Assembly: GCA_025358485.1 (NCBI GenBank)
Contig: JANYJJ010000137.1
Coordinates: 18,065 to 82,064, forward strand
Source of the DNA: Burkholderiales bacterium
Lineage (GTDB): Bacteria; Pseudomonadota; Gammaproteobacteria; Burkholderiales; Burkholderiaceae_C
Direction: 5' to 3'
Length of the DNA stretch: 64,000 bases
A program made the position numbers and the translations under genes. The number at the start of each line of letters is the position of its first letter. The stretch's first letter is position 1. Under the pieces are notes generated by a model. That model was not told where the DNA came from. It saw only the letters and a list, made by a program, of their open reading frames with translations, and made no database searches. Positions 1-64,000 of the stretch are shown one piece after another.

Positions 1-216
1 GCTGTCACGCCGCGCGCACCCATCGCAAATGTGTGATGTCACTGGGCGCAAACATCCGTGCTCGATAGCCGGTCTGACATGACCAGCACAGATCTGCGCG
101 ATCAGCTTGCCCACAATAAAGGCATATGGGCCCCACCCCGTCTCACTTCAAGCCTTCAGTTCAGTGCGTCCCCAAGGTGGCAGACCCTCGTGATCTGCGC
201 CCGCTAAAGTTCTTTC

Positions 217-816
217 ATGACCAAACCGCTCATTGCCCTGGACGCAGACGGCGTGCTGCTTGACTTCAACCGCGCCTACGGCAGCGCATGGCAGCGCGCT
301 TTCGGTGCGCACCCGCGCGAGCGCGACCCCATGGCCTATTGGCCCATGGACCGCTGGGACGTGGAACGCCTCGACGACGTTGGCCGCGACCATTTCCGTG
401 CCCATTTCGACGAGCTTTTTTGGTCTACCTTGCACCCCGAGCCGGGCGCTCTGGACGCTTGTCATCGCTTGGTGAATGCAGGCTTCGATTTGGTCTGCGT
501 GTCTGCCCTTGACTCGGAATTTGAAGCTGCGCGCCTGCGCAATTTGCAAGACCACGGATTCCCGATTCAACGCGTGATTGCCACTGGCAATGCAGAAGGC
601 CCGCGCAGCCCCAAGGCCGACGCCATCGCACGTCTGCGACCCACTGCTTTCGTGGACGATTACCTGCCCTATTTGCGCGGCCTGCCGCCGCAGGTGCATA
701 CCGCCTTGGTGCTGCGCGCACCCCACGGCAGCCCCAATACCGGCGAAGACATGCGCTTGGCGCATTCGACCCACCAAGACTTGGCGGCCTTCGCCACGGC
801 TTGGTTGGCCCGCTGA
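217..816 (+). CDS. HAD-superfamily hydrolase
   Basis: 199-aa ORF with N-terminal DxDG motif (IALDADGVLLDF) typical of haloacid-dehalogenase-like phosphatases. Confidence 0.75.
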   Translation: MTKPLIALDADGVLLDFNRAYGSAWQRAFGAHPRERDPMAYWPMDRWDVERLDDVGRDHFRAHFDELFWSTLHPEPGALDACHRLVNAGFDLVCVSALDSEFEAARLRNLQDHGFPIQRVIATGNAEGPRSPKADAIARLRPTAFVDDYLPYLRGLPPQVHTALVLRAPHGSPNTGEDMRLAHSTHQDLAAFATAWLAR

Positions 817-837
817 AACCATTCGAGATCGAAAAAA

Positions 838-1821
838 ATGAACAGCGGAATGAACGGCGCAATGAACCAAGGAATAAACAGAAGCATGAACAGAGTCTTG
901 GCCCACACCGGCGCGAAATTCCCCATCGTGCAAGCGCCCATGGGCTGGATCGCACGCTCACCCTTGGCCTTGGCCGTGTCACGCGCAGGCGGCTTGGGCG
1001 TCATCGAAACGTCTTCCGGTGAAACGGAAAACTGCCAGCGCGAAATCGCCATCATGAGCGCCTGCGGTCTGCCCTTCGGCGTGAACCTGCCCATCCGCTT
1101 TTTGCAAGACGACGCGATGCTGAAGTTTGTGTGTGCCAGCGGCGTCAAGTTCGTCACCACCTCGGCCGGCAGCCCCGCCAAATTCATCGCACCGTTGAAA
1201 GATGCGGGCATCACCGTCTATCACGCCGTGCCCACGGTAGCCACCGCCATGAAGTGCGTCGACGCAGGCATCGACGGCTTGGTGGTGGAAGGCGCGGAAG
1301 GCGGCGGCTTCAAAAATCCGGAAGAGGTTTCGACCCTGGTGTTGTTGCAAGCCATACGCGCCAAAGTCAACGTGCCCATGATTGCCGCGGGTGGCATTTG
1401 CGACGGTCGCGGCATGGCCGCCGCGTTCGCGTTGGGCGCCGAAGCCATCCAAATGGGCACGCGCTTTGTGAGCTGCGCCGAGAGCCCCGTGCACGCCAAC
1501 TACAAGCAAGCCATCATCGACGCGAAAGAGACTGGCACCTACGTGCTGAACAAAAAAGCATCGCCCGGCATACGCGCCTTGAAGTCGCAGCGCACACTCG
1601 CCATTCACGATGCTGGACTGATGCCAGCCGACGCGCTGAGCGGCATTTTGGGTGTCTACTTTGGCGGTGACATGGAAGCCGCACCGGCCTTGGCCGGGCA
1701 GTCGGCCGGACTCATCACCGAAGTCAAAACTGCGCAAGAAATCATCGAGCAAACGGTGGCGGAATTCTTTGCCATCACGCAGAGGCTGGGCGCGTTGGCG
1801 GCGGGGCAGAGTTTTGGGTGA
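838..1821 (+). CDS. nitronate monooxygenase / FabK-like FMN oxidoreductase
   Basis: FPIVQAPMG, GGLGVIE and AAGGICDGRG motifs of the NMO/2-nitropropane dioxygenase TIM-barrel family. The true start is ambiguous among four in-frame ATGs (838, 850, 862, 886). Confidence 0.85.
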   Translation: MNSGMNGAMNQGINRSMNRVLAHTGAKFPIVQAPMGWIARSPLALAVSRAGGLGVIETSSGETENCQREIAIMSACGLPFGVNLPIRFLQDDAMLKFVCASGVKFVTTSAGSPAKFIAPLKDAGITVYHAVPTVATAMKCVDAGIDGLVVEGAEGGGFKNPEEVSTLVLLQAIRAKVNVPMIAAGGICDGRGMAAAFALGAEAIQMGTRFVSCAESPVHANYKQAIIDAKETGTYVLNKKASPGIRALKSQRTLAIHDAGLMPADALSGILGVYFGGDMEAAPALAGQSAGLITEVKTAQEIIEQTVAEFFAITQRLGALAAGQSFG

Positions 1822-2078
1822 GTGACGCTGAGTTGCGCACCTATGGCCGTCTATTTAAGTTTCTGCATGGCACCTGGGATCGGTGAAAAGGAGTTAAAGA
1901 GAGAGGTTGAAACGTGCGCATCAACGTTTGTTGAGCAAGCCATGGGCCTCATGACCTCTCAAGCCGCATTGCGAACCCGATGTTTGCAGAGTTTGAATGC
2001 CGCTGGCGATTGAACTCTGGCGTGGCGCTGCTTACAGTGCAGGCCATGTTGACGCTCACGTCAAGCCACTTGCCGAGC

Positions 2079-2531
2079 ATGCTGTCCATGACCACTCTCG
2101 CCGCCGCGTTGCCTGCCACTTCTGCATTGGTGCAGTTGCCTTTGCTGTTGCCCGTCACACTGAGCACGGCGGTATTCAGCGCGATCTTTCAACTCGTTTT
2201 GACGACTTTGGTCATTCGGAGGCGCATGCGCTTGCGCATCAGCCTGTTGGACGGTGGTGATGCGCTTTTGACGCGGCGCATACGGGCTCACGCCAACTTC
2301 ACTGAGACGGTGCCAATCGCCTTGTTGCTGATGCTGCTGTTGGAGCTGGCGAGTTGGAATTCTGCGCTGTTGACCGGGTGCGCCGCGTTGCTGATCGGCG
2401 GGCGCCTGTTGCATGCAATAGGCCTCTTGCAGCCGACGCCGGGCCTGGCGCGTCGTGTGGGCATGTTGTGCACAATGACGTCGGTGTTGCTGATGGGCTT
2501 GGCCGGTGCGTGGTTGCTGCTTCCGGGATGA
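2079..2531 (+). CDS. MAPEG-family membrane protein
   Basis: Hydrophobic ~150-aa product with RRIRAHANFTETVPIALLL and GRLLHAIG segments typical of MAPEG. Start chosen at an internal ATG, uncertain. Confidence 0.6.
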   Translation: MLSMTTLAAALPATSALVQLPLLLPVTLSTAVFSAIFQLVLTTLVIRRRMRLRISLLDGGDALLTRRIRAHANFTETVPIALLLMLLLELASWNSALLTGCAALLIGGRLLHAIGLLQPTPGLARRVGMLCTMTSVLLMGLAGAWLLLPG

Positions 2532-2560
2532 CCGGAATCTTCCAAGAGCCCCCAACCGAT

Positions 2561-3268
2561 CTATGCCTTGGCCGCTTTCACTGCCAGCCGCTCGCCTCGA
2601 AAGGCCATGGCGGTGTCAAAGGCTGAGCTCACAAAGCCGAGCACGGCGGCAAATTCTTCATCGCTGAGCTGGCGTGCGGCGTCACGCGAGCGGTACACAT
2701 TGGCCAGCTCGCGCTCGCGCCCGGCCTGCACGGCCAAGCGGCCCACGCCCAGGTCTTCCAGCGTTTTCCAAAGCTTGGGGTTGTAAGCGCGGGTGAGTTT
2801 CATGACCACTGGGATCGGGTCTTTGCGGCCCAGGACGGCGGCCAAACGCAAGATCACTTCAAACGGCAGACCGACCTTGCCGCCCTCCACCGCCTCCAAC
2901 AACGATGTGTCTTTGAGGTTGATGGCTTGACCCAATTCGCCGAGCGTCAAACCGGCCGCGTCGCGCAGCTCGCGGAACAGGCCGCCCGCCTTTTCAACCG
3001 CCACTTGCTGCGCCACGGGCAAGCGCGACTTCACCAATTTGAAGGACAGGTCGGCTGCGCTGCTGGCCGCGCTGCTGGCGGCACTGCCCGTCAAACCCAA
3101 GACAAAACCAGTCCACGACCGCAAGTCGCGGGCGAGGGCTTGAATGCCTTTGTCCAAACTCAGTCCTGGCACCAAAGAACCCGACACCTTTGTCGCTACT
3201 TTGGACGGGGTCGCCTTGCGCGCAACGGGCTTGACGCGGGAAGTCAACTTTTTTGAGGCTGTGGGCAT
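2561..3268 (-). CDS. hypothetical protein with helix-turn-helix-like segment
   Basis: ATG at 3268 is preceded by GGAGAG. Segment GLTLGELGQAINLKDTSLLEAVEGG resembles an XRE-type HTH. No closer assignment. Confidence 0.6.
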   Translation of the reverse strand: MPTASKKLTSRVKPVARKATPSKVATKVSGSLVPGLSLDKGIQALARDLRSWTGFVLGLTGSAASSAASSAADLSFKLVKSRLPVAQQVAVEKAGGLFRELRDAAGLTLGELGQAINLKDTSLLEAVEGGKVGLPFEVILRLAAVLGRKDPIPVVMKLTRAYNPKLWKTLEDLGVGRLAVQAGRERELANVYRSRDAARQLSDEEFAAVLGFVSSAFDTAMAFRGERLAVKAAKA

Positions 3269-3349
3269 GAAGGACTCTCCGTGGCGTTGACTGGCTGATG
3301 AACAGACGATGGCCAACCCAGAGTAGGCGGCTTGCTGGGCCGCGTCGAT

Positions 3350-4264
3350 TCAGGTTTTCACTCTGCGCGAGGGGTTCTCAGTTGCAGGAAGCAAGGATTG
3401 GTGCGTGCCGTTCAAATCGAGCACGACGGTGTGTGCGGCTTTGTCGTGCAGGGCTTGGCGGTTGCTGTCCCACAGCAGCTGCAAAAAGCCAAACATGCCG
3501 GTGGACACACCTGCTGCGTAGCCGCCGTAGCGCTTGAACGAAAGCATCAGGGTCATGGGCTTGCCAGTCAATTCGACCACGCGCAGCTTGAACAAACGCT
3601 TGCCCAAGGTCTGGCCTTTCCACCACACCGGCAAGGCCGAGAAATACAGCACCGTCCAGCCCAAGCCCAAACCCAAGTCGTCAGACCAACTGGCCACGGC
3701 GCTTTTGACACTCAGTTTTTTGGGCTGCTTGGCTTTCTCAAGCGCGTCTTCCAATTCCGCGATCTTGGCTGCTAAGGCTTCGGGGCTGGACGCTGCGTTG
3801 GCAGGCGCTGTGTTGGGAGTTGCAACACTTTTGACGCCGTCGCCGTTGATCGAGACTGAAATGCCCTTTGCGTCTTCCAGATCAAACTCGATGCTGCCGC
3901 GCGTGCTGTAGAGCTGCAGCGCGCCCGACACCAACATCACCGCCGCGCCCGTCCAGGCCGTAACCAGGAGCCATGTTTTTTGTTTTGCAAATTCAGCCGG
4001 ACGCTGTCGCACAAGCAGCCAATTGGCCAGCGCCACGCCGCCCAGCAACAAAAAGTTGGCGTGTTGGGACAGCACACCGATCACCGCCAAATCGACCCCG
4101 ATGGCCAGCAAACGCCGCCAAGGACTGGCCAGCGGGGCGCCCAACAAACCAGGCGCGACATTCAAATCGTCGTGCGTGACCCAAGCATGCTTTGCGTTTT
4201 TGGCCGCTTTGAAAGCCTTGGAATCGACAGCTGCTGCGGGCTCGGGTTGTGAAGGCGACTCCAT
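3350..4264 (-). CDS. RDD-family membrane protein
   Basis: WRRLLAIGVDLAVIGVL near the N-terminus and GQTLGKRLFKLRVV near the C-terminus, as in RDD-domain proteins. Only 21 nt downstream of the preceding gene. Confidence 0.7.
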   Translation of the reverse strand: MESPSQPEPAAAVDSKAFKAAKNAKHAWVTHDDLNVAPGLLGAPLASPWRRLLAIGVDLAVIGVLSQHANFLLLGGVALANWLLVRQRPAEFAKQKTWLLVTAWTGAAVMLVSGALQLYSTRGSIEFDLEDAKGISVSINGDGVKSVATPNTAPANAASSPEALAAKIAELEDALEKAKQPKKLSVKSAVASWSDDLGLGLGWTVLYFSALPVWWKGQTLGKRLFKLRVVELTGKPMTLMLSFKRYGGYAAGVSTGMFGFLQLLWDSNRQALHDKAAHTVVLDLNGTHQSLLPATENPSRRVKT

Positions 4265-4285
4265 CCTGTGGCCTGGTTCGCAAGA

Positions 4286-6052
4286 TCAAACGGTTTTGAC
4301 TTTGACCTTGGCGTGCTCGTGGATGCCCATGGCACCGAAGAACAGGGCCACCAAGCGGTGCGCGTCGGTGAAGCTGACGCTGCGGTTTTCGCTGCGCCGC
4401 GCCAGCACCCAATTCAGCAAATCACCGGCGGCGATGAAGTCCACGCGGATCAAGCGCGTGCACGACACGTTGACGAAAGCGGCAGCGCCCAATTGCGTGT
4501 CCATGCGCTTCAGCACCTCGCTGATGTCACCCACCAATTGGCCCGACAGCTCGACCCCCGCCGTTTGGCTGTGGCCGCTTTCATCGATCAAATGTGACTC
4601 GACAAAATGGGCGCTGATTTCACTCGTGACCGAGCCGGTGGGGGCGTTGGTGCTTTGACCGACGGCGCTGACGCGCACTTTGCAGCGCGCGCTTTCCCAA
4701 GACGGTGGCGACACTTCGTAGGTCACGCAGTAGTCGATGGCGGTTTCATCAAACTGGTCGGGCCGGTTGGTCATTCGCAAGGCTTCCATGCGCAGATGCC
4801 AATAAAGCGGATCCACGTCGCGCAGGCCCGTGGGCGACGCGTCAGTCAGCGCGGCAAACAAGCGATCGCCGGCCAGCCAACGCATGTCCAAGGGCTGCGT
4901 CATCCAATTGCGAAACAAAGCACTCAGACCAGCACAGGCTTCAGGATCGACGGCGCGCAGTGCACTCCAGTCAAACACCCACGGCAACGGCATTTGCAAG
5001 GTTTGCGCTCGCAGGCTGGCCACCGCTTCGGCGTCTACGTAAGGCGGACAGACCCAGCCAATTTGCGCATCGATGCGCCCGCTGGTTGCGCGTTCTTCAG
5101 TCGCAGCTTCGGCGACCAACTTCGGCATGGAATACCACTGCGGTGCCGACCAGCCAAACTGCTGCGCGTAGTCCAGCGCCAAACTCTCGAACCGATGGTG
5201 CTGGCCTATGGCGCGGTACAAATCAAACAATACCAGCCAAGTTTCGGCATGTTGGGCGCGACCACCGCCGGCTGCGGTCAAGGTGGTGAGCGAGTGCTCG
5301 CACAGATCGAAGTCGGCGTTGGCAAAAGCGATGACGGCTTCGTCCAAATCAGGGTCGTGTCGAACTTCCGTTTCAACCGCTGCGGGCACCCCGCCGAAGA
5401 CGGGCGGGTGAACGCTGCGCGGCTTGTCGCCGCTCGCTGTCATTGAAACCGCCGAGGACGCCGCCAGCGTGGGAATTCGCGACAGCGGCGACACGCCCGC
5501 GCCCATCACCGCCACATTGGGTGTGCCCAAAGGCGCGCTCAGCGACAGCTCTTCCGAATCCATCACCAAGCCGCCGCGACTGGACGCACCCGCAACCGTA
5601 GATCGGTACGCGCGCTGCTCCAAGCTGGCCGGCTGCGTGCGGGCGTTGAAAAACTCGGCCCCGCGGCGGCCTTCGCTGGGCAAAGTTTCGCCCGCCATTT
5701 GCTGTTCGATCTCGTCGATCTTGGCCTTCACGCCGCTGTCTTGGCGCAAATTGCTGTCGGGCAGGCGACCTTCGGTATCGCCCATCCGCGACGAGGCTCC
5801 ACCCAACGCGGCCAGTTGTTCGGGCGACAAACCTTCGCGCCGCACTTTGCGCAGCACATCGAATTCGCGTTTGCGAACAAAGTCGTTGCGCCGTTTGCGC
5901 TCGATCATGGCCTTGAGCTCGGCCTTGGCGAATTCGGTTTCGCGAACCTCGGGTGCCGACGCACCCAAGTCATGCCATTCGGTGGACGGATTGGCGACGA
6001 ACTTGACGACCTTGCGGAAAAAACTCGTCGCGTCTTTCGGTTCCGTGGTCAT
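4286..6052 (-). CDS. hypothetical protein with charged N-terminus and two tandem helical + STAS-like modules
   Basis: 588-aa ORF with a visible internal duplication (FESLALDYAQQFGWSAPQW / FDETAIDYCVTYEVSPPSW). No family name recognised with confidence. Confidence 0.7.
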   Translation of the reverse strand: MTTEPKDATSFFRKVVKFVANPSTEWHDLGASAPEVRETEFAKAELKAMIERKRRNDFVRKREFDVLRKVRREGLSPEQLAALGGASSRMGDTEGRLPDSNLRQDSGVKAKIDEIEQQMAGETLPSEGRRGAEFFNARTQPASLEQRAYRSTVAGASSRGGLVMDSEELSLSAPLGTPNVAVMGAGVSPLSRIPTLAASSAVSMTASGDKPRSVHPPVFGGVPAAVETEVRHDPDLDEAVIAFANADFDLCEHSLTTLTAAGGGRAQHAETWLVLFDLYRAIGQHHRFESLALDYAQQFGWSAPQWYSMPKLVAEAATEERATSGRIDAQIGWVCPPYVDAEAVASLRAQTLQMPLPWVFDWSALRAVDPEACAGLSALFRNWMTQPLDMRWLAGDRLFAALTDASPTGLRDVDPLYWHLRMEALRMTNRPDQFDETAIDYCVTYEVSPPSWESARCKVRVSAVGQSTNAPTGSVTSEISAHFVESHLIDESGHSQTAGVELSGQLVGDISEVLKRMDTQLGAAAFVNVSCTRLIRVDFIAAGDLLNWVLARRSENRSVSFTDAHRLVALFFGAMGIHEHAKVKVKTV

Positions 6053-6096
6053 GGCTTACTTGCGTGGGCGGCTGATTCGACGCTGTCGCTCGGTGC

Positions 6097-7317
6097 TCAA
6101 TCGCCGAACATTTTTTGCTTCAGCTCACGCCTTTGTTGCGCCTCCAGCGACAAGGTCGCCGTGGGCCGCGCGATGAGTCGGCCCAAGCCTATCGGCTCAC
6201 CGGTTTCGTCACAGAAACCGTAATCACCGGCATCGATGCGAACAATGGACTGCGATATTTTCTTCAGCAGCTTGCGTTCGCGGTCGCGCGTGCGCAACTC
6301 CAGCGCGTGCTCTTCTTCGATGGTGGCGCGGTCAGCCGGGTCGGGCACGATGGAAGTGTCTTCGCGCAGGTTTTCGGTCGTTTGACCGGCATTGCTGAGC
6401 AAGTCGTCTTTCAGCGTTTGCAAGCGCACCCGGAAGAACTCGAGCTGCTTGTCGTTCATGTACTCGGCTTCGGGCATGGCGAACAGCTCGGCGTCGGACA
6501 AGTCTTTGCCAGCCTTGGTTTTCCAGGCGTTTGCGAGCTTGGGATCCATCTTTTGCACCGGCTTGGGCGCATCGGTCATGACTTGGTTCATGACGCGGGT
6601 GGGCGGCCGAGGCGGAGCGAAGCGGTCGGCAAAACGTGACGTTGGGGGCGGCAAAGGCACCACCGCCTGAACAATTTGCGACGCCCGACCGCGGCCGCCA
6701 GCGCGAGGCGCTTTGGCGGGTGCGGCCACTTTGGCAGGCGTGACCACGGGGGCCGCTACGAAAGCAGCTGCAACAACAGCGGGAGCCGCAACTTCAGCGG
6801 CAATTTTTGGAGAACTGGATACTTTCAATGGGGGCGCAGTCTTAACAGGCGGCTTGACAGCCGACTTGGGTGAGGATTTTGAAATCGGTTGGGCGCTCAG
6901 TTTGACGACCGGCGCTGGCAGTGGTTTTACGGCAGATTTGGCCGCAGGTTTAGCGGCAGTTTTGTTTGCAGCTTTGTTTGCAGTTTTGGCAAGAGGTTTG
7001 GCCGTGCCTTTGCTTGCGGGCTTTGGGGTCGGCTTTGGGGTCGGTTTCGGGGCCGATTTCGGGGCCGATTTCGGCGCAGTTTTCGGATGCGATTTGGCAG
7101 CAGCTTTGTGAGCAACCTTCGCGCCGATTTTTTGTGCGGCCTTGGGTGCAGTTTTAGGTGCAGTTTTTGCGGGCACTTTGGCCGCTGGCTTCGCTGTCGG
7201 CTTGGGTGATGCTTTGACCGCCGCTTTGACAGCGGCTTTTGTCTTGGTCGCAGATGCGACAGATTTGCCAGCTGCCACTTTTTTTGCAGCTGCCTTCTTG
7301 ACCGGAATTTTGCTCAC
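6097..7317 (-). CDS. DksA-like RNA-polymerase-binding protein with long Lys/Ala/Pro-rich N-terminal tail
   Basis: The C-terminal 130 aa align by eye with E. coli DksA (DPADRAT coiled-coil tip, ELRTRDRERKLLKKI, GFCDETGEPIGLGRLIARPTATLSLEA). GTG at 7317 has a GAGGAG 6 nt upstream. The ORF track's upstream start at 7443 is less likely. Confidence 0.8.
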   Translation of the reverse strand: MSKIPVKKAAAKKVAAGKSVASATKTKAAVKAAVKASPKPTAKPAAKVPAKTAPKTAPKAAQKIGAKVAHKAAAKSHPKTAPKSAPKSAPKPTPKPTPKPASKGTAKPLAKTANKAANKTAAKPAAKSAVKPLPAPVVKLSAQPISKSSPKSAVKPPVKTAPPLKVSSSPKIAAEVAAPAVVAAAFVAAPVVTPAKVAAPAKAPRAGGRGRASQIVQAVVPLPPPTSRFADRFAPPRPPTRVMNQVMTDAPKPVQKMDPKLANAWKTKAGKDLSDAELFAMPEAEYMNDKQLEFFRVRLQTLKDDLLSNAGQTTENLREDTSIVPDPADRATIEEEHALELRTRDRERKLLKKISQSIVRIDAGDYGFCDETGEPIGLGRLIARPTATLSLEAQQRRELKQKMFGD

Positions 7318-7452
7318 TGGGGTCTCCTCGGAGCGCTGGTTATGTCCGTTCGGCTTGTGGCGGAGGCTCCGCAGGGCCGTTTTCGCGCGTCGCGGATTGT
7401 AGCCACGGCGTTGTCGCCCAATGGCCGCTGTCAGCGCGAGCACAAAACCCGG

Positions 7453-8520
7453 TCATGCCACGCACTGCTCCAGGCCTTGCAAAAAGATGTCTTGCGGCAG
7501 GTCAATGCCAATGAACACCATTTTGCTGATCTTCTTTTCGCCGGGCATCCAACGCGGGCCCATGTCGCTGCCCATGAGCTGGTGCACACCTTGAAAAATG
7601 ACCTTGCGGTCGCTGCCTTTCATGTGCAAAACCCCTTTGTAACGCAGCATCTTGGGGCCGTAGACCTGAACAATCGCACCCAGAAAATCTTCCAACTTGG
7701 CCGGATTGAGGGGCTTTTCGGCGCGAAAGACGAAGGACTTGACGTCGTCGTCGTGGGCGTGGTGACTGGGGTGATCGCAGTGTTCGTCGTGAACGTGGCC
7801 CTCCTCACCGTGCGCCGGGCCGTTCTTGTGACTGTGGTCGTGACTGTGGTGGTCATGCGCATCGGGTTTCAAAAAGTCGGGGTCGATGTCCAGCTTGGCA
7901 TTCAGGTTGAAGCCCTTCAAGTCAAACACCTTGGCCAGCGGCACCTCGCCAAAGTTCACTGCCGTTTGCGGGGCGCGCGGATTCATGTGCTTAACGCGGT
8001 GTTTCAGAGCCTCCAACGCGGCGGGCTCCACCAAATCGGCCTTGCTGAAGAAAATTTGGTCGGCAAAACCCACTTGCATGCGCGCCTCTTGGCGGTCGTC
8101 TAGCTGCTTTTGGCCGTGCACCGAATCGACCAAGGTGAGGATGCTGTCAAGCAAATAACTCTCGGCGATTTCGTCGTCCATGAAGAAAGTTTGCGCCACC
8201 GGGCCGGGGTCGGCCAGGCCGGTGGTCTCGATCACGACGCGGTCAAACTGCAACTCGCCTTTGCGCTTTTTCTCGGCCAAATCGGCCAGCGTGGTGCGCA
8301 GGTCTTCGCGAATGGAGCAGCACACGCAGCCGTTGTTGAGCTGGATGATTTGCTCTTTGCTGTCTTGCACCAAGATTTCGTTGTCGATGTTTTCGGTGCC
8401 GAACTCGTTTTCAATCACGGCAATTTTTTGACCGTGGGCTTCGGTCAGCACCCGCTTGAGCAGCGTGGTTTTGCCCGAGCCAAGAAAGCCGGTGAGGATG
8501 GTCGCGGGAATGAGGGCCAT
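7453..8520 (-). CDS. COG0523 (CobW/YeiR/ZigA-like) metal-chaperone GTPase with His-rich insert
   Basis: P-loop GFLGSGKTTLL, CXCC motif (GCVCCS) and His-rich stretch HDHHSHDHSHKNGPAHGEEGHVHDEHCDHPSHHAHDDD. ATG at 8520 is preceded by AGGAAA. Confidence 0.9.
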   Translation of the reverse strand: MALIPATILTGFLGSGKTTLLKRVLTEAHGQKIAVIENEFGTENIDNEILVQDSKEQIIQLNNGCVCCSIREDLRTTLADLAEKKRKGELQFDRVVIETTGLADPGPVAQTFFMDDEIAESYLLDSILTLVDSVHGQKQLDDRQEARMQVGFADQIFFSKADLVEPAALEALKHRVKHMNPRAPQTAVNFGEVPLAKVFDLKGFNLNAKLDIDPDFLKPDAHDHHSHDHSHKNGPAHGEEGHVHDEHCDHPSHHAHDDDVKSFVFRAEKPLNPAKLEDFLGAIVQVYGPKMLRYKGVLHMKGSDRKVIFQGVHQLMGSDMGPRWMPGEKKISKMVFIGIDLPQDIFLQGLEQCVA

Positions 8521-8638
8521 GGGGTTTCCTGAGTGAATCTGGTGAAAGGTCGAGCAGCGGTGCGCAACCCGGCAAGCTAGCACAGTTGTCAAGGGACGGT
8601 TCGATTTGTACGCACCGGCGCGTTAAGCTCGCTTCACT

Positions 8639-9655
8639 TTGACTCTTCGCCCCGGCGCGATGGCTGATCCACAACCCCCCAGTGCCCCAAGCGGTAAAAG
8701 CAGCGGTAAAAGCAGCGCCAAAAGCAACGCCAAACCCAACGACAAACCAGCCGACAAGTCTGCCGACAAATTGGCGCTGCGTGTAGATCAGCGCGGCGAT
8801 TTGCAAGTGGACAAGCGGGTCGATAAACGCAGCTTTTTCAAGCGTTTGGTTGAAATGATTTCGCCCGGCCCAGACTCACGCGACGAGCTGATGGAAACGC
8901 TGGCCGACGCCGAGCACCGCGACCTGATCGAGCCCGAATCCCGAATGATGTTGGAAGGCGTGCTGCGCATGGCCGACATGACGGCCGGCGACGTGATGGT
9001 GGCCGCGCCGCACATGGACTTTTTGGACATCGACGCCGACTACGACGACTTGTTGCACGTGGTAATCGACACCGGCCACTCGCGGTTTCCGGTGTTTGAA
9101 GGCCAGCGCGACAACATCATTGGCACCTTGATGGCCAAAGACTTGCTCAAGCTGCAACGTTCACCCGAGCTGAGTTTGCGCACCTTGCTGCGCCCCGCGG
9201 TGTTTGTGCCCGAGTCCAAAGGCTTGAATGAATTGCTGCGCGACTTTCGCTCCAACCGCAACCACCTGGCCATCGTCATCGACGAATTTGGCACCACCGC
9301 CGGGCTGCTGACGATTGAAGACGTGCTGGAAGAAATCGTCGGTGAAATTGAAGATGAGTTCGACGACAAAGACGGCGAATCCAACATCTACACCTTGGCC
9401 GACGGCGGCCAGCGCGTGGCCGGCGACACCGACATCACCGAGGTCAACACCGCATTTGCGGCGCAGTTGTCAACTGAGAGTTTTGATTCCATCGGCGGCT
9501 TGGTGGCTCACGAGTTGGGACGCGTGCCGCGCCGCGGCGAAGCCGTCACCCTCGGCGGCTTGGTCTTCACCGTGATGCTGACGCGCGGCGGCGCGGTGCG
9601 TTGGTACAAGGTGACCCGCGCACCCGAGGACGCGCTGAGCACCGACGGCGGTTGA
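8639..9655 (+). CDS. corC: CorC/HlyC-family magnesium/cobalt efflux protein (CBS pair + CorC_HlyC)
   Basis: MLEGVLRMADMTAGDVMV...FPVFEG...AIVIDEFGTTAGLLTIEDVLEEIVGEIEDEF is typical of CorC. The repetitive N-terminal extension makes the start uncertain. Confidence 0.85.
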   Translation: MTLRPGAMADPQPPSAPSGKSSGKSSAKSNAKPNDKPADKSADKLALRVDQRGDLQVDKRVDKRSFFKRLVEMISPGPDSRDELMETLADAEHRDLIEPESRMMLEGVLRMADMTAGDVMVAAPHMDFLDIDADYDDLLHVVIDTGHSRFPVFEGQRDNIIGTLMAKDLLKLQRSPELSLRTLLRPAVFVPESKGLNELLRDFRSNRNHLAIVIDEFGTTAGLLTIEDVLEEIVGEIEDEFDDKDGESNIYTLADGGQRVAGDTDITEVNTAFAAQLSTESFDSIGGLVAHELGRVPRRGEAVTLGGLVFTVMLTRGGAVRWYKVTRAPEDALSTDGG

Positions 9656-9662
9656 CCAGCCC

Positions 9663-11207
9663 GTGCCCGCGTTGCGTGAAGAGGCGCTGACAAGATCGCG
9701 CCCTGGCCCTAGCCTGCCGCTGCTGATCGACATGCTGTTGATGGCAGGCCTGGGCACCTTGCAAACCTTGGCGTTTGTGCACACGCAGCTGTGGCCTTTG
9801 CCGTGCTTGTGCATTGCGATGCTGTCATGGCGCGTGGCAAACGCGTCGGCCAAACGCGCCGCCTGCCTGGGCTGGGCGTTCGGCACCGGATGGTTGCTGG
9901 CAGGCACTTGGTGGCTGTTCATCAGCTTGCACCGCTACGGCGAACTGCCGGCGTGGATGGCGGTGGTGGCGGTGTTTGCTTTGTGCGCCCTGCTGTCGGT
10001 TTACCTTGCGTTGGCGATGGCTGCGTTTGCGCGGTTTCGTTCGCAGCGCGCTGGCGCTGATGCATTGCTGTTCGCTTCGTTGTGGATGCTGGCCGAGCTG
10101 GCGCGCGCCATCATCTTCACCGGCTTCCCGTGGGTGGCCACGGGCTACTCGCAAGTCGACGCGCCGCTGGCGGCCTTGGCACCGTGGGCAGGCGTCTACG
10201 GAATCGGGTTCGTCTTGGCGGGGCTGACATCGTGGGCGGCATTTGCCTTGCTGAATTACCGCAGCCAGCCCCTGGGCATCGCGTGGCCGGTGGGCGTCAC
10301 GGCGATGGTGTGGGCCTTCAGTTTGCTGACGCCGTTCAACTTCACCAAGCCCACCACCACCCTCAGCCTCACCCTCATTCAAGGCAACATTCCTCAAGAA
10401 GAGAAGTTTGCCGCCGAACGCCAAGGCGCGGCCTTGACTTGGCACCTGGACACGCTGCTGGCGTCCAAAAGTGATCTCGTCATCGCACCTGAGACCGCCA
10501 TTCCCGTGCTGCCCGAACAACTTCCACCGAGCTTGTGGAAAGACGTCGGCCAGCACTTCAAAGACCAAAAAACCCACGCCTTGGTCGGCGTGCCCATGGG
10601 CAATGACGACGTGGGCTACACCAATTCAGCGGTCGGGTTGGGCCCCGGATCGTCGGACTACCGCTACGACAAACACCACCTCGTGCCTTTCGGTGAATTC
10701 ATTCCAACCGGCTTCAAGTGGTTCACGCGGATGATGAACATTCCCTTGGGTGACTTCAACCGCGGCCCCGTCACCGCGCCGTCTTTCCCCGTGAAGGCCG
10801 AACGCGTGGCACCCAACATTTGCTACGAAGACTTGTTCGGCGAAGACCTGGCCGCGCGCTTTGTGGACGAGCGCAGCGCGCCGACCATGCTGGCCAACAT
10901 CAGCAACATCGGCTGGTTCGGCAAAAGCATTGCCATCCCCCAGCACCTGAACCTGTCACGCATGCGGGCCTTGGAATTTCAAGTGCCCATGCTGCGCGCC
11001 ACCAACACCGGGGCCACCGCCGTCATCGACCACCGCGGCGTGGTGACCCACAGCCTGCCGCCGCACCAGCGCGGCGTGTTGGAGGCATCGGTGCAGGGCC
11101 GCAGCGGCGTGACACCGTTTGCTTGGTGGGCCGGCAGGTTTTACTTGTGGCCTCTGCTGGGCTTGGGCGCGCTGGTGCTGTTGTGGCGGGTATTCAAGCG
11201 CCGTTGA
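9663..11207 (+). CDS. lnt: apolipoprotein N-acyltransferase
   Basis: 514 aa with a multi-TM N-terminal half plus a nitrilase-like C-terminal domain (LIQGNIPQEEKF...ICYEDLFGE). Conserved corC-lnt order. GTG start. Confidence 0.9.
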   Translation: MPALREEALTRSRPGPSLPLLIDMLLMAGLGTLQTLAFVHTQLWPLPCLCIAMLSWRVANASAKRAACLGWAFGTGWLLAGTWWLFISLHRYGELPAWMAVVAVFALCALLSVYLALAMAAFARFRSQRAGADALLFASLWMLAELARAIIFTGFPWVATGYSQVDAPLAALAPWAGVYGIGFVLAGLTSWAAFALLNYRSQPLGIAWPVGVTAMVWAFSLLTPFNFTKPTTTLSLTLIQGNIPQEEKFAAERQGAALTWHLDTLLASKSDLVIAPETAIPVLPEQLPPSLWKDVGQHFKDQKTHALVGVPMGNDDVGYTNSAVGLGPGSSDYRYDKHHLVPFGEFIPTGFKWFTRMMNIPLGDFNRGPVTAPSFPVKAERVAPNICYEDLFGEDLAARFVDERSAPTMLANISNIGWFGKSIAIPQHLNLSRMRALEFQVPMLRATNTGATAVIDHRGVVTHSLPPHQRGVLEASVQGRSGVTPFAWWAGRFYLWPLLGLGALVLLWRVFKRR

Positions 11208-11283
11208 ATATCCACCGCGCCTCTAAAATCGCGCCTCTGGTACGGCTCATGTGAGCCGCCGCTTGCTTCCAAAGAAACCCACC

Positions 11284-12252
11284 ATGCTGACCTTCCAGCA
11301 AATCATTCTTCGCCTTCAGCAGTATTGGGACCAGCAGGGCTGCGCGCTGTTGCAGCCTTATGACATGGAAGTTGGCGCAGGCACCAGCCACACCGCCACT
11401 TTCTTGCGCGCCCTCGGCCCTGAGCCTTGGAAGGCGGCTTATGTGCAGCCCAGCCGTCGCCCCAAAGACGGTCGCTACGGCAACAACCCCAACCGCTTGC
11501 AGCACTACTACCAATACCAGGTGGTGCTCAAGCCCGCACCGGCCAACATCTTGGAGCTGTATTTGGGCTCGCTCGAAGCCTTGGGTTTTGACCTGAAAGC
11601 CAATGACGTCCGCTTCGTCGAAGACGATTGGGAGAACCCCACGCTGGGCGCTTGGGGCCTGGGCTGGGAGGTGTGGATGAACGGCATGGAAGTCACGCAG
11701 TTCACTTACTTCCAGCAAGTGGGCGGCATCGACTGCAAGCCCGTGACCGGCGAAATCACTTACGGCTTGGAGCGCTTGGCCATGTACTTACAGGGCGTGG
11801 AAAGCGTGTATGACTTGGTCTATGCCGCCGGTGCCAACGGCGCGCCCGACTTGAAATACGGCGACGTGTTTCATCAAAACGAAGTGGAGCAAAGCACCTA
11901 CAACTTTGAGCACAGCGATGTCGAGTTTTTGCTCAGCGCATTTGCGGCGCACGAAGGGCAAGCCAAACATTTGATGGCAAAGTCACTTGCCCTCCCCGCT
12001 TACGAGCAAGTGCTCAAGGCCGCACACAGCTTCAACTTGTTGGACGCGCGCGGTGCCATCAGCGTGACCGAGCGTGCCGCCTACATGGGCCGCATCCGCA
12101 ACATTTCGCGCAGCGTGGCGCAGAGCTATTTCGACAGCCGCGCGCGCTTGGGCTTTCCGCTGGCGGCGCGTGATCGGGCGGAAGAAGTGCTGGCTGCCAT
12201 CACCAAAGCCGCCGCCAACGCTGCTGCGGCGAATGAGAAGAAGGCAGCGTGA
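11284..12252 (+). CDS. glyQ: glycine--tRNA ligase alpha subunit
   Basis: [20 protein letters not shown]...[25 protein letters not shown]-type sequence. Confidence 0.95.
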
Positions 12253-14366
12253 TGACGAGCCCTCACACCGCGAAGAATTTGCTCGTAGAACTCTTCGTCG
12301 AAGAGCTGCCGCCCAAAGCGCTGAACAAGCTCGGCGATGCCTTTGCGGCCGCCTTGACTGACAGCCTGAAAGCGCAAGGTCTGACCACCGCCGCGTCCAT
12401 CACAACGGCCTTCGCTTCACCGCGCCGCTTGGCCGCGCACATCAGCTTTGTCAGCGGCAAAGCCGACGACAAAGCCGTGTCGCAAAAGCTGATGCCAACT
12501 GCGGTGGGCTTGACAACCGACGGCATCGCAACGCCTGCACTGCTGAAGAAGCTGGCTGTGTTGGGAGCCGACGCGTCTGTGGTGCCCAAGCTGCTGCGCC
12601 AGATGGACGGCAAAGCCGAGGCGCTGTTTTTTGACAGCTTGGTGGCCGGGGTGAGCTTGCAAGACGGCTTGCAAAAAGCTTTGCTCCATGCGCTGAGCAG
12701 CTTGCCAATCCCCAAGCTCATGCAGTACCAACTGGCGGACGGCTGGAGCAGTGTGAATTTTGTGCGCCCTGCCCATGGTTTGATGGCGCTGCACGGAGCC
12801 GATGTGGTGGCGGTGGAAGTGCTCGGTTTGACCTCGGGCCGCGTCACGCACGGGCACCGGTTTGAAGCTTCAACACCGTCGATTGAGCTTCGCCACGCTG
12901 ACAGTTATGCCGAGCAACTTCGTGATGAAGGCGCGGTGATTGCCAGCTTTGCTGGGCGGCGTGCCGAGATAGCCAAACAACTGGCTAGCCGCGCGCCGCA
13001 AGGCTTGGTGCCAATCGAAGACGCTGCGTTGTTGGACGAAGTCACCGCCTTGGTCGAACGCCCCAACGTGCTGCTGTGCCAGTTTGAAGCCGAGTTCCTG
13101 GACGTGCCGCAAGAGTGCTTGATCCTGACCATGAAGGCGAATCAAAAATACTTTCCGCTGCTCGATGCCGCAGGCAAGTTGACGAATCAATTTTTGATCG
13201 TCAGCAACATCACCCCCGCTGACCCCAGCCGCGTGATCGAAGGCAACGAACGCGTGGTACGCCCGCGTTTGGCCGACGCGAAGTTCTTCTTCGATCAAGA
13301 CCGCAAGAAGACGCTGGCCTCGCGCGCGAGTGGGCTCGACAAAGTGGTTTATCATGGCAAGTTGGGCACGCAGGGCGAGCGCGTTGCGCGGGTTCGCGCA
13401 ATTGCAAAAAGCATCGCCGCCACTGCGTTTCAATCGGAAAACATGGCCGAGCCATGCGACCAAGCGGCGATGCTTGCCAAGGCCGATTTGCTCACCGACA
13501 TGGTGGGCGAATTTCCCGAACTGCAAGGCACCATGGGCAGCTACTACGCCCTCCACGACGGCTTGAGCACACAGGTGGCGCAGGCCATCGAAGACCACTA
13601 CAAACCGCGCTTTGCGGGCGACGACTTGCCACGCAGCAACGTCGGATTGGTCGTGGCCTTGGCCGACAAATTGGAAACCTTGGTCGGCCTGTTTGGCGTC
13701 GGTCAGTTGCCCACCGGCGACAAAGACCCGTTCGCACTGCGCAGGCACGCGCTCGGCGTGATTCGCATGCTGACCGAACGCAAAGTACCTGTCGGCTTAA
13801 CGCAATTGATTGCCTTGGCGGTGACACCGTTTGCTGCCGGGATTACCGACCCGACAAGACCGTTGACGGCGTTCATGCACGAGCGTTTGGCCGGTGCTTT
13901 GCGCGACCAAGGCTACAGCGCGCAAGGGGTCGATGCCGTGCTGTCGCTGAAACCTGACCGCTTGGCAGACGTGACCGAGCGCCTGGCTGCGGTGCGCGCT
14001 TTTGCGGCCTTGCCTGAAGCTGCGGCACTGGCGGCGGCCAACAAGCGCGTGGGCAACATTTTGAAAAAGGTGGAAGGCACCTTGCCCGTTCAAGTGGACG
14101 CCGCCTTGCTGAAAGAGCCCGCCGAGGCTGCGCTGTTCAAGGCCTTGAACGAGGTCGAACCGCAAGCCAACGCGGCATTCACCGCAGGCCACTTTGCCGA
14201 TTCCCTCAAAGCCTTGGCCGCATTGCGTTTGACTGTCGATGCCTTCTTTGAATCAGTGATGGTCAACGCGGAAGACACGGCGCTGCGCAACAACCGCCTG
14301 GCGCTGTTGTCACGCCTGCACGTTGCCATGAACCGCGTGGCGGACTTGGCGAAGTTGGCAGCGTGA
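12252..14366 (+). CDS. glyS: glycine--tRNA ligase beta subunit
   Basis: LLVELFVEELPPKAL N-terminus and ~700 aa length. Its ATG overlaps the last base of the glyQ stop. Confidence 0.95.
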   Translation: MTSPHTAKNLLVELFVEELPPKALNKLGDAFAAALTDSLKAQGLTTAASITTAFASPRRLAAHISFVSGKADDKAVSQKLMPTAVGLTTDGIATPALLKKLAVLGADASVVPKLLRQMDGKAEALFFDSLVAGVSLQDGLQKALLHALSSLPIPKLMQYQLADGWSSVNFVRPAHGLMALHGADVVAVEVLGLTSGRVTHGHRFEASTPSIELRHADSYAEQLRDEGAVIASFAGRRAEIAKQLASRAPQGLVPIEDAALLDEVTALVERPNVLLCQFEAEFLDVPQECLILTMKANQKYFPLLDAAGKLTNQFLIVSNITPADPSRVIEGNERVVRPRLADAKFFFDQDRKKTLASRASGLDKVVYHGKLGTQGERVARVRAIAKSIAATAFQSENMAEPCDQAAMLAKADLLTDMVGEFPELQGTMGSYYALHDGLSTQVAQAIEDHYKPRFAGDDLPRSNVGLVVALADKLETLVGLFGVGQLPTGDKDPFALRRHALGVIRMLTERKVPVGLTQLIALAVTPFAAGITDPTRPLTAFMHERLAGALRDQGYSAQGVDAVLSLKPDRLADVTERLAAVRAFAALPEAAALAAANKRVGNILKKVEGTLPVQVDAALLKEPAEAALFKALNEVEPQANAAFTAGHFADSLKALAALRLTVDAFFESVMVNAEDTALRNNRLALLSRLHVAMNRVADLAKLAA

Positions 14367-14381
14367 CTTGACAAAAACGCA

Positions 14382-14699
14382 ATGAACCGCCAACTCCAGA
14401 TCGAGCGGTTTTTGATGGCAGCGCATCGTCTGGCCCTTCAGCGACTGAAGGCGCAACCTGAGCGCATCGCACCCGTTCGCGCGCAGCTTGAGCGTTGGCG
14501 TCAGCAAGCGGGTGCCACGCGATCTGATGTTTATTGGGACGAGTGGCAGCGTTTGCTTCAGGCCGATGTGCAAGAGATTGAGCGCGTGGTCTGTGCAGAC
14601 GACGAACGCGGTGCCGTGCTTCGCAGCGTGTCGCCGATGTCAAGCCTGATTTCGCAAACCGAACGCTTGCAGCTTTTGGCTGAGGCACGTTCCGTATGA
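14382..14699 (+). CDS. hypothetical small helical protein, putative partner of the downstream nucleotidyltransferase-like protein
   Basis: 105-aa ORF whose stop overlaps the next ATG (ATGA). No family recognised. Confidence 0.55.
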   Translation: MNRQLQIERFLMAAHRLALQRLKAQPERIAPVRAQLERWRQQAGATRSDVYWDEWQRLLQADVQEIERVVCADDERGAVLRSVSPMSSLISQTERLQLLAEARSV

Positions 14700-15219
14700 C
14701 CTTCGCTGAATTGGTTCACGTGCTGCGCGCGGCGGCAGTGATTGCCAACGAAACCACGTTGGTGGTCGTTGGCAGCCAAGCCGTATTGCTGCACTTTGCA
14801 AACGCTCACCCTGAGCTTTGTGCTTCAAGAGAGGTGGACTTGTACCCATCGATGCACCCTGAAAGAGCCGACTTGATCGACGGTGCAATAGGCGCGTGGT
14901 CGCGCTTTGACGAGACCTTTGGACATCACGCCGATGGCGTCGGACCTGAGACCGCCGTGATGCCCGCTGACCGGATCAACAGAGCACGCTTCACCTACAT
15001 CGGCGAGCTGACGGCCATTTGCCCGGACATGCATGATTTGGCCGTCTCAAAAGCGGTGGCTGCGCGAGACAAAGACGCGGACTATGTGCGCGTTTTGCTG
15101 CGAGAGAAAATGATCGAGATCGGCACACTGCGTGAGCGCATCAACATGCTGGACTCGGCACAATATCCCGTTGCCAGCGTTCTGGCTTGGGCCAACCGCC
15201 GCGCGCTGGAAGCACATAC

Positions 15220-15223
<4 letters not shown>
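14696..15223 (+). CDS. minimal nucleotidyltransferase-fold protein (MNT/AbiEii/DUF6036-like)
   Basis: VVVGSQAVLL...SREVDLYP matches the GS...DxD signature of minimal NTases. The C-terminal HDLAVSKAVAARDKDADYV resembles AbiEii-like proteins. Family call is from memory. Confidence 0.6.
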
Positions 15224-15836
<613 letters not shown>

Positions 15837-15837
<1 letters not shown>

Positions 15838-16664
15838 TGGCCGCTTCAGCCTTCAACGCCAAGCCAACGGCCCTGCAAACGCTGTGGTGGCGTTTGCGCT
15901 CCATCGTCTTCATTTTGTGGATGGCGGTGACGGTGGTGCCGTGGGCGCTGGCGGTGTTGGTGTTCTCCATTTTCAAAAAAGGCGACCCGGTTTATTGGAT
16001 GTGTGTGGGCTGGTTGCGCACCGCCATTTGGGGTGCGCGGGTGATTTGCGGCGTGCATCACCGCATGAGCGGTTTGGAAAACTTAGACGCCGCGCATCGC
16101 GCTGGGGCTGTCATCGTGCTGCCCAAACACCAGTCCACCTGGGAGACCTTCGCCTTCCCTTGCTTGATGCCCCACCCTTTGGCCTACGTGTTCAAACGCG
16201 AGCTGCTTTACGTGCCGTTTTTTGGGTGGGCCATGGCGCGCATGGACATGATTCACATCGACCGCAGCAAGCGCGCAGACGCCTGGAAGCGGGTGGCCGA
16301 GCAAGGCCGCAAACACATGGCCCGCGGTACGTGGGTGATCATGTTTCCTGAAGGCACGCGCATTGCCCGCGGCGAAGCCGGCACCTACAAGCCAGGCGGC
16401 ACGCGGTTGGCCGTGGACACCGGCACGCCGGTGATGCCCATTGCCGTGAACTCGGCGGTGTGTTGGCCGCGCAAGTCGTTGATGCTGCGCCCCGGTGTGG
16501 TGGACTTGTCGATAGGCCCGCTGATATCGCCGGTGGGCCGCGAGCCAACGGAGATGATGCGTGAAGTTCAAGCGTGGATAGAGGGCGAAATGCACAGGCT
16601 GGATCCGACGGCCTACGCAGACGCTCACGCCGAAAAAAACAGCGTTGCAGCCGCACGCACCTGA
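15837..16664 (+). CDS. plsC: 1-acyl-sn-glycerol-3-phosphate acyltransferase
   Basis: LPKHQSTWETF (HX4D-type block) and FPEGTR motif. Follows gmhB, as is common in betaproteobacteria. Confidence 0.85.
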
Positions 16665-16702
16665 CGCTTAGGTCTTTCCTTCGCCGCTTAAACTCACGTT
16701 TC

Positions 16703-17734
16703 ATGACACGTAAGCTTCACGCCCCTGACGCTCAACAGCTTTCGCTGTTTGATGCGCCGGTATTGGTGGAACAAGTGTCGGTGGAACAAGTGCTGGCGGA
16801 ACAAGCGCTGGCGGCGTCGGACGCCGCCCCCGATGCGCAGGCGACAAGCCCCGTGACGGCACTGCTGCATGCTTCACCTGCTTCACCTGTTTCACCTGCG
16901 CCCGCTGAAACCCCTTCGGTGTCGATTGCCAGCGTGCTGCGCCCGGCGGTGTTTCGTCATCCGAACGCTGACCGCGAAATTCGCCTGCAAGACCACGTGG
17001 TGGGCTATGCGCTGAAGCGCGCGCGGCGTCGCAGCATCGGTTTCATCGTTGGTGCCGAAGGCCTGAGCGTGAACGCGCCGAAGTGGGTGGGCGTCGGCGA
17101 CATAGAAACCGCACTGCGCGAAAAAGCCGCTTGGATTTTGCGCAAGCTAGGCGAACAGCAAGAGCGCCAACAGCGCCTGCAAGCCGCCAAGGTCGATTGG
17201 CGCGACGGCACCAGCATTCCCTTCTTGGGCGAAACCGTGATCGTGGTGTTGGACCCGCGCACCACCGGTGCCGTGCTGAACACGTCTGCCGCCAATGCAC
17301 TTTTGAAACCGCAGGCGCAGGCCCAGTTGGACGGCGTGCCGCAACTCACCCTGCACATCGGCTTGCCGCACACCGCCACAGCCGAGCAAATTCGCGATGC
17401 GGTGCAAAGCTGGTTGCAGCGCCAAGCCAAGCGCGTGTTTGAAGAACGCTGCCAACACTACACGCAGCAATTGGGCGTGCGCTACACGCGCCTCAGCTTG
17501 TCTTCGGCGCAAACCCGCTGGGGCAGCGCCACGGCCGACGGAACCATCCGCTTGAATTGGCGTTTGATTCACTTTGCGATGTCGACCATCGACTACGTTG
17601 TGGCACACGAGCTGGCGCACCTGCGCGAGATGAACCACAGCCCCAAGTTTTGGGACGTGGTGCGCTCGGTGGTGCCCGACTATGAAGCTGCGCGCGGCAC
17701 CTTGAAAGACAAAGTGTTGCCGGTGTTTGACTAG
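16703..17734 (+). CDS. M48-family metallopeptidase (YgjP/DUF45-like)
   Basis: C-terminal HELAHLREMNHSPKFW zinc motif. ATG at 16703 chosen over the overlapping upstream start. Confidence 0.85.
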   Translation: MTRKLHAPDAQQLSLFDAPVLVEQVSVEQVLAEQALAASDAAPDAQATSPVTALLHASPASPVSPAPAETPSVSIASVLRPAVFRHPNADREIRLQDHVVGYALKRARRRSIGFIVGAEGLSVNAPKWVGVGDIETALREKAAWILRKLGEQQERQQRLQAAKVDWRDGTSIPFLGETVIVVLDPRTTGAVLNTSAANALLKPQAQAQLDGVPQLTLHIGLPHTATAEQIRDAVQSWLQRQAKRVFEERCQHYTQQLGVRYTRLSLSSAQTRWGSATADGTIRLNWRLIHFAMSTIDYVVAHELAHLREMNHSPKFWDVVRSVVPDYEAARGTLKDKVLPVFD

Positions 17735-17925
17735 CTTGTTGAATCACCCACTTTCGGCCTGAACAGTGCCCTTGCCATGTGGTTCGGCTTCGGGGCTTGG
17801 CTTCGGTGTGCTCGGGTAGATGGCACCCTGCATTCAGGGGGACTTTGGTAAAGGGCCATGTCCGCACCGCGACGGCCGCAAAGTTTGCGTTTATCTTCCA
17901 ACTTTTCCAATCTCGCTCAAACAAC

Positions 17926-18831
17926 ATGCCACCTCGCAAACTCCTGGCAGCCGCCGCGCTCCTGGCCGCACACACCGCGTCATCGGCCTTGGAATTGCTG
18001 GTGCCCGCCTACTTTTATCCGTCCTCCAATCCGTCCCTCAGCTACTGGGACGAGTTGACTGCGGCGGCGGCCACGGGCGTGAAGATCACCGCCATCATCA
18101 ACCCCAACAACGGAGTGGGCGCTGCCTCCAATTCCGACTACGTGGCCGCCGTGAACACCTTCCGCGCGGCTGGCGGCAAGGTGTTGGGCTACGCCTACAC
18201 CTGCTACGGCGGCGCGCTGTGCTCGCCGGGCTTGCCGTCCACCAAGACCGCTGCCGACGTGGTGGCTGAGGCGGCTCAATACGCCAATTGGTACGGCGTT
18301 GACGGTTTGTTCATGGACGAAATGTCGAACCAGCTCAGCGATTTGCCTTACTACACGACGCTGGCTGCGCAGCTGAGAACAGCCCACCCGGCATGGCAAT
18401 TGGTCGGCAACCCCGGCACATCCACACCCGCGGAATACCTGACCACAGCCGACACCTTGGTCACGTTTGAGCGCGGCAGCGCCAGCTACACCGGCGCGGC
18501 CACACAACCCTGGATGGCCACGGCCAACCCGTCACAACAAGCGCATTTGCACTACAACGTCAGCACCGCTGCCCAGATGCAAACCCTGCTGACAGAAGCG
18601 GTGGCGCGCCGCGCTGGCTACATCTACATCACCGACGACCGCTACGTTCCCGGCGACCCAACCGCCACCAACCCGTGGGACAGCCTGCCCGGCTACTGGC
18701 TTGAAGAAGTGGCGGCGGTGAGGGCCGCCAACGTCGTCAGCGCCGTGCCCGAGCCGTCCACTTACGCGCTGATGCTGCTGGGCATCACGGCACTGTGGGC
18801 GCGTTCTCGCAAGCTCGCAAAACCACGCTGA
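17926..18831 (+). CDS. spherulation-specific family 4 protein with C-terminal PEP-CTERM sorting signal
   Basis: Signal peptide MPPRKLLAAAALLAAHTASSA. LLVPAYFYPS...INPNNGVG...GYAYTCYG...WYGVDGLFMDEM matches Spherulin-4. C-terminus VPEPSTYALMLLGITALWARSRK. Confidence 0.75.
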   Translation: MPPRKLLAAAALLAAHTASSALELLVPAYFYPSSNPSLSYWDELTAAAATGVKITAIINPNNGVGAASNSDYVAAVNTFRAAGGKVLGYAYTCYGGALCSPGLPSTKTAADVVAEAAQYANWYGVDGLFMDEMSNQLSDLPYYTTLAAQLRTAHPAWQLVGNPGTSTPAEYLTTADTLVTFERGSASYTGAATQPWMATANPSQQAHLHYNVSTAAQMQTLLTEAVARRAGYIYITDDRYVPGDPTATNPWDSLPGYWLEEVAAVRAANVVSAVPEPSTYALMLLGITALWARSRKLAKPR

Positions 18832-18842
18832 GCAGTCTGGTC

Positions 18843-19075
<233 letters not shown>

Positions 19076-19096
19076 ATGCAGCGGGTCGCCGCACAA

Positions 19097-19185
19097 CTCC
19101 CTTCCCCTTAGACAGGCGGCGCAAATTCTCAACCCCCTTCCCCTCGACGGGGAAGGGTTGGGGAAGGGGTGAAATCGTCGAACAC
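19097..19185. repeat. truncated copy of the nested-palindromic element also found inside putA and uvrA
   Basis: CCCCTTCCCCTCGACGGGGAAGGGTTGGGGAAGGGGTGAAATCGTCGAACAC matches the left arm plus half the centre of the 55173-55285 copy. A degenerate arm lies at 19097-19116. Confidence 0.75.
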
Positions 19186-19693
19186 TCGCCCCACTGTTGA
19201 CTCACTCACAGTCAGTTGCGCACCGCGCTGCGGCCCGCAAGCCGATGCCGTCCAGCTGGCGCGGCGCATGCGCCTCAAAAGCCCACTTCACCCACAACCC
19301 TTTCTCAATATCCGAAAGGATGCTTCGTTGCCGTCCGAAAGCGGCAAAACAGCGTCAAGCCGCGCATTCCTCCCTAACCCCTTCAGCGTTCGTCAAATCG
19401 AATTCAAGCACCCGCTGCCTGACCATTCAGCCCGTCAGTCACCCGCTTCAGTTCGGCATCACCGTTAATGCCTTGCGCATTCGCAATGCGAATCAAGTTG
19501 CGACTGGCAACCCCAAAGTTGCGCTCAAACGCCTCAGGCATCTGCTCGTGCAACCCCTCATAAATCATCACCGCCTCGCGCGCCGTGCTCAGCGCTTCGG
19601 CTCGCGAACTGGCATCGCCTTGCTCGGAAAGACGCCAAGCTCAGGGTTACCGTTTGTCACTTTTGGTGCTTCGCGGACGGACAATTTCGCACC

Positions 19694-20455
19694 ATGAAAA
19701 CTCTAACTTTGCGACACGTCGCCCAGACCGTTCGGGCGCTGTTTGTTGGCTTGAGCGCAGCGGCTTTGCTGGGTGCTTGCAGCACCACTGAGCAGCTGTC
19801 GCCGTCAGTCACATCAATCCCATCAGCCGCGTCAGCCCCACCGAACATCAGCGAAGCCGATTGGCAAGAAGTGCGCTTGCCTGGCAAACGCGCCACTTCC
19901 TACACTTGGGAGCAGTTCGACGGCCGCCGTGCGCTGGCGGCGCGTGCGGAGTCTTCGGCCAGCATGATGCGGCGCAAATTGCTGGTGTCGCCATCGCCGT
20001 TGGGCACCTTGAACTTCAGTTGGCAAGTGCCCGAGCTGATGAACCGCGCTGATGTGAGCGGCACCGACACCGAAGACGCCTCGGCGCGCGTGCTGTTGGC
20101 CTTTGGGGGCGACGTGTCGAAGTTGCCTATGCGCACGCGCATGTTGTTCGAGTTGGCGCATGCTGTGGGTGGCGAGGAGCCGCCCTACGCCACCTTGATG
20201 TATGTGTGGGACCGCGTTGCACCCGTGGGCAGCGTGATCGTCAACCCGCGCACCGACCGCATCCGCAAGATCGTGGTCGACTCAGGGCCGGAAGGTCTGA
20301 AGCGCTGGCGCGATCACCAGCGCGATGTAGCAGCCGACTTTCGACTTGCGTTTGGCGAAGAGCCTGGGCCGCTGCTGGCGATTGCGGTGATGACGGACAG
20401 CGACAACACCAAATCAAAAACACGCGCTTGGTACGGGCCGCTCAGTTTGGATTGA
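19694..20455 (+). CDS. DUF3047-like lipoprotein
   Basis: Lipobox LLGAC. WQEVRLPGKRATSYTW...ALAARAESSASMM resembles DUF3047 (from memory). Confidence 0.6.
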   Translation: MKTLTLRHVAQTVRALFVGLSAAALLGACSTTEQLSPSVTSIPSAASAPPNISEADWQEVRLPGKRATSYTWEQFDGRRALAARAESSASMMRRKLLVSPSPLGTLNFSWQVPELMNRADVSGTDTEDASARVLLAFGGDVSKLPMRTRMLFELAHAVGGEEPPYATLMYVWDRVAPVGSVIVNPRTDRIRKIVVDSGPEGLKRWRDHQRDVAADFRLAFGEEPGPLLAIAVMTDSDNTKSKTRAWYGPLSLD

Positions 20456-20490
20456 CCCCAAGCTTTGACGCAGCGTGAATTTCCGCGCGC

Positions 20491-21720
20491 TCAAGCCACG
20501 CGAGGTTTGACGCGGCTCGCGGCTTCTTTCGCGTTCACGCGCGCCACTTCCACGTCGGCGTCAAACGCCAGCGCCACGCCCATGCGGCGCTTTTTGAAAC
20601 TTTCGGGTTTGCCAAACAAACGGATGTCGGTTTGCGGCACGCGCAGCGCGTCATTCACGCCGTCGAAGACGATGCCGTGCGCATCAACGCCGCCGTAAAT
20701 CACGGCGCTTGCCCCCGGGCTTTTCAGCGCGGTGTTGACCGGCAAACCCAGGATGGCGCGGGCGTGCAGCTCGAACTCGTTTTGCCACTGGGTGGCCATC
20801 GTCACCATGCCGGTGTCGTGCGGACGCGGGCTGACTTCGCTGAACCACACGTCGTCTCCCTTCACAAACAGCTCAACGCCAAACAAGCCCTGACCGCCGA
20901 GGTTGTCGGTGACGGTTTTGGCGATGTGCTGGGCGCGTTGCAAAGCGGCGGGACGCATGGGGTGAGGCTGCCAACTTTCGACGTAGTCACCGTTCACTTG
21001 GATGTGGCCGATGGGGTCGCAAAAGTGGGTTTCAATTTGGCCACTAGAACCCGCAGCGCGCACCGTGAGCAAAGTGATTTCGTAGTCGAAATCGATGAAG
21101 CCTTCAACGATGACGCGGCCGTGGCTGACGCGGCCACCGGCCATGGCGAAGTCCCACGCGGTTTTCACGTCAAGCGGGCCGCTGAGCTTGCTTTGGCCTT
21201 TGCCCGAGCTGCTCATCACGGGTTTGACGATGCAGGGGTAGCCGATTCCCGGCCCGCCATTGGCCCCGTCAATCGCGGCTTGCAGCTCGGCCTGCGAATT
21301 GCAAAACTTGTAGGGGCTGGTCGGCAAGCCCAAGGTTTCTGCGGCGAGTACGCGTATGCCTTCGCGGTCCATGGTCAAGCGTGCAGCGCGCGCCGTGGGG
21401 ATGACGCGCACCACGCCGGCGGCTTCCAATTCCTCCAACATGCCGGTGGCGATGGCTTCAATTTCGGGCACCACCAGCATAGGCCGCTCGGCCTCGATCA
21501 GCGCTTTCAATTGCGCCGCATCACTCATGGTGATGGTGCGCGCGTGGTGGGCCACTTGGTGGCCGGGCGCGTTGTCGTAGCGGTCTACGGCGATGGTTTC
21601 CACCCCCAAGCGCTGCAAAGCAATCAGCACCTCTTTGCCCAATTCACCGCTGCCCAGCAGCATGACTTTGGTGGCTTGGCGGCTGAGCGGAGTTCCGAAA
21701 GTGATGGCAGCTTGAGTCAT
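20491..21720 (-). CDS. purT: formate-dependent phosphoribosylglycinamide formyltransferase
   Basis: [31 protein letters not shown] parallels the E. coli PurT N-terminus. ATP-grasp body. Confidence 0.93.
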
Positions 21721-21834
21721 GGTGGGGGCGTGAAAAGAAGACAAGCTGCATTGTGACGAACGCTCCTATCCGGCCTCTCTTTTTCCGTTCGTGCCAAAGC
21801 CCGGTAACGCATTCGCACGGCTCACGTGATTCAA

Positions 21835-21917
21835 GAAACAGACAGCGGCAATGCGCGGCGCGGTGCGGTGAGCTGCCACGCATCGCGAGAATTCGCAAAG
21901 CCGCTGCTGTCTGTTTC
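21835..21917. other. long imperfect hairpin in the purT/ubiA divergent intergenic region
   Basis: GAAACAGACAGCGGC ... GCCGCTGCTGTCTGTTTC (12+3 bp with a 3-nt bulge), enclosing a second ATGCG...CGCAT pairing. Confidence 0.5.
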
Positions 21918-22086
21918 ACTGCATCTGAACTTTCAACAGCTTCTTTCTCGATTTCGGAAATCGAAATTTGGGTGGCTGGTCGCCGATGGCGCTGTGTGAA
22001 CGCTGCCAAGCTTGCCAAGCTCTCGTCGCCGCTGCAACTTTCAAGTTGCCCAAACCGCGTCAATCCACGCAGCGACAATTTGCATC

Positions 22087-22986
22087 ATGACCACCCTGCC
22101 CACCGGGCCGACCAAGCCAACCCCAGCCGTGCGGTCTCGGCTGTCGCTCTACCTTGACTTGATCCGCTGGGACAGGCCTGCGGGCAGCTGCTTGCTGCTG
22201 TGGCCCACTTTGTCTGCGCTGTGGATCGCCGCCAACGGTTTCCCGGGCTGGCATTTGTTGCTGGTCTTTACGGCAGGTACGTTCCTGATGCGCAGCGCGG
22301 GTTGCGTTGTGAACGACGTGGCCGACCGCGATGTGGACAAGCACGTGAAGCGCACTGCCAACCGACCCGTCACCAGCGGTGCCATCGCTTCCAAAGCGGC
22401 TTTGCTTTTGGGTGCGGTGTTGGCGCTGTGTGCCTTTGGATTGGTGCTGACCACCAACACCGCCGCAGTGCGGTGGAGCTTTGCGGCGCTGGCGGTGACG
22501 ATTTTTTATCCGTTTACCAAACGGTTTTTTTCCATGCCGCAGGCGGTGTTGGGCGTGGCCTTCAGCTTTGGCATCCCGATGGCATTCGCAGCGGTGCAGG
22601 GCAGCGTTCCGATGTTGGCGTGGTGGCTGTTGCTGGGCAACGGGTTTTGGGTGCTGGCTTACGACACCGAGTACGCCATGGTCGACCGCGACGATGACTT
22701 GAAGGTGGGCATCAAAACATCGGCCATCACTTTGGGGCGTTTTGATGTGGTGGGTGTGATGGCGTTTTACGCGGCGTTCTTGGTCGTGTGGGCGGGCATC
22801 GGGGTGCACTTAAAGATGGGCTGGCCTTACTTTGTTGGTTTGGTGGTGGCTGGGTTGATTGCGCTTTGGCACTTCACGCTGATACGAAGCCGCTCGCGCG
22901 AGGGTTGCTTTCGCGCGTTTCGCTTGAACCACTGGTTGGGGTTTGCAGTGTTTGCAGGCGTTGTCGTTGAATCTGTGACGCGCTGA
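22087..22986 (+). CDS. ubiA: 4-hydroxybenzoate octaprenyltransferase
   Basis: LIRWDRPAG...[23 protein letters not shown]...[20 protein letters not shown] (UbiA prenyltransferase Asp-rich motifs). Confidence 0.92.
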
Positions 22987-23005
22987 TTTCGTATCAGCGT
23001 TCTTG
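22981..23005 (+). terminator. putative intrinsic terminator of ubiA
   Basis: CGCTGAT-TTCGT-ATCAGCG perfect 7-bp stem overlapping the stop codon, followed by TTCTTG. Confidence 0.5.
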
Positions 23006-23043
23006 TCAAGATAATGGCCCACCTAAATCAACACCGCTTCATC

Positions 23044-23463
23044 ATGATTTTCAAACGCGTCATCCTTCCTCTCATCGTCCTTGGCCTGTTGATCGCAGGC
23101 TACTTTTACGTCGCGCTGCAGTGGAGCTACTCCAACGGCGACCGCGCTGGATGGATTCAAAAGCTGTCGGAAAAAGGCTGGGTCTGCAAAACCTGGGAAG
23201 GCGAGATGGCGCAGGTTTCCACGCCGGGCAGCTCGGTGGTGGAAAAGTTTTTGTTCACCGTGCGCGATGACAAGGTCGCCAAAGATCTGTCGGCGCTGAT
23301 GGGCAAGCGCGTGACCTTGCACTACGAAGAAAAGGTGGGCTTGCCGGGTTCGTGCTTTGGCGACACGCGCTACTTTGTGACCAAGGCAACCGAGACGAGT
23401 GACATCTCGTTGACGCCCGGCGTGACGGTGAAGCAGTCACCGCCAGCGGCTTCAGCGCCCTGA
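23044..23463 (+). CDS. hypothetical membrane-anchored protein
   Basis: N-terminal TM helix ILPLIVLGLLIAGYFYV followed by a soluble ~110-aa domain. No family recognised. Confidence 0.6.
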   Translation: MIFKRVILPLIVLGLLIAGYFYVALQWSYSNGDRAGWIQKLSEKGWVCKTWEGEMAQVSTPGSSVVEKFLFTVRDDKVAKDLSALMGKRVTLHYEEKVGLPGSCFGDTRYFVTKATETSDISLTPGVTVKQSPPAASAP

Positions 23464-23479
23464 GGTCAAGCACACACCG

Positions 23480-24751
23480 TCAAGGGTACAAACCGCGCTC
23501 TTCGCGGGCCGTCAATATCCGCTCGCAGGCCACCGCAAACGTTGCGGTGCGCAGGGAAATTTTGTGTTGGTCGGCGGTGTCCCAGATTTTCTTCAGGGCG
23601 TCCACCATGATCTTGTCCAGGCGCAGATTGATCTCGTCCTCAGACCAAAAAAAGCTGCTGAAGTCTTGCACCCACTCGAAGTAGCTCACGGTCACGCCAC
23701 CGGCGTTGCAAATCACATCAGGCACCACCAGGATGCCGCGTGAGCCGAGCACGTCGTCGGCCTTGGGCAAGGTCGGGCCATTGGCACCTTCGAGCACCAG
23801 CTTTGCTTTGATGCGGTTGGCGCGCGCCTCGGTGATCTGACCTTCCAGTGCGGCAGGAATCAAGATGTCGCAGTCAACGTCCCAAAAACTCTCGTTGTCG
23901 ATGCGCTCGGCGTCTTTGTAGTGGCCAATGCCGCCGTCGCGCTTCAAAACTTCCATGGTGATGTTCATGTCGAATCCCTTGGGGTTCACCAAGGTGCCGG
24001 TGTGGTCTTGCACCGCCACCAGCGTGGCACCGGCTTGCACAAACAACTCGGCCGCCGCGCTGCCCACATTGCCCATGCCTTGCACCGCAATGCGCGCGCC
24101 GTTCAGGTTCAAACCGATGCGCCGTGCGGCTTCACGGCCGGTCACAAACACGCCTCGGCCGGTGGCCTTCACGCGGCCCAGTGAGCCGCCCAGGTGCAGC
24201 GGTTTGCCGGTGACCACGCCGGTGGCGGTGGTGCCGGTGTTCATGGAATAGGTGTCCATCATCCAGGCCATGATTTGGCCGTTGGTGTTCACGTCAGGCG
24301 CAGGTATGTCGCGCTGCGGGCCAATGATGATGCCGATTTCACTGGTGTAGCGGCGCGTCATGCGCTCCAGTTCCTTCAGCGACAACTTCTTCGGGTCGAC
24401 TCGGATACCGCCCTTGGCTCCACCATACGGCAGGTTCACCGCCGCGCATTTCACGGTCATCCACGCGCTGAGCGCCATCACTTCTTCCAGCGTCACGTCG
24501 GGGTGGTAGCGCACTCCCCCTTTGCCGGGGCCGCGCGACAAGTTGTGCTGCACGCGGTAGCCCTCAAAGTGCGCCACGCTGCCGTCGTCCATCTCAATGG
24601 GCACGTCAACAATCAACGCGCGCTTGGGTCGCTTCAGCGTTTCAGACCAATGCGCCAAATGCCCCAAGTAGGGCAGCACGCGGTCAACCTGCGAGAGGTA
24701 GGTGTTCCACGGACTGGTGGAGGTGGGGGTGACGTAGGACAGAAAACTCAT
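23480..24751 (-). CDS. gdhA: Glu/Leu/Phe/Val-family glutamate dehydrogenase
   Basis: [13 protein letters not shown] catalytic Lys block and GMGNVGS Rossmann motif. 423 aa. Confidence 0.9.
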
Positions 24752-24898
24752 GCGCGGCTCCGGTGGTGTTGAGTTGGAGAACAGATGGGGGTTTGCATGG
24801 GCCGGAACTGTAGGCGCGGGCGCGGGTTTTGTGTCACTTCGGCTTATGTTTGCTTTGCATAAGGTGTGCGCGTCGGGGTTGATAGAAACTCGTCGAGG

Positions 24899-25708
24899 TT
24901 AAGCGCCAAACTCGTCGCCAAGTTCACGGGCGCGGTTTTGCGCCGCTTGAATCGCGCTGACAACGGCTGCTTTGACGCCTGCTGCCTGCATCGCCGACAG
25001 CGCCGCAAATGTGGTGCCGCCCTTCGAGGTGACTCGGTCGCGCAGCACATGTGGTGGCTCGACGGAAGCTTGTGCCAAGGCGGTCGAACCGGCAAAAGTC
25101 GCTAGCGCCAGTTGCCTGCCTTGTGCAGCGCTTAGGCCCATGTCGTCGGCGGCCTGCATCATGGCTTCGATGAAATAGAACACGTAAGCCGGGCCCGAGC
25201 CCGACAGCGCGGTGACGGCGTCTAAATCGGCTTCGTGCTCGACCCACAGCGTCTGCCCGGTGGGTGCCAAGAGCGCTTCAATTTGCAGCTTCTCAGCCGC
25301 GCTGACCGCAGCCCGCGCAAACAAACCCGAAATGCCTTGGCCGACGAGTGCGGGCGTGTTGGGCATGGCGCGCACCACGCGCTGCGAGCCCACGGCTGTC
25401 GCAATTGAATCACTGCGTATGCCGGCCATCACGCTCAAGTGCAGCGCGTGGCTCACATGCGCCGCGCACGGCGCTGCGGCGCTCGAAAAAAGTTGTGGCT
25501 TGACCGCCCAAACCACGCCATCGGCTTTTGCCAAAGTGGCATCGGCGGCAGGCAATGCACTGATGTTGAAGTCGGCCAACAGCTTGCTGCGCTGCGCCGC
25601 AAACGGCTCGACCACGATGATGGACGCGGCGTGTCGGCCGTTCTTGAGCAAGCCCCCAATGATGGCGCTGGCCATGTTGCCGCCGCCGATGAATGCGATT
25701 GTGTTCAT
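24899..25708 (-). CDS. proC: pyrroline-5-carboxylate reductase
   Basis: MNTIAFIGGGNMASAIIGGL...RVMPNTPALVGQG...VTSKGGTT motifs. Starts 13 nt after the putA stop. Confidence 0.9.
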   Translation of the reverse strand: MNTIAFIGGGNMASAIIGGLLKNGRHAASIIVVEPFAAQRSKLLADFNISALPAADATLAKADGVVWAVKPQLFSSAAAPCAAHVSHALHLSVMAGIRSDSIATAVGSQRVVRAMPNTPALVGQGISGLFARAAVSAAEKLQIEALLAPTGQTLWVEHEADLDAVTALSGSGPAYVFYFIEAMMQAADDMGLSAAQGRQLALATFAGSTALAQASVEPPHVLRDRVTSKGGTTFAALSAMQAAGVKAAVVSAIQAAQNRARELGDEFGA

Positions 25709-25721
25709 CGCTTCAGTGTAT

Positions 25722-28700
25722 TCAGTGAAGGCCCGCCAACAGCGCCGCATTGCCACCCGCAGCCGCTGTGTTGATGGTCACTGTTTGCTCGGCGCAAAAG
25801 CGCAACAGGTAGTGCGGCCCGCCTGCTTTGGGGCCGGTGCCGCTCAGGCCTTCGCCGCCAAAGGGTTGCGAGCCGACCACCGCGCCAATCATGTTGCGGT
25901 TGATGTAAACGTTGCCGATGCGCGCCTGCGCTGCCAGGCGCATAGCACGGCTGTCGATGCGGGTTTGGATGCCCAGTGTCAAGCCGTAGCCGAGGGCGTT
26001 GATTTGCTGCATGACAGCATCGACATCGCCGCTCCAACGCACGACGTGCAGAACCGGGCCGAAGATTTCTTGTTGGACTTGACTGATGGAAGCGACTTCA
26101 AAGGCGATGGGGGAGATGAGGTGCGCGGGTTGGCCCCCTCCCCTTGACGGGGAGGGTTGGGGAGAGGTGAAAGCTCCCGACACTGACCGCAAGTGTTCAA
26201 CGCTCTCACCTCCTCCCCAACCCCCCTCCGTCAAGGGGGAGGGAGCCGTGCCGATCAATTTGGCCGTCTGGTGCAAACGAGCAATGTGCTCGCTGATGCC
26301 CTCAAACGCCTCCCCATCAATCACCGGCCCCACGTCTGTTGCGAGCAACGCCGGATCGCCCACGCGAAGCTCACTCAGCGCCCCACGAATCATGTCGATC
26401 ACGCCGTCGGCGATGCCATCGTGCACGCACAACAGACGCAGCGCCGAACAGCGCTGACCGGCCGAGCGGAACGCGCTTTGCACCACGGCGTCCACCACCT
26501 GTTCAGGCAGCGCCGTGCTGTCCACGATCATGGCGTTGATGCCACCTGTCTCGGCAATCAGCGGCACCATGGCGCCGTCGCGCGCAGCCAAACTTCGGTT
26601 GATGATTTTGGCGACCGCTGTCGAGCCGGTGAAGCACACACCCGCCGTGCGCGGGTCAGCCACCAACGCCGCGCCCACCACGTCACCCGCGCCATGCAGC
26701 AGCATCAGCGCGTCGCTCGGCACGCCGCACTCCACCAACAAATCAACAAAACGCTGCGCCACAAATGGCGTTTGCTCAGCCGGTTTGGCGGCCACGCTGT
26801 TGCCCGCCACCAAGGCCGCCACCACTTGGCCTGCAAAGATGGCCAAAGGGAAATTCCACGGGCTGATGCAGATGAACACGCCGCGCCCGTGCAAGTGCAA
26901 CTCGTTGCTTTCGCCAGTGGGGCCGGGCAGCGTTTGGGTGGCCAATTTGACTTCGGCTTGGTCAGCGTAGTAGCGGCAAAAGTCCACCGCCTCGCGCACT
27001 TCTGAAACACAGTCGCCGAGTGTTTTGTGAGCTTCGTTCACCAGCAAACCGCAGAACTCGGGCATGCGTGACTCCAGCGCGTCGGCCGCGCGGCGCAGCA
27101 CGTTGGCGCGGCCTTTCAGCGGCGTGACGCTCCAGCTTTGGAAGCCTTGATGCAAGCGCGCCATGGCCGCCGTCACATCGGACGGCGTGGCCTCAATGAC
27201 TGCCTGAATGCGCGTGGCGGCAACGGCTTCCAGCAATGGCTCGCGCTGCGCGATCACGCTCAAATCAACGCCTTTGGAATTGGCGCGGCCCGTGCTGCCG
27301 TTCCATCCAAACAACTCCATCGGCTGTGCAAACGCGGCCTGCGTGGCGGGTGTCAGCGGTGACGACAACAGCGCCTGCACATTCACGGTGCTGTCGGTGA
27401 GTTGATGCACAAACGAAGAGTTGGCCCCGTTCTCTAACAAGCGCCTGACCAAGTAAGCCAACAGGTCGCGGTGCTCACCCACAGGCGCATACACACGCAC
27501 CGCAATGGCAGGGTTGCGCATCACCTCCCGGTAGATTCCTTCGCCCATGCCGTGAAGGCGCTGCAACTCGAAGTGCGCGCCTTCCGCCGCATTCGCCATG
27601 TGCATGATGGCCGCAATGGTGCCGGCGTTGTGCGTCGCAAATTGCGGGTAAATCACGTCGCTGTGCGCCAACAAATCCTGTGCGCAAGCCAGGTAGGCGA
27701 TGTCGGTGTGGTGCTTGTGGGTGAACACCGGGTAGCCGCTCAAACCCAGCTCTTGGGCGCGTTTGATTTCACCGTCCCAATACGCACCTTTGACCAAACG
27801 CACCATGAAACGCAAGCCGTGTCGCTTGGCAATGCGCGCCACTTCTTGCGTCACGTCCGGCGCACGAAGTTGGTAGGCCTGCACCGCCAAGCCAAAGCCG
27901 CGCCACTGCGGAAAGTGCGCCGCGATGCGCGCGGCCAAAGCGTCCAGCACGTCGAGCGACAGCTCCAAGCGGTCGCTCTCTTCGGCGTCGATGGTCAGGT
28001 TGAGGTTGGCCTTCGCAGCAGGTTCGATGAGCTGCCACACGCGCGGCAATAGTTCGGAAAAAACGCGGTCGCGCTGGCTGTCTTCGTAGCGTGAAAACAA
28101 GGCGCTGAGTTTGATGGAAATGCCGTCGTTCGCGGTGGGATCGCCCGCAAAGTTGCTGCTGGCCGCCACGCTGAAAATCGCGTTCAAGTACGACGCCAAA
28201 TAACGCTGCGCATCGGCCTCGGTGCGCGCGCCTTCGCCCAACATGTCGTAGCTGAAGCGCAAGCCGCGCTGCGACTTGCGGGCCGACGCGGCCTCGCCCA
28301 TTGCCTCTTTGATGTTGCGGCCCAGCACAAACTGTTTGCCCAGCAATTGAATGGCGCGCACGGTCGCGGCCACCACGGTTTGCGCACCCAGCCGCTTGAA
28401 GATGCCTGCTTCACCACTTGCACCCGCGTCGTTGTCAGGCAAGAATTTCTTCGACATGGCAATCGCACTGGCCGACAACGACGCCAGCATCTGGTGCGGC
28501 CCACCCGAGCTGGCATCGAACTGCGCATGGCCCAATTGATCGGCCGTCAGCGCGACAGCGGTTTCCAAATCCGGCACACGCAACAGCGCCTCGGCCAAGC
28601 GCATCAAAGCCAAGCCTTCGGCGCTGGAGATCGGGTACTCGCGCAGCAAACTTTCCATCGCCCAAAACGGCGGAGGGTTGTCGCGCACGGCCTGCACCCA

Positions 28701-28844
28701 AGGCGTGGCAGCTTGCATGGCGAGCGGCCAATTCAGCGCGCCTTGCAGGCCAGCCATCAGCGTTTGCAAAATGCGCAACTCGTCGCTGGGCGCGGCGGTG
28801 TAAGGCGACGGAAGGCGTGCAGCAGCTGGTGGCAGGGTAAACAT
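25722..28844 (-). CDS. putA: bifunctional proline dehydrogenase / L-glutamate-gamma-semialdehyde dehydrogenase (no RHH DNA-binding domain)
   Basis: 1040 aa with a PRODH barrel then an ALDH domain (FTGSTAVAK, EIFGPVLHVVRW, GGEGLSGTGPKAGGPHYL). Carries an in-frame repeat insertion at ~26131-26247. Confidence 0.95.
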   Translation of the reverse strand: MFTLPPAAARLPSPYTAAPSDELRILQTLMAGLQGALNWPLAMQAATPWVQAVRDNPPPFWAMESLLREYPISSAEGLALMRLAEALLRVPDLETAVALTADQLGHAQFDASSGGPHQMLASLSASAIAMSKKFLPDNDAGASGEAGIFKRLGAQTVVAATVRAIQLLGKQFVLGRNIKEAMGEAASARKSQRGLRFSYDMLGEGARTEADAQRYLASYLNAIFSVAASSNFAGDPTANDGISIKLSALFSRYEDSQRDRVFSELLPRVWQLIEPAAKANLNLTIDAEESDRLELSLDVLDALAARIAAHFPQWRGFGLAVQAYQLRAPDVTQEVARIAKRHGLRFMVRLVKGAYWDGEIKRAQELGLSGYPVFTHKHHTDIAYLACAQDLLAHSDVIYPQFATHNAGTIAAIMHMANAAEGAHFELQRLHGMGEGIYREVMRNPAIAVRVYAPVGEHRDLLAYLVRRLLENGANSSFVHQLTDSTVNVQALLSSPLTPATQAAFAQPMELFGWNGSTGRANSKGVDLSVIAQREPLLEAVAATRIQAVIEATPSDVTAAMARLHQGFQSWSVTPLKGRANVLRRAADALESRMPEFCGLLVNEAHKTLGDCVSEVREAVDFCRYYADQAEVKLATQTLPGPTGESNELHLHGRGVFICISPWNFPLAIFAGQVVAALVAGNSVAAKPAEQTPFVAQRFVDLLVECGVPSDALMLLHGAGDVVGAALVADPRTAGVCFTGSTAVAKIINRSLAARDGAMVPLIAETGGINAMIVDSTALPEQVVDAVVQSAFRSAGQRCSALRLLCVHDGIADGVIDMIRGALSELRVGDPALLATDVGPVIDGEAFEGISEHIARLHQTAKLIGTAPSPLTEGGWGGGESVEHLRSVSGAFTSPQPSPSRGGGQPAHLISPIAFEVASISQVQQEIFGPVLHVVRWSGDVDAVMQQINALGYGLTLGIQTRIDSRAMRLAAQARIGNVYINRNMIGAVVGSQPFGGEGLSGTGPKAGGPHYLLRFCAEQTVTINTAAAGGNAALLAGLH
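26131..26247. repeat. nested-palindromic ~110-nt element inserted in frame in putA
   Basis: Left arm CCCCCTCCCCTTGACGGGGAGGGTTGGGGAGAGGTGA. The right arm is its inverted copy TCACCTCCTCCCCAACCCCCCTCCGTCAAGGGGGAGGG. Each arm contains its own small palindrome. Boundaries are +/- a few nt. Confidence 0.85.
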
Positions 28845-28971
28845 AAAACGCCTTTTCTGTGGTTTCGCTTGCTAGGCTAGTGCCACCTGGCTAGGATTTG
28901 TCACCGTTTTAGTTCCACTGCGCAGCAGATTTCACACCACACCACGCCACACCACATCAAATGCACACCCC

Positions 28972-29463
28972 ATGCTCCACGACGACTTCAATTCCAACCC
29001 GCCGCCCGACATCGACAAAATCGACGCCAAAATTCTGCGCGCCTTGCAACGCGACGGCCGCATATCCAACCTGAAATTGGCAGAAGAAGTGCACTTGTCG
29101 CCCACCGCCGTTTTAGAGCGCGTCAAGCGCCTCACGCGCGAGCGTTTCATCTTGGGCTACGAGGCCCGCCTCAACCCCGACAAGCTCGGGGCCGGGATGA
29201 TGGTGTTTGTGGAAATTTTGCTAGACCGCACCGTTCACGACGTGATGGATTCCTTCAAAGCGGCCGTCCAAGTGCGCACTGAAATTTTGGAATGCCATTT
29301 GGTGGCCGGTGGTTTTGACTACCTGCTTAAAACCCGGGTGGCCAACATGGCCGCCTACCGCGCCTTCATCGGCAGCGTGATTTGGACCCTGCCCGGCGTG
29401 CGTGAAACGCGCACCTATGCGGTGATGGAAGAAGTGAAAAACACGACGGCCCTGGCAATTTGA
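28972..29463 (+). CDS. Lrp/AsnC-family transcriptional regulator (PutR-like, divergent from putA)
   Basis: IDKIDAKILRALQRDGRISNLKLAEEVHLSPTAVLERVKRL HTH plus a C-terminal RAM domain. Confidence 0.9.
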   Translation: MLHDDFNSNPPPDIDKIDAKILRALQRDGRISNLKLAEEVHLSPTAVLERVKRLTRERFILGYEARLNPDKLGAGMMVFVEILLDRTVHDVMDSFKAAVQVRTEILECHLVAGGFDYLLKTRVANMAAYRAFIGSVIWTLPGVRETRTYAVMEEVKNTTALAI

Positions 29464-29498
29464 GTTCAATTTGAGCGCGCCACTTCAAACCACCCAAC

Positions 29499-30341
29499 AT
29501 GACATTCACCATGACCACTGACCTGATCGAAACCACGCAAGGCGGCATCACCACCTTGACCATGAACCGGCCGGCCTCACGCAACGCGCTGACGCGCGAG
29601 ATGCTGGCGGCCTTGTCTGAAGCGCTGCAACGCCTGGCGCTTGACGCGTCTGTGCGCTTGATTGTGTTGACCGGGGCGGGGCAGGCGTTTTGCTCTGGTG
29701 GCGACGTGAAAGCATTCGCCGAAACTGCAAACGCAAACCCAAACCCGAATGCAACCGCCACCGGCGGCCCCATGACCATGGGCTTCGACCAACGCGTGAC
29801 CGACCTGCGCGCGCGCATGGACGTGGCGCGCTTGTTGCACGAAATCCCCAAGCCCACCTTGGCCGTGATCCCCGGCCCGGCCGCAGGCGCGGGTTTTTCG
29901 ATGGCGCTGGCCTGCGACATGCGCATCGCCGCCGATGACGCCAAACTCACCACCGCGTTTTCCAAAGTCGGTTTGTCGGGCGACTTCGGAGGCAGTTATT
30001 TTTTGACCCACTTGGTTGGCGCGGCGAAAGCGCGCGAGATGTATTTCACCGGTCAAGTGCTGCGCGGTGACGAGGCCCAGCGCATTGGTTTGGTCAACCG
30101 CGCCGTGCCTGCTGCGCAGTTGACTGAGGCCGCCGCCGCGTGGGCCCACGAGCTGGCGGCACTGCCCACGGTGGCGGTGGGCTACATGAAACGCAACCTC
30201 AACGCGGGCCTGCGCAGCTCGCTCGCCGACGTGATGGACGCAGAAGCCATCCACATGATTCGATGCTTCGAAACCGACGACCACAAAGGTGCGGCAGTGG
30301 CGTTTGTCGAGAAGCGTGTGCCTCGGTTTGAGGGGCGGTGA
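29499..30341 (+). CDS. enoyl-CoA hydratase/isomerase-family protein
   Basis: LTMNRPASRNALT...VLTGAGQAFCSGGDVK...AVIPGPAAGAGFSMALACDMRIA crotonase motifs. Confidence 0.85.
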   Translation: MTFTMTTDLIETTQGGITTLTMNRPASRNALTREMLAALSEALQRLALDASVRLIVLTGAGQAFCSGGDVKAFAETANANPNPNATATGGPMTMGFDQRVTDLRARMDVARLLHEIPKPTLAVIPGPAAGAGFSMALACDMRIAADDAKLTTAFSKVGLSGDFGGSYFLTHLVGAAKAREMYFTGQVLRGDEAQRIGLVNRAVPAAQLTEAAAAWAHELAALPTVAVGYMKRNLNAGLRSSLADVMDAEAIHMIRCFETDDHKGAAVAFVEKRVPRFEGR

Positions 30342-30380
30342 GGGGGGTGAGGGCTGCCTATGAGCTGCGTTTTTGCCCAA

Positions 30381-30552
30381 CTCGAACACACAAAAATCCC
30401 GTTTGGGCTGAGGTATCGAAGTCCTGCGCGACCGCAGCCCAACCGCGCTTGCTCATCCCGTTCGCCCGTCCCGTTCACCCATGCCGTTCCCCCGTCCCGT
30501 TCCCCCATCCCGTTCGCCCTGAGGTATCGAAGGGCCCAGCGAACACTTGCTC
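30381..30552. repeat. composite REP cluster: two REP units bracketing a tandem array
   Basis: Units TCGAACAC..TCCCGTTTGGGCTGAGGTATCGAAG and TCCCGTTCGCCCTGAGGTATCGAAG..GCGAACAC. Same family as 32294-32364 and 54032-54102. Confidence 0.8.
30455..30519. repeat. 13-nt tandem repeat x5
   Basis: ATCCCGTTCGCCC GTCCCGTTCACCC ATGCCGTTCCCCC GTCCCGTTCCCCC ATCCCGTTCGCCC. Confidence 0.9.
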
Positions 30553-30642
30553 AGACACCCACAGATGATCGGCAAAGCAACGTCAGAGCAAGCGGGTGGT
30601 GTTGAGTTTTTCAAATGCCAAAAACACCGAATAAACCTGGTC

Positions 30643-30710
30643 GCACTGAGCTTGTCGAAGTGCCGCCCGAACAGTGCCAAGGCTTCCACAAGCTCCGCCC
30701 GAACGGCGCC
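30643..30710. repeat. REP unit of the FDKLSPNG-type family (inverted pair)
   Basis: GAGCTTGTCGAAG ... CACAAGCTCCGCCCGAACGG. Related to CTTCGACAAGCTCAGCCCGAACGG at 33175-33215. Confidence 0.65.
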
Positions 30711-30760
30711 GATGTACGCCGCGAAGCATTCCCAAATCCGATCAAACAAGCAGCCAGCCC

Positions 30761-31630
30761 ATGACCACCCCCACCCCGACTCCGTCCCCCTACATCCCAC
30801 CCTCCGTCTGGACCTGGGACAAATCCAACGGCGGCAAATTCGCCAACATCAACCGGCCTATTTCAGGTGCCACACACGCCAAAGACTTGCCCGTTGGCAA
30901 GCACCCGATGCAGCTGTATTCGCTGGCCACACCCAACGGCGTGAAGGTCACTGTCATGCTGGAAGAGCTGCTGGCCATGGGCCATGCGGGTGCGGAATAC
31001 GACGCGTGGTTGATCCGCATTCAAGAGGGCGACCAGTTCAGCAGCGGGTTTGTGGCGGTGAACCCCAATTCAAAAATCCCAGCGCTGCTTGACCGCAGAG
31101 GCGCCACGCCCGTGCGCGTGTTTGAGTCGGGTGCCATCTTGCTTTACTTGGCGCAAAAGTTCAGCGCCTTTTTGCCGACCGATCCCAGTGCCCAAGCTGA
31201 ATGCCTGTCATGGCTGTTTTGGCAGATGGGCAGCGCGCCCTACCTCGGCGGCGGCTTCGGTCACTTCTATGCCTATGCACCCAGCAAAATGGAATACCCC
31301 ATCGACCGCTTCGCCATGGAAGTGAAGCGCCAAATGGACGTGCTGGACCGCCGCTTGGCCATCAGCCCCTATTTGGCAGGTGACGACTACACCATCGCCG
31401 ACATCGCCGTGTGGGCCTGGTACGGCAGCTTGGCCAAAGGCTTGCTCTACGAGGCCGCAGAGTTTTTGCAAGTGCAAAGCTACACCCACGTGCTGCGCTG
31501 GACTGAGCAAATTGCGCAGCGCCCAGCCGTCAAACGCGGCCGCATGGTCAACCGCATCTGGGGCGACCCCGCCAGCCAATTGCCCGAGCGTCACGACGCG
31601 ATCGATTTCGATCAGGTGATGAAAAAATGA
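30761..31630 (+). CDS. yghU: glutathione S-transferase, YghU (Nu-class)-like
   Basis: PPSVWTWDKSNGGKFANINRPISGATH...LYSLATPNGVKVTVMLEELL matches YghU-type GSTs. Confidence 0.85.
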   Translation: MTTPTPTPSPYIPPSVWTWDKSNGGKFANINRPISGATHAKDLPVGKHPMQLYSLATPNGVKVTVMLEELLAMGHAGAEYDAWLIRIQEGDQFSSGFVAVNPNSKIPALLDRRGATPVRVFESGAILLYLAQKFSAFLPTDPSAQAECLSWLFWQMGSAPYLGGGFGHFYAYAPSKMEYPIDRFAMEVKRQMDVLDRRLAISPYLAGDDYTIADIAVWAWYGSLAKGLLYEAAEFLQVQSYTHVLRWTEQIAQRPAVKRGRMVNRIWGDPASQLPERHDAIDFDQVMKK

Positions 31631-32259
31631 TGACCCTGTACGACTGCGCCACCGCCCCCAGCCCGCGCCGCGCACGCATCTTCTTGGCTGAAAAAGGCAT
31701 CGCGCACCACACCGTTCAAATTGACTTGCGCAACGCCGAACAAATGAGCAGCGCCTTCCGCGCCATCAACCCTCAGTGCACCGTGCCCGCCTTGCAAACA
31801 GATGAAGGCACCGTGCTCACCGACAACGCCGCCATCGCCGCCTATTTGGAGGCGCACACCCCCAACCCGCCCTTGCTCGGCGTCAGCGCGCTCGACAAAG
31901 CCGAGATCGCCAGCTGGAACTGGCGTGTTGAATTTGAAGGCCTCATGGCCATCGCCGAAGCCCTGCGCAACAGCGCTCCCGCCATGCTCAACCGGGCGTT
32001 GCCCGGGCCGGTGGACTACGCGCAAATTCCTGCATTGGCCCAACGCGGCTTGGCCCGAATTCAGCAGTTCATGAACATGCTTGAGACGCGCCTAGAGGGC
32101 CGCGATTTCATTGCCGCGAATCAATTCAGCGTCGCCGACATCACCGCCGTGGTGGCCGTGGACTTCGCGCGCGTGGTGCGTGTGAAGCCGGGGGACGCGC
32201 ATGTGAATTTGAGGCGGTGGCGCGAGGGGATGGGCTTGCGGGGATCGGTTGGCGCGTAG
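31627..32259 (+). CDS. glutathione S-transferase-family protein
   Basis: MTLYDCATAPSPRRARIFLAEKGI...VPALQTDEG GST N-terminal thioredoxin-like motif. 4-nt overlap with the upstream GST. Confidence 0.85.
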   Translation: MMTLYDCATAPSPRRARIFLAEKGIAHHTVQIDLRNAEQMSSAFRAINPQCTVPALQTDEGTVLTDNAAIAAYLEAHTPNPPLLGVSALDKAEIASWNWRVEFEGLMAIAEALRNSAPAMLNRALPGPVDYAQIPALAQRGLARIQQFMNMLETRLEGRDFIAANQFSVADITAVVAVDFARVVRVKPGDAHVNLRRWREGMGLRGSVGA

Positions 32260-32293
32260 ACGAGTGGCGACGGGGCTGCCTTCTGTGCGGGCA

Positions 32294-32364
32294 AATCGAA
32301 CACAAACAAAACCCCGTCCGGGCTGAGGTGGTTTGTCCGACCGTCCTGAGGTGTCGAAGGAAGT
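32294..32364. repeat. ~70-nt REP unit
   Basis: Reverse complement is near-identical to 54032-54102 (TTCGAYACCTCAGGACGGTCGGACAARCCACCTCAG..CCGRACGG). Confidence 0.85.
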
Positions 32365-32629
32365 TCTGCTCTGTATTCATGTCTCGCTCAAAAGGGCGAG
32401 GTTGAATTTTTTCAGACTGACCCGCCAGCGATGCTTGGCCGAGTTCCCGTCTCGACTTGCAAAGACCGAGCGATCAGGATGTCGATGAGCCTCGATCCTC
32501 CTCATTCGCTGGTGAGATGCCGCAGAGGCGACTCTTGACCGAGCTCGCCTATGGATTCCCTCGCGCCGCTGAGCCCCATCACTTGCGGCTTAGCGTGTTT
32601 GATTGATCAAGGGGACTAAAATTCTCCAC

Positions 32630-32851
32630 ATGCAACTGGCCACCGGTACTGTCGTCAACGGCAAGATCGTCCTCGAAGGTTTACCCCTTGTGGAGGGAGC
32701 CCTAGTGACGGTGGTTGCTCGGGGCGCAGACGAGGGGTTCTCGCTTTCTGCTGGCCAAGAGGAAGCGCTACTCGAATCGCTTGCTCAAATTGAGCGCGGT
32801 GACTGCATCTCGCTCGAAGAGTTGCTGGCAACACTTCCACGTTCTGACTGA
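32630..32851 (+). CDS. type II antitoxin (partner of ParE-like toxin)
   Basis: 74-aa ORF ending 2 nt before the toxin ATG. N-terminal swapped-hairpin-like GTVVNGKIVLEG and an acidic C-terminus. Confidence 0.6.
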   Translation: MQLATGTVVNGKIVLEGLPLVEGALVTVVARGADEGFSLSAGQEEALLESLAQIERGDCISLEELLATLPRSD

Positions 32852-32853
32852 GC

Positions 32854-33153
32854 ATGGCCCTCAGGGTCAAAATTTCTGCGCGTGCAGCCGGTGAAGTGCG
32901 CAAGGCTGCCGACTGGTGGCTCTTGAACCGACCGGCTGCGTTGGGTGCCGTTGCTACTGACTTTGGCGAAGCCATCGCTCTGCTTGCCGAGCAGCCCGGA
33001 ATTGGTGCCAAGTACATCGGTTCGAAAACGCCTGGCGTGCGTCGGCTGTTTCTGAGCCGTGTGAGGTACTTTGTTTATTACCGGGCCGACGAACAGAACC
33101 TGAATGTCTTGGCGTTCTGGCATTCAATTCGCGATCCGCAGCCTTTGCTTTGA
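32854..33153 (+). CDS. parE: RelE/ParE-family toxin
   Basis: 99 aa. ISARAAGEVRKAADWW...RRLFLSRVRYFVYYRADEQNLNVLAFWHSIRDP is typical of ParE. Confidence 0.8.
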   Translation: MALRVKISARAAGEVRKAADWWLLNRPAALGAVATDFGEAIALLAEQPGIGAKYIGSKTPGVRRLFLSRVRYFVYYRADEQNLNVLAFWHSIRDPQPLL

Positions 33154-33174
33154 AGTTGGGGAGGGCAAGCGCGG

Positions 33175-33215
33175 GTCTTCGACAAGCTCAGCCCGAACGG
33201 GTGTGGGTGGTTTCG
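33175..33215. repeat. REP unit (FDKLSPNG-type)
   Basis: CTTCGACAAGCTCAGCCCGAACGGG immediately after parE. Confidence 0.7.
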
Positions 33216-33256
33216 CGTGCTTCAAGAAGCAGCAGGCCCTTGCCCTGGCTTGCGCT

Positions 33257-34132
33257 TCAGCGCAAAGCCACCCTCGAAGCCGACCCCAACCCCGCCCTCC
33301 GCAACGCCGAATTCAAATGCGACAAATGCGCATACCCGCATCGCGCTGCCACCTCAACGGCTGAAACACGCCCCGCAGCCAACAACTCCCGCGCCAATTC
33401 CAAGCGCCTGCGCATCACCCACGCATGCGGGCTGCAGGCAAAGCTGAGTTTGAACATGCGGGCGAAGTGGTAGTCGGACAAGCACGCCGCCTCGGCCATG
33501 GCACGCAGCGTCAAGGCGCTTGAGCCGGGCTCGCGCATCAAGCCGTTTTCTATGCATTCCAACACCCGCCGACGCGCGGCTGCCGACAGCCCACCGCGCA
33601 CTGCGGCTTGAGTTCTCTGATGCACGGTGTGCTGCGCAATCAAGCGCGCTTGCACATCCAATGTGAGTTGCTGCAACAGCAAACTTGCGTCGGGCGCTTG
33701 CCAATCGACGCTGGCCATGCGAGCACATAGCGCCTCTAAAACCGGGTCGCGAAAATAGATGCGCTCATTCAAGGTGGCGCTGCGCGAGTCCAGGTCAAAC
33801 CAGCGCTCTGCACCCTGCGCCCAGGCGATGCGCGGCAGGTACAGGTGGAGCAATTCCAGTTGGCCGTTGACGGCCCAGCGTGACTGGTGACCCGCTGGTA
33901 AACAGCACAGCGCGCCGAGTTCACCACGGGCGGCGGGTGCTTCGGCGCAGCGCGCAGCGTGGCCGCCTTGCAAATAAAACGACAGCGTGTGGCGGCAAGG
34001 TGCTGAGGGATTTAAGCCGCCCGCAAAACTTCTGCGGCTTGGGGCTGGCGCTGGCAGGTACCTGCTGCTTTTCGCTCGGCAACTTGTTGTCAGGCGCGAT
34101 GCAGAAGCGCAGCCTTCTGTGTTGGCCTTCAC
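33257..34132 (-). CDS. AraC-family transcriptional regulator, possibly 5'-truncated
   Basis: C-terminal double HTH (LSDYHFARMFKLSF...VEVAARCGYAHLSHLNSALRR). The first ~30 codons run antisense through an EamA remnant, so the native N-terminus and promoter may be deleted. Confidence 0.65.
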   Translation of the reverse strand: MKANTEGCASASRLTTSCRAKSSRYLPAPAPSRRSFAGGLNPSAPCRHTLSFYLQGGHAARCAEAPAARGELGALCCLPAGHQSRWAVNGQLELLHLYLPRIAWAQGAERWFDLDSRSATLNERIYFRDPVLEALCARMASVDWQAPDASLLLQQLTLDVQARLIAQHTVHQRTQAAVRGGLSAAARRRVLECIENGLMREPGSSALTLRAMAEAACLSDYHFARMFKLSFACSPHAWVMRRRLELARELLAAGRVSAVEVAARCGYAHLSHLNSALRRAGLGSASRVALR

Positions 34133-34337
34133 CGCCTACCTCACGCTGGTGGGCCGCATGGGGGCCGACCGCGCGGCCTACTGCACGGTGCTGTTCCCGG
34201 TGGTGGCGTTGAACGTGACGGCCGTGATGGAGGGCTATCACTGGACGCTGCCCGCGCTGGCCGGTTTGGCTTTGGTGGCGCTGGGCAATGTGGTTGTGTT
34301 TTGGCGCGGGCGGAATCAACTGAGCAAGCCTGCTTGA
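34010..34337 (+). pseudogene. EamA/DMT-family transporter remnant
   Basis: Two frames read GLGLALAGTCCFSLGNLLSG and LAFTAYLTLVGRMGADRAAYCTVLFPVVALNVTAVMEGYHWTLPALAGLALVALGNVVVF. The 5' half is missing and there is an internal deletion/frameshift. Confidence 0.55.
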
Positions 34338-34364
34338 GCGCTGGCTTACCAGGCCTCGTTCTTG

Positions 34365-34808
34365 TCAGTAGGTTTTGTAGGAAAGAAATTTCCCTGACAT
34401 CACGATGCTGACACGGTCACCGGCGGCATTGGGCTCGCGCTGCAAGTCCATTTTGAAGTCGATGGCAGACATGATGCCGTCGCCGAATTCTTCGTGAATC
34501 AGCTCCTTGAAGGTCGTGCCGTAAATGCTGACCAGCTCGTAAAAACGGTAGATCAGTGGGTCGGTGGGCACGCTGGTGGGCAGGCTGCCTTTGTAGGGCA
34601 CGACTTGCAGCCATTTCTGCTCTTCGGTGGTCAGCCCGAATATTTCGCCGACCGTCATGGCTTGTTGCGCAGTCAGCGTCATTTGGCCCAGGCAAGCTGC
34701 CGTGACCCACTCCTTGCTCTGCCCAACGGCCTTGGCCACATCGGCCCATTTCAGGCCTTTGCTGACTTTGGCAGTGATGATTTTTTCAGTGACGTCCAAG
34801 CGACTCAT
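34365..34808 (-). CDS. cynS: cyanase (cyanate hydratase)
   Basis: 147 aa: MSRLDVTEKIITAKVSKGLKWADVA...YRFYELVSIYGTTFKELIHEEFGDGIMSAIDF. ATG at 34808 is preceded by AAGGAGAA. Confidence 0.95.
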   Translation of the reverse strand: MSRLDVTEKIITAKVSKGLKWADVAKAVGQSKEWVTAACLGQMTLTAQQAMTVGEIFGLTTEEQKWLQVVPYKGSLPTSVPTDPLIYRFYELVSIYGTTFKELIHEEFGDGIMSAIDFKMDLQREPNAAGDRVSIVMSGKFLSYKTY

Positions 34809-35725
34809 GCGGTTCTCCTTAGCGGTGTGACGGTGGTGGAAGAAAGTGGAACTGGGATCGACTCTGGCTCGGGCTCCACCACCCCGGGGCTGACCTCCAG
34901 CGGCTGCGCTGGTGCGCGCCCGTGCGACAGATCTTTGCTGCGTGACACCAGGAAGTCGACCAAGTGGTTGCGGATGCGGTAGTACTGCGGATCGTGGTGC
35001 AGCGTGGCGCGTTGTCGGCCTTTGTCGGGGTCGCGTGTCATCGTGTTCTTGACGACCTCGGCCACACGGGCTTGGGGTCCGTTGCTCATCAACAAAATGC
35101 GGTCGGCCAATAAGATGGCTTCGTCCACATCGTGCGTGATCATGAAAACCGTTTGGTGCGTCTGGGCGCAAATGCGCAGCAATTCGTCTTGAATGCTGCC
35201 GCGCGTCAATGCGTCCAGCGCGCCAAAGGGCTCGTCCAACAGCAGCATGCGCGGCTGAATGGCAAACGCCCGGGCAATGCCCACGCGCTGTTTCATTCCC
35301 CCAGAAAGCGCACTCGGCTTTTTGTCGATGGCACCGGTCAGGCCCACCAGCTCAACGTACTTCTGCACGTGCAGGTCGAGCTCCGCTCGGCCCCAGTTTG
35401 GCCACTTGCTGCGCACAGCAAACGCGATGTTATTGCGCACGCTCAACCAAGGCATCAGCGCATGGCCTTGGAAAACCACGCCGCGGTCCAGGCTGGGCCC
35501 AGCCACTTCACGGCCGTCCATGAAAACATGCCCCGTGCTGGCCGATTCCAATCCAGCCAGAACGTTCAAGATCGTGGTCTTGCCGCAGCCGCTGTGACCG
35601 ATGATGCAGACGAATTCGCCCTGCGCAATGTTGAAATTGACGCTGTCGAAAACGCTCTCAGCGGAGCCTGCATAGGTTTTGCCGAGGCCCTCGACCTTGA
35701 GAAACTCAATGGGTTCAGTCGGCAT
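34805..35725 (-). CDS. cynD: nitrate/cyanate/sulfonate-type ABC transporter ATP-binding protein
   Basis: Walker A GHSGCGKTT, signature LSGGMKQRVGIARA, Walker B LLLDEPFGALD. Overlaps cynS by 4 nt. Symbol given by context only. Confidence 0.85.
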   Translation of the reverse strand: MPTEPIEFLKVEGLGKTYAGSAESVFDSVNFNIAQGEFVCIIGHSGCGKTTILNVLAGLESASTGHVFMDGREVAGPSLDRGVVFQGHALMPWLSVRNNIAFAVRSKWPNWGRAELDLHVQKYVELVGLTGAIDKKPSALSGGMKQRVGIARAFAIQPRMLLLDEPFGALDALTRGSIQDELLRICAQTHQTVFMITHDVDEAILLADRILLMSNGPQARVAEVVKNTMTRDPDKGRQRATLHHDPQYYRIRNHLVDFLVSRSKDLSHGRAPAQPLEVSPGVVEPEPESIPVPLSSTTVTPLRRTA

Positions 35726-36611
35726 AGGTCACGGCTTTCTGCAAACGAGCAAATACCAAGTCCAGCAGCATGCCGACCACGCCGATCACCAGCACCGCGA
35801 AGATCACGTTGGGCAAACTCAAGTTGTTCCACTCGTTCCAAACAAAGTAGCCGATGCCGGTGCCGCCCACCAGCATTTCTGCGGCGACGATCACCAGCCA
35901 AGCAATGCCCATGCTGATGCGCATGCCGGTCAAGATGGTGGGCGCAGCGGCGGGCAAGATCACCTCAAAGGCTTTGCGAAATGGGCTTACCTCCAGCGTG
36001 CGCGCGACGTTGAGCCACTCCTTGCGCACACTGGCCACGCCGAAGGCGGTGTTGATCAGCATGGGCCACACGCTACAGACGAAGATCACGAAGATGCCGC
36101 TGATGGCGCTGTCTTTGATGGTGTACAGCGCCAGTGGCATCCAGGCCAGCGGCGAAATGGGCTTGAGCACCTGGATGAAAGGGTCGAGCGCGCGGTAAAT
36201 CAGCCGGTTCATGCCGATCACAAAGCCGAGCGGGATGGCGACGGCGGCGGCCAAAAAATAGCCCAAACCAACGCGGCCCAAGGAGTACATCAGCTGCAGG
36301 CCCAAACCCTTGTCGTTGGGGCCGTTGTCGTAGAAAGGGCTCGACAAATTGCGCACCACAGCCGCGCCCATTTGGCTCAAAGTGGGGAAGCCGCTTTTGC
36401 CGCCGGTGCCTGTCGCGGCGTTGGCCGACAAGCTGGCCGGGTCTTTGCCCATCAGCTTGGCGTACTCGATTTGCTCGGCTGTCAGCGCCGTGGCGGGCAC
36501 TGACACCGCTGCGGGACGCAGCGTGGCAAGGTGCCAAATCAGCAAGATCAAACCCAAGATCAGCAGCGACAGCATCGATGCCTTCAAAGTTTCGGCGCGG
36601 TCTGGCTTCAT
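35715..36611 (-). CDS. cynB: ABC transporter permease (NrtB/CynB-type)
   Basis: Six-TM BPD_transp_1-type product with an EAA-like loop (ASVRKEWLNVARTLEVSPFRKAFEVILPAAAP). Confidence 0.85.
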   Translation of the reverse strand: MKPDRAETLKASMLSLLILGLILLIWHLATLRPAAVSVPATALTAEQIEYAKLMGKDPASLSANAATGTGGKSGFPTLSQMGAAVVRNLSSPFYDNGPNDKGLGLQLMYSLGRVGLGYFLAAAVAIPLGFVIGMNRLIYRALDPFIQVLKPISPLAWMPLALYTIKDSAISGIFVIFVCSVWPMLINTAFGVASVRKEWLNVARTLEVSPFRKAFEVILPAAAPTILTGMRISMGIAWLVIVAAEMLVGGTGIGYFVWNEWNNLSLPNVIFAVLVIGVVGMLLDLVFARLQKAVTYAD

Positions 36612-38014
36612 GCTTTGGAAATCGCAAAGCTCTTCAGGTATTCGTCGGCCTTGGCCGCATCAAATTCCTTGCCCATGATCTTGAATTTTTTGTAGGCCCC
36701 GTCGGGCACCGACTGGCCCAGCTCTTTCATGTACTTCTTCGCGTCGGTGATCAGGAAAACTTTCTCTGCCACTTGCTTGTAGTTGACTTCACCCTTCAGG
36801 TACCCCCAGCGCTTCATCTGCGTCATCATCCAAACCGCCATGCTTTGCCAAGGCACAGGGTCGAAGTCGGCACGTTCGGGCACCACGCGCACATTGCCCA
36901 GGCCGTCGGCGAACTTGCCGGTCAGCACCTGCGTCAGCACGGCCTCGGGTTGATTGAGGTACTGCGCCGGACTGATGACTTTGGCGATCAGCTCGCGGTT
37001 CTCAGGCTTGCGCGCCATAGCGGCGGCGGTGAGCACACTGCGGTAAAGCGCGGCAAAGGTGTTGGGGTTCTGCTGAATGAAGGCTTCGGGCACACCGAAG
37101 GCACAGCACGGGTGACCGTCCCAAATTTCGCGACTCAGGATGTGGATGAAGCCCGCTTCTTCAAACACGGCACGCTGGTTGAAGGGGTCGGGGCCGAGGA
37201 AGCCGTCAATGTTGCCGGCTCGCAAATTGGCCACCATTTCGGCCGGTGGTGTGACGCGCAATTGCACGTCGGTGTCGGGGTTCAGCCCCGCTTCGGCCAA
37301 GTAGTAGCGCAACAGAAAGTTGTGGATGCTGTAGTCGAACGGAATGGCGAACTTGAAGCCTTTCCAATTCTTCGGCTCACGGTTGCCCTTGTGTTTGTTG
37401 GCCAGCACGATGGCTTGGCCGTTGATGTTTTGGATGGTCGCCACATTCATGGCTTGCGCCGCGCTGCCCAGACCCAGACTGATGGCCAACGGCATGGGGC
37501 TCAAGAAATGCGTGGCGTCGTACTCCTTGTTCATGATCTTGTCGCGAATCAATGCCCAGCCCGCTGTTTTCATGAGCTGCACGCTCAGGCCTTGCTCGCG
37601 ATAAAAGCCCAGTGGGTCGGCCATGATCAGCGGACTGGCGCAGGTGATGGGGATGAAGCCGATCTTCAGGTCTTTCTTTTCCAGCGGTTTTTTGGTTTCG
37701 GCCATGGCCTGCAGGCTGGCCAAGGTGCCCAAAGGCAAGACGCTGCCAATGGCCGCCATCGCGCTGCCACGGCCCAGCGCCTTCATAAAGGCGCGCCGAA
37801 CGGGCTCACGCGGAAACAAGGCCTTTACCAAACTGGCTTCCATGAACTGACGCCCCAGCTCGTCAGGGGCCACCTGCGCATGGGTTTGGGGCGCGTGGTC
37901 AGCTCCACAGGCGCAGCGCAGCATCAAAGGCCGGTTTGCGTCGTAAGGGTCGTAAGCCTCGCAACCGTTGAGGGCGCTCTCCAATGGGGCGAGATGGAAA
38001 TTCGGGTGGGTCAC
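36608..38014 (-). CDS. cynA: NrtA/CynA-type ABC substrate-binding protein with Tat-like signal
   Basis: RRAFMKALGRGSAMAAIGSVLPLGTLASLQAMA twin-arginine signal after an unusual ~60-aa Cys/His-containing N-region. The start (GTG 38014) is uncertain. Confidence 0.8.
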   Translation of the reverse strand: MTHPNFHLAPLESALNGCEAYDPYDANRPLMLRCACGADHAPQTHAQVAPDELGRQFMEASLVKALFPREPVRRAFMKALGRGSAMAAIGSVLPLGTLASLQAMAETKKPLEKKDLKIGFIPITCASPLIMADPLGFYREQGLSVQLMKTAGWALIRDKIMNKEYDATHFLSPMPLAISLGLGSAAQAMNVATIQNINGQAIVLANKHKGNREPKNWKGFKFAIPFDYSIHNFLLRYYLAEAGLNPDTDVQLRVTPPAEMVANLRAGNIDGFLGPDPFNQRAVFEEAGFIHILSREIWDGHPCCAFGVPEAFIQQNPNTFAALYRSVLTAAAMARKPENRELIAKVISPAQYLNQPEAVLTQVLTGKFADGLGNVRVVPERADFDPVPWQSMAVWMMTQMKRWGYLKGEVNYKQVAEKVFLITDAKKYMKELGQSVPDGAYKKFKIMGKEFDAAKADEYLKSFAISKA

Positions 38015-38126
38015 GGTTTTCTCCAGCGATAGTGGGTTGACTTAAGCAGGAAACGTGCGCAACCTAGGCGCGCGCCAGAAACTGCCTTCTTCACAGCGTG
38101 GCTGGCTTCTTGCAACGGGTCCCGCC

Positions 38127-39773
38127 ATGCTTGAGCGCACTCACCCCGAACCACCCAGCGACGCGACAGATTGGCGTGCGCAAGAACTGCTGTTGCTGAG
38201 CCAAGTGATGCGAGGCGTTGGCCAGAGCTTGGCTCCAGCCGTCGTGCTGCGCGAAATGCTGCACCTGATGAGCGAATTGCTGGGTCTGAATCGCGGGCGC
38301 ATCGTGCTGGCCGACGAAGGCTACCGAACCCCCGCTCCCAGCGCGATCCAACACGCCTATGGACTGACCCAAGACGAGGTGGCCAAAGGCCGCTATGGCC
38401 CCGGCGAAGGGGTGACGGGCCGTGTTTTGGGCACCGGACAGCCGGCCATCGTGCAAGACGTTGACGCCGAACCGGCCTTCCTGTTCCGAGCCGTACCGCG
38501 CAGCCGGCTGCCGCCGCAAACCGTGGCTTTTATTGCGCTGCCGATTGAAGTGGAGCGCCGCACCATCGGGGTGCTGGCCTGTCACCGCATCCGCAGCCGC
38601 CACCGGCAGTTGGGCGATGACGTGGCCATTTTGCGCATATTGGCCACGCTCGCCGGGCAAATGCTTCAGTTGCAGCGTCTGGTGGCGGCAACAACGCGGG
38701 AGCTGCGTGCACGCAACGACCAGCTGACCGTGGCCCTGCAGAGCGCCGCTGCGCGCTATGGCATTGTCGGAACGGCAGCACCGCTGCTGCGCGCCATCAG
38801 CGAGCTCGAACGTGTGGCCAGTGCCACCGCGAGCGTGTTGCTGCTGGGCGAGTCGGGCACAGGCAAAGAGCTGTTTGCGCGCGCGCTGCACCTGTCCAGC
38901 CCGCGCCGTGATCAGCCCTTTATCAAGGTCAACTGCGCGGCGATTCCAGAAGCCCTGTTCGAGAGCGAACTGTTTGGCCACGAGCGTGGGGCGTTCACCG
39001 GTGCCCACGGAGAACGCGCAGGCTGGTTCGAATTGGCGAATCAAGGCACTATTTTTCTCGATGAGATAGGCGAGCTGCCGCTCCAACTGCAAACCAAACT
39101 GCTGCGCACCTTGCAGGAGGGCACCATCCTGCGGCTGGGCGGCAAACGTGAAAAAAAAATCGACGTGCGCTTGGTGGCTGCAACGCACCGCAACCTGGAA
39201 GAAGAAGCTTTGCGCGGGCACTTTAGGCGCGACTTGTTTTATCGCTTGTATGTGATCCCGATTCGCTTGCCGAGCCTGCGTGAACGACCCGACGACATCC
39301 CGCTGTTGAGCCAGCATTTCTTGAGTCGCGCCAACCAGGCCCACAACCGCAACGTCAACCTGACGCCTGGCGCGCTGGCGCGGCTGGCGCGCCATGACTG
39401 GCCGGGCAACATCCGCGAGCTGGACAATTTGATCGAACGCATGGTGCTGTTGGCTGAAACGTCGCTGCTCGATGAAACGGCGGTGCAGCGGCTTTTGCAA
39501 GACGGGCCGCCTTCAGCGTCGCAGACCGTTGCAACCTCAGTGCCTGTCGCGGCGACGGCGCTGGGCGGCCGACAGCGCATTGGGGCGCAAGACGGGCTGC
39601 GTGACCGGGCGCATGAAGACGTTCGTGATTATTGGCGCGCCGATTCGCACAGCCCGCAGATGCTGAACGAAGCCTTGGCTTTGGCCGGTGGCAACCAGAC
39701 ACGCGCTGCGCATGCGCTGGGTTTGACCGTCAGGCAGCTGGGCTATCGCTTGAAAAAACTGTCAACGTCGTAG
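38127..39773 (+). CDS. sigma-54-dependent enhancer-binding transcriptional regulator (GAF - AAA+ - Fis HTH)
   Basis: GAF-like N-terminal domain, Walker [15 protein letters not shown] signature ([13 protein letters not shown]), C-terminal HTH ([22 protein letters not shown]). Resembles CynF of the Pseudomonas cynFABDS cluster (from memory). Confidence 0.9.
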
Positions 39774-39810
39774 TTCGGCCAGCGACCCCGGTTCACAAGC
39801 CGCCAAAGTT

Positions 39811-39843
39811 CGACAAAGGCCGACAAATTGTCGCCAAATTGTC
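39811..39843. promoter_or_regulatory. candidate upstream activator sites
   Basis: CGACAAAggcCGACAAATTGTCgcCAAATTGTC. Contains palindrome CGACAAATTGTCG and two CAAATTGTC copies 11 nt apart, 125-155 nt upstream of the -24 element. Confidence 0.4.
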
Positions 39844-39966
39844 CAGTCGGTGCCTGCATGTTTCGAACTGCGGCAGCCCAGATCAACAGCAGCAACCCTC
39901 GGCAAAAGTGCGCAACACCAGGATCTGCGGGCCTTTGCACGCAACAGCTTGCTGCGAATGGGTGAG

Positions 39967-39981
39967 TGGCACAGCCCTTGC
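39967..39981 (+). promoter_or_regulatory. sigma-54 (-24/-12) promoter
   Basis: TGGCACAGCCCTTGC is an exact match to TGGCAC-N5-TTGC. It lies 46 nt upstream of the rhodanese ATG, which has a GGAGA RBS. Confidence 0.75.
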
Positions 39982-40026
39982 GCTATCAGCCTTCGATCCT
40001 TCACCAAACTCTTCGGAGATTCGCCC

Positions 40027-40914
40027 ATGAACAGCTCACCCGTCCTCATCTCCCCGACCGAACTGCAAGCGCTGATGAGCGCCATGCCGACCGTGGTCAT
40101 CGACACCCGCGACGCTGACGCCTACGCGGCAGGGCACATCCCTGGCGCCATCAACATGCGCGAAATCTTCACCTATCTCGCGACGTCCACGGCAGAGGGC
40201 TTGCAAGCACTGAAGGCGACTTTCGCGGCAGCCTTTGGCGCTGCGGGCTTGTCCGGCGCTGAGACTGCCATTTTTTATGAAGACGCGTTGAACAGTGGCT
40301 ACGGGCAAAGCTGCCGTGGCTATTACCTGCTGACCTGGTTGGGCTACCCCAAGGTGAAAGTGGTCAACGGCGGGTTCTCTGCCTGGACGGCCTGCGCACT
40401 GCCGGTGTCTGTTGCGCCAGCCACGCCGCAGCCTGCCGTCTTTCCGTCGTTGGCCACCACCGACGTGATGCTCACCAAGGAGCAGGTGCAAGCCGCATTG
40501 GGAACCGACGTCGTGCTTTTGGATGTGCGTGACATCGACGAGTGGACGGGCGAGAGCAGCTCGCCTTACGGCAAGGACTTCGCGCCGCGCAAAGGCCGTT
40601 TGCCAGGTGCGAAGTGGATCGAGTGGTACCGCTTCATGAAGCCCAGTGCGCAAGGCCCGCAAATCAAATCGGCGCTGGAGGTTCAAGCCGAATGCGCCAC
40701 CGCGGGCATTGCCACCGACGACACGATCTACCTGTACTGCTTCAAAGGTGCCCGTGCTTCGAACACGTTTTTGGCTTTGAAGCAGGCCGGTTTCAGCGAC
40801 GTGCGCATGTACTTTGGTTCATGGAACGAATGGTCGCGAGATGACGCTTTGCCCATCGAGACGGCACCCCCGGTGATGGCCAGCAAGCCCGCACCACTGG
40901 CCATGGCTGCTTGA
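40027..40914 (+). CDS. tandem-rhodanese sulfurtransferase
   Basis: Two rhodanese domains. Active-site loop CFKGARAS in the second. GHIPGAINM in the first. Confidence 0.85.
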   Translation: MNSSPVLISPTELQALMSAMPTVVIDTRDADAYAAGHIPGAINMREIFTYLATSTAEGLQALKATFAAAFGAAGLSGAETAIFYEDALNSGYGQSCRGYYLLTWLGYPKVKVVNGGFSAWTACALPVSVAPATPQPAVFPSLATTDVMLTKEQVQAALGTDVVLLDVRDIDEWTGESSSPYGKDFAPRKGRLPGAKWIEWYRFMKPSAQGPQIKSALEVQAECATAGIATDDTIYLYCFKGARASNTFLALKQAGFSDVRMYFGSWNEWSRDDALPIETAPPVMASKPAPLAMAA

Positions 40915-40928
40915 GGTCAGGACGCGCC

Positions 40929-41459
40929 ATGACCACCGTCACTGCCTACCTCAAGCCCATTGACCGCGACGGCCTGCTTAAATTCGCCGCCGCCGGCCAA
41001 GCCGATCCGTCACGCCGCGGCACCAACAAAGTCCGCACCGTGATGGAAGGAAAGTACCGCTCGTTGAGCCACGTGGGCGACCACGCGCCGGTCGTGGTGG
41101 ACGAACCCTTGCACTTGTTCGGCGACAACACCGCGCCCGCGCCCGGCGAAATCGTGTTGTCGGCGCTGGGCGGTTGCCTGGCCGTGGGCATCACTGCGGT
41201 GGCCACCTGGAAGCAGGTCAAGCTGAGCCGGCTGGAATTGTTTTTGGAAGGTGACATCGGCAACCCGGCGGCGTGGGGGGCTGGCGGGGCCGAGCTGCCG
41301 CCGCCGCTGATGGGCTTCCAAGCCATCCGCGTGAAAGTCAACCTCGAAGGCGCGGCCACGCGCGCGCAGCTGGACGAAATCGTGCAGCACGCCAATCAAT
41401 ATTCGCCGGTGGCCAACAGCATGCGCAACCCGATTGCTTTCAGCATTGCGCTGGACTGA
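40929..41459 (+). CDS. OsmC-family protein
   Basis: GDNTAPAPGEIVLSALGGCLAVG ... NQYSPVANS. OsmC fold, with the second conserved Cys replaced by Ser. Confidence 0.8.
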   Translation: MTTVTAYLKPIDRDGLLKFAAAGQADPSRRGTNKVRTVMEGKYRSLSHVGDHAPVVVDEPLHLFGDNTAPAPGEIVLSALGGCLAVGITAVATWKQVKLSRLELFLEGDIGNPAAWGAGGAELPPPLMGFQAIRVKVNLEGAATRAQLDEIVQHANQYSPVANSMRNPIAFSIALD

Positions 41460-41484
41460 ACTTCCATTTTTGAAGCAACACGCC

Positions 41485-42633
41485 ATGGACATGACCGACT
41501 TGCAAACAGCGCCACACCCTGCCTGCGGTGCCGAGGCCAAAATGCTCAGTGCTGTGTGCGACATCGCCAACGGCGCATTGCGCGAGGCCGCCGAGGCAAC
41601 AGACCGCGGCATCTACCCGTGCGACCTGCTGCAACAACTGGGCACTGCCGGTGCCTTCTCGGCCCACCTCGGGCCGGGTGCCGAAGCAGGCGACTATGCC
41701 AGCGCGATCCATGCGATGGCAGCGGTATCGCGTGTTTGCGGTGCCAGCGGCTTCATGGTGTGGTGCCAGCAAGTTTGTGGTTTGTATCTGCAGCAGTCAG
41801 GCAACCCTGCACTCACCGGGCAGGTCTTGGCCGCTCATGCCAGCGGTGAGCGTTTGGGCGGCACGGGCATGAGCAACCCGATGAAGACCTATGCCGGGAT
41901 CGAAACCATGTTGCTGCGCGCCACGCCGGTTCAAGGCGGGTACTTGGTGAACGGTACGCTGCCATGGGTCAGCCACATTGGGTCGAATCACTATGCAGGG
42001 GTGCTGGCTGCGGTGGATGAACCGCCGGGCGAGTCGACTCGCGAAATCATGTTTTTGCTGCGCTGTGACGCGCCGGGCGTGGCACTGCGCCCCTGCCCAT
42101 CGTTCTCTGCGATGGAGGGCACCAACACCTGGGCCATACGCTGCACGGACGTTTTCATCGGCAGCGAAGTGCTCATGGCGGATCCGGCGCGGCCCTTCAT
42201 TGGCCGCATCCGAGGTGCCTTTGTGCTGCTGCAAACCGGCTTCGGCCTGGGCGTGGCCCAAGGTGCCATCGACTCCATGTGGCAGGTCGAGCCGCAACTG
42301 GGCCATGTGAACCGCTATCTCGAAGATCGGCCTGACGATCTGCAAGCGGAGTTGGACGCGTTGACCGCGCGAATCGATGGCTTGGCCGCAGACCCTTTCA
42401 ATGCCGCGCGCGATCACCTCATCGATGTGTTGGACGCACGTGCGCACGCCAGTGAACTGGCTTTGCGGGCCGCCCAAAGCGCCTTGTTGCATGCGGGGGC
42501 TCGTGGCTATTTGATTTCCAGCGAAGTGCAACGCCGCGTTCGCGAATCGCATTTCGTGGCCATCGTCACGCCCGCAGTCAAGCACCTGCGCAAGGAGATC
42601 GCCCGGCTCTCAACGGCGGAGATGCCGTCTTGA
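41485..42633 (+). CDS. acyl-CoA dehydrogenase-fold flavoprotein
   Basis: ~380 aa with ACAD N/M/C architecture ([23 protein letters not shown]). C-terminal region reads VAIVTPAV where MCAD-type enzymes have IYEGT. Confidence 0.8.
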
Positions 42634-44108
42634 GTGCAGGCCAAGCGGCGCTGGCGGTGCTTCTGCCTTGGCAGCAATTCATTTGCCATGTTTGCGGTCT
42701 GATCTACGACGAAGCCAAAGGCGACCCTGACGGCGGCCTGCCACCGGGCACGCGCTTTGCGGACATCCCCGACGACTGGGCCTGCCCGATTTGCGGCGTC
42801 AGCAAGGCCGACTTCGTGCCCTTCACGCCGCCGCCACCTCGCGACGCCAACAGCGCAAGACACGCACCGAAGCACGTCACGCGGCGCGGCGCGCGGGGCT
42901 CATCAGACAGCGGCGTGCTCATCGTCGGCGCGGGACGTGCGGGCTGGCAAGTGGCACAGGCACTGCGCGAGCGCGATGCCACGCTGGCCATCACCTTGGT
43001 CAGCGCCTGCAACGGCGACGTCTACGACAAGCCGCAACTCAGCGTGGCCGTGGCGCGCGGCATTGCCCTGCACAGCTTGGTTCGTGAGAGCGCGGCCGAT
43101 GCAGCGGAGCGCTTGAACTTGCGAATGCTGACGTCCACCGTTGCGCTTCACATCGACACGCGCACGCAGGCGCTGCGAACCGGCCGTGGTCCGCTGAGAT
43201 GGGGTCATTTGGTGCTGGCCCAGGGTGCCGAACCAGCGCTGCCAGCCGCGCTGCCGGCCGCGTTGGTATGGCGTATCAACGACCTGGCCAATTACCGAGC
43301 GCTGCGCGCCGCACTTCTCGGTAGGCCCCAGCGCATCGTGTTGGTAGGCGCTGGATTGGTGGGTTGCGAACTGGCCAACGACCTGGCGTTGGCTGGGCAC
43401 CGCGTTACCTTGCTGGACGTGCAATCAAACCCGTTGTCGGCGCACCTGCCAACAGAGGCAAGCCAGCGTCTGCTGAAGGCTTGGTCTGATTTGCCCATCC
43501 AATTTGTGGGAGGCATGCGCGTCAGCGGTGTGGAACGTCGGGCCGACGGTGGCCTGCGAGTTCACAGTCAGAACGCTGGACATTTCGATGCCGATCAGGT
43601 CATTGCCGCCACAGGCTTGCGAACCGCCGATCGCCTTGCGCGCAGTGCGGGTCTGGCCTTCGACGCTGTCGCGGGCGGCATTCAAGTGCGTGCTGAAGAC
43701 GGCGCGACCAGCGTGGCGGGCATCTACGCGCTGGGCGACTGCGCAGTGATTGACGGCTGCGCAAGCCGCTACATCGAACCCATCGGTCGGCAGGCACAAG
43801 CCATCGCCGCGGCCATCACGGGCCAAAGCTTCGAAGTCGGCGATGTTGCGGCTTCGGTGCTGCGCGTGAAGACCAGCCAACTGCCCATCACGCTGACGCG
43901 CGTGGGCAACGACGCCGCGCCTGGTGTGGAATCCGGTGCGGCAACCGAAAATGCCCATTGGCACATCGACCGCAACGACGATGACGCGCTGCACATGCGC
44001 AAAGTCTCAGCCAGCGGTCGGCTGATCGCCACCTTGGTGTCTGGCCGATACCCGCAGCCGACGGCTGAAGTGCAAGCCACTGCCCGCATCGTCCAAGCCG
44101 TTTTTTAA
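42630..44108 (+). CDS. rubredoxin fused to FAD-dependent pyridine-nucleotide-disulfide (rubredoxin reductase-like) oxidoreductase
   Basis: N-terminus [12 protein letters not shown]...[13 protein letters not shown] (CxxC...CxxC rubredoxin), then [12 protein letters not shown] and [14 protein letters not shown] dinucleotide folds. TTG start overlaps the upstream stop. Confidence 0.85.
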
Positions 44109-44305
44109 GCTTGCCGCACAGGCTGCGCGCTGTGGGTGCGGATGTTGCGCATGTTGCGGTGGGCGCACTGCCTCAACGTGTGCGAATCAGCTATGCCCGC
44201 ACAGCAGTTTTGCATGCACTTCAACGCTCACCGGCACGCGCTGGCGTACTTCTCGTCTCATATCATCGCGCGGGCCTTGCTTCGGCTCAAACGCGCCAAC
44301 ACGCC

Positions 44306-45481
44306 ATGTCAGGTTTGAAAATTTCTCTGCTGTTCGCCGCCGCATGCACCTTGACGGCCTGCGCCGGTTCCAACCCACACTTTGATGCCAGCAAGCCGCA
44401 TCACCGCCCCACGGGTTTCGTCAACAACTACCTCGACAACAGCAAAATTGGCGAGGGCTTCGTGCGCTGGCAGTGGACGCGCTTCACCAGCACTTTGCCC
44501 ACCGACCGGCCCGAGCGCGTGCCTCGGCAAGCGGTGGACGTGGCCTATCTGCAAGCCAACCGCACCGACACCACGGCCACCTGGCTCGGGCACGCCACCA
44601 TGCTGTGGCAAATCGGCGGTAAAAACATTTTGGTCGACCCGATTTTTTCTGAGCGTGCCAGCCCCGTGAGCTTTGCGGGCCCGGCGCGTTTGACGCCTGT
44701 GGCGATGCGCTTGGATCAGCTTCCGCACATCGACGCGGTCGTGGTCAGCCACAACCACTACGACCACTTGGACCGGCCCACCGTGTTGGCCTTGCAGCAG
44801 CAAAAAGGCGGTGCGCCGCTGTTCATCGTGCCGCTGGGCATCAACGATTGGATGAAGCGTGAAGGCGTCACCACGGTGCAGGGTTTGGACTGGTGGCAGG
44901 CTCATCAATTGGGGGATGTGAAGGTGAGCTTGGTGCCCGCGCAGCATTGGTCGGCACGCGGTGTGGCCGACCGCCATGAGTCACTCTGGGGCGGTTTTGT
45001 GGTGCAGCACCAGGGCTACTCGATGTACTACAGCGGCGACACCGGTTACAGCCGCGACTTTGCCGACATCGCTGCGAAGTTTGGCAAGTTTGACTTTGCG
45101 CAGATCCCGGTGGGCTGCTACGAGCCGCGTTGGTTCATGGGCAACCAGCACGTGAACGAACCCGAGGCCATTCAAATTCACCGCGACGTGGGCAGCAAGT
45201 TGTCCGTGGGTGTGCACTGGGGCACCTTCCGTTTGTGCGACGACCCCATCGACCAAGTGCTGGATGAATTTCCGAAAGCTGCCAAGGCCGCGGGCTTGAA
45301 GGACGGTGAGTTTGTGTTGCCTGCGTTGGGGCAGACCTTTGTGTTGCAACGCGCGGTGCCGCCACGCTCTGTGCTTGAACTTTCTGTGCCGAAACGCGCA
45401 GGGGAAACTGACCCTCAAGCCACAGCTTCTGCCTTGCCCACTTCCTCGTCGTCTTCCTCACCCAAAAACCCGCCACTCTGA
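44306..45481 (+). CDS. MBL-fold metallo-hydrolase lipoprotein (NAPE-PLD-like)
   Basis: Lipobox LTACAG. VVSHNHYDHLD metallo-beta-lactamase motif. Confidence 0.8.
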   Translation: MSGLKISLLFAAACTLTACAGSNPHFDASKPHHRPTGFVNNYLDNSKIGEGFVRWQWTRFTSTLPTDRPERVPRQAVDVAYLQANRTDTTATWLGHATMLWQIGGKNILVDPIFSERASPVSFAGPARLTPVAMRLDQLPHIDAVVVSHNHYDHLDRPTVLALQQQKGGAPLFIVPLGINDWMKREGVTTVQGLDWWQAHQLGDVKVSLVPAQHWSARGVADRHESLWGGFVVQHQGYSMYYSGDTGYSRDFADIAAKFGKFDFAQIPVGCYEPRWFMGNQHVNEPEAIQIHRDVGSKLSVGVHWGTFRLCDDPIDQVLDEFPKAAKAAGLKDGEFVLPALGQTFVLQRAVPPRSVLELSVPKRAGETDPQATASALPTSSSSSSPKNPPL

Positions 45482-47334
45482 TGCGCCCACAGGCGCGCGT
45501 AAATGCCGCCTGCTGCGAGCAAGCTTTTGTGGTCGCCCACCTCCACCACGCGGCCTTGGTCCATCACCACCAAGCGGTCCATGGCGGCGATGGTGGACAA
45601 GCGGTGCGCAATCGCGACCACGGTTTTGCCTTCCATCAACTTGTACAAACTGGTTTGAATGGCGGCTTCCACTTCGCTGTCGAGCGCGCTGGTGGCTTCG
45701 TCCAACAACAGGATGGGCGCGTCTTTCAACATCACGCGCGCAATGGCCACGCGCTGGCGCTGGCCGCCTGACAACTTCACGCCGCGCTCGCCCACGTGGG
45801 CATCAAAACCGGTGCGGCCTTTGGGGTCGGTCAGGTGCTGGATGAAGGCGTCGGCCTCGGCACGCTGGGCGGCGTGCAGCATCTGTTGCTCGGTGGCGTC
45901 GGGTCGGCCGTAACCGATGTTGTCGCGCACCGAGCGGTGCATCAACGACGTGTCTTGCGTGACCATGCCCACCTGACGGCGCAGGCTGGTTTGCGTGACG
46001 TGAGCGATGTCTTGGCCGTCTATCAAGATGCGCCCGCTGCGCAGGTCGTACAAACGCAGCAGCAAGTTGACCACCGTGCTTTTGCCCGCGCCTGAGCGGC
46101 CGACCAAACCGATTTTTTCGCCCGGGCGGATGGTCAAATTTAATTGGTCGATGACCGCTTTGTCGGCACCTTCTTTGTGAGCACCTGCTTTGTCGGTGGC
46201 CTCTCTGTCGCTGGCCAGAGCGGCGCGATAGGAGAAGACCACGTTTTCAAACCTCACTTCACCGCGCGTGACGGTCAAGTCTTGCGCGTCAGCGGCGTCC
46301 ACCACCGCACGCGTGCGAGACAGGGTGAGCATGCCGTCTTGCACCGTGCCGATGTGCTCGAACAGGCTGGACATTTCCCACATCACCCAATGCGAAATGC
46401 CGTTCAAGCGAAACGCCATGGCAGTGGCCGCAGCCACCGCGCCCACACCCACCAAGCCCGGCACCCACAACCACAATGCGGTGCCGGTGATGGCGGCAAT
46501 CAACAGCACGCTCAAAATCTGGTTCACAACTTCAAACGCCGTGACCAAACGCATTTGGCCGTAGGCCGTCACCATGAATTCCTGCATGGCGCTGCGCGCA
46601 AATTGCGCCTCTCGCTGCGAGTGCGAAAACAGCTTGACGGTGGCGATGTTGGTGTACGCATCGGTCACGCGGCCCGTCATCAGGCTGCGTGCATCGGCCT
46701 GCGCCTGTGCCACTTTGCCCAAGCGCGGCACGAAGTAAACCAGCGCGCAAAGGTAAAGCAACAGCCACCCCAAAAACGGCAACATCAGCCACGCATCAAA
46801 CGCCGCCACCACCGCCAGCGTGGTGCCGAAATACACGATGACGTACACCATGATGTCGCTGACGATGAGCCAGGTGTCGCGCACCGCCAGCGAGGTTTGC
46901 ATCACCTTGGTGGCAATGCGCCCAGCAAATTCGTCTTGGTAAAACACCATGCTTTGCTCAAGCATTTGGCGGTGAAAGTTCCAGCGCAAACGCATCGGAA
47001 AATTGCTGAAGATGCTTTGGTATTTGACCAGCGCCTGTGACGCGGCAAACACCACGCTGGCCAGCAACACCGCCGCCATCCACATCAAAGTGCGGCCTTC
47101 GCGTTGCCACAGCTCGGCTGGTTTCACCGTGGCCAACACGTCCAACACGTGGGCCATCATGCTGAACAGCAAAGCCTCAAACGCACCGATGCTGGCGGTG
47201 AACAACACCAGCATCAGCAAGTAAGGGCGCACGCCGCGCGAGTTCTCCCACACAAATGCAAAGAAGGACGGCGGCGGTGGCGGCGGCAAGGCGTCGGGAT
47301 AAGCCGAGACCTTGCGCTCAAAAAACTGGAACAA
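45415..47334 (-). CDS. ABC exporter, fused permease/ATPase (MsbA/multidrug-type)
   Basis: Six-TM N-terminal half. Walker A GRSGAGKST, LSGGQRQRVAIAR, ILLLDEATSALD. Confidence 0.9.
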   Translation of the reverse strand: MFQFFERKVSAYPDALPPPPPPSFFAFVWENSRGVRPYLLMLVLFTASIGAFEALLFSMMAHVLDVLATVKPAELWQREGRTLMWMAAVLLASVVFAASQALVKYQSIFSNFPMRLRWNFHRQMLEQSMVFYQDEFAGRIATKVMQTSLAVRDTWLIVSDIMVYVIVYFGTTLAVVAAFDAWLMLPFLGWLLLYLCALVYFVPRLGKVAQAQADARSLMTGRVTDAYTNIATVKLFSHSQREAQFARSAMQEFMVTAYGQMRLVTAFEVVNQILSVLLIAAITGTALWLWVPGLVGVGAVAAATAMAFRLNGISHWVMWEMSSLFEHIGTVQDGMLTLSRTRAVVDAADAQDLTVTRGEVRFENVVFSYRAALASDREATDKAGAHKEGADKAVIDQLNLTIRPGEKIGLVGRSGAGKSTVVNLLLRLYDLRSGRILIDGQDIAHVTQTSLRRQVGMVTQDTSLMHRSVRDNIGYGRPDATEQQMLHAAQRAEADAFIQHLTDPKGRTGFDAHVGERGVKLSGGQRQRVAIARVMLKDAPILLLDEATSALDSEVEAAIQTSLYKLMEGKTVVAIAHRLSTIAAMDRLVVMDQGRVVEVGDHKSLLAAGGIYARLWAHQSGGFLGEEDDEEVGKAEAVA

Positions 47335-47524
47335 ATGCGGCTCCCGCGTGAAACATGAGCCCGATTATCCGCAGGCGTTGTGTCGTTTACTCGGGCGTGG
47401 CTTACACCCCATCAGCGACGAACTTCGCTACCCATCCGCAGATTCACCGGCCACCGCGCCGCGCCGCACGTCACTCCAACGCGGGTCGGCGCGCATCAGG
47501 CTGAGCGTTACGTAGGGGAACGCG

Positions 47525-48235
47525 TTACCCCAAGTGCGCGTTGCGGCGGCGCACATACCAACCGAGTGAGCCCAGGCCTGCAATCATCAGGGCCCAGGAG
47601 CTGGGCTCGGGGACAGGTGAGAGGGTGACAAAGTTGTCGAGGCCGGTTTCTTCGCAGCAGCTGAAACCGTTGATTTCAGGCCCTTCAGACCAGGTGATGC
47701 GTGTCAAAGCCGAGTCGCTGATGACGCCGAAGAACAGTGGGTCTTGCTCGGTCGCATTCAGCGGCAGCACTGGGATGAGCGTGTAGGTGGTGTCGCCGTC
47801 TGCGAAGAAAAAGCTCAAGAAACCGGGGCCAGGCGTTGCCGGGTTGTAGGCCGCAATGTCAAAGCCAAAGGCCTTGGTGTTGCCGGCGAAGTTGATGTTG
47901 TAGACGGCCTCGGGTTGGTTGCGCGTGGTGGCGAAAGCCATTTTTCCGATGCCTGCGGAATTGAAAACCTCCAGCGAGCTGAGGTTGGTCGACACGGTCA
48001 CGCCGGGCAGTACGTTCACGCCCAGCAAGTTGGCACCGACGGCATAGCCTTCGAAATCTTGCGTGAGGGTGGGCGCGGCACCGATACCGGTTAAAAAATC
48101 GGCGCGTGTGCCGAACAGCGAGACGGTGGCGGCCTGGGCCGTACCCAAGGTGGCTGCGGCAGCCAAGGCAGCAACAGCGAAGTGTTTAGTGATGTTCATG
48201 GTGACCTCAATGAAAGTTGAAGTGGCCTGCCACAC
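47525..48235 (-). CDS. PEP-CTERM sorting-domain protein
   Basis: Signal peptide. C-terminus SPVPEPSSWALMIAGLGSLGWYVRRRN. Confidence 0.8.
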   Translation of the reverse strand: MWQATSTFIEVTMNITKHFAVAALAAAATLGTAQAATVSLFGTRADFLTGIGAAPTLTQDFEGYAVGANLLGVNVLPGVTVSTNLSSLEVFNSAGIGKMAFATTRNQPEAVYNINFAGNTKAFGFDIAAYNPATPGPGFLSFFFADGDTTYTLIPVLPLNATEQDPLFFGVISDSALTRITWSEGPEINGFSCCEETGLDNFVTLSPVPEPSSWALMIAGLGSLGWYVRRRNAHLG

Positions 48236-48265
48236 GATGCGGCGGGCGCGGCTTGATGGGTTGAA

Positions 48266-48943
48266 TTACCGATTCGACTGGGTTTGGCCGTTGACTTCCG
48301 AGCTGAAAGTGGCGGCGGCCGGCACGGCTTGCACCAAGCAGTCGCGCGACATTTGGATGACCATGGCGCTGTCGTCCAGCCAGAATTCAGTGGTGGGTGC
48401 CGACGCGGGGCTGAAGTTGACGATCTTCCACTTCATCGACACCGCGACGGGCAGCGGCGCGTTGCTGGCGTTGCGCACGCAGCGATAGCGGCTCATGGCA
48501 CGTGCGCCCCAGGAAGCGACGGTGGCCTCGCCGTTGTCGGTAGACACGAACGCGTAGGTGTCTCCCAAGCTGGTGGTGCTGGCCTGGGGGCTGCCTTCCA
48601 CGCCGCCAATCATCACCATCAGTTCGCACCAGTTGGGGTTGGGTGCGGCGCCAGCAATGGCTTTGTTGCCGCCGTAGCACGCCGCTTCGGCGTCGTAGTT
48701 CACGCTGACGAGCACGGTGCTTTGCGGCGGCACAAAGATGGTGGTCAAGGTGTTGGGCACATCGGCAAACGTGGTCGATGACGGCGTTGCCGTGCTGATC
48801 CTCTCGAAGCTGGTGTTGGTAATGACGCGCTTGAAGAAAGCAGCACCGCTGGTGAAAGACTCCACCTCCGCGTGAGAGGCAGCAGCAGCGGTGGCCAATG
48901 CCAAAGCAGTGAAGGCGGCGCGGGCAAAACGAGATGATTTCAT
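48266..48943 (-). CDS. secreted hypothetical protein
   Basis: Signal peptide MKSSRFARAAFTALALATAAAASHA. AGGAGA RBS. 30 nt upstream of the PEP-CTERM gene. Confidence 0.65.
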   Translation of the reverse strand: MKSSRFARAAFTALALATAAAASHAEVESFTSGAAFFKRVITNTSFERISTATPSSTTFADVPNTLTTIFVPPQSTVLVSVNYDAEAACYGGNKAIAGAAPNPNWCELMVMIGGVEGSPQASTTSLGDTYAFVSTDNGEATVASWGARAMSRYRCVRNASNAPLPVAVSMKWKIVNFSPASAPTTEFWLDDSAMVIQMSRDCLVQAVPAAATFSSEVNGQTQSNR

Positions 48944-48953
48944 GAAGGTCTCC

Positions 48954-49033
48954 TGAGTGGCTCAGTCAATGAGCGAGTGAGTTGATAAGTAAGTGAGTAA
49001 CTGAGTAAATGAGTCAGCGAGTCAGCGAACCAG
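48954..49033. repeat. octamer-periodic array (GAGTNNNN)x10 in the leader/promoter of 48266..48943
   Basis: GAGTGGCT CAGTCAAT GAGCGAGT GAGTTGAT AAGTAAGT GAGTAACT GAGTAAAT GAGTCAGC GAGTCAGC GAACCAGT. Confidence 0.85.
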
Positions 49034-49197
49034 TCACGGTGCGCAGATTTCTGCGGCGCCGTGCCTGACCCAACGCAATGCCTGCACTGCGCATCACGGT
49101 GCATTCATTGGCTGCTCAATCGTTGGCAGTCACACTCCCAAGAACAGGGGAATGGGCGGCTCAAGTTAGGGGGTGGCAGTTTTGGAGGCCGGGCCGT

Positions 49198-49248
49198 CCA
49201 ACCGTTCTCTTACCAACCGTTCTCTTGCCAACTGTTCTCTTACCAACG
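49198..49248. repeat. 15-nt tandem repeat x3.4
   Basis: CCAACCGTTCTCTTA CCAACCGTTCTCTTG CCAACTGTTCTCTTA CCAACG. Ends 37 nt before the ATG at 49285. Confidence 0.9.
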
Positions 49249-49284
49249 AATCGCTGCCGTGGGCCGAGTCGGTAAACTAATTTC

Positions 49285-50283
49285 ATGAATTTGCTTATCC
49301 TCGGTGGCACCCGATTTCTCGGCCGACACGTGGTCGAACAAGCGCTGACACGTGGTCACCACGTCACCCTGATGCACCGAGGCCGCGGCGCGCCCCAGCT
49401 GTTTCCTGAAGCGGAACACTTGATCGCCGATCGCGACGGTGATCTGACGGTTCTCGACCACCGCGAATGGGACGCCGTGGTGGACACCAGCGCCTACGTG
49501 CCGCGCCAAGTGCGGGCGGTGGAAGCCAAGTTGGCAGGCCGCGTGGGGCACTATCACTTGGTGTCGAGCATCAGCGCATACGCCGATTTTGAGAACGGCG
49601 GCAGCCAGGAAGCCGCTGCACTGCAAGTCTTGGCAGACCCGAGCACCGAAGCCATCACCGGCGACACCTACGGCGCCCTGAAAGCGCTGTGCGAGCAAGC
49701 GGCTCAAGCTGCTTTTGGAGAACGCTGTTTGATCTCACGACCCGGCTTGATCGTCGGCCCGTTTGATCCCACCGGCCGCTTCACCTGGTGGGTGCAAAGG
49801 CTGGCGCGCAAAGACGGAATCGGCGACGTGCTGGCCCCGGGTTCGCCCGATTCGCCGGTGCAATTCATCGATGTGCGTGACATTGCAGCTTGGACTTTGC
49901 TGCAAGCAGAGCGCGGCACCGCCGGTGTCTTCAACCTCAACGGGCCGACTGACCCGCTGTCCATGGGCGAGTTCTTACAGGCTGGACGCGCAGCCCTGCG
50001 ACCCAGCGCCAACTTGTTGTGGGTAGACGAAAGCTTTTTGGCAGCCCAAAGCGTGGCCGCGTGGAGCGACCTGCCGGTGTGGCTGCCCAGCAGTTCATTT
50101 GCCATGCACCGCACACCCACTGCCAAGGCGCAGGCCACCGGATTGACTTGCCGCCCGCTGATGGAGACCTTGCTCGACACGCATGCTTGGTGTCAAGCCG
50201 CTCAAGAGCCACTGCGCCTCGGTGTCGGCTTGACAGCTGAGCGCGAAGCCAGCTTGTTAGCGGCGTGGCGCGAGCGTCTTTGA
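49285..50283 (+). CDS. NAD-dependent epimerase/dehydratase-family (SDR) protein
   Basis: MNLLILGGTRFLGRHVV Rossmann motif plus YGALKALCE (YxxxK). Confidence 0.85.
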   Translation: MNLLILGGTRFLGRHVVEQALTRGHHVTLMHRGRGAPQLFPEAEHLIADRDGDLTVLDHREWDAVVDTSAYVPRQVRAVEAKLAGRVGHYHLVSSISAYADFENGGSQEAAALQVLADPSTEAITGDTYGALKALCEQAAQAAFGERCLISRPGLIVGPFDPTGRFTWWVQRLARKDGIGDVLAPGSPDSPVQFIDVRDIAAWTLLQAERGTAGVFNLNGPTDPLSMGEFLQAGRAALRPSANLLWVDESFLAAQSVAAWSDLPVWLPSSSFAMHRTPTAKAQATGLTCRPLMETLLDTHAWCQAAQEPLRLGVGLTAEREASLLAAWRERL

Positions 50284-50557
50284 ACTGCGGTGGGCCGACA
50301 CTTTGGCAACGCCATTTGCGCAGGGAAATCACCGATGCCCCGCCGTGGTGCGCGCGCCCAAAATTCGCGCACTCGCAGAGGGTGACTTGCAGGTCGCCTT
50401 GCATGGCGGGGTGCTGAGGAGACAACAACACCATCATCGCGGCCAGGGCTCAACTCCCGGCGCCGTGTCTGGGCCAGCCGCCACACGCGGCAGGCGCCAA
50501 GAGGAAAAAATCAGAAGGCTGCATCAGAGCCCAGAGCTGATCGAACGGCCAAAATAA

Positions 50558-50591
50558 AAGGGCGTCGGCATTCCGGCGCCCTTTTTCTCTT
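50558..50591 (+). terminator. intrinsic terminator-like hairpin (potentially bidirectional)
   Basis: AAGGGCGTCGG-CATT-CCGGCGCCCTT (9-11 bp stem) followed by TTTTTCTCTTT and preceded by an A-run. Ends 26 nt before the tauE-like ATG. Confidence 0.7.
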
Positions 50592-50616
50592 TGCGGGTCT
50601 GCTTGCGAAATTCCCC

Positions 50617-51378
50617 ATGCTTGAACTCGCCACCGTCACGCTCGCTTCCCTCTTCGCGGGCCTCATAGACGCCATTGTTGGCGGGGGCGGTTTGATCTTG
50701 GTGCCTGCGCTGTTCAGCGTGTTTCCCAACGCGCCACCGGCCACACTCTTTGGCACCAACAAAGGCGCAGCCGTCTGGGGCACGGCGTGGGCCACGGCGC
50801 AATACGCGCGGCGCGTGCAGTTGCAATGGAGCGCCTTGTTGCCCGCAGCCATCGCCGCGTTGGCGGGCAGCTTTGCCGGTGCGTGGACGGTCACCCTGGT
50901 CAACGCCAACGGCCTGCGCAAAGCCTTGCCCTTCATTTTGGCTGCGGTGTTGATCTACACACTGCTGCGCAAAGACATGGGCCGCACCCATGCGCCACGC
51001 CACAGCGGCAGCACGCAAGCTTGGGTCGCCAGCGCCATCGGCGTGGTGATTGGTTTTTACGACGGCTTTTTCGGCCCCGGCACCGGCAGCTTCTTCGTCA
51101 TTTTGTTTGTGCGCTTGCTCGGCTACGACTTCTTGAACGCCAGCGCCAGCGCCAAACTGCTCAACACCGCCACCAACATTTCAGCCCTGGCACTCTTCGC
51201 CTACAAGGGTCACGTGTGGTGGCACATTGCCGGCGTGATGGCCGTGGCCAACGTGGCCGGCAGCCTGCTGGGCACGCGCCTGGCCCTGAAACACGGCGCA
51301 GGCTTCGTGCGCTGGGTGTTCATTGCGGTGGTGAGCGCGCTGATTTTGAAGACGGGGTTTGATGCGTTTTTGAGGTGA
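50617..51378 (+). CDS. TauE/SafE (DUF81) sulfite-exporter-family membrane protein
   Basis: GLIDAIVGGGGLILVPAL and GFYDGFFGPGTGSFF repeats typical of TauE. Confidence 0.85.
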   Translation: MLELATVTLASLFAGLIDAIVGGGGLILVPALFSVFPNAPPATLFGTNKGAAVWGTAWATAQYARRVQLQWSALLPAAIAALAGSFAGAWTVTLVNANGLRKALPFILAAVLIYTLLRKDMGRTHAPRHSGSTQAWVASAIGVVIGFYDGFFGPGTGSFFVILFVRLLGYDFLNASASAKLLNTATNISALALFAYKGHVWWHIAGVMAVANVAGSLLGTRLALKHGAGFVRWVFIAVVSALILKTGFDAFLR

Positions 51379-51467
51379 GGTCAGTGACTCTGGAAATCTC
51401 AAACTCGTGTCCGATACAGGGGGCACGCACCGATGTTAAAAACAGTCTTCACCTTCAAGGCACAGCG

Positions 51468-52613
51468 ATGAAAAACACCTATTACGAGTTCTTTGCTGGT
51501 GGTGGCATGGCCCACGCCGGACTGGGTTCGGGTTGGGACTGTTTGTTGGCCAATGACATGTCTGAAAAGAAGGCCGAGGCCTACGCCGCCAACTGGGGCT
51601 CAGACTCACTTTGGGTCGGCGACATTTCGCTGATTCAGTCGAATCAACTTCAAGGCCACGCCGATCTGGCCTGGGCTTCGTTCCCTTGCCAAGACCTGTC
51701 CTTGGCGGGCAACGGCGCTGGCTTAGACGGCAAGCGCAGCGGCACTTTTTGGTCGTTTTTGAGCGTCATGGCCGACCTGAAAACTGAAGCCCGAAAACCA
51801 AAAATGATTGCCCTGGAAAACGTCTGCGGCGCAGTGACCAGTCGAGGTGGAAAAGACTTTGAGGCCATGCTTTTGGGGGTGTCTGAACTGGGCTACCGCG
51901 TGGGTGCGATGGTGATAGACGCGGTTCACTTCGTGCCTCAATCGCGTCCTCGACTTTTCATTGTGGCCATCAACGAATCGCTGGCGATTCCGTCCGGCTG
52001 CTCGGCCGATTCACCCAGCCCGGCTTGGCACCCAACGGCCATCATCAGGGCTTACAACCGCTTGCCTGCACACATGAAAAAGAGCTGGGTTTGGTGGAGC
52101 TCGCCGATGCCCACCGCACGCTTGAAAACGCTTGATGACATTGTTGAGACAGAACCGCAAGGTGTGGACTGGCACACGGACGCACAGACTCAAACCCTGC
52201 TTGAGATGATGGCCCCGCTGCATCGGCAAAAGGTGTTGCAGGCACAGGCCGCAGGACACTTGAAAGTCGGCGCGATTTACCGCCGCACACGCGAAGGCGC
52301 TCAGCGCGCTGAGGTTAGATTCGATGGGCTTTCTGGATGTCTGCGCACGCCCGCGGGAGGTTCGAGCCGACAGACCATTTTGGTGGTTGACGGCAGCCGC
52401 ATTCGGTCGCGCTTGTTGTCGCCGCGTGAAGCAGCCAGACTGATGGGGCTGGCTGACAGCTACGTGCTTCCGGCTCGCTACAACGACGCCTATCATCTCG
52501 CTGGCGACGGTGTGGTGGTGCCGGTGGTGTCGCACTTGGGGCGGCATATTTTTGACAAGGTTGCCGAGCAAAATCGCTGGTATCACGCCTCGACCATGGT
52601 CAAGGCGGCTTAA
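51468..52613 (+). CDS. DNA (cytosine-5)-methyltransferase
   Basis: Motif I FFAGGGM, IV FPCQDLS, VI ENV, VIII QSRPRLF, IX REAARLMG, X AGDGVVVPV. All are intact. Confidence 0.92.
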   Translation: MKNTYYEFFAGGGMAHAGLGSGWDCLLANDMSEKKAEAYAANWGSDSLWVGDISLIQSNQLQGHADLAWASFPCQDLSLAGNGAGLDGKRSGTFWSFLSVMADLKTEARKPKMIALENVCGAVTSRGGKDFEAMLLGVSELGYRVGAMVIDAVHFVPQSRPRLFIVAINESLAIPSGCSADSPSPAWHPTAIIRAYNRLPAHMKKSWVWWSSPMPTARLKTLDDIVETEPQGVDWHTDAQTQTLLEMMAPLHRQKVLQAQAAGHLKVGAIYRRTREGAQRAEVRFDGLSGCLRTPAGGSSRQTILVVDGSRIRSRLLSPREAARLMGLADSYVLPARYNDAYHLAGDGVVVPVVSHLGRHIFDKVAEQNRWYHASTMVKAA

Positions 52614-53022
52614 ATGGTCAAGCGGCCCAAAGGAAGCGGTCCGATTCCAAAAGCGCCTTCGCTCACGGCTGGGTGGGCGATCTGGCGACTTTGAGATTGG
52701 CAATTCGTCTTTGCACGTTACGGTGACGCCGGGTGAATCGGTGATGGGCAAGTGCGCCGCGAATTTGGCAGCGGGTCGGCAACCGATCCTCATCACGCGC
52801 TTGGAGATGTTGGCAGCTGCAGACGCGTTCGCTGAAGCGCAAGGCCTGTCGGATCAGCTCGACATCCTGGACGCAGAACAATTCTTGGTGGCCAACTTGT
52901 ACGAACTCGGCGGCTTCCGCTCGGATCGTCAGCGCGTGACGGTCGAGTCACTTGTCGATAAGTACAACGAAATTGTCGAGCTGCACGAAACAGATCCGAG
53001 CTTGAAAATTTCACGCGTCTGA
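52612..53022 (+). pseudogene. C-terminal fragment of a DUF4928-like putative restriction endonuclease
   Basis: RSGDFEIGNSSLHVTVTPGESVMGKCAANLAAGRQPILIT...YNEIVELHETDPSLKI resembles the last ~130 aa of ~270-aa DUF4928 proteins (from memory). No plausible start after the MTase stop. Upstream, the frame lies inside the MTase gene. Confidence 0.45.
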
Positions 53023-53154
53023 ACGCAGGTGGGCCCCGCCGTCGTTTGTAAAGGCATCGGATTGCGCTGCGCGAACTGACCCCCACTTTCCCGCCTTTTC
53101 AAGCCACCGCCACCGCCCACCTTCCCTAGCATCCAAGGACACACCGATCCTTCC

Positions 53155-53985
53155 TTGGACTTCCTCATGCCTGTTGACGCTGAACTTCGCTCGCTGAACA
53201 TAGACATTCCGGCGCAACCCGATTCGTTGGTGAAACTGTCTTTGCTGTTGTCGGAAGACGAGGTGAAGTTGCAGGCGGTGAGCGGCTTGATTGAGTCGGA
53301 CATGGCGCTGGCCTCTGCGGTGCTGAAGGCAGTGAACTCGTCGTTGTACGGCCTGTCAGGTCGGGTGCAAAGCGTGCAGCAGGCCATCACCTATTTGGGC
53401 ACGCGCGAGGTGGCGGCGGTGACGTTTGAGATGGGCTTGCGCGCGGTGTTTCCGCCGGCCGCCGAATTGGAATCCATGTGGGAACGTGCGGGTGTGCGCG
53501 GTGTGTTGATGGGTCGCATAGGCAAAGCGCTGAGCGTGGATCCGTGGATTGCGCACTCGGCCGGTTTGTTTGAAGAATGCGGCAAGGCCGTATTGTTCCG
53601 CCATTCGGCCGAGCGCTACCAGCCCATGCTGGCAGCAGCGGCCAACGACGAAGAATTGGTGGCCATGGAGCTGGCCGAATTTGGTGTCAGTCACGACGCC
53701 TTGGGTGCCGCTTTGTGCGAGACCTGGGGCCTGGCCCCGGCGGCAACGCAAAGCGTGCGTCACCACGTGATGGCGATTGCCTCGCGCGAGCTGCCGCCAC
53801 AAATCAATCGCCCCACGATTTGCGCGCTGTCGGTGTTGGCGCATGCACTGATGACCGACCCCGACACGCTGGACGAAGTGGCTGAAGTGATTGCGCCGCA
53901 AGCCGAGTTGGATGTGGCGCTGGTGCTGCGCGGCACGCGCCGCGTGCAGTCGCAGATTGAGGATGCCGTGGCCAGAGCGGCCTGA
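53155..53985 (+). CDS. HDOD-domain protein
   Basis: LVKLSLLLSEDEV...LIESDMALASAVLKAVNSSLYGLSGRVQSVQQAITYLG is typical of HDOD. Confidence 0.85.
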   Translation: MDFLMPVDAELRSLNIDIPAQPDSLVKLSLLLSEDEVKLQAVSGLIESDMALASAVLKAVNSSLYGLSGRVQSVQQAITYLGTREVAAVTFEMGLRAVFPPAAELESMWERAGVRGVLMGRIGKALSVDPWIAHSAGLFEECGKAVLFRHSAERYQPMLAAAANDEELVAMELAEFGVSHDALGAALCETWGLAPAATQSVRHHVMAIASRELPPQINRPTICALSVLAHALMTDPDTLDEVAEVIAPQAELDVALVLRGTRRVQSQIEDAVARAA

Positions 53986-54031
53986 GCCTACGTGGCTCTT
54001 TCGTCGCAAGTTCGAAGCAAATCAGTGTGGG

Positions 54032-54102
54032 ACTTCCTTCGATACCTCAGGACGGTCGGACAAGCCACCTCAGTCCGAACGGATTTCTACTTGGGTTCGA
54101 CG
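54032..54102. repeat. ~70-nt REP unit (inverse orientation of 32294-32364)
   Basis: ACTTCCTTCGATACCTCAGGACGGTCGGACAAGCCACCTCAGTCCGAACGGATTT...GGTTCGACG. Confidence 0.85.
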
Positions 54103-54140
54103 TGAAATGAAATACGCAGGGGCTTGATTGGCTGCTTCCC

Positions 54141-57100
54141 TTACCTTTTGAGCAACGGCAACAAATAGCGCCCGGTGTAGCTGGCTTCCGTGGCCGCCAC
54201 CGTTTCTGGCGTGCCCACGGCCAACACGGTGCCGCCACCGGCTCCGCCTTCGGGGCCCATGTCGATCAACCAGTCGGCGGTTTTGATGACGTCCAGGTTG
54301 TGCTCAATCACCACGATGGTGTTGCCTGCATCACGCAACTGGTGCAGCACTTTGAGCAGCAAAGCGATGTCGGCAAAGTGCAAACCGGTGGTGGGTTCGT
54401 CCAGGATGTAGAGCGTGCGGCCGGTGTCGCGCTTGCTCAACTCCAAGGCCAATTTCACGCGCTGCGCTTCGCCGCCGCTCAAGGTGGTCGCGCTTTGCCC
54501 CAGGCGGATGTAGCCCAAGCAAACGTCCAACAGCGTTTGCAATTTGCGCGCGATGTTGGGCACGGCGTTGAAGTAGGCGTAAGCGTCTTCCACCGTCATG
54601 CCCAGCACATCGGTGATGTTTTTGCCTTTGTACAAAACCTCCAAGGTTTCGCGGTTGTAGCGGCGGCCGTGGCAGACATCGCACTTCACATACACGTCGG
54701 GTAAAAAGTGCATCTCCACTTTCAGCACGCCGTCGCCCTGACAGGCTTCGCAGCGCCCGCCCGCCACGTTGAAGCTGAAGCGGCCGGGGCCGTAGCCGCG
54801 TTCTTTGGCGGTGTTCATTTCGGCAAACAGTTCGCGTATGGGCGTGAACATGCCGGTGTAGGTGGCCGGGTTGCTGCGCGGTGTGCGGCCTATGGGTGAT
54901 TGATCGACGTTGATGACTTTGTCGAAGGCTTCAATGCCTTCGATGGTGTCGTGCGCCTCGGGCTCGGTGTGGCTGCTGTAGAGCTTGCGCGCCACGGCGG
55001 CATACAGCGTGTCGTTCACCAGCGTGGATTTGCCCGAGCCCGACACGCCGGTCACGCAAGTGAGCAAGCCCACCGGAAACCCGACGCTGACGTTTTGCAG
55101 GTTGTTGCCACGCGCGTTGACAACACGCAGCCAGCCGATGTTGGGGTCGGGGGGGAAGAATCTGGATTTGCTCCCTCCCCCTTGACGGGGGAGGGTGGGG
55201 GTGGAGGTGGAAGCGTCGAACACAGAAGGTTCTACTTCCAACATCTCACCTCCTCCCCAGCCCTCCCCCGTCGAGGGGGAGGGGGCAACACGTTTAGCTG
55301 GCACTTCGATCTTTAGCGCTCCCGACAAATACCTGCCCGTCAACGACTCCACATTCGCCGCCACCTCATCCGGCGTGCCTTGCGCAATCACGCAGCCGCC
55401 GTGCACGCCGGCGCCCAGGCCCATGTCAATGACGTGGTCGGCTTGGCGAATGGCGTCTTCATCGTGCTCGACCACCAACACGCTGTTGCCGATGTCGCGC
55501 AGGTGGCGCAGCGTGCCCAGCAATCGGTCGTTGTCGCGCTGGTGCAGGCCTATGCTGGGCTCGTCCAGCACGTACATCACGCCCGTCAAGCCCGAGCCAA
55601 TTTGCGATGCCAAACGGATGCGCTGCGACTCGCCGCCACTCAGGGTGTCGGCGCTGCGGTCGAGGCTCAAATAGTTCAGCCCCACGTCGTTCAAAAACTT
55701 CAAGCGCGAGCGAATTTCCTTCACCACTTTGTCGGCGATGTCGGCCTTGGATCCCTTCAGCGTCAAGCCCTCGAAGTAGGCCAAACAGTCGCGCAGGGTG
55801 AAGTGCTCGACACGGTAAATCGGCTCGCCTTTGTTGTCCGCTTTGTTGTCTGCTTTATCGTCGTCGGCGCGTTGCAAAAACACATTGCGCGCCTCGCGGC
55901 GCAGGCGCGAGCCTTCGCAGTCGGGGCAAGGTTTGGCGGCTTGGTAGCGCGCCAAGTCTTCGCGCACGGCGGATGAGTCTGTTTCTTTGTAGCGCCGCTG
56001 AAAGCTGGGGATGATTCCTTCAAACGGGTGCATTCGTTTGACGCTGCGCGTTTTGCCTTTGGCGTTTTCGGCTTCGTAGGTGAAGCTGATGTCCTGCGTG
56101 CCAGAGCCAAACAGCAGCACTTGCTTGACGCTGTCGGTCAGGTCTTCAAACGGCGCGTCGATGTCAAACGCATAGTGCTTGGCCACGCTTTCCAACACCG
56201 AGAAGGTGTAAGCATTGCGCCGGTCCCAGCCCTTCACCGCGCCGCTGGCCATGCTCAGGCTGGGGAAGCCGACCACGCGCTGCGGGTCAAACACCGTCAC
56301 GTGGCCCAAGCCGTCGCAGCCGGTGCAAGCCCCCATCGGCGAGTTAAATGAAAACAAGCGCGGCTCCAACTCGCTGAGCGAATAGCTGCACACAGTGCAC
56401 GCAAACTTGCTAGAGAAAGTGTGTTCGGCGGGTTTGTCTTCTGGCTTGCCTGAAGGGCTGTCCATCTCCAACGCAACCGCGCGGCCATCGGCAATGCGCA
56501 TCGACGCCTCGAAGCTCTCGGCCAAGCGCTGCTGCAAGCCAGCGGCGGGGTCGGTGGTGACTTTGATGCGGTCTATCACCACGTCGATATCTTGCTTCTC
56601 GGTCTTCTTCAGCACGGGCAAATCGGCCGCCTCGAAGGTGGTGCCGTTGACGCGAAAACGCACATAGCCCTGGGCCTGCATGTCGGCAAACAATTCAGTG
56701 AATTCGCCTTTGCGATCACGCACCACCGGGGCCAAGATCATCAGGCGCGTGCCCTCGGGCAAAGCCAGCGCGGCGTCCACCATTTGGCTGACGCTTTGGG
56801 CTTGCAGCGGCACGTGGTGCTCGGGGCAAAACGGCGTGCCGGCGCGGGCGTACAACAAGCGCAGGTAATCGTGAATTTCAGTCACGGTGCCCACCGTGGA
56901 GCGCGGGTTGTGCGAGGTGGCTTTTTGCTCAATGCTGATGGCGGGCGACAAGCCTTCGATCACGTCCACATCGGGTTTGTCGAGCAGCTGCAAAAACTGC
57001 CGCGCGTAGGCCGACAAACTTTCCACGTAGCGCCGGTGCCCTTCGGCGTAAAGGGTGTCGAAAGCCAGACTCGACTTGCCCGACCCGCTGAGGCCGGTGA

Positions 57101-57209
57101 TGACCACCAGCTTATTGCGCGGAATGTCGAGGTCGATGTTTTTGAGGTTGTGCGTGCGTGCGCCGCGCACTCGAATCATGGGAGCTGAAGGATCGATTGG
57201 AGCAGGCAT
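54141..57209 (-). CDS. uvrA: excinuclease ABC subunit A
   Basis: [20 protein letters not shown], two ABC modules and zinc modules. 1022 aa, versus 940 in E. coli as I recall. Carries an in-frame repeat insertion at ~55173-55285. The start could also be the ATG at 57179. Confidence 0.97.
55173..55285. repeat. nested-palindromic ~113-nt element inserted in frame in uvrA
   Basis: CCCTCCCCCTTGACGGGGGAGGGTGGGGGTGGAGGTGGA - centre AGCGTCGAACACAGAAGGTTCTACTTCCAACATC - TCACCTCCTCCCCAGCCCTCCCCCGTCGAGGGGGAGGGGG. Confidence 0.85.
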
Positions 57210-57272
57210 TGTGGGGGCGCGGCAAAACCAAACATGATACTCAGACTGCCTATTCCGGGCAGGTTTTCGAGT

Positions 57273-58415
57273 TCAACGCAGCTTGTCTGCCCAGGTTTTG
57301 CGCAGTGCCTCAGCGGCTTGCGGTGCCAGCACCGCCGTCCACAACGCTGCGCCGCGTTGCAACGTGACGGTGTTGTCCGCCAGCACGATGCGTGCGCTGC
57401 TGGTGTCGCTTGTGAGGTGGAGGTTGAGCGCTGCGGAGTTGACAGCAGTGTCAGCGGCCTTGTCAGCAGCCGAGCCGCCGCGCAAGCCGCCTGTTGCCCA
57501 GCGCGAACCAGCGCTTTGATCCAGCAAGCGCAACCAGCTTTGGAGCGCAGGCGTGACCGCTTGGGGCTCGTCGTCATTGGCTTGCCAACGCCATTGCTCG
57601 GGTGAGGTGGTCACGCCAGCCAGCAAACTTGAAAAAGGGGACGCAGAACGAGTGGTCAGCGCGCTGACGGTGGGTGCGGGTAAGGCTGCGGATAAGGCTG
57701 CAGGTGCGGCTGCGGTTGCGGCACGCTGCGCGCCTTGCAGGGCCGCGCTTTCGTTGCGCGCCACACTTGCCAAATCTGCCGCTGCCGCTGGCGCTGGTGC
57801 TGGTGCTGGTGCTGGTGTCGGTGCAGGTGTCGGTGTCGGGGCAGCCGCTTCAACAACCACCGTGTCGACCTGAGTGGACTCCCTTTTTGCTTGACGCCTT
57901 GACTCTTCCAAGCGCGGCGTATCCGCCAGTTTGGCGCGTGCCGTCGACTCGGCCGCGGGCTTCGCAGGCGCGTCAGCACCCGAGAGCGACACCGCTTTGT
58001 CCTGGGCCACTTCGGGCGCAGGAGCTGTCTGAGGCATCGGCGCAGCCGTCGGCATCGGCACGGCCGTTGTCATCGGCGGGTCACCCCGCTCGTCCAGCGG
58101 CTTGTCCCACCACAGCACCCCCGCCAAGGTGGCGACCATGACGCTGGCAAAACCTGCCGCAACGGCAGGGCGCGTCAGATGTTTCCATGCGGCAATCAAC
58201 CCATGAGTGCGGCGCGTCGGCTGGGTCTTGGCGGCACTTGGTTTGCTGCCTGTGCTTGCGATCCCTTCCAACGCCAAGCGCGACTCACGCAAGATGTCGT
58301 GCGTCAACGCAGAAGGCGCGGCGGCTTGCGCATCGGGCGCATGAAGCAGCGCGCCTTTGAGCCAGGCGTCAGGGGTTTCGTCGTTTGACGGTGGGGCCGA
58401 ATCTTTCAAACTCAC
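57273..58415 (-). CDS. putative anti-sigma factor (single TM, Ala/Pro-rich periplasmic region)
   Basis: 4-nt overlap with the ECF sigma gene. One TM helix (VAAGFASVMVATLAGVLWW). Low-complexity APTPAPAP tract. Confidence 0.6.
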   Translation of the reverse strand: MSLKDSAPPSNDETPDAWLKGALLHAPDAQAAAPSALTHDILRESRLALEGIASTGSKPSAAKTQPTRRTHGLIAAWKHLTRPAVAAGFASVMVATLAGVLWWDKPLDERGDPPMTTAVPMPTAAPMPQTAPAPEVAQDKAVSLSGADAPAKPAAESTARAKLADTPRLEESRRQAKRESTQVDTVVVEAAAPTPTPAPTPAPAPAPAPAAAADLASVARNESAALQGAQRAATAAAPAALSAALPAPTVSALTTRSASPFSSLLAGVTTSPEQWRWQANDDEPQAVTPALQSWLRLLDQSAGSRWATGGLRGGSAADKAADTAVNSAALNLHLTSDTSSARIVLADNTVTLQRGAALWTAVLAPQAAEALRKTWADKLR

Positions 58416-59134
58416 AGCGCACCGCCTTCCGTGGAATCTGTGGAATCCGAGAGATCAGTGGATCGGGACAAAGGTGCCAAGTAAGCACCCATGCAAGCGC
58501 GCAGTTTTTTCATCGCGTACCGCAGACGGGTTTTGGCGGTCTCAAAACCAACGTCCAACGCTGCCGCCACATCGGCCAGCGCCATGTCGTCGTCGTGATG
58601 CAGCAAAAACGCGCTGCGTTGGGGCAAGGGCAAGCCGTCCAAGCAGTGCAGCAAACGCTCACCCGCGCGCCGCCAAAACGCGAGTTCTTCGCTGTGCGGT
58701 GCGGCGCTGGCGTGAGCGCTGATGGGTGCGGGCCAGTGCTGCCACGCCGTCGCATCGGGTTGCCAAGGGTCGTTTCCTTCGCCCTCAGACGCGTCCATCG
58801 ACACTTCGCGCCCGCTGCGGCGCAGCAGGTCAATGGCGCGGTGATGCGCCAGCGTGAACAGCCACGTTCTGAAGCTGGCCCCTTGCGGCTCCCACTGAGC
58901 GCGCGCCTTCACCACGCGCAGCCACGTGTCTTGAAACACCTCGTCGGTTTGCGCTGAATGCGCACTGCCCAGCAAGCGCCGCACAAAGCGGTACAGCCCG
59001 GCTTGGTGGCGCGCGTAGAGCTGCTCAAACGCGGCAGCGCTGCCACCGGCGTAGGCGGTCATCAACGCGGTGTCGGACGGAGTGTCGGACGCGCTCTCAG
59101 ACGAGGTGTTGGATGAAGTCAAAGCAGCAAACAT
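58412..59134 (-). CDS. ECF-type RNA polymerase sigma-70-family factor
   Basis: Region 2 (AFEQLYARHQAGLYRFVRRLL...DEVFQDTWLRV) and region 4 (MALADVAAALDVGFETAKTRLRYAMKKLR). Confidence 0.88.
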   Translation of the reverse strand: MFAALTSSNTSSESASDTPSDTALMTAYAGGSAAAFEQLYARHQAGLYRFVRRLLGSAHSAQTDEVFQDTWLRVVKARAQWEPQGASFRTWLFTLAHHRAIDLLRRSGREVSMDASEGEGNDPWQPDATAWQHWPAPISAHASAAPHSEELAFWRRAGERLLHCLDGLPLPQRSAFLLHHDDDMALADVAAALDVGFETAKTRLRYAMKKLRACMGAYLAPLSRSTDLSDSTDSTEGGAL

Positions 59135-59284
59135 TGAGCAGAAGTTTCCCTGATTCAGAACTGCTACGGCTCAGCAGCGCGAACGGGGTGAAGTGTTTTC
59201 ACTGAAAAATTTTCTCTGAGGTTTGACCCCGACCTTGAGCCTGAGCCGTATCACCTGCATCACCCACTTCTTTTGGAGCTGCTC

Positions 59285-60868
59285 ATGAATCTCAAACGCT
59301 TGTTGGCCGGTCTGGCCTTTGTGTCGGCGTTGGCCGCTTGCACCGTCCCTGACGTGGTGTCCGGCGCAGGGCTGTGGCATGAACCTGTGGCCCGTACCTC
59401 GACAACGCCAGCCCTTTGGTCACCACCTTGGTCGCCCGCTTGGCCACCCGCTTGGCCGAACACCCCTGAGCCACAAGCCGATTTCACCCCGCCGCGATTC
59501 GAGCCACCGTCGGCTGCGCATTGCCAGCGCGCACCCACCACGCGTGAGGTGTCGGGTGTGCAAATTCAACAGCAGGGCGCGAGCGGTCGCCGTGACAAAC
59601 AGGACAGTGACGCATCGCGCGAGATGGCCAAGACCGAAGCCGCGACCAAACCCACGACCGAGACACGCTCGTCCACCCGCTCCGACATGGTTGCAAAGGC
59701 AGCGCCAGCACCGATGCCTGCATCAGCGCTCAACGCGGCGCGCGAAAGCGCGTTTCGGTCTGCGCCAAGCGCACAAACGGAGCAGCCAACACCGACGCCG
59801 TCACGCAGCGCCGTCGTCACCGCTGGCGTGGTCGATGACAATGCCGACTTCGGCGAGTATCTGGCCTACCGCCAGCGCAACAGCCATCAACCCGTGCGCG
59901 ACCGTGACATCAGCGAGCGCTATTTGTTGGAAGTCACCGACGCCGAAGGCCGCCCTGTTCACGACGCCGAAGTCGCCGTGCAGCGCCCCGGCGTGGTGGC
60001 GCCCGTGATGTGGGCCCGCACCGACACCGCCGGGCGCGTGTGGCTGCACCCGCGTGCTTTCATGGCGTCTGACGCTTACTCCACTCAAGCGCGCAACGAC
60101 CTGACGTTGGGCGTCGCAGTGCGCAAAGGCAGCGAGCAAGCGCGCGCCACGTTGCTGCGCGGGCAAACACAAGCGGTGCAAGTGCGCTTGGGCGGGCAAA
60201 CCAAAGTGCAGCGCCCGCGCCTGGACTTGGTTTTCATGGTCGACGCCACCGGCTCGATGGGGAATGAAATTGGCAAGCTCAAAGCCTCCATGCGCGCCAT
60301 GGCCGATCAAATAGCGCAGCTTCCTGGTCAGCCCGACATTTGCTACGGTTTGGTGGCCTACCGCGACCGCGGCGACGCCTTCATCACCCGCACCCACGAC
60401 CTCACCAACGACCTCGGTGCGTTTCAAAACTTGCTGTCGCGGGTTCAGGCCGACGGCGGCGGCGACACGCCCGAAGCGCTCAACGAAGCCTTGCACGAAG
60501 TGGTGCACGGCCTGAGCTGGCGCACCGCCGCAGCGCGCTTGGTCGTGCTGGTGGCCGACGCGCCCCCTCACCTCGACTACGGCGGCCCGCAGTACGACAC
60601 CGACATGCAGGCGGCTTTGGCCAAAGGCATCAAACTGTTTACTGTGGGTGCCAGCGGCCTTGACCCGGTGGGCGAGTACATCTTTCGCCAAATGGCGCAG
60701 TACACCGCGGGCCGCTTCGTCTTCCTCACCTACAAAGACGCCGCCAACCCCACCAGTGGCCCCGGCACGCAAACGGTTCACGATGTGAAGAACTATTCCG
60801 TGCAAACGCTCGACAAATTGATCGTGAGGTTGGTAGGTGAAGAAATGGCGCGCTTGGTGAAAAGCTGA
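59285..60868 (+). CDS. vWA-domain lipoprotein
   Basis: Lipobox LAAC. GGAG RBS. MIDAS-type block LDLVFMVDATGSMGNEI...DGGGDTPEALNEAL. Confidence 0.85.
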   Translation: MNLKRLLAGLAFVSALAACTVPDVVSGAGLWHEPVARTSTTPALWSPPWSPAWPPAWPNTPEPQADFTPPRFEPPSAAHCQRAPTTREVSGVQIQQQGASGRRDKQDSDASREMAKTEAATKPTTETRSSTRSDMVAKAAPAPMPASALNAARESAFRSAPSAQTEQPTPTPSRSAVVTAGVVDDNADFGEYLAYRQRNSHQPVRDRDISERYLLEVTDAEGRPVHDAEVAVQRPGVVAPVMWARTDTAGRVWLHPRAFMASDAYSTQARNDLTLGVAVRKGSEQARATLLRGQTQAVQVRLGGQTKVQRPRLDLVFMVDATGSMGNEIGKLKASMRAMADQIAQLPGQPDICYGLVAYRDRGDAFITRTHDLTNDLGAFQNLLSRVQADGGGDTPEALNEALHEVVHGLSWRTAAARLVVLVADAPPHLDYGGPQYDTDMQAALAKGIKLFTVGASGLDPVGEYIFRQMAQYTAGRFVFLTYKDAANPTSGPGTQTVHDVKNYSVQTLDKLIVRLVGEEMARLVKS

Positions 60869-60877
60869 AAACCACCG

Positions 60878-60908
60878 TAGGCTCAATTCTTTAAAGAAGT
60901 TGAGCCTA
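60878..60908. repeat. 31-nt palindrome after the vWA gene
   Basis: TAGGCTCAA-TTCTTTAAAGAAG-TTGAGCCTA. No T-run follows, so it is not a canonical terminator. Confidence 0.6.
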
Positions 60909-60920
60909 TAAATCGTACAA

Positions 60921-61681
60921 ATGACCGTTCCGCGCACAGCCGCGCCTTTGCTGAAAAAATTGGCCCGAGGCTTCCCGGTGATTGCCATCACCGGCCCTCG
61001 CCAATCGAGCAAATTCACGCAAGCTCGCGTGATCTGCAACCGCCCACTTGGTTCGCCAGCTACATCGCCACCTACCTTGAGCGCGACGTTCGTCAAGTGC
61101 TCCACATCGGCGACCTGGCCCTGCTCCAACGCTTCGTGTTGATGTGTGCGGCACGCTCGGGTCAATTGCTCAACCTCAATTCTTTGGCCTCGGACTGCGG
61201 CATTTCCCAGCCCACCGCGCGCCAATGGCTCAGCGTGCTGCAAGCCAACTACGTCATCACGTTGCTGCCGCCGTATCACCGCAACCTCGGCAAGCGCCTG
61301 GTCAAAACGCCCAAACTCTTCTTTCTGGACACCGGTGTTCTGTGCCATTTGCTTCGCATCGCCGACCCACTCACCCTGCAAACCCATGCCCTGCGCGATG
61401 CCATTTTCGAGACCTGGGTTGTGACTGAAGTCATCAAACACCGCTTCAATCAAGGCCTGTCAGCCGACGTTTATTTCTGGCGCGACAACCACGGCGTAGA
61501 ACTGGACTTGGTCTTCGAAGACGCCGGTCGTCTTCACGCGGTGGAAATCAAATCAGGCACCACGTTTCCCATGGACTGGCTGAAAACTGCACGTCGCTGG
61601 ACAGCAATGGTCGGTGATGAAAAAACTACGGCGCAGCGCAACCAATCGTTGTGTACGGCGGAAAAGAGAGCTTCGAGTTGA
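60921..61681 (+). pseudogene. AAA ATPase with DUF4143, internally deleted and frameshifted
   Basis: Frame 1 reads FPVIAITGPRQSSKF (Walker A with G to S). Then there is a jump to another frame at WFASYIATYLERDVRQVLHIGDL...KTPKLFFLDTGV...YFWRDNHGVELDLV. About 150 aa of the ATPase core are missing. Confidence 0.75.
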
Positions 61682-61730
61682 CTGACGCAAGGGTGATCGC
61701 TTGGCGAAATCTCAAATAACGCCCGGCGTT

Positions 61731-61775
61731 AAAACTGTACAAATTTAAAGTTGAAGTTTGAATTTGTACAGTTTT
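61731..61775. repeat. perfect 15-bp inverted repeat with 15-nt spacer in an AT-rich spacer
   Basis: AAAACTGTACAAATT-(15 nt)-AATTTGTACAGTTTT. Confidence 0.85.
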
Positions 61776-62122
61776 TGCATGCGACTTTATTCGCTCAACA
61801 AAGGGACGGCATTCGTGTTCAAACGAGCCGTTCCTAAACTCACTGAACGAGCGGCCGAACATGACCGCGATCAACACTGGCGCATCACCGTGATGCTTCG
61901 CAGTTTTTTTTTGTTGCGTCGCTGCACCGCGGCACGTCACGGCCTTGCCTCTGCCAATCTTTGTGCCTCCGCTCTGCGGCGCCAGACCCCCCTACTCTGA
62001 AGGATTGGTGCTTCGCAACCCGACTCCTACATTGCCGCCAGGGGTTCTTCAGGGCCGACAGACCACCCTGGCCACGCTGGCCTTTTTCCATTCGGCTTTT
62101 CAAAACGACAGGGACAAGCAAC

Positions 62123-63085
62123 ATGGCAACAAGCTCCAAAGCAGGTGGGAAATTGGGCCCACATTCCCCCACTTCCAACGAGTCTGCGCAGACCGAGGCG
62201 GCGACCAAGAAATCGGCCACGCGGCCACCGGAAGAGGGTGTCAACCCCAAAACCAGCAAGCCCGGCGCAGGCGGTGCCGAGGCGGTGGCGGGCTTTCAGT
62301 TGAACCGCGAATTGGCGACGGCGATGGACTCGGTTTATCGCGCGCCTGAGAAGACCAATTTGCGCGATATCGCTGAGGCCTCTTACGGCCCGCTGCCGCC
62401 GCGCGCAGAGACGGTGCACGGGCCTGACGACCGGGTCAAGATCAACAACACCAACGCTTACCCGTGGCGCGTGCATGCGTCTTTGCTCATCACCGCCGCT
62501 GACAACTCGATGTGGATAGGCACGGGTTGGTTCATCGGCCCGCACACCTTGATGACGGCTGGTCACGTGGTCAACATACGCGGCAGCGGCGTCGCGGGGC
62601 GCGACGGCTGGGTGCGGCGCATACAAGTCATGCCGGGTCGAAACGGGGCCAGCTTGCCCTACGGCACCGTCACCAGCACCAGCTTTCGATCAGTGAACGG
62701 TTGGAGCGGCGGCAGCGGCGATGAGAACTTTGACTACGGTGCCATCATCTTGCCGGTGAACACCGGCAGCACGACCGGCTGGCTGGGGTTTGGCAATTAC
62801 TCTGATGCCGAATTGCTGGCGTCGGTGGGCAACATCTCTGGCTACCCCGGCGATAAACCCAGCGGCACGCAGTGGTACGACGCACGCCGCATCGCCGCCG
62901 TCAACTCGCGCAAGGTTTACTACGACATCGACACCGCAGGTGGCCAAAGTGGCAGCGCGGTCTACCGCATCGTGAATGGTGGGCGCTTTGCGTTTGGCAT
63001 CCATGCTTACGGCGGAGCCAGCACCAACTCGGGCACGCGCATCAACTCGGCTGTGTTTAACAACATGGTCGCGTGGAAGGCTTGA
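62123..63085 (+). CDS. trypsin-like (S1B, V8/Glu-specific-endopeptidase-like) serine peptidase without recognisable signal peptide
   Basis: Catalytic triad contexts TGWFIGPHTLMTAGHVV (His), FDYGAIIL (Asp), DTAGGQSGSAVY (Ser). The N-terminal ~100 aa are polar and disordered-looking. Confidence 0.85.
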   Translation: MATSSKAGGKLGPHSPTSNESAQTEAATKKSATRPPEEGVNPKTSKPGAGGAEAVAGFQLNRELATAMDSVYRAPEKTNLRDIAEASYGPLPPRAETVHGPDDRVKINNTNAYPWRVHASLLITAADNSMWIGTGWFIGPHTLMTAGHVVNIRGSGVAGRDGWVRRIQVMPGRNGASLPYGTVTSTSFRSVNGWSGGSGDENFDYGAIILPVNTGSTTGWLGFGNYSDAELLASVGNISGYPGDKPSGTQWYDARRIAAVNSRKVYYDIDTAGGQSGSAVYRIVNGGRFAFGIHAYGGASTNSGTRINSAVFNNMVAWKA

Positions 63086-63092
63086 CATCAAC

Positions 63093-63353
63093 ATGACAGT
63101 TGCCCGCTCTGTATTGACGGGACGGGTGCTCGATGCGCTGGGTCACCCAGTGTCGGGCGCCCGCTTGTTTGTGCACAAAGCGCCGGGGCCTGTGCCCGAC
63201 ATCTCGCTTTTGACCGCTGATGACGGCAGCTTCACGCTGAGCTTGCCGCAGTGGGGTCGCTATGAGTTGGCTTGCAGCAGTGACGCACTCGGTATTGCCT
63301 TTGCCACGGTCGAAGTGGGTGCCTCCAATAAGGTTTTGGTGATGACGCTTTGA
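63093..63353 (+). CDS. small carboxypeptidase-regulatory-like (CarboxypepD_reg) domain protein
   Basis: 86 aa: GRVLDALGHPVSGARLFVHK...TADDGSFTLSLPQWGRYEL. Starts 7 nt after the peptidase stop. Confidence 0.65.
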   Translation: MTVARSVLTGRVLDALGHPVSGARLFVHKAPGPVPDISLLTADDGSFTLSLPQWGRYELACSSDALGIAFATVEVGASNKVLVMTL

Positions 63354-63520
63354 TGATCAGGTTTGCGAAGGCTTAGGGCGCTGGTCCTCAGCTCGTCAAG
63401 TCCAATTCTGGACAGCGCCTGAACGTGCCGTCTTCGTTGAACGCGATGCGGCGCTCGCTGCGCAAACTGGCCACCATCTTGGGCAGTGCGACCACGCTGC
63501 CGGTTACCGCGACTTCGGTG

Positions 63521-63560
63521 GGGCATCGCTTGGCGCATCGCTTGGCGCATCGCTTGGCGC
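63521..63560. repeat. 12-nt tandem repeat x3.3
   Basis: GCATCGCTTGGC GCATCGCTTGGC GCATCGCTTGGC GCAC. Confidence 0.9.
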
Positions 63561-63738
63561 ACCACGTGCGACGTCAACATGAGACGCTCCCGCCGCTTCC
63601 AGCGCCAAATGCACAAGCTCGCCGCGCCTTTGGTTGGTGGGCCAACAGTGGTGTTCGCAGGCCGTGTAACGGGCGCTTTCTAAAGTCTGTTGTCGTTCAC
63701 TGAGCGACCAACTTGAACGGTAAAATGAAACAGGCGAA

Positions 63739-64000
63739 TCAAACAGCCAAGCGCGTCTTCCAGCGTGGCCACAAGGTGTTCAAGGCCAAGCCCGCCATCA
63801 CCAAAAACGCGGCGGTCAATTTCCATGCGGGCAGTGATTCGCCCAACATCCATGCTGCCGAACTCATGCCGATCACCGGCACCAACAAAGCAATCGGCGA
63901 AATGGTGGCCGCCGGGTAGCGCGACAACAACCAAGCCCAAGCGGCATAGCCAAACAAGGTGTTGCCCCAAGACTGCCAAAACACCGCCGCCCACGCAGTG
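63739..64000 (-). CDS. EamA/DMT-family transporter, 3' part (5' end beyond the window)
   Basis: GNTLFGYAAWAWLLSRYPAATISPIALLVPVIGMSSAAWMLGESLPAWKLTAAFLVMAGLAL. The frame stays open to the window edge. Confidence 0.75.
   Translation of the reverse strand, partial: TAWAAVFWQSWGNTLFGYAAWAWLLSRYPAATISPIALLVPVIGMSSAAWMLGESLPAWKLTAAFLVMAGLALNTLWPRWKTRLAV

Follow-up and report, generated by a model that had tools for sequence, protein, structure and literature searches.

A 64-kb stretch of Burkholderiales DNA (64,000 nt, hereafter the window) carries a long palindrome within putA that the reading frame crosses without interruption, and a second copy of it in uvrA. The origin of most short bacterial palindromic repeats is not known, and the two copies raise the questions of where such an element comes from and how it can reside inside the coding sequences of conserved enzymes. 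We report here that the repeat unit building these palindromes belongs to a very widespread family that is now tied to one specific small gene, and the question of its origin therefore becomes testable at the bench.

Palindromic elements in putA and uvrA

The first-pass annotation, made from the sequence alone, had described a palindromic repeat in frame inside the region of putA encoding the aldehyde dehydrogenase (ALDH) domain. Both the sequence and the reading of the ORF were as quoted there, with the putA ORF continuing as ...GTAPSPLTEGGWGGGESVEHLRSVSGAFTSPQPSPSRGGGQPAHLISPIAFEV...QQEIFGPVLHV through the element (Table 1). The copy that it had pointed out in uvrA at 55173-55285 is likewise in frame and 84% identical to the putA copy over the ~115 bases of the element, and the shared asymmetric centre motif AGCGTYGAACAC is, as noted there, oppositely oriented relative to the two genes. 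In both elements, terminal inverted repeats enclose a short non-coding core, the whole forming one long hairpin, and each arm contains an 8-9-bp hairpin of its own. They are the strongest inverted repeats of the whole 64 kb, with predicted RNA folding energies of -99 (putA) and -91.5 kcal/mol (uvrA; z = -9.2 and -10.2, respectively), and none of 200 shuffled sequences folded as stably. The arm motif occurs seven times in the window, both strands counted, against an expectation of 0.00 from 100 shuffles.

Three copies are present in 64 kb, two of the three inside genes. The third is a half element in non-coding DNA adjoining a truncated pseudogene, with a degenerate hairpin remnant just upstream (~19098-19125); no convincing ORF runs across it, and a scan for promoters and terminators around it yielded nothing above chance. 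The centre motif AGCGTTGAACAC is common to the putA, uvrA and 19-kb copies and to loci L118-L120 and L144, the last of which was the only real element in a metagenome scan with the lineage-specific pattern GGGGNNGNGGTGNNNNCGTYGAACAC (58 of the 59 matches were due to chance). Beyond its arms the palindrome continues only briefly (GC...GC), and neither a target-site duplication nor a clean empty site was definable because the nearest uninserted relatives are too diverged. Rfam gave no match in the window at gathering thresholds, and a permissive scan of the element returned only sub-threshold matches to eukaryotic miRNA hairpins that reflect hairpin shape alone; no tRNA genes were found in the window.

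Table 1 Positions of the repeat elements, their parts and their host genes in the window.
Feature	Position	Strand	Details
putA host gene	25722..28844	-	1040 aa
Palindromic doublet in putA	26131..26247	-	in-frame PutA residues ~869-907 (SPLTEGGWGGGESVEHLRSVSGAFTSPQPSPSRGGGQPA)
putA element, arm unit 1	26135..26169	+	hairpin CCCTCCCC-TTGAC-GGGGAGGG plus tail TTGGGGAGAGGTGA; nhmmer arm profile E = 2.6e-7
putA element, asymmetric centre motif AGCGTTGAACAC (coding strand)	26193..26204	-	conserved
putA element, arm unit 2 (inverted copy of the unit)	26206..26244	-	nhmmer E = 2.6e-10
uvrA host gene	54141..57209	-	1022 aa
Palindromic doublet in uvrA	55168..55288	-	42-nt arms, 88% complementary; in-frame UvrA residues ~643-680
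uvrA element, arm unit 1	55172..55209	+	nhmmer E = 1.5e-8
uvrA element, centre motif AGCGTCGAACAC	55212..55223	+	relative to the gene, inverted compared with the putA copy
uvrA element, arm unit 2	55246..55283	-	nhmmer E = 2.7e-11
Solo half element	19134..19185	+	one full unit plus centre motif ATCGTCGAACAC, without partner arm; E = 1.6e-11

Insertion sites and effects on the host proteins

PutA relatives at 75-77% identity are 997-1003 aa long and possess a 7-residue loop where the window protein has ~39 extra residues, and orthologues ~77% identical to it have only LIGEAPVASTFPRLIAPIAF at the insertion point. Correspondingly, UvrA relatives at 85% identity (952-958 aa) show an empty site, and most PutA and UvrA orthologues are without any insert. 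Orthologues that do not have the DNA repeat do not have the peptide either, in agreement with the proposed in-frame colonisation of coding sequence. An exact-protein look-up with the window PutA gave no match. Mapped onto a PutA structure, as the first-pass annotation had suggested, the insert falls between residues 865 and 869 of B. japonicum PutA (PDB 3HAZ), in a surface loop of the ALDH domain, while the UvrA insert corresponds to residue ~625 of G. stearothermophilus UvrA (PDB 2R6F), in the linker between the two ATPase modules. An AlphaFold model of PutA that is moderate overall (mean pLDDT 66.8) gives the insert pLDDT values of 34-38 and no secondary structure, with modelled strand on either side. 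The catalytic motifs of the PutA ALDH domain (ETGG, GQRCSA, EIFGPV) are intact, as are Walker A, signature and Walker B in both sets of UvrA.

The 5' arm offers a single open frame, and a peptide of the same kind (...PSPQPSPxRGGG, rich in Pro, Gly and Ser) is read from either orientation; the similarity that had been claimed for the putA- and uvrA-encoded peptides is borne out, both being Pro/Gly/Ser-rich. We attribute the survival of doublets in host genes to these properties: in each orientation a single frame bypasses both TGA triplets of the 5' arm, the palindromic symmetry yields a like peptide both ways round, and this peptide is probably disordered. On these grounds, PutA and UvrA most likely still function, and the insert would be a neutral or mildly costly passenger in proteins that are presumably produced and active.

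Depending on the lineage, these two sites hold distinct repeat families, additional tandem hairpin units, internally deleted copies or replaced centres. Both permissive sites have been occupied time and again, by several families of repeats and in many lineages. Between the window and loci L118 and L119, the putA copy is 95-96% identical, compared with 85-87% in the surrounding coding DNA and ~70% at third codon positions. Orthologous element copies are either frozen (95-96%, flanks 85-87%) or replaced (68-75%, flanks 86-93%).

A repeat unit shared across phyla

The arm is a REP-like unit of ~38 nt, composed of a 9-bp G/C hairpin with a 5-nt loop (CCCTCCCCC-TYGAC-GGGGGAGGG) and a tail TTGGGGNGNGGGTGA that is rich in G; one long hairpin results from two inverted units with a centre of ~35 nt between them. 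The arm pattern matches at least 117 DNA stretches from many phyla, with a consensus identity of 90% per column. The repeat is not specific to one lineage: bacteria of many phyla share almost the same arm unit. The hairpin is maintained in these sequences, as indicated by 96.6% paired cells (64-76% in slid controls) and by 20 compensatory cells where 3.2 were expected, a count that none of 500 shuffles reached. Units or doublets also lie in frame between the Pfam domains of HrpA, Mfd, a planctomycete UvrA, Nnr and FtsX and in the lipoyl-domain linker of an E2 protein. The consensus CnCCCTCCCCCTTGACGGGGGAGGGTTGGGGTGGGGGTGAA contains CGTC only inside the loop, on the opposite strand, and has no terminal GTAG or CGTC tag. 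Literature searches based on the arm sequence and on the tell-tale peptides brought up nothing of relevance. The textbook G-quadruplex pattern is present in the cross-phylum consensus GGGGGAGGGTTGGGGTGGGGG and, among the window copies, only in the one at 19 kb.

A DUF559 gene between inverted units

At several loci, inverted units flank a gene for a ~115-aa DUF559 (Vsr-fold) protein, the sole gene of a cassette of ~440 bp. The unit-flanked ORFs of L068, L046, L090, L048, L185 and L186 all encode DUF559 (PF04480, E = 1e-28 to 1e-43); cassette ORFs score 97-145 bits against the Pfam model (cut-off 20.6), cover its positions 2-108/109 and match PDB 3HRL (E = 3e-29). The solved DUF559 structure 3HRL carries no annotation. 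Across 264 cores with a median identity of 60%, the nuclease-type residues D49, E60, D62 and H66 are 99-100% conserved. At L048 and L186 the units are variants that agree on both sides of the gene, and at L184 and L188 units were found on one side of the DUF559 gene only. On a finished Deinococcus proteolyticus plasmid, a DUF559 gene is bracketed by inverted repeats of 56 nt that agree at 54/56 positions and belong to this unit type; here the tails point outward, not inward, and the inverted repeat reaches ~20 nt past the unit.

The DUF559 family is very large, an exhaustive search giving 26,520 representative clusters at E <= 0.001. By a strict peptide pattern of our own design, on which all these counts rest, 52 of the 120 closest homologue clusters end in unit-type peptides (most do by eye) and several start with one, and among 150 diverse representatives 126 extend past the core, 53 of which pass the pattern, the domain being internal in 16. 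Whole cassettes lie in frame inside TrpD, Sua5, ThiE, RecO and HsdS. Pfam places DUF559 between flanking host domains in TrpD, Sua5 and HsdS and finds it sharing an ORF with host domains in ThiE, RecO and an M14 peptidase; in the TrpD case, the DNA shows inverted units at both junctions. Between the host domains Pfam detected only DUF559 (plus a weak MTES_1575 match), and no intein domain or intron was seen. Being open from end to end, the cassette could reside in frame in host linkers without an intein or intron. We found no DUF559 gene within the window, no PADLOC defence-system model matching DUF559 and no sequence match of DUF559 to the nuclease structure 3R3P.

A proposed route from cassette to doublet

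L068 and L108 are orthologous loci whose flanks are 90-91% identical. The gene is complete in L068. What is left in L108 is one unit, an 18-nt stretch aligning with the final DUF559 codons, and the hairpin of the far unit; the body of the gene is missing together with the neighbouring 15-nt tail of that unit, and a single 353-nt deletion would account for this loss. L080 retains only ~50 N-terminal DUF559 codons between its units. The deletion leading from cassette to doublet is demonstrated at L108 and not at putA or uvrA: no full cassette occupies these sites among the PutA and UvrA homologues listed, and the 35-nt centre of the window elements has no significant similarity to the ends of DUF559 cassettes (p = 0.03-0.6 against shuffles). 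The window putA doublet is, including its centre, 87% identical to a doublet that lies 30 nt from the L068 cassette.

These observations suggest that in putA and uvrA two copies of the ~38-nt unit make up a non-autonomous, REPIN- or MITE-like doublet and that such doublets may derive from DUF559 cassettes by internal deletion. Since cassettes themselves can sit in frame in host genes, an in-frame doublet could have arisen in two ways: a cassette already in frame may have lost its gene, or a doublet may have moved in trans.

Comparison with known repeat systems

The first-pass annotation had regarded in-frame colonisation of this kind as undocumented for the lineage. However, in-frame REP dimers, including ones in uvrA, were published in 2013, and the kind of element is therefore already known: single and dimeric REPs lying wholly inside ORFs were described from several phyla by Di Nocera, De Gregorio and Rocco (2013; PMC3733652), and copies of the ~90-bp Betaproteobacterial repeat element (BRE), which occurs in Bordetella and Comamonadaceae and sometimes in tandem, were found within coding sequences (Hot et al. 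2011, PMC3110155). According to PMC3733652, intragenic REPs are concentrated in replication and repair genes (uvrA of Thioalkalivibrio and Opitutus terrae are named), encode 20-30 aa and are proposed to be tolerated in linkers and loops; its authors also put forward, as speculation, that the tagging of repair proteins by REPs could promote mutator states. The GTAG/CGTC REPs described there share with our unit the 8-9-bp G/C stems, 4-5-nt loops and mostly head-to-head dimers, as well as the occurrence in several phyla, at linker or loop sites inside ORFs that include the repair gene uvrA. In contrast, our unit has a 15-nt G-rich tail and no terminal tag, and it stands at both ends of a DUF559 gene, a partner gene that is not a RAYT. 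A further likeness is that CGTC REPs have no transposase of their own, which PMC3733652 states for CGTC-tagged and untagged REP families. The sequence strings of the unit are absent from that paper and its supplements. Membership in the GTAG/CGTC REPs was rejected owing to the missing terminal tag, although the maintained stem-loop falls within the 5-13-bp stem range of such REPs and the dimer arrangement agrees. BRE also has copies entirely inside coding sequence, but its sequences in List S1 (TTTTTTTTTGGCCGCGGGCCGCCCAAGGCAAAAAAGCCCCCTCGGGGGGCAGC...) are unrelated and do not contain the unit strings, which rules out membership.

The resemblance to the Rickettsia palindromic elements (RPEs) proposed in the first-pass annotation stands in part. 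According to the descriptions by Ogata et al. (2000, 2002) as summarised in PMC10969869, RPEs are palindromes of ~100-150 bp that lie in frame in unrelated housekeeping genes at fold-compatible positions, and our element too is a repetitive palindrome that colonises genes in frame with like peptides in either orientation. By that description, RPEs are reported from Rickettsia, while named UvrA matches place the window in Burkholderiales and the present family spans many phyla, has a very high G/C content and comes with a candidate parent that carries a gene; RPE-4 and RPE-6 have been classed as CGTC REPs (PMC3733652). The pair of units that forms the ends of a DUF559 cassette points to an origin, and possibly a mobilising enzyme, unlike those of RPEs or RAYT-driven REPs.

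REPINs (Bertels and Rainey 2011, PMC3116915) likewise join two inverted REPs into one long hairpin, and our frozen or replaced orthologous copies resemble their master-sequence populations. They are described as extragenic and mostly vertically inherited within lineages, whereas our unit is nearly identical across phyla with two of three window copies genic, and no RAYT was found next to any copy of it among the flanking ORFs screened. Bacterial MITEs (PMC10969869, PMC3184786) are short non-coding derivatives that arose by internal deletion and keep the terminal inverted repeats of the parent, fold into very stable hairpins and are able to form in-frame fusions with ORFs of the host. Here as well there is a longer element that carries a gene between such ends, the unit-DUF559-unit cassette, with L108 as a deletion derivative at the locus orthologous to L068. 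Unlike MITE parents, the candidate parent of our doublet has no known transposase and only the ~115-aa DUF559 protein, each terminal repeat is itself a hairpin, and no target-site duplication was found (the empty sites being diverged).

Small Vsr-fold nuclease genes are known as selfish DNA inside host genes, with I-Bth0305I and the nucleases of 'fractured genes' residing in group I introns or between split-intein halves (PMC3239194, PMC2677866), and one survey assigns DUF559, Vsr and I-Bth0305I (3R3P) to a single PD-(D/E)xK clade (PMC3424549). A nuclease ORF within a host gene is likewise what the cassettes of other genomes present, while the window has the gene-less doublet only. However, the vehicle of those homing endonucleases leaves the RNA or protein, whereas the DUF559 cassette is bounded by hairpin repeats with no intron or intein seen. 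No self-splicing vehicle was seen, with Pfam showing only DUF559 between host domains and no Rfam family matching the element.

Alternative explanations

The doublets might instead be classical REPs or REPINs copied by a single-copy RAYT (Y1, IS200-like) encoded elsewhere, with DUF559 incidental to them. Short G/C stem-loops, head-to-head dimers forming a long hairpin, presence in several phyla, the documented intragenic uvrA dimers of GTAG REPs and a pattern of frozen or replaced copies near a master sequence all fit this explanation. Yet the unit has no terminal GTAG/CGTC tag, and the gene that recurs between inverted units is DUF559. Moreover, 199 flanking ORFs contained no Y1 transposase motif and the recurrent Pfam matches of 148 of them included no transposase family, in screens that found ordinary genes only, with a choice of ORFs that also missed the DUF559 genes (and RAYTs are single-copy per genome). 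We consider a RAYT origin unlikely. Slightly better placed, although still improbable, is DUF559 as a homing-type selfish gene or frequent passenger that entered the centre of existing doublets which spread by other means. Such an insertion would yield the same unit-gene-unit layout, matching variants on both sides would also be expected from a lineage-specific target doublet, insertion sequences are known to target REPs (Delihas 2011), and one member of the Vsr/DUF559 clade is the homing endonuclease of a group I intron. Against it, one 353-nt deletion at L108 is simpler than an insertion, L080 has a partly deleted gene between its units, and the Deinococcus inverted repeat continues ~20 nt beyond the unit and looks like the cassette's own ends.

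A benefit to the host, either through mRNA structure tuning translation or stability or through a flexible linker altering PutA or UvrA, could explain why the putA copy is better conserved than the surrounding coding DNA (window compared with L118/L119) and why repair and helicase proteins recur among the hosts (UvrA, Mfd, HrpA, RecO). But the insert is absent from most orthologues, the contents of both sites vary by lineage (families, tandem units, deletions, centres), and the hosts are functionally unrelated, a linker or loop being their common factor; selection for such a role appears very improbable. Least credible of all is an assembly error or chimera, which the first-pass annotation had named as a possible refutation, or a low-complexity loop arising by local slippage. 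The window probably comes from a metagenome-type assembly, an identical protein being located on one 89-kb NCBI contig, and G/C-rich hairpins are difficult to sequence, but independent NCBI, JGI and ENA assemblies have homologous, element-derived sequence at both sites, the unit is common at the DNA level to unrelated genes and phyla and occurs on a finished isolate plasmid, and the reading frames are intact. These results contradict such an explanation, and the independent assemblies exclude an assembly artefact.

A proposed source for in-frame REP-like doublets

Compared with these alternatives, we regard it as likely that the putA and uvrA elements are tolerated, non-autonomous in-frame REP-like doublets, miniatures of a DUF559 cassette. 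That doublets originated from a ~440-bp cassette with a DUF559 (Vsr-fold, PD-(D/E)xK) endonuclease-like gene is plausible, and we lean neither for nor against it; DUF559 would then be the candidate for mobilising the units. Inverted REP-like units as the ends of a small DUF559 gene cassette are new, and no description of a DUF559-repeat association was found in the literature. More tentatively, and with some reservation, unit-DUF559-unit cassettes might represent an unrecognised, very small class of selfish element spread across phyla, consisting of a Vsr-fold nuclease gene with hairpin-repeat ends and decaying by internal deletion into G/C-rich doublets and solo units that seed disordered Pro/Gly-rich linkers, as in PutA and UvrA. 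If true, this would provide a source and a candidate enzyme for long-unexplained untagged REP-like repeats and a function for DUF559. In-frame palindromic repeats give selfish DNA a way of introducing disordered segments into essential enzymes, and, if the whole cassette is translated inside TrpD, Sua5 and others, an unspliced nuclease domain would lie within host proteins. The units also matter for annotation, since predicted proteins acquire spurious heads and tails from them and genes are spuriously fused.

Palindromic elements within putA and uvrA

The occurrence of a palindromic repeat within putA, described in the first-pass annotation, is real: its sequence was confirmed, as were the second copy in uvrA, the in-frame read-through in both genes and the fact that the asymmetric centre motif AGCGTYGAACAC shared by the copies is inverted in one gene with respect to the other (see table). 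Independent NCBI, JGI and ENA assemblies were concordant, so the repeat is not an assembly artefact. Each element is a doublet of two inverted ~38-nt REP-like units, or arms, each with a 9-bp G/C hairpin and a G-rich tail, around a ~35-nt centre. The two copies are 84% identical, constitute the strongest inverted repeats of the whole 64 kb and have folding energies of -99 and -91.5 kcal/mol (z about -9 and -10), and seven occurrences of the arm motif were counted over both strands of the window, where 0.00 were expected. Of the three frames of the 5′ arm, two contain TGA in either orientation (within TTGAC and GGTGA), and both putA and uvrA read the remaining, open one.

A half copy adjoins a Gfo/Idh/MocA-type oxidoreductase gene fragment that contains an internal stop and breaks off prematurely, ~60 nt ahead of this solo unit, and a degenerate hairpin remnant lies nearby; the half element may mark where a deletion or rearrangement ended.

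Coordinates of the repeats, cassettes and associated features (L numbers, loci from other genomes)
Feature	Sequence	Position	Strand	Remark
putA ORF	window	25722..28844	minus	1040 aa, uninterrupted through the element, reads SPLTEGGWGGGESVEHLRSVSGAFTSPQPSPSRGGGQPA
putA element	window	26131-26247		doublet
uvrA ORF	window	54141..57209	minus	1022 aa, uninterrupted through the element
uvrA element	window	55173-55285		doublet
Half copy	window	19134-19185		one arm and centre motif, non-coding DNA
Oxidoreductase gene fragment	window	18834-19076	plus	Gfo/Idh/MocA type
Hairpin remnant	window	~19098-19125		CTCCCTTCCCCTTAGACAGGCGG
Hairpin half and tail	window	19146-19166		G-quadruplex pattern
UvrA tandem codon repeat	window	55830-55865		residues 449-460
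A/T-rich palindrome	window	61731-61775		AAAACTGTACAAATTTAAAGTT / AAGTTTGAATTTGTACAGTTTT
putA copy	L118	5840-5990		one extra 33-nt sub-unit
putA copy	L119	2600-2790		two extra 33-nt sub-units
uvrA copy	L122	11870-11990		one extra arm
Methyltransferase and restriction genes	L119	3216-5679		between putA and proC
Lone hairpin	L068	1546-1576		between doublet and cassette
Cassette	L046	3797-4168		trpG-trpD gap
Cassette	L090	~4950-5400		trpG-trpD gap
Cassette	L185	2350-2960		trpG-trpD gap
Cassette	L187	1501-2880		in frame inside trpD, fourth organism
DUF559 gene	L184	2501-2986		Methyloglobulus morosus, between hsdM and hsdS
DUF559 gene	L189	120772-121113		Deinococcus proteolyticus plasmid pDEIPR03, protein WP_041223130.1, flanked by inverted repeat

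Insertion sites and their variation among relatives

Both elements entered their host genes in frame and at permissive sites. Alignment with orthologues, one of the checks proposed in the first-pass annotation, revealed PutA proteins of 997-1003 aa at 75-77% identity that lack the insert and have LIGEAPVASTFPRLIAPIAF in its place. All 12 of the closest PutA relatives (83-90% identical) have element-derived sequence at this site in differing states, namely the same doublet as in the window, one or two additional tandem 33-nt hairpin units, another centre with other loops, or remnants resembling internal deletions. The window belongs to a Burkholderiales bacterium, and its UvrA shares ~80% identity with the Rhizobacter, Piscinibacter and Albitalea proteins. 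In UvrA, the repeat family is present only in the two closest relatives (93% identical), and the site is empty in relatives at 85% identity. Aligned to solved structures, the PutA insert maps between residues 865 and 869 of the B. japonicum protein (3HAZ), immediately ahead of the FVxP strand in the ALDH domain, and the UvrA insert maps to residue ~625 of the G. stearothermophilus protein (2R6F), where the two ATPase modules meet. The ALDH region of PutA was modelled with AlphaFold at moderate overall quality (mean pLDDT 66.8); in this model the insert has a pLDDT of 34-38 and no secondary structure, with a modelled strand on either side. The catalytic motifs are intact in both proteins.

In other Burkholderiales lineages, different G/C-rich palindromic repeat families occupy exactly these two sites, reading PHPxPLPQAGEG...PLPLAGEGWGEG in the UvrA linker (homologues P0133, P0136, P0143, P0153, P0160, P0192, P0196, P0226 and P0227) and GEGE...LPLPSGEKVGMRG in the PutA loop (P0014, P0031, P0056 and P0119); both sites have undergone repeated colonization. 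A short tandem codon repeat marks another variable loop of the window's UvrA, where relatives have differing acidic or Gly-rich inserts. PutA relatives from several lineages (P0009, P0014, P0028, P0033, P0101 and P0119) have a repeat-like in-frame insert, ...PSPSANRTTTPPAPPAQAGGL..., at a second site, in the proline dehydrogenase half after GxYRE (alignment block 503-572), which gave no match to BRE in the frames checked by eye.

The conservation of orthologous elements was either far above or far below that of the host gene. Compared with the window, the putA element is 95-96% identical in L118 and L119 (flanks 85-87%) and 68% in L120 (flanks ~86%), and the uvrA element is 75% identical in L122 (flanks 91-93%). 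This pattern suggests nucleotide-level constraint or homogenization, punctuated by replacement, and is not explained by the mechanism proposed below. Orthologous copies further differ in that a 33-nt hairpin sub-unit, GCTCCCTCCCCCTCGACGGGGGAGCGGAATCTT, has been duplicated in tandem. In L119, putA and proC are separated by genes for an Eco57I-like methyltransferase and a XamI-type restriction enzyme, neither of which is present at this position in L118 or L120.

A hairpin-maintained repeat family in many phyla

The elements of the window belong to a family that is found in many phyla and maintained as a hairpin. A degenerate pattern derived from the window's five arms matched at least 117 DNA stretches in a collection of species-representative genomes, and the matches listed include Alpha-, Beta-, Gamma- and Deltaproteobacteria, Chloroflexota, Planctomycetota, Nitrospirota, Spirochaetes, Methylomirabilis and others. 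The 42-column unit consensus is CnCCCTCCCCCTTGACGGGGGAGGGTTGGGGTGGGGGTGAA, with a mean column identity of 90% that is partly imposed by the search pattern. At the free stem positions 96.6% of cells are paired, compared with 64-76% with slid partners, and 20 double-sided stem changes were counted against 3.2 expected (none of 500 shuffles had as many), a number that may reflect few events because most of the changes belong to one variant class. The 3′ hairpin half and tail of the consensus (GGGGGAGGGTTGGGGTGGGGG), present also in the window, fit the textbook G-quadruplex pattern.

Units occur solo, as doublets and in clusters. At about a quarter of the sites among the matches listed, some of them antisense artefacts, an open frame extends at least 60 codons beyond the unit on both sides. 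Several of these frames are real genes with Pfam domains on either side: a unit or doublet lies between DEAD and Helicase_C in HrpA, between UvrA_inter and UvrA_DNA-bind in the UvrA of a planctomycete, between MFD_D3 and CarD_TRCF_RID in Mfd, between YjeF_N and Carb_kinase in Nnr, between the lipoyl domains of a 2-oxoacid dehydrogenase E2 and within an FtsX-type permease.

Units flank DUF559 genes

The Burkholderiales MAG locus L068 has a 113-codon ORF enclosed by two inverted units, and similar ORFs adjoin units in L046, L090, L048 and L080. These ORFs match DUF559 (PF04480), a Vsr-fold, PD-(D/E)xK endonuclease-like domain, over the full model length (E = 1e-28 to 1e-43). In gene orientation, the ~440-bp cassette consists of a unit (hairpin, G tail, GGTGA), 3-20 nt, an ATG with the ORF, and an inverted unit. 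The upstream tail reads AGGAGGTGA in several cassettes, a perfect Shine-Dalgarno sequence just before the start codon, and the ORF runs into the downstream unit, giving rise to unit-type C-terminal tails. Using the DUF559 core domain alone as query, we found a strict pattern of such tails in 52 of the 120 closest clusters, and in most of them by eye; about ten begin with an upstream unit read in frame. An exhaustive search returned 26,520 representative clusters at E <= 0.001. Of the best 150, 126 continue beyond the core, 53 of these with the strict pattern, and the domain is internal in 16.

Whole cassettes also reside in frame inside host genes. Host Pfam domains lie on both sides of DUF559 in TrpD, Sua5 and HsdS and share one ORF with it in ThiE, RecO and an M14 peptidase; in the TrpD case, the DNA has units in inverted orientation at the two junctions. 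Cassettes recur in the trp operon, occupying the trpG-trpD gap in three organisms. In L186 a variant unit lies on either side of the DUF559 gene, and in L184 units are downstream only. On the finished D. proteolyticus plasmid, the gene is enclosed by inverted repeats of 56 nt (54/56 matching) that share the unit type and reach ~20 nt past the unit, with G/C tails pointing outward, the reverse of the proteobacterial cassettes. In HsdS, the specificity subunit of type I restriction-modification systems, DUF559 often lies in frame in the central conserved region, with a different type of flanking repeat (HSPLEGES...RWGE / TPPQGGSD; P0416, P0462, P0483, P0489, P0490, P0493, P0499 and P0508).

Residues D49, E60, D62 and H66 are 99-100% conserved among 264 DUF559 cores (median identity 60%). 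The solved structure, 3HRL, has no function assigned to it, and one survey (PMC3424549) grouped DUF559 with Vsr and a homing endonuclease from a group I intron in one clade. Among the 25 papers found to mention DUF559, none connects it with repeats.

From cassette to doublet

One deletion has converted a cassette into a doublet. The orthologous loci L068 and L108 have flanks that are 89.6% identical over 1.5 kb and 91.5% over 3.9 kb; where L068 has the full cassette, L108 has a unit, 18 nt aligning to the last gene codons and a far hairpin 100% identical to that of L068, but neither the gene body nor the 15-nt tail next to it. This state is accounted for by a single 353-nt deletion. In L080, ~50 N-terminal DUF559 codons are left between the units. 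Compared with a doublet that lies 30 nt from the L068 cassette, the putA doublet of the window shows 87% identity with the centre included, and a lone hairpin similar to the 33-nt sub-unit lies between that L068 doublet and the cassette. The window's own centre showed no significant similarity to the ends of DUF559 genes, and the 64-kb window contains no DUF559 gene.

We propose that DUF559 is a nicking or homing-type nuclease whose targets are the units, and that the putA and uvrA doublets either descend from in-frame cassettes in which the gene was lost or were moved as doublets in trans. Selection would retain only copies in the open frame, with a length divisible by three and located in linkers, and the insert-bearing host proteins would be made and active. 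The main rival for the origin is that DUF559 may home into pre-existing doublets. A RAYT-driven REPIN system as the origin is less likely. Adaptive retention of the inserts is unlikely because the insert sites are so highly variable.

Relation to known repeats

In-frame repeat insertions are on record for RPEs, ERIC, BOX/RUP and BRE, and the closest precedent is the work of Di Nocera et al. 2013 (PMC3733652), who described REPs tagged with GTAG or CGTC from >80 species in 8 phyla. Some are wholly contained in ORFs, and of these over half form dimers or groups that encode 20-30 aa. Replication and repair genes, among them uvrA in Thioalkalivibrio and in Opitutus, host many of the intragenic REPs, for which Di Nocera et al. 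proposed linkers and loops as tolerant sites. They also noted that CGTC REPs have no dedicated transposase and that further untagged families surely exist. Given these precedents, this kind of in-frame insertion was already known. The first-pass annotation, which had likened the repeat to Rickettsia palindromic elements, was right about its kind, although the phenomenon has precedents and 'not documented' is too strong. Membership in the tagged REPs was rejected, as the unit consensus lacks their terminal tag and strings of the unit are absent from PMC3733652 and its supplements. Identity with BRE was likewise rejected, the element matched no Rfam family, and our literature search returned no paper with the sequence or peptides of this family. 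We rate the repeat family and its DUF559 connection as a new form of a known phenomenon, and the chance that the DUF559 cassette represents a previously unrecognized type of minimal selfish element is substantial, if somewhat below even.

Elsewhere in the window, a near-perfect A/T-rich palindrome with 22-nt arms (91% complementary, 1-nt spacing) is unlike the remainder of the sequence (61% G+C) and could be an operator or terminator.

Follow-up and report, generated by a model that had tools for sequence, protein, structure and literature searches.

The four-gene operon of Burkholderiales described here is the local version of a widespread, uncharacterized enzyme module, the core of which consists of an OsmC-like protein and an acyl-CoA dehydrogenase (ACAD)-fold flavoprotein with a dedicated rhodanese, and this module is very probably part of cyanate-linked (pseudohalide) nitrogen and sulfur scavenging. 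In bacteria, considerably more than a hundred loci combine this core with genes for cyanase and anion uptake. A preliminary description of this DNA had not recognized the gene combination as a described pathway, and this view held: the four operon proteins belong to no curated NCBIfam family, none of them reaching a cut-off, and a literature search found no paper describing the module.

Organization and sigma-54 control of the operon

The window, which is the whole 64-kb stretch of DNA that was analyzed, contains the four open reading frames on the forward strand where they had first been placed, all with Pfam matches, separated by gaps of 14 and 25 nt and then by a 4-nt overlap (TTGA), and with GGAG-type ribosome-binding sites ahead of genes 1 and 4. 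The first gene (40027-40914) encodes a tandem-domain rhodanese (sulfurtransferase; two Pfam Rhodanese stretches, 115.5 bits) with the active-site loop CFKGARA in the C-terminal domain, the nearest solved relative of which is RhdA of A. vinelandii (1e0c, 2.8e-29). The second (40929-41459) encodes a one-Cys OsmC-like protein (Pfam OsmC, 71.9 bits) in which the LGGC motif is kept and the second Cys of OsmC/Ohr is replaced (SPVAN). The third encodes the ACAD-fold protein, and the fourth (42630-44108) a rubredoxin (CxxC...CxxC; aa 17-62, 75.5 bits) fused to a NorW-like NAD(P)H:rubredoxin reductase (Pyr_redox_2, aa 96-383, 137.5 bits).

The sigma-54 (-24/-12) promoter TGGCACAGCCCTTGC (TGGCAC-N5-TTGC; 39967-39981, forward strand) lies 46 nt 5' of the rhodanese ATG and fully bears out the textbook promoter proposed earlier, being perfect, the sole exact consensus match within the window and kept in 62 of 70 related loci. 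In nearly all of these 62 loci the element stands 36-89 nt 5' of the first operon gene, with one exception at 270 nt (L069), and its recurrence upstream of related operons is far beyond chance. No sigma-70-like promoter was found by consensus scan, and terminator-like matches were no more frequent than in shuffled sequences. A perfect palindrome, CGACAAATTGTCG (39821-39833), located 146 bp 5' of the -24 box, is a probable upstream activator site; CGACA-N3-TGTCG has this one exact occurrence in the window, and many related loci (e.g. L004, L015, L018, L053, L064, L065, L074 and L076) carry the dyad in the interval that separates the activator gene from the operon. Its putative ligand is the adjacent GAF-AAA+ sigma-54 activator-HTH_8 enhancer-binding protein (38127-39773, forward strand; Sigma54_activat 231.5, GAF 56.6 and HTH_8 37.4 bits), whose frame is open from 38055 with a likely start at ATG 38127. 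Most related loci have the activator gene directly 5' of the operon, also where cynABDS is not close by, and the activator appears to serve the four-gene operon via its own palindromic site.

On the opposite strand, the divergent cyn genes (34365-38014; Pfam and NCBIfam matches) are functionally linked neighbors and comprise a cynD/B/A-like ABC set, namely a cynA-like SBP (36608-38014; NMT1_2, 268 bits), a permease (35715-36611; NtrB model passed, 228.7 against 209) and an ATPase (34805-35725), followed by the cyanase gene cynS (34365-34808; Cyanate_lyase and CYNS_N). The adjoining cyanase and GAF/sigma-54 regulator noted previously were thus confirmed, along with the ABC genes. The cynFABDS genes of Pseudomonas pseudoalcaligenes CECT5344, which join a sigma-54-dependent regulator, an NrtA-type cynABD transporter and cyanase in nitrogen scavenging (PMC6627978), are similar in that the window has regulator, transporter and cyanase beside the operon. 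In the window, however, it is the four-gene operon and not cynA that has the palindrome and the canonical -24/-12 promoter in front of it; ahead of cynA, no CGACA-N3-TGTCG palindrome was found, and the terms rhodanese, OsmC, rubredoxin and acyl-CoA do not occur in the text of that paper (PMC6627978).

The GAF/sigma-54 activator resembles NorR (342 bits), the rubredoxin-fused reductase is NorW-like (226 bits) and nap genes lie beside one relative, features that would suit the detoxification of NO or another nitrogen oxide with the fusion acting as in NorVW. This reading is nevertheless highly improbable, because the NorR and NorW scores fall under the cut-offs of 476 and 392 (the NifA model is also below its cut-off), no flavodiiron-protein or NO-reductase domain was found by Pfam in the four operon proteins, most relatives lack a reductase and are under TetR-type repressor control, and the rhodanese and cyanase would be left without a role. 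The likeness to NorR-NorVW and to AlkG/AlkT is therefore confined to the activator type and to an NADH:rubredoxin reductase with a rubredoxin carrier, whereas the operon encodes neither a flavodiiron protein nor an AlkB hydroxylase and its rubredoxin forms the N-terminal part of the reductase fusion.

Loss of the catalytic glutamate in the ACAD-fold protein

The ACAD-fold protein (41485-42633) belongs to a distinct small family (136 clusters at 50% identity and E<=1e-30 among 1.84 billion representatives) with the signature motifs WCQ, G(L/M)SNPMK, LPWVSN and FVAIVTP. Its AF2 model (pLDDT 84, pTM 0.86) matches butyryl- and isovaleryl-CoA dehydrogenases in Foldseek with TM 0.76-0.79 at 16-21% identity. 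In a HMMER alignment to 1ws9, T362 occupies the catalytic-Glu position of the ACAD motif I-G/Y-E-G-T, in agreement with the earlier reading that VAIVTPAV replaces this motif, and A245, read from the same alignment, lies at the alternative IVD-type Glu position. Both positions are replaced across the whole family, so that, as the preliminary description had anticipated, the catalytic base is retained at neither known position; with Glu missing from both, normal dehydrogenase function is excluded. An ordinary fatty-acyl or short-chain acyl-CoA dehydrogenase operon, to which the fold and the nearest sequence relatives would point, can hardly be credited at all, since in addition only the N-terminal Pfam domain passes (Acyl-CoA_dh_N, 31.6 bits), no ETF, CoA ligase/transferase, hydratase or thiolase gene is conserved near related loci, and the neighbors are transport, thiol, sulfurtransferase and cyanase genes.

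The earlier placement of the protein in the DszC/SfnB monooxygenase branch was not upheld. With the family profile, true short-chain ACADs match best (2e-30) and Rv3094c reaches just 9e-11; no chain named DszC or SfnB occurs in the best 60 of 93 matches; the SfnB model TIGR04022 scores 21 against a cut-off of 431, and PF08028 is also below its cut-off. By these sequence comparisons, the ACAD-like protein is judged to derive from true short-chain ACADs and not from DszC/SfnB. 3-Sulfinopropionyl-CoA desulfinase is an ACAD that lost its catalytic Glu and cleaves a C-S bond. This enzyme (AcdDPN7; PDB 5af7/5ahs) is the top NCBIfam match within the ACAD fold and resembles the module protein in having a fold that comes from true ACADs (fold match TM 0.76), but the match is far below threshold (32 bits against a cut-off of 600), the desulfinase substrate is a CoA thioester and the module has no accompanying CoA-activating gene.

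Conservation and coupling to cyanase, importers and sulfur genes

The order activator, promoter, rhodanese, OsmC, ACAD and Rd::reductase is kept in about 70-80 Burkholderiales genomes (species level), and the OsmC-ACAD pair is kept far beyond them, which answers the question of co-occurrence raised previously. The OsmC-like gene adjoins the ACAD gene in 77 of 77 assessable genome loci and 63 of 63 metagenome loci, the metagenome census comprising 80 loci, 22 of them with long flanks. Of 59 assessable metagenome loci, 56 have the rhodanese gene right beside the pair, and in the distant locus L082 an orthologue with 61% identity and an unchanged active-site loop lies directly 3' of the ACAD gene, the product of which is 42% identical. 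The single Cys and the CP-to-SP replacement are invariant in all 17 OsmC partner sequences compared, and elsewhere AhpD-like or DsbA-like thiol proteins replace or supplement this partner. The highly conserved rhodanese, the invariant Cys and the other thiol proteins would together form a sulfur signature of the module.

The rubredoxin::reductase gene lies downstream in 70 of 70 assessable Burkholderiales loci; beyond this order and a small number of further lineages, a reductase is mostly lacking or of another kind, with an FdR-type reductase in 7 of the 22 long-flank metagenome loci. An oxygenase mechanism that depends on NADH can thus not apply to all loci, and the fusion is a lineage-specific accessory. 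The four genes proposed as a unit are accordingly sigma-54 driven and co-conserved in Burkholderiales, but only the OsmC-like and ACAD-like genes form the core.

This core (with an AhpD-like protein sometimes in place of the OsmC-like one) occurs in Beta-, Alpha- and Gammaproteobacteria, Verrucomicrobiota and one cyanobacterium, usually accompanied by this rhodanese and an NrtA/SsuA-type ABC importer and very often by cyanase in the same operon. Carriers include Pseudaquabacterium pictum W35, Azohydromonas sediminis, Acetobacter ascendens SRCM101447, Burkholderia sp. PAMC 26561 and S. elongatus PCC 7942. Among the long-flank metagenome loci, ABC genes are on the same strand in 20 of 22 and cyanase is present in 16 of 22, and even in distant relatives (30-45% identity) the pair stays beside such an importer and usually cyanase. 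Examples include cynS-ABC-OsmC-ACAD-rhodanese (L082), ABC-OsmC-ACAD-rhodanese-reductase-cynS (L086, Breoghania), ABC-OsmC-ACAD-OsmC-cynS (L094, marine Verrucomicrobiota), OsmC-ACAD-Rd::RdR-cynABD-cynS (Acetobacter and Burkholderia plasmids), an activator followed by ACAD-Rd-ABC-cynS-OsmC-CMD-RdR (L089), and rhodanese-cynS-cynDBA divergent from activator-OsmC-ACAD (L176). The cyanase/thiocyanate link, a guess in the preliminary description, is much strengthened by this sharing of operons or loci in distant lineages. In L099 and L104, a divergent SBP2-type importer precedes the triad in addition to a cynABD-type transporter (L099 also has cyanase), and the two transporter types suggest an imported substrate other than cyanate.

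These transporters also bear on a cyanide oxygenation funnel, in which rhodanese would trap cyanide as thiocyanate, or the flavoprotein would oxidize it directly, with cyanate passing to cyanase, as long postulated for a "cyanide monooxygenase plus cyanase" route. Conversion of cyanide to thiocyanate is the classical activity of rhodanese, cyanase is within the same operons and this lineage has an NADH-driven reductase, yet HCN passes membranes freely, which leaves the close linkage to an ABC importer, and above all the second (SBP2) type beside cynABD, unexplained. The funnel is improbable also because it does not fit the sulfur-starvation contexts below and because the reductase is missing in many loci.

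In Synechococcus elongatus, a family member and an SBP2 importer (519 bits) lie in the sulfur-gene region of plasmid pANL, near cysK, gamma-glutamyltransferase, chromate-transporter and catalase-like genes. Under cysteine depletion in Neisseria meningitidis, NMB0994 (ACAD family) is up 3.5-fold and NMB0995 (AhpD-like) 7.2-fold, an induction classed as "redox" by the authors (PMC3553081 and its supplement), and oxidative stress rather than sulfur demand could be its cause. The gonococcal order is CMD-ACAD-rubredoxin, and NMB0995 is taken as the equivalent of the gonococcal ORF. Judging from gene order, size (19 kDa, 182 aa) and annotation, NMB0995, the AhpD-like gene 5' of NMB0994 and rubredoxin, is probably NafA, a surface-exposed anti-aggregation factor with no assigned biochemical function (PMC3128610), which differs from the OsmC-like protein of the operon in having a CMD fold.

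Both contexts agree with organosulfur scavenging of the Ssu/Sfn/Dsz kind, in which a sulfonate, sulfone or thio-organic compound would be imported in an SsuA-like manner and oxygenated by the ACAD-fold enzyme with reductase-fed electrons, cyanase being merely a frequent neighbor. SBP2 has weak SsuA/TauA/SaoX similarity, and DszC, SfnB and Rv3094c (the last among the Foldseek fold matches) are ACAD-fold proteins that oxygenate sulfur atoms instead of performing dehydrogenase chemistry, with a separate NAD(P)H reductase and in sulfur-scavenging operons with ABC importers. There is nonetheless little likelihood of such a role, given the grouping with true ACADs, the SfnB and PF08028 scores, and the recurrent same-operon cyanase/cynABD linkage in at least five lineages, which it does not explain; moreover, the reductase of the module is of the rubredoxin type instead of the flavin type, and many loci do without it.

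The Neisseria genes, induced when cysteine depletion brings oxidative stress, also fit a thiol/peroxide or persulfide stress module, in which the ACAD-like and OsmC/AhpD-like proteins would be reduced via rubredoxin and its reductase and remove a reactive oxidant, or a reactive sulfur or carbamoylating species that comes with pseudohalide uptake, co-regulated with cyanate assimilation yet catalyzing no step in it. OsmC and CMD/AhpD are peroxidase-type families that are interchangeable beside the ACAD gene, and the pairing of rubredoxin and a NorW-like reductase is well known as an electron chain in detoxification. This alternative is unlikely, though less so than the cyanide and organosulfur routes: the resolving Cys of OsmC/Ohr is missing from every partner, a same-operon importer and a specific rhodanese across phyla would be odd for a general stress role, and the cyanase linkage and second transporter type are left without reason.

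A possible route from thiocyanate to cyanate

Within cyanate-linked scavenging, the gene neighbors point to thiocyanate as a candidate substrate because this compound yields both sulfur and cyanate, and the module is found in a Thiobacillus from a thiocyanate bioreactor metagenome. Several observations weigh against it. Thiobacillus from such reactors is presumably a user of thiocyanate hydrolase. The SBP of the window matches NrtA, CmpA and those regulatory domains of NrtC/CmpC that resemble solute-binding proteins at 1e-38 to 1e-47, and its nearest relatives bind nitrate or bicarbonate. Metagenomes from pristine soil, glacier streams and the open ocean, habitats poor in thiocyanate, commonly contain the module, and the Neisseria and Moraxella versions have no cyanase, those of Neisseria also no importer.

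Two known systems degrade thiocyanate. ScnABC (COS pathway), which serves nitrogen, sulfur or energy supply and occurs in Thiobacillus of the same bioreactor type, is a cobalt enzyme of the nitrile-hydratase family that forms COS and NH3, not cyanate, and no nitrile-hydratase domain was found in the operon by Pfam. Thiocyanate dehydrogenase (TcDH), a copper enzyme in the periplasm of chemolithotrophs, passes electrons to respiration and, to our knowledge, is homologous to none of the four operon proteins. In the "cyanate pathway" of Thioalkalivibrio and Thiohalobacter, TcDH converts SCN- into OCN- and zero-valent or sulfane sulfur, and cyanase follows (PMC5328954, PMC5744179, PMC6504805). The same net reaction is proposed for the module, which cannot be assigned to this system, being cytoplasmic, flavin- and thiol-based and importer-linked. 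Since both systems are unrelated to the module, homology gives the thiocyanate reading no support.

The conversion of thiocyanate to cyanate with release of usable sulfur is put forward tentatively as the most likely of the readings considered, at somewhat less than an even chance. Thiocyanate would be taken up by the NrtA/SsuA-type ABC importer, and the ACAD-like flavoprotein would break its S-C bond together with the OsmC-like protein, which would contribute its Cys, by a chemistry that may be S-oxidation or thiol capture of the sulfur. Cyanate set free in this step would yield NH3 and CO2 via cyanase, and the sulfur could exit as cysteine-bound sulfane sulfur to rhodanese. In this lineage, NAD(P)H electrons may move in or out via the fused rubredoxin-reductase, and expression would be switched on by the GAF-domain sigma-54 activator encoded alongside, which would bind CGACAAATTGTCG and respond to a presumed effector.

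The four-gene operon and its control region

The four open reading frames of the preliminary description were recovered at the same coordinates, namely a rhodanese with two Rhodanese domains in Pfam (40027-40914, +), an OsmC-like protein (40929-41459, +), an ACAD-fold (ACAD-like) protein in which Pfam reports the N-terminal ACAD domain only (41485-42633, +), and a rubredoxin (aa 17-62) fused to a pyridine-nucleotide-disulfide-type reductase (aa 96-383; Rd::reductase; 42630-44108, +). The tight packing also holds, with gaps of 14 nt and 25 nt and a 4-nt TTGA overlap between the last two genes, and ribosome sites of the GGAG type are present in the operon. The -24/-12 sigma-54 promoter, TGGCACAGCCCTTGC (39967-39981), lies 46 nt before the first ATG and is indeed the sole exact TGGCAC-N5-TTGC within the 64-kb window. 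Further upstream are a perfect palindrome unique in the window, CGACAAATTGTCG (39821-39833), which is the probable activator site, and the gene of a GAF/AAA+/HTH_8 sigma-54 activator (ORF from 38055, likely start 38127, to 39773). Inside the operon a consensus scan gave no sigma-70-like promoter, and terminator-like matches did not exceed their frequency in shuffles. With a GG-N10-GC promoter, an upstream candidate activator site, and an adjoining enhancer-binding protein, the four-gene set has the architecture of a sigma-54-dependent operon.

A genome scan with one genome per species yielded 80 loci, and for nearly all of them the label is Burkholderiales or Betaproteobacteria (among them Rhizobacter, Rubrivivax, Polaromonas, and Aquabacterium); the exceptions are a few generic Pseudomonadota labels and one Beijerinckiaceae contig (L077). 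The nearest relative is a Rhizobacter MAG with 84-94% amino-acid identity. The OsmC gene precedes the ACAD gene at 77 of the 77 loci where the contig permits judgement, the Rd::reductase gene follows it at all 70 assessable loci, and the rhodanese gene lies immediately 5' at about five-sixths of the loci. An activator gene is usually found ahead of the set, even without cynABDS within 8 kb. Of 70 loci, 62 have the -24/-12 element, with a distance of 36-89 nt to the first gene in nearly every case (270 nt at locus L069), and the palindrome recurs at the matching relative place in many related loci. Because gene order, promoter element, and palindrome are conserved across these loci, the proposed operon and its promoter are confirmed, the site-promoter-four-gene architecture being kept in relatives.

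In Polaromonas-type loci (L016, L018, L023-L051), the stretch from the palindromic activator site to the sigma-54 promoter contains an AT-rich dyad, GCTATTAAAT..ATAGC, about 90 nt 5' of the -24 box. The window has no such dyad, which could be an IHF site or the site of a second regulator. One close relative (L081:6983-8268) carries two extra genes between activator and rhodanese, which encode a 273-aa protein without family and a 4HBT-fold thioesterase. In the window, a gene for an MBL-fold (Lactamase_B_2) protein (44111-45481, +; lipoprotein-like signal from ~44306) lies about 200 nt after the operon and was excluded as a member, as it is not kept with the operon in relatives; a shorter, different MBL-fold gene stands 3' of cynS in Burkholderia sp. 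PAMC 26561 (L184). The flank also encodes a PEP-CTERM-anchored protein (47525-48235, -) and a C-5 cytosine DNA methylase (51375-52613, +), and the remaining sampled window is of housekeeping character (putA, gdhA, purT, uvrA, GSTs).

The ACAD-like protein and its partners

None of the four operon proteins reached an NCBIfam cut-off. In the Pfam search of the ACAD-like protein, PF02771 alone passes (31.6 bits), PF08028 stays under its cut-off (20.3 against 22.7), and neither PF02770 nor PF00441 was reported. The AlphaFold model (AF2; pLDDT 84, pTM 0.86) has the three-domain ACAD fold, and its Foldseek matches are butyryl-, isovaleryl-, and glutaryl-CoA dehydrogenases and 3-sulfinopropionyl-CoA desulfinase (TM 0.7-0.79, 16-21% identity; TM 0.76-0.79 for the butyryl- and isovaleryl-CoA dehydrogenases). 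The loss of the MCAD-type glutamate noticed earlier was upheld by HMMER alignment, in which T362 aligns to the Glu of I-G-E-G-T/YEGT (MCAD-E376) and A245 to the alternative IVD-type position (IVD-E254). Among 49 diverse family members the consensus at the two positions reads FVAIVTP and IRPGF, and both known ACAD catalytic bases are missing family-wide. Ordinary beta-oxidation is hardly to be expected of such a protein, as the catalytic Glu is absent at both positions; no ETF or CoA-activating partners turned up in about 20 loci whose neighbours were annotated or called, the other 160 loci having been covered by a census with reference proteins of other kinds. Flavin-contact motifs are kept in part (LPWVSN and GARGY (GxxGY) conserved; TEP..GSD changed to SNPMK..GIE), and we infer that the protein binds flavin.

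The family profile ranks true short-chain ACADs first (2e-30) versus 9e-11 for Rv3094c, an ACAD-fold S-oxygenase, and the family is thus a derived offshoot of real ACADs, outside the DszC/SfnB branch. No chain named DszC or SfnB is among the 60 best of the 93 family-profile matches, and TIGR04022 (SfnB) gives 21.2 against a cut-off of 430.9; together with the PF08028 score, these results do not bear out the DszC/SfnB-like placement first suggested. Organosulfur scavenging of the Ssu/Sfn type is accordingly a reading of low probability. 3-Sulfinopropionyl-CoA desulfinase, a Glu-less ACAD that cleaves a C-S bond, is the nearest enzymological analogue, but its score lies far below membership (32 versus 600 bits). 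The family is small and distinct: with E<=1e-30 and clustering at 50% identity, 1.84 billion representatives contain 136 of its clusters, annotated solely as 'AidB-like' or 'acyl-CoA dehydrogenase family protein'. Longer members show no extra Pfam domain that would mark a fusion with OsmC or other partners, and one distant member (P0132, at L083) is solitary, without any partner gene.

In the OsmC-like partner, a single Cys (LGxC) is invariant in the 17 sequences compared, and the resolving Cys of OsmC/Ohr is replaced in all 17 (CPV to SPV, within SPVAN); a canonical OsmC paralogue at locus L094 retains CPV. The partner therefore lacks the peroxidatic and resolving Cys pair of OsmC/Ohr thiol peroxidases, and it is unlikely that the set is a thiol- or peroxide-stress module that only shares its regulation with cyanate use. 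In Moraxella and Neisseria the OsmC-like protein is replaced by an AhpD-like (CMD) protein, and in Synechococcus by a Cys-rich DUF4242 protein. The window rhodanese has the tandem domains and C-terminal Cys loop (C-F-K-G-A-R-A) of a rhodanese/thiosulfate sulfurtransferase and matches RhdA (1e0c) at 2.8e-29, with no specific NCBIfam equivalog reached. It is better conserved than the ACAD-like protein; the rhodanese of the distant locus L082 is 61% identical to it and shares the CFKGARA loop.

Where monooxygenases of the DszC/SfnB type work with a separate NAD(P)H:flavin reductase, the reductase partner in the window is of the rubredoxin-reductase type, is absent from most non-Burkholderiales loci, and is a lineage-specific accessory. 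A NorR-NorVW system was rejected (NorR, 342 versus 476; NorW, 226 versus 392; a flavodiiron domain in none of the four operon proteins), and NO detoxification is very improbable. A selenium link was also rejected: the OsmC-like protein and rhodanese weakly match '(seleno)protein' NCBIfam models, and senABC was found by tblastn in L056 only. In that Rubrivivax MAG (L056:10388-13667), the OsmC-ACAD-Rd::reductase trio adjoins selD/senC, senB (selenosugar synthase, 451 bits), and senA (selenoneine synthase, 500 bits), a neighbourhood treated as coincidence since it occurs in one locus only.

Cyanate genes, importers, and distant loci

Beside the operon and divergent from it lie the cyanase gene cynS (34365-34808) and genes for a cynA-like binding protein, a permease, and an ATPase, so that cyanase, NrtA-type ABC transporter, and regulator occur together as in cynABDS clusters; the CynS domains score 116 and 94 bits, the permease passes the NtrB model, and the sigma-54 activator adjoins. 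The binding protein is near NrtA, CmpA, and the solute-binding-like regulatory domains of NrtC/CmpC (1e-38 to 1e-47). A sigma-54 promoter or a CGACA-N3-TGTCG site 5' of cynA was considered and rejected, only a conserved non-canonical element being present, TGCGCAC-GTTTC-CTGCTT (38044-38062, -), 30 nt 5' of the cynA GTG. This element is -24/-12-like but without GG in most relatives (TGGCAC-GCTTC-CTGA in Thiobacillus L092). A GCAAGAAGCCxGCCA motif is also conserved upstream of cynA, and several relatives have a TGTAGGGC..GCCCTACA dyad. CynA-type binding proteins share a conserved Cys/His-rich stretch, CEAYDPYDANRPLMLRCACGADH (aa 18-40 of the cynA-like protein; 37895-37963, -), followed by a Tat-like RRAFMKALG signal (aa 73-81); the Cys/His-rich motif is also found in distant soil loci (L112).

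The contexts of family members with 30-45% identity are strikingly uniform. The order is cynS-ABC-OsmC-ACAD-rhodanese at L082 and ABC-OsmC-ACAD at L084, at L091, and in Methylocystis, with a TetR-family gene adjoining except at L091; L086 (Breoghania) has TetR, then ABC-OsmC-ACAD-rhodanese-ferredoxin-type reductase-cyanase, and L089 a GAF activator, then ACAD-rubredoxin-ABC-cyanase-OsmC-AhpD-like-rubredoxin reductase. Divergent arrangements occur in Thiobacillus from a thiocyanate-bioreactor metagenome (cynSDBA opposite activator-OsmC-ACAD-DUF302-rubredoxin) and in the Acidiferrobacter-like L176 (rhodanese-cynS-cynDBA opposite activator-OsmC-ACAD). Marine Verrucomicrobiota have ABC-OsmC-ACAD-OsmC-cyanase, Pseudosulfitobacter has ABC-OsmC-ACAD-sulfurtransferase-DsbA-like protein, and plasmids of Acetobacter ascendens and Burkholderia sp. 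PAMC 26561 carry OsmC-ACAD-Rd::reductase-cynABD-cynS in one string. A metagenome scan added 80 further loci, many of a soil type whose few relatives with a name are Xanthobacteraceae MAGs. Most often these are arranged as TetR followed by OsmC-ACAD-rhodanese-cynA-cynB-cynD-cynS. In this census OsmC is adjacent at 63 of 63 loci and rhodanese at 56 of 59, and the 22 loci with long flanks include a same-strand NrtA-type ABC transporter in 20, cyanase in 16, TetR in 21, and a reductase in 7. From the census and the distant contexts, the conserved unit differs from the four genes: it is the OsmC-like and ACAD-like pair, nearly always with rhodanese, importer, and cyanase. Of the four-gene unit first described, the OsmC-ACAD core with rhodanese is thus conserved, and the reductase belongs to particular lineages.

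A second type of binding protein (SBP2) is encoded directly ahead of OsmC-ACAD in many lineages; its members at distant loci share 43-47% identity with one another, 27-29% with the first type, and match NrtA at only 2e-12. Loci L099 and L104 have an SBP2 importer with the triad of OsmC-like protein, ACAD-like protein, and rhodanese, plus a cynABD-type transporter; L099 has cyanase too, and the L104 contig stops after the permease. The two importer types suggest that the triad acts on an imported solute other than cyanate. They also argue against freely diffusing HCN, and a funnel from cyanide to cyanate is quite unlikely.

A possible thiocyanate-cleaving module

On plasmid pANL of Synechococcus elongatus PCC 7942 (L180:9388-13847) there is a DUF4242-ACAD-family-ABC (SBP2-type) set, whose ACAD member is divergent and motif-complete and whose importer binding protein scores 519 bits to the SBP2 of L056. 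It stands beside two cysK genes and the genes of a gamma-glutamyltransferase, a chromate transporter, and a catalase-like protein, in what we take to be the sulfur-regulated, CysR-dependent srp region. This strain is reported to depend on CysR when thiocyanate serves as its sulfur source, and the pANL set offers a genetically tractable model for the ACAD-like family. In Neisseria gonorrhoeae (L178:8300-10368), the order is dld, DUF2628, CMD/AhpD-like, ACAD-like with all family motifs intact, and rubredoxin, to which the N. meningitidis tags NMB0997-0993 presumably correspond; PLSDB lists the L178 record, which is a chromosome, as a 2.17-Mb 'plasmid', and it is nearly unannotated. In meningococci NMB0995 (NafA; Q9JZL8), for which 'MIP-related protein' is a further annotation, is probably the CMD gene. 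Port et al. are said to have found in 1984 that meningococci use thiocyanate as a sulfur source. NafA was published as a surface anti-aggregation factor (PMC3128610), and cysteine depletion raised NMB0994 (Q9JZL9) 3.5-fold and NMB0995 7.2-fold (supplement of PMC3553081). For meningococci, a further paper speaks only in general of 'numerous sulfur sources' having been shown (PMC2323225).

The pair thus lies among sulfur-starvation genes in some lineages and with cyanase in many others; thiol proteins accompany it in every case, and a sulfurtransferase and an importer of the anion type in most. As thiocyanate is a single small solute giving both sulfur and cyanate, cleavage of SCN- is proposed. 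The module would cleave imported SCN- to cyanate, which would pass to cyanase, and sulfane sulfur, which would pass to the rhodanese. The flavoprotein without the Glu could perform the chemistry together with the OsmC-like protein's single Cys, and in the window organism the fused rubredoxin-reductase may link the flavin or thiol to NAD(P)H. Possible mechanisms include S-oxygenation, a redox-neutral cycle, and oxidative coupling of a thiol with thiocyanate and subsequent hydrolysis. That reductases occur patchily speaks against a strictly NADH-dependent oxygenase everywhere. Tentatively, then, OsmC-like protein, ACAD-like protein, and rhodanese may form a third thiocyanate-breakdown system, cytoplasmic, flavin/cysteine-based, importer-linked, and yielding cyanate and assimilable sulfane sulfur. 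Such a system would be widespread, its carriers including bacteria of soil, freshwater, and the sea, host-associated ones such as Neisseria and Moraxella, and Synechococcus.

The neighbourhood resembles the cyn cluster of Pseudomonas pseudoalcaligenes, but rhodanese, OsmC, rubredoxin, and acyl-CoA appear nowhere in the text of that paper (PMC6627978). Two thiocyanate-degrading systems have been described, the hydrolase ScnABC and the copper enzyme TcDH, mainly from sulfur-oxidising chemolithotrophs (PMC5328954; bioRxiv 10.1101/2024.12.18.629290). Their folds are unrelated to those of the module, the likeness being in the reaction only, and neither nitrile-hydratase-type subunits nor the copper TcDH fold was found in the four proteins or their conserved neighbours. 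A description of the module was absent from the literature searched and RefSeq annotation is generic, in agreement with the initial view that the operon is not a described pathway. The genomic pattern is strong, broad, and undescribed, and the module is rated as belonging to those nutrient-scavenging operons in which a flavoenzyme is paired with an importer of the NrtA/SsuA type, in this case added to cyanate assimilation.

Should the thiocyanate reaction be confirmed, the enzyme system would be categorically new for it and would provide the genes so far lacking for the 'cyanate pathway' in heterotrophs using thiocyanate as a nitrogen or sulfur source. To our knowledge, such use has been reported for many heterotrophs, as well as for a cyanobacterium and meningococci, without a gene assigned. 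The gene basis of thiocyanate use by non-lithotrophs becomes directly testable in cultured, genetically tractable organisms. Cultured carriers include Pseudaquabacterium pictum W35, Azohydromonas sediminis SYSU G00088, Acetobacter ascendens SRCM101447, Burkholderia sp. PAMC 26561, Breoghania corrubedonensis, S. elongatus PCC 7942 (pANL genes RS13435-13455), and probably N. meningitidis (NMB0993-0995). Embedded in cyanate operons, the triad would be a hitherto unrecognised source feeding the pools of cyanate and reduced sulfur in soils and waters; it would also supply new markers and parts for cyanide/thiocyanate bioremediation and give biochemical context to Neisseria NMB0993-0995 (NafA), so far known by phenotype only. 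Even with another substrate, a Glu-less ACAD family always paired with a one-Cys thiol protein would represent new enzymology.

Follow-up and report, generated by a model that had tools for sequence, protein, structure and literature searches.

The presence of a long palindrome within the reading frame of a conserved repair gene raises the question of what the inserted sequence is, how it came to be there and how the host protein has accommodated it. The locus considered here lies in a 64,000-nt stretch of DNA from a Burkholderiales bacterium (contig JANYJJ010000137.1, positions 18,065 to 82,064; hereafter the window), in which the uvrA gene (54141..57209, minus strand) forms an intact ORF of 1022 aa. 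Its product is a full-length UvrA (E = 0 versus 2R6F), which can be aligned over its whole length with solved UvrA structures except at a single insertion. A preliminary description had proposed that the insertion is a nested palindromic element, also found elsewhere in the window, placed in frame in the inter-module linker, and the arms, their hairpins and the intact ORF bear this out. The inserted sequence is very probably a small non-autonomous palindromic repeat with triplex-motif architecture, which entered uvrA in frame and belongs to a family that is spread and filtered in the manner proposed below.

The element was correctly located at the outset, although its limits, originally given as 55173-55285, are revised here to 55170..55286 (minus strand); these 117 nt, a nested palindrome, correspond to 39 codons and to UvrA residues 642-680. 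The UvrA peptide quoted earlier matches the translation exactly, and the E. coli UvrA string given alongside it is also exact. The Geobacillus UvrA 2R6F aligns to residues 11-643 and 689-1022 of the query, its chain residue 625 flanking the gap on both sides, and the insertion point is the junction of the first and second ABC modules. The surplus at this single point between the two modules amounts to 45 residues (644-688), 39 of which are element-derived. The suggestion that the extra residues, put at about 40, are encoded exactly by the element thus holds for 39 residues but not for the stretch KSRFFPPD (eight codons at 55146..55169, minus strand; residues 681-688), which is linker lying outside the palindrome, lacks a counterpart in Geobacillus UvrA and is conserved across the inserted clade. 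Only one of the three coding-strand frames is stop-free across the element, and as its length is also a multiple of three, it is read through as approximately 39 residues that lengthen a variable surface linker. The resulting peptide is rich in Pro, Ser and Gly. In an AF2 model of the whole UvrA, which is poor (mean pLDDT 53) and was used solely for local contrast at the insert, residues 646-691 have pLDDT values of 26-35 and no secondary structure, versus 80-90 in the neighbouring blocks.

In layout the element resembles a REP doublet: two arms in inverted orientation flank a variable centre of about 40 nt. In the uvrA copy, the arms (55168-55209 and 55247-55288) are 42 nt each, show 88% complementarity and each contain their own perfect 9-bp hairpin. 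The arm plan comprises a 9-bp C/G hairpin, 3 nt and then a G tract that mirrors the purine strand of the hairpin. Arm 1 (55173..55207, plus strand) begins with the hairpin CCCTCCCCC-TTGAC-GGGGGAGGG at 55173-55195, divided into Y9 (55173-55181), the loop TTGAC (55182-55186) and R9 (55187-55195), and continues with the 3-nt linker (55196-55198) and the mirror G tract GGGTGGAGG (55199-55207). Arm 2 (55249..55283, minus strand) has its hairpin, CCCTCCCCC-GTCGA-GGGGGAGGG, at 55261-55283 and reads CCCTCCCCC-TCGAC-GGGGGAGGG-CTG-GGGAGGAGG on the minus strand. The centre (55208..55248, no strand) carries at 55212-55223 the subfamily motif AGCGTCGAACAC, which is common to the uvrA copy, both other copies in the window and those of relatives.

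Both structural parts of the arm leave a trace in the family alignment. The hairpin exhibits Watson-Crick covariation at positions -7/+11 (CG 99, TA 54), and the loop TYGAC is conserved. Among 108 unique arms, the mirror is 94.4% triplet-compatible at the 3-nt linker versus at most 68% at other spacings, and at A positions the corresponding values are 96.1% and at most 43%; the nine stem haplotypes each have their own matching mirror. Each arm in the window contains one incompatible triplet, except in the copy at 19 kb, which has none. A check on transcript folding, proposed earlier, returned a strong fold: a 137-nt uvrA stretch reaches -91.7 kcal/mol as RNA (z = -9.9) and -49.9 kcal/mol as DNA (z = -8.9). 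An Rfam search of the window yielded no family at the gathering score, and a permissive E-value gave solely generic miRNA-precursor hairpin models, all far below threshold, which indicates that the element is no described RNA family.

The window contains three copies of the element, in uvrA, in putA and, as a half copy, between genes. The putA gene (25722..28844, minus strand; proline dehydrogenase / P5C dehydrogenase, 1040 aa) harbours the second full copy at 26133..26246 (minus strand), 114 nt or 38 codons placed in frame in the aldehyde-dehydrogenase part. As described previously, this copy lies in the opposite element orientation to that in uvrA and is likewise read through on the minus strand, the coding strand and the arm frame being the same. 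The third, partial copy (19130..19185, plus strand) comprises one arm, CCCTTCCCC-TCGAC-GGGGAAGGG-TTG-GGGAAGGGG, with an exact mirror, and the centre motif ATCGTCGAACAC; it is situated between a Spherulin4/PEP-CTERM gene and a DUF3047 gene. The element had been regarded as translatable in both orientations, and both orientations are indeed read through; the single open coding-strand frame in uvrA speaks against a special adaptation to this end. Since the arms are palindromic, both strands begin with the same sequence, and two-way translatability is the survivorship of one tolerated frame with lengths that are multiples of three.

These copies also bear on the simplest account of the insert, namely a low-complexity expansion within the gene or an assembly artefact whose likeness to other loci is coincidental. 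A Pro/Gly/Ser-rich peptide in a linker of naturally variable length (24-43 residues in Burkholderiales UvrA without inserts) would suit such an origin, but the same 40-nt arm and centre motif recur in putA, in the window spacer and at unrelated intergenic sites of dozens of genomes. The arm motif occurs five times in the window versus 0.00 expected and never arose in shuffles, and the insertion recurs in assemblies made independently (NCBI, JGI and ENA), which leaves this account with a negligible probability.

Beyond the window, the arm consensus is shared by more than 88 full copies from MAGs of Beta-, Alpha- and Deltaproteobacteria, Nitrospiria, Binatia, Chloroflexota, Zixibacteria and Clostridia. 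The location of two of the three window copies within genes had been taken as a trait of the family, which proves unrepresentative: in the cross-phylum sample, 3 of 88 full copies are genic (one in the MutL interdomain linker, two in an NRPS A-domain loop) and about 97% are intergenic. Five of eight long ORFs that span copies in other genomes (L001, L004, L020, L039, L110) were discarded as spurious or as intergenic read-through. In the family consensus, an arm of the CCTTCCCCC..GGGGGAAGG type is combined with one of the CCCTCCCCC..GGGGGAGGG type; the uvrA and putA copies of BUSI22 are such A/B pairs, and both arms of the window uvrA copy are of the B kind. Several other searches added little: a plasmid blastn gave one partial match, a profile search with the 41-aa element peptide one candidate and no scored match, and a metagenome scan with the loose pattern GGTGNARNCGTYGAACAC 120 loci, none of them real copies. 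An exhaustive search of representative proteins returned 20 matches, mostly short spurious ORFs, and is unfit as a census because clustering at 50% hides inserted variants. Exact strings of the arm motif and of its peptides were not found in the literature.

The uvrA insertion goes back to the common ancestor of uncultured Burkholderiales that form a clade of roughly genus rank. It is common to all 17 cluster members and to P0002 and P0003 (UvrA at least 90% identical), and its carriers form one clade; because every UvrA at or above 90% identity is inserted, the insertion is old and vertically inherited. In the clade at 85% identity the insertion is absent and the linker is different and shorter, so that it provides no clean empty site from which the element ends and the absence of target site duplications (TSDs) at uvrA could be read directly. 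The preliminary description had considered that relatives devoid of the repeat family might carry the same insertion. Relatives do share it, throughout the clade of at least 90% identity, but the repeat family is not absent, with intergenic copies in the window and in many genomes.

Since the insertion, UvrA has been under strong purifying selection; a loop of PutA took up a copy in the same way. The UvrA flanks of the insert exhibit a dN/dS of 0.04-0.06 at a dS of 0.35-0.51, and the insert itself a dN of approximately 0.21 and a dN/dS of approximately 0.33. The eight orthologous uvrA inserts measure 123, 144, 201, 123, 183, 204, 159 and 159 nt, all multiples of three and all without stops, which argues that uvrA is still functional and that the insert is translated, as is probable from the conservation of the frame. 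An intein, an intron and translational bypass were each considered for the uvrA insert and rejected, because its indels are invariably stop-free multiples of three.

Retention across the clade for a dS of about 0.4-0.5, together with an insert dN/dS below 1, may be taken as a sign that the insert is useful, either as a lineage-specific linker module of UvrA and PutA or as a nucleic-acid structure that adjusts expression or makes repair genes adaptively unstable. The hairpins, which are perfect in six of the eight orthologues and show a compensatory C-G to T-A change between two types, are consistent with this possibility. Hairpins have decayed in P0003, P0127 and the P0123 group, so that maintenance of the structure is not universal. 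The peptide changes about 10 times as fast as the remaining UvrA and varies freely in length, it is predicted to be unstructured, close UvrA relatives lack it, and the insert has decayed or shrunk in several lineages, in UvrA (P0123 group) as well as in PutA (P0149, P0150, P0152). Repair genes appear repeatedly among the hosts (UvrA at least five times, a second UvrA-family site and MutL), the same tendency is seen for REPs (Di Nocera 2013, PMC3733652), and the motif has been linked to local instability (Holder 2015, PMC4666352); the excess of repair genes could, however, merely mirror large multidomain proteins with disordered linkers. A useful insert is therefore considered improbable. A broader speculation, that triplex-motif palindromes are targeted to or selectively retained in repair genes, are kept intact by copy exchange and serve as non-B-DNA modules that alter the expression of repair proteins or vary their length in frame, as contingency elements of genome maintenance, is likewise considered improbable.

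On the preferred reading, a palindromic repeat spread and filtered by selection, copies may land at many places, with selection removing nearly all genic ones and leaving survivors at a few permissive protein sites, in an open frame and at a length that is a multiple of three. Such filtering would explain the reuse of the same two sites by related subfamilies in other lineages. The published TMECO pattern is CCCTCNCCC N3-6 GGGNGAGGG N3 GGGNGAGGG, with one mismatch permitted (Holder 2015, PMC4666352). Pairs that fit it exactly sit in this UvrA linker in no fewer than four further clades, and REP-like inserts occupy the same PutA site in P0153, P0170, P0195 and P0258. The presence of a sister subfamily at both positions marks them as recurrent permissive spots. 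Once resident, the palindrome may act as an unstable DNA structure whose hairpin units are added and lost in frame, and it seems to swap sequence with other genomic copies: site patterns group by lineage over locus by 7 to 3 and one of the centres has a mosaic composition, so that copies of one genome appear to exchange sequence, as far as so few sites can tell and provided that contigs of one sample represent one genome. As a separate observation, inserts lengthen proteins, yield spurious 'hypothetical' ORFs and may fuse neighbouring genes (P0269).

With respect to the mode of spread, a size of about 117 nt, terminal inverted repeats, many dispersed copies and the lack of own coding capacity are all features of a classical MITE, i.e. 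a deletion derivative of an IS mobilised in trans by a DDE transposase whose recognition sites are the terminal inverted repeats and whose activity leaves TSDs. Around 89 copies, however, direct repeats of 2-9 bp show no excess at any boundary offset, and clustering of neighbouring genes at 87 loci revealed TctC receptors, ABC binding proteins and similar genes but no recurrent transposase family. Moreover, in 180 arms, information content ends 1-3 nt outside the stem, and conservation is centred on the hairpin and mirror without an extended terminal repeat. An origin as a MITE is accordingly regarded as very unlikely. The lack of TSDs and a conservation centred on the hairpin favour a single-strand, hairpin-recognising (HUH/RAYT-like) route or recombination over a DDE transposase, and the repeat may have spread by either of the two. 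No RayT homologue was found in the window or in 1.06 Mb of fetched loci, and the ORFs beside the third copy, examined as candidates, are not RAYTs. The one exception is a Y1_Tnp (PF01797) gene at locus L059, at a distance of 1 kb from a copy; it has no repeats on both its sides, and its position could be a coincidence. A GTAG or CGTC tag at the hairpin foot is absent as a conserved feature of the 180 arms, GTAG being seen only beside Deefgea copies.

Palindromes inserted in frame, uvrA included, have been published before (Ogata 2000; Di Nocera 2013). The present case brings the translation of palindromes within conserved genes, described for Rickettsia and for tagged REPs, to free-living, GC-rich Burkholderiales. 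It also adds translated copies to the BoxC/triplex-motif class, reported from E. coli as strictly intergenic. The clade also constitutes a natural time series, in which one old insertion inside an essential gene can be followed in at least eight descendants, with purifying selection around the insert and, within it, hairpin units gained and lost in frame, decay in some lineages and, in others, what appears to be renewal from further copies. The reused UvrA and PutA positions offer experimentally useful permissive sites and pose the question of targeting versus selective filtering. For genome annotation, such inserts matter through inflated protein length, spurious ORFs and gene fusions.

Among known systems, DDE-type MITEs such as Correia, ERIC and Nezha differ from the window family, for which neither TSDs nor a recurrent nearby transposase were found. 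REPIN-RAYT systems (Bertels and Rainey 2011, PMC3116915; PMC3337134) are closer: the window element likewise has two inverted hairpin units with a short spacer that can form one long hairpin, half copies as decay products (the copy at 19 kb), no TSDs and genome-specific variants. It differs from REPINs in lacking a conserved GTAG head and in its 40-nt arm with an additional mirror tract, and no RAYT was found beside its copies or in the 1.06 Mb of fetched loci; the cross-phylum conservation of this arm is unusual for REPINs.

The analogy to Rickettsia palindromic elements (RPEs) drawn in the preliminary description is apt as a description of behaviour. RPEs are described as palindromic repeats of ~100-150 bp that are in frame, translated and located at fold-tolerant positions (Ogata 2000, Science 290:347; cited in PMC10969869 and PMC3733652), and the window element similarly sits in frame in conserved genes at tolerant positions, the host gene being still functional. 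The hosts, however, are obligate intracellular Rickettsia in one case and free-living Burkholderiales and many phyla in the other, and about half of RPE copies are genic, versus about 3% in the window family. The arms of the window element are of the triplex-motif type, and RPEs are compared here by description; membership is not claimed because host phylum and arm architecture differ.

REPs, whose published insertions in uvrA (PMC3733652) were overlooked in the earlier reading, are mostly extragenic palindromes, a minority of which lie in ORFs and encode 20-80 extra residues (Di Nocera 2013, PMC3733652). DNA-repair genes are prominent among their hosts, the uvrA genes listed being those of Thioalkalivibrio (two REP dimers) and both of Opitutus terrae, and in Xanthomonas recB different REPs occur at about one site (PMC3733652). 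The window element resembles them as a short, mostly extragenic palindrome with a coding minority and uvrA among its hosts. The REP families of Di Nocera, De Gregorio and Rocco carry a GTAG or CGTC tag, and CGTC stems start with A/T pairs (PMC3733652); the window element has neither the tag nor stems of this kind, and it possesses a mirror tract that is not described for REP families. Its uvrA site is also unlike those of Oter_2709 (O. terrae uvrA, 1995 aa), for which REP inserts are placed at 638-644 and 1601-1623 (PMC3733652).

The closest structural match is with the BoxC/PIT/TMECO intrastrand triplex-motif repeats, known from E. coli and further Proteobacteria, an arm architecture that had likewise escaped the earlier reading. 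These repeats were reportedly treated before by Bachellier in the 1990s and by Hoyne and Maher in 2000. The TMECO plan comprises a C-rich 9 nt, a loop of 3-6 nt, a complementary G-rich 9 nt, a 3-nt loop and a second G-rich 9 nt able to form G*G.C, A*A.T and T*A.T triplets (PMC4666352). The five-part arm of the window element follows this plan, with a putative triplex suggested by covariation. E. coli TMECO forms inverted A+B arm pairs at five sites (PMC4666352), and inverted pairs of two arm types are equally characteristic of the family consensus here. The triplex motif has been tied to local instability and indels (Holder 2015, PMC4666352), which is paralleled by the in-frame length polymorphism of the inserts, and no transposon association is known either for BoxC/PIT/TMECO (PMC4666352) or for the window element. 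Each uvrA arm departs from the TMECO pattern by two mismatches and one putA arm by three, failing the one-mismatch criterion, so that the window element is a variant of the architecture outside the TMECO sequence family; in the sister subfamily of P0071 and P0022 UvrA, the pattern is exact or has one stem mismatch. The stem of the window family is CCYTCCCCC, with one or two A's off centre, in contrast to CCCTCNCCC in TMECO. Finally, TMECO is reported to be always intergenic in E. coli MG1655 (PMC4666352), whereas the window copies are translated in uvrA and putA and the family to which they belong ranges beyond Proteobacteria.

The uvrA gene of the window (54141..57209, minus strand) encodes a protein of 1022 aa and hosts, within its reading frame, a nested palindrome of 117 nt (55170-55286). 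The arms of this copy (55168-55209 and 55247-55288) are 42 nt each and 88% complementary, and each contains a perfect 9-bp hairpin, CCCTCCCCC-TTGAC-GGGGGAGGG in arm 1 (55173-55195) and CCCTCCCCC-GTCGA-GGGGGAGGG in arm 2 (55261-55283). Five instances of the arm motif are present in the window, against none in 100 shuffles. The region is also predicted to fold far more stably than shuffled controls, at -91.7 kcal/mol (z = -9.9) for RNA and with z = -8.9 for DNA. The putA gene, a 1040-aa ORF on the same strand as uvrA, contains a second full copy of 114 nt (26133-26246) with the element in the opposite orientation. A third copy, consisting of one arm and the centre motif (19130-19185), falls in the intergenic spacer that separates a Spherulin4/PEP-CTERM gene from a DUF3047 gene. 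The preliminary description of an in-frame palindromic repeat in the uvrA linker and in putA was real and right in its core reading; the UvrA peptide that it gave for the window and the E. coli UvrA string that it cited are both exact.

The window also contains repeats of other kinds. An unrelated dispersed repeat of about 80 nt, which includes CTGAGGTGG..CCGACCGTCCTGAGGT.TCGAAGGAAGT, is present at 32296-32373 (+) and 54023-54100 (-) with 84% identity between both copies, one of which is located 40 nt past the stop codon of uvrA. Short tandem arrays are found at 30454-30518 (13-nt period, CATCCCGTTCGCC-like, 5 units) and 63519-63566 (12-nt period, TGGCGCATCGCT, 4 units).

Geobacillus UvrA (PDB 2R6F) aligns to residues 11-643 and 689-1022 of the window protein, and since chain residue 625 flanks both segments, 45 residues (644-688) have been added at a single point, the junction of the first and second ABC modules. 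The element contributes 39 added residues (642-680), and eight more in the linker, KSRFFPPD, are lineage-specific. In an AlphaFold2 model of poor overall quality (mean pLDDT 53), positions 646-691 have no secondary structure and a pLDDT of 26-35, with blocks of 80-90 on either side. The window comes from an uncultured member of the Burkholderiales close to Rhizobacter and Piscinibacter. The insertion is present at the same site in all UvrAs that are at least 90% identical (17 cluster members and the homologues P0002 and P0003), whose NCBI, JGI and ENA assemblies are independent of one another. In the next clade, at 85% identity, these two anchor motifs are separated by a plain stretch of 37 residues. 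As the insertion-bearing proteins form one clade in the tree, one ancestral insertion into uvrA is the simplest reading.

Between inserted lineages, uvrA outside the insert shows a dN/dS of 0.04-0.06 at a dS of 0.35-0.51, and the insert itself a dN of ~0.21 and a dN/dS of ~0.33. At the DNA level, all eight orthologous inserts (123, 144, 201, 123, 183, 204, 159 and 159 nt) are stop-free and multiples of three in length, and only one of the three coding-strand frames of the element is open throughout. These sequence features point to translation of the insert and to a uvrA gene that has remained functional. An artefact, a pseudogene, or an element that is excised or bypassed is unlikely in view of the purifying selection, the lengths divisible by three, the lack of stops and the independent assemblies.

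The orthologous inserts have a homologous centre in common and so descend from one event, but their arms are strikingly different. In the hairpin stem, a compensatory change from C-G to T-A distinguishes two arm types, CCCTCCCCC..GGGGGAGGG..GGAGGTGA (type I) and CCTTCCCC..GGGGGAAGG..GGGATGGGGGTG (type II). Irrespective of arm type, three homologues (P0126, P0121 and P0124) have a small hairpin within the loop of one arm or of both. Hairpin units are also repeated in tandem and in frame, with units of 36 nt in uvrA (two to three copies; P0002, P0003, P0124 and P0127) and of 33 nt in putA (up to three; P0142 and P0145), for example at L116 (11958-12020) and L128 (~16400-16600), and decayed hairpins are seen in P0003, P0127 and the P0123 group. 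Each tandem unit adds 11-12 residues, so the UvrA and PutA insert sites are length-hypervariable. This in-frame polymorphism agrees with the local indel instability associated with TMECO (BoxC/PIT), the intrastrand triplex-motif repeats of E. coli (Holder et al. 2015, PMC4666352). The same arm type is shared by uvrA and putA in L128, in the BUSI22 sample (same contig or sample) and in the window; among informative sites over the element, seven group the copies by lineage, three by locus and three in the remaining way, and one centre is a mosaic of the putA and uvrA types. These few sites, with their same-sample assignment, tentatively suggest that the uvrA and putA copies exchange sequence with other copies in concerted evolution.

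Both host sites have been used repeatedly. A different insert (GPHPxPLPQAGEG...PLPLAGEGWGEG) occupies the same UvrA linker in 8 of the 120 closest UvrAs, which fall into at least four separate clades interleaved with uninserted sequences in the tree; two of these inserts, examined as DNA, are inverted pairs of motifs whose third strands face outward and which match the TMECO pattern either perfectly or with a single mismatch in the stem. In PutA of the window's clade (83-90% identity), the insert is found at one site, reduced to shrunken remnants in P0149, P0150 and P0152, and that position is occupied in other lineages by REP-like inserts of the sister type; the usual uninserted PutA has a 60-residue stretch between anchors there. 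Either these are rare positions that tolerate such DNA or the element has a sequence preference. In uvrA and putA alike, the junction is preceded by Ala-Pro codons (GCNCCN) resembling the element's own end, a possible sign of microhomology.

The arms being palindromic, either strand of the element has GCYCCCTCCCCCTYGACGGGGGAGGG.. at its start and the complement of it at its end. In the arm consensus, two of the three frames are shut by TGA codons, which lie within TTGACG and GGTGAG, and the remaining frame starts Pro-Ser-Pro-Leu/Ser-Thr-Gly-Glu-Gly-Trp-Gly-Gly-Gly and finishes ..Leu-Pro-Arg-Gln-Gly-Gly-Gly. That both orientations read alike follows directly from the sequence plus survivorship. 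The proposal that the element is translatable both ways holds inasmuch as the uvrA and putA copies are opposite and both read, but the similar reading is no evidence of design for translation.

A scan for CCCCTYGACGG-N60-90-CCGTCRAGGGG in one genome per species returned at least 114 loci, and among the matches listed about 88 are full copies of the same design, often several per genome, in Beta-, Alpha- and Deltaproteobacteria, Nitrospiria, Binatia, Chloroflexota, Zixibacteria and a Clostridia MAG. The conserved span is ~40 nt per arm, ending 1-3 nt outside the hairpin, and the centre is variable. The hairpin shows Watson-Crick covariation at -7/+11 (CG 99, TA 54), -9/+13 and -5/+9, and exactly 3 nt beyond it lies a G tract of 9 nt that mirrors its purine strand. 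At this 3-nt spacing, triplet compatibility (G*G.C, A*A.T, T*A.T) reaches 94.4% of positions, compared with at most 68% at any other, and 96.1% at A positions, compared with at most 43% elsewhere. Each of nine stem haplotypes has its own matching mirror tract, and three-way covariation extends to all family arms (L001-L114; window 19135-19169, 55173-55207 and 55249-55283), with an odds ratio of 436 for A-with-A. An intramolecular purine-motif triplex would be expected to leave this signature, the joint variation of a 9-nt pyrimidine stem, its purine partner and a mirror purine tract. A syntenic block of at least five genes, including an FAD oxidoreductase and an S9/S33-type hydrolase, is shared by five loci labelled Syntrophobacter, Deltaproteobacteria and Binatia (L022, L024, L061, L097 and L111), with a copy in each, which could reflect long persistence at an orthologous intergenic site.

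The family is overwhelmingly extragenic. Among the matches listed, 8 of 88 copies from other genomes fall in long ORFs; domain searches assigned five of these to intergenic read-through or spurious ORFs and left three as genuine. The occurrence of two of three copies in genes, true of the window, is consequently atypical. In a Burkholderiales MAG (SOY_6_C; L055:939-3122, minus strand), the MutL linker between DNA_mis_repair and MutL_C contains a full copy with an extra arm, read in the same PLTGEGWDGG frame; MutL is another DNA-repair protein with a disordered linker. Two NRPS copies in deltaproteobacterial MAGs (L034:1376-7477, minus strand, and L087:1-7752, plus strand) occupy one and the same loop in the C-terminal subdomain of the adenylation domain and use a second frame (PPPRRGR..VGV..SPVKGEG), open only with a TCGAC loop. 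A search of 1.84 billion representative proteins with a profile built from the two window peptides gave 20 matches, mostly short false ORFs. One, P0262 (163 aa), is a fragment of a UvrA-family protein and has the insert at a second site, which precedes the helix corresponding to residues 479-527 of the window UvrA; in another, P0269 (626 aa), a TrhO-like rhodanese protein appears to be joined to an RluA-type pseudouridine synthase via a stop-free copy, a possible gene fusion by read-through of the element.

With regard to mobility, no target-site duplication of 2-9 bp was detectable in 89 copies at any boundary offset tried, no recurrent transposase lies beside the copies, where the adjoining genes are of ordinary kinds (TctC receptors, ABC binding proteins, PrpD and others), and a homologue search with E. 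coli RayT across the window and 1.06 Mb of retrieved loci was negative. The sole hint of a hairpin-recognising enzyme, which may be coincidence, is a 313-aa IS200-like Y1 transposase (PF01797, Y1_Tnp) with a C-terminal HTH, 1.05 kb from a copy in a groundwater deltaproteobacterial MAG (L059:2390-3331, plus strand), together with a 30-aa fragment of a similar gene in L111. Like REP doublets and REPINs, the element has two inverted hairpin units, half copies as remnants and no duplication, although the defining GTAG head of REPINs is absent. Any REPIN-like mode of spread is therefore putative.

In the literature, including an exact-string search, we found neither this stem-and-loop variant nor its cross-phylum spread described, and no report that triplex-motif pairs are translated within genes, that the UvrA inter-module linker and the PutA site are used repeatedly, or that one such insertion was traced through a clade. 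The uvrA insert offers a natural system well suited to following what becomes of structured selfish DNA in an essential gene, but it would not surprise a specialist in bacterial repeats. In-frame palindromic repeats in genes and the triplex-motif architecture are both already published. In-frame palindromic repeats occur in conserved Rickettsia genes (Ogata 2000, as summarised in PMC10969869). Intragenic REPs and REP dimers were reported in several species by Di Nocera et al. (PMC3733652), in excess in replication and repair genes, with uvrA of Thioalkalivibrio and Opitutus named as hosts and different REPs at about the same site of Xanthomonas recB; their GTAG and CGTC families differ from the element. 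TMECO repeats occur 3610 times in 262 proteobacterial genomes, form inverted A+B pairs at five E. coli sites, are always intergenic in MG1655 and have no transposon link, and their triplex folding was demonstrated by CD, NMR and DMS footprinting (PMC4666352). That report does not describe the present sequence variant or phylum range. The five-part TMECO layout (C-rich 9 nt, loop 3-6 nt, G-rich 9 nt, loop 3 nt, G-rich 9 nt) is identical to that of the element arms. Since the window arms each have two mismatches to the TMECO sequence pattern, we treat the element, on its sequence, as a variant of the BoxC/TMECO architecture distinct from TMECO proper.
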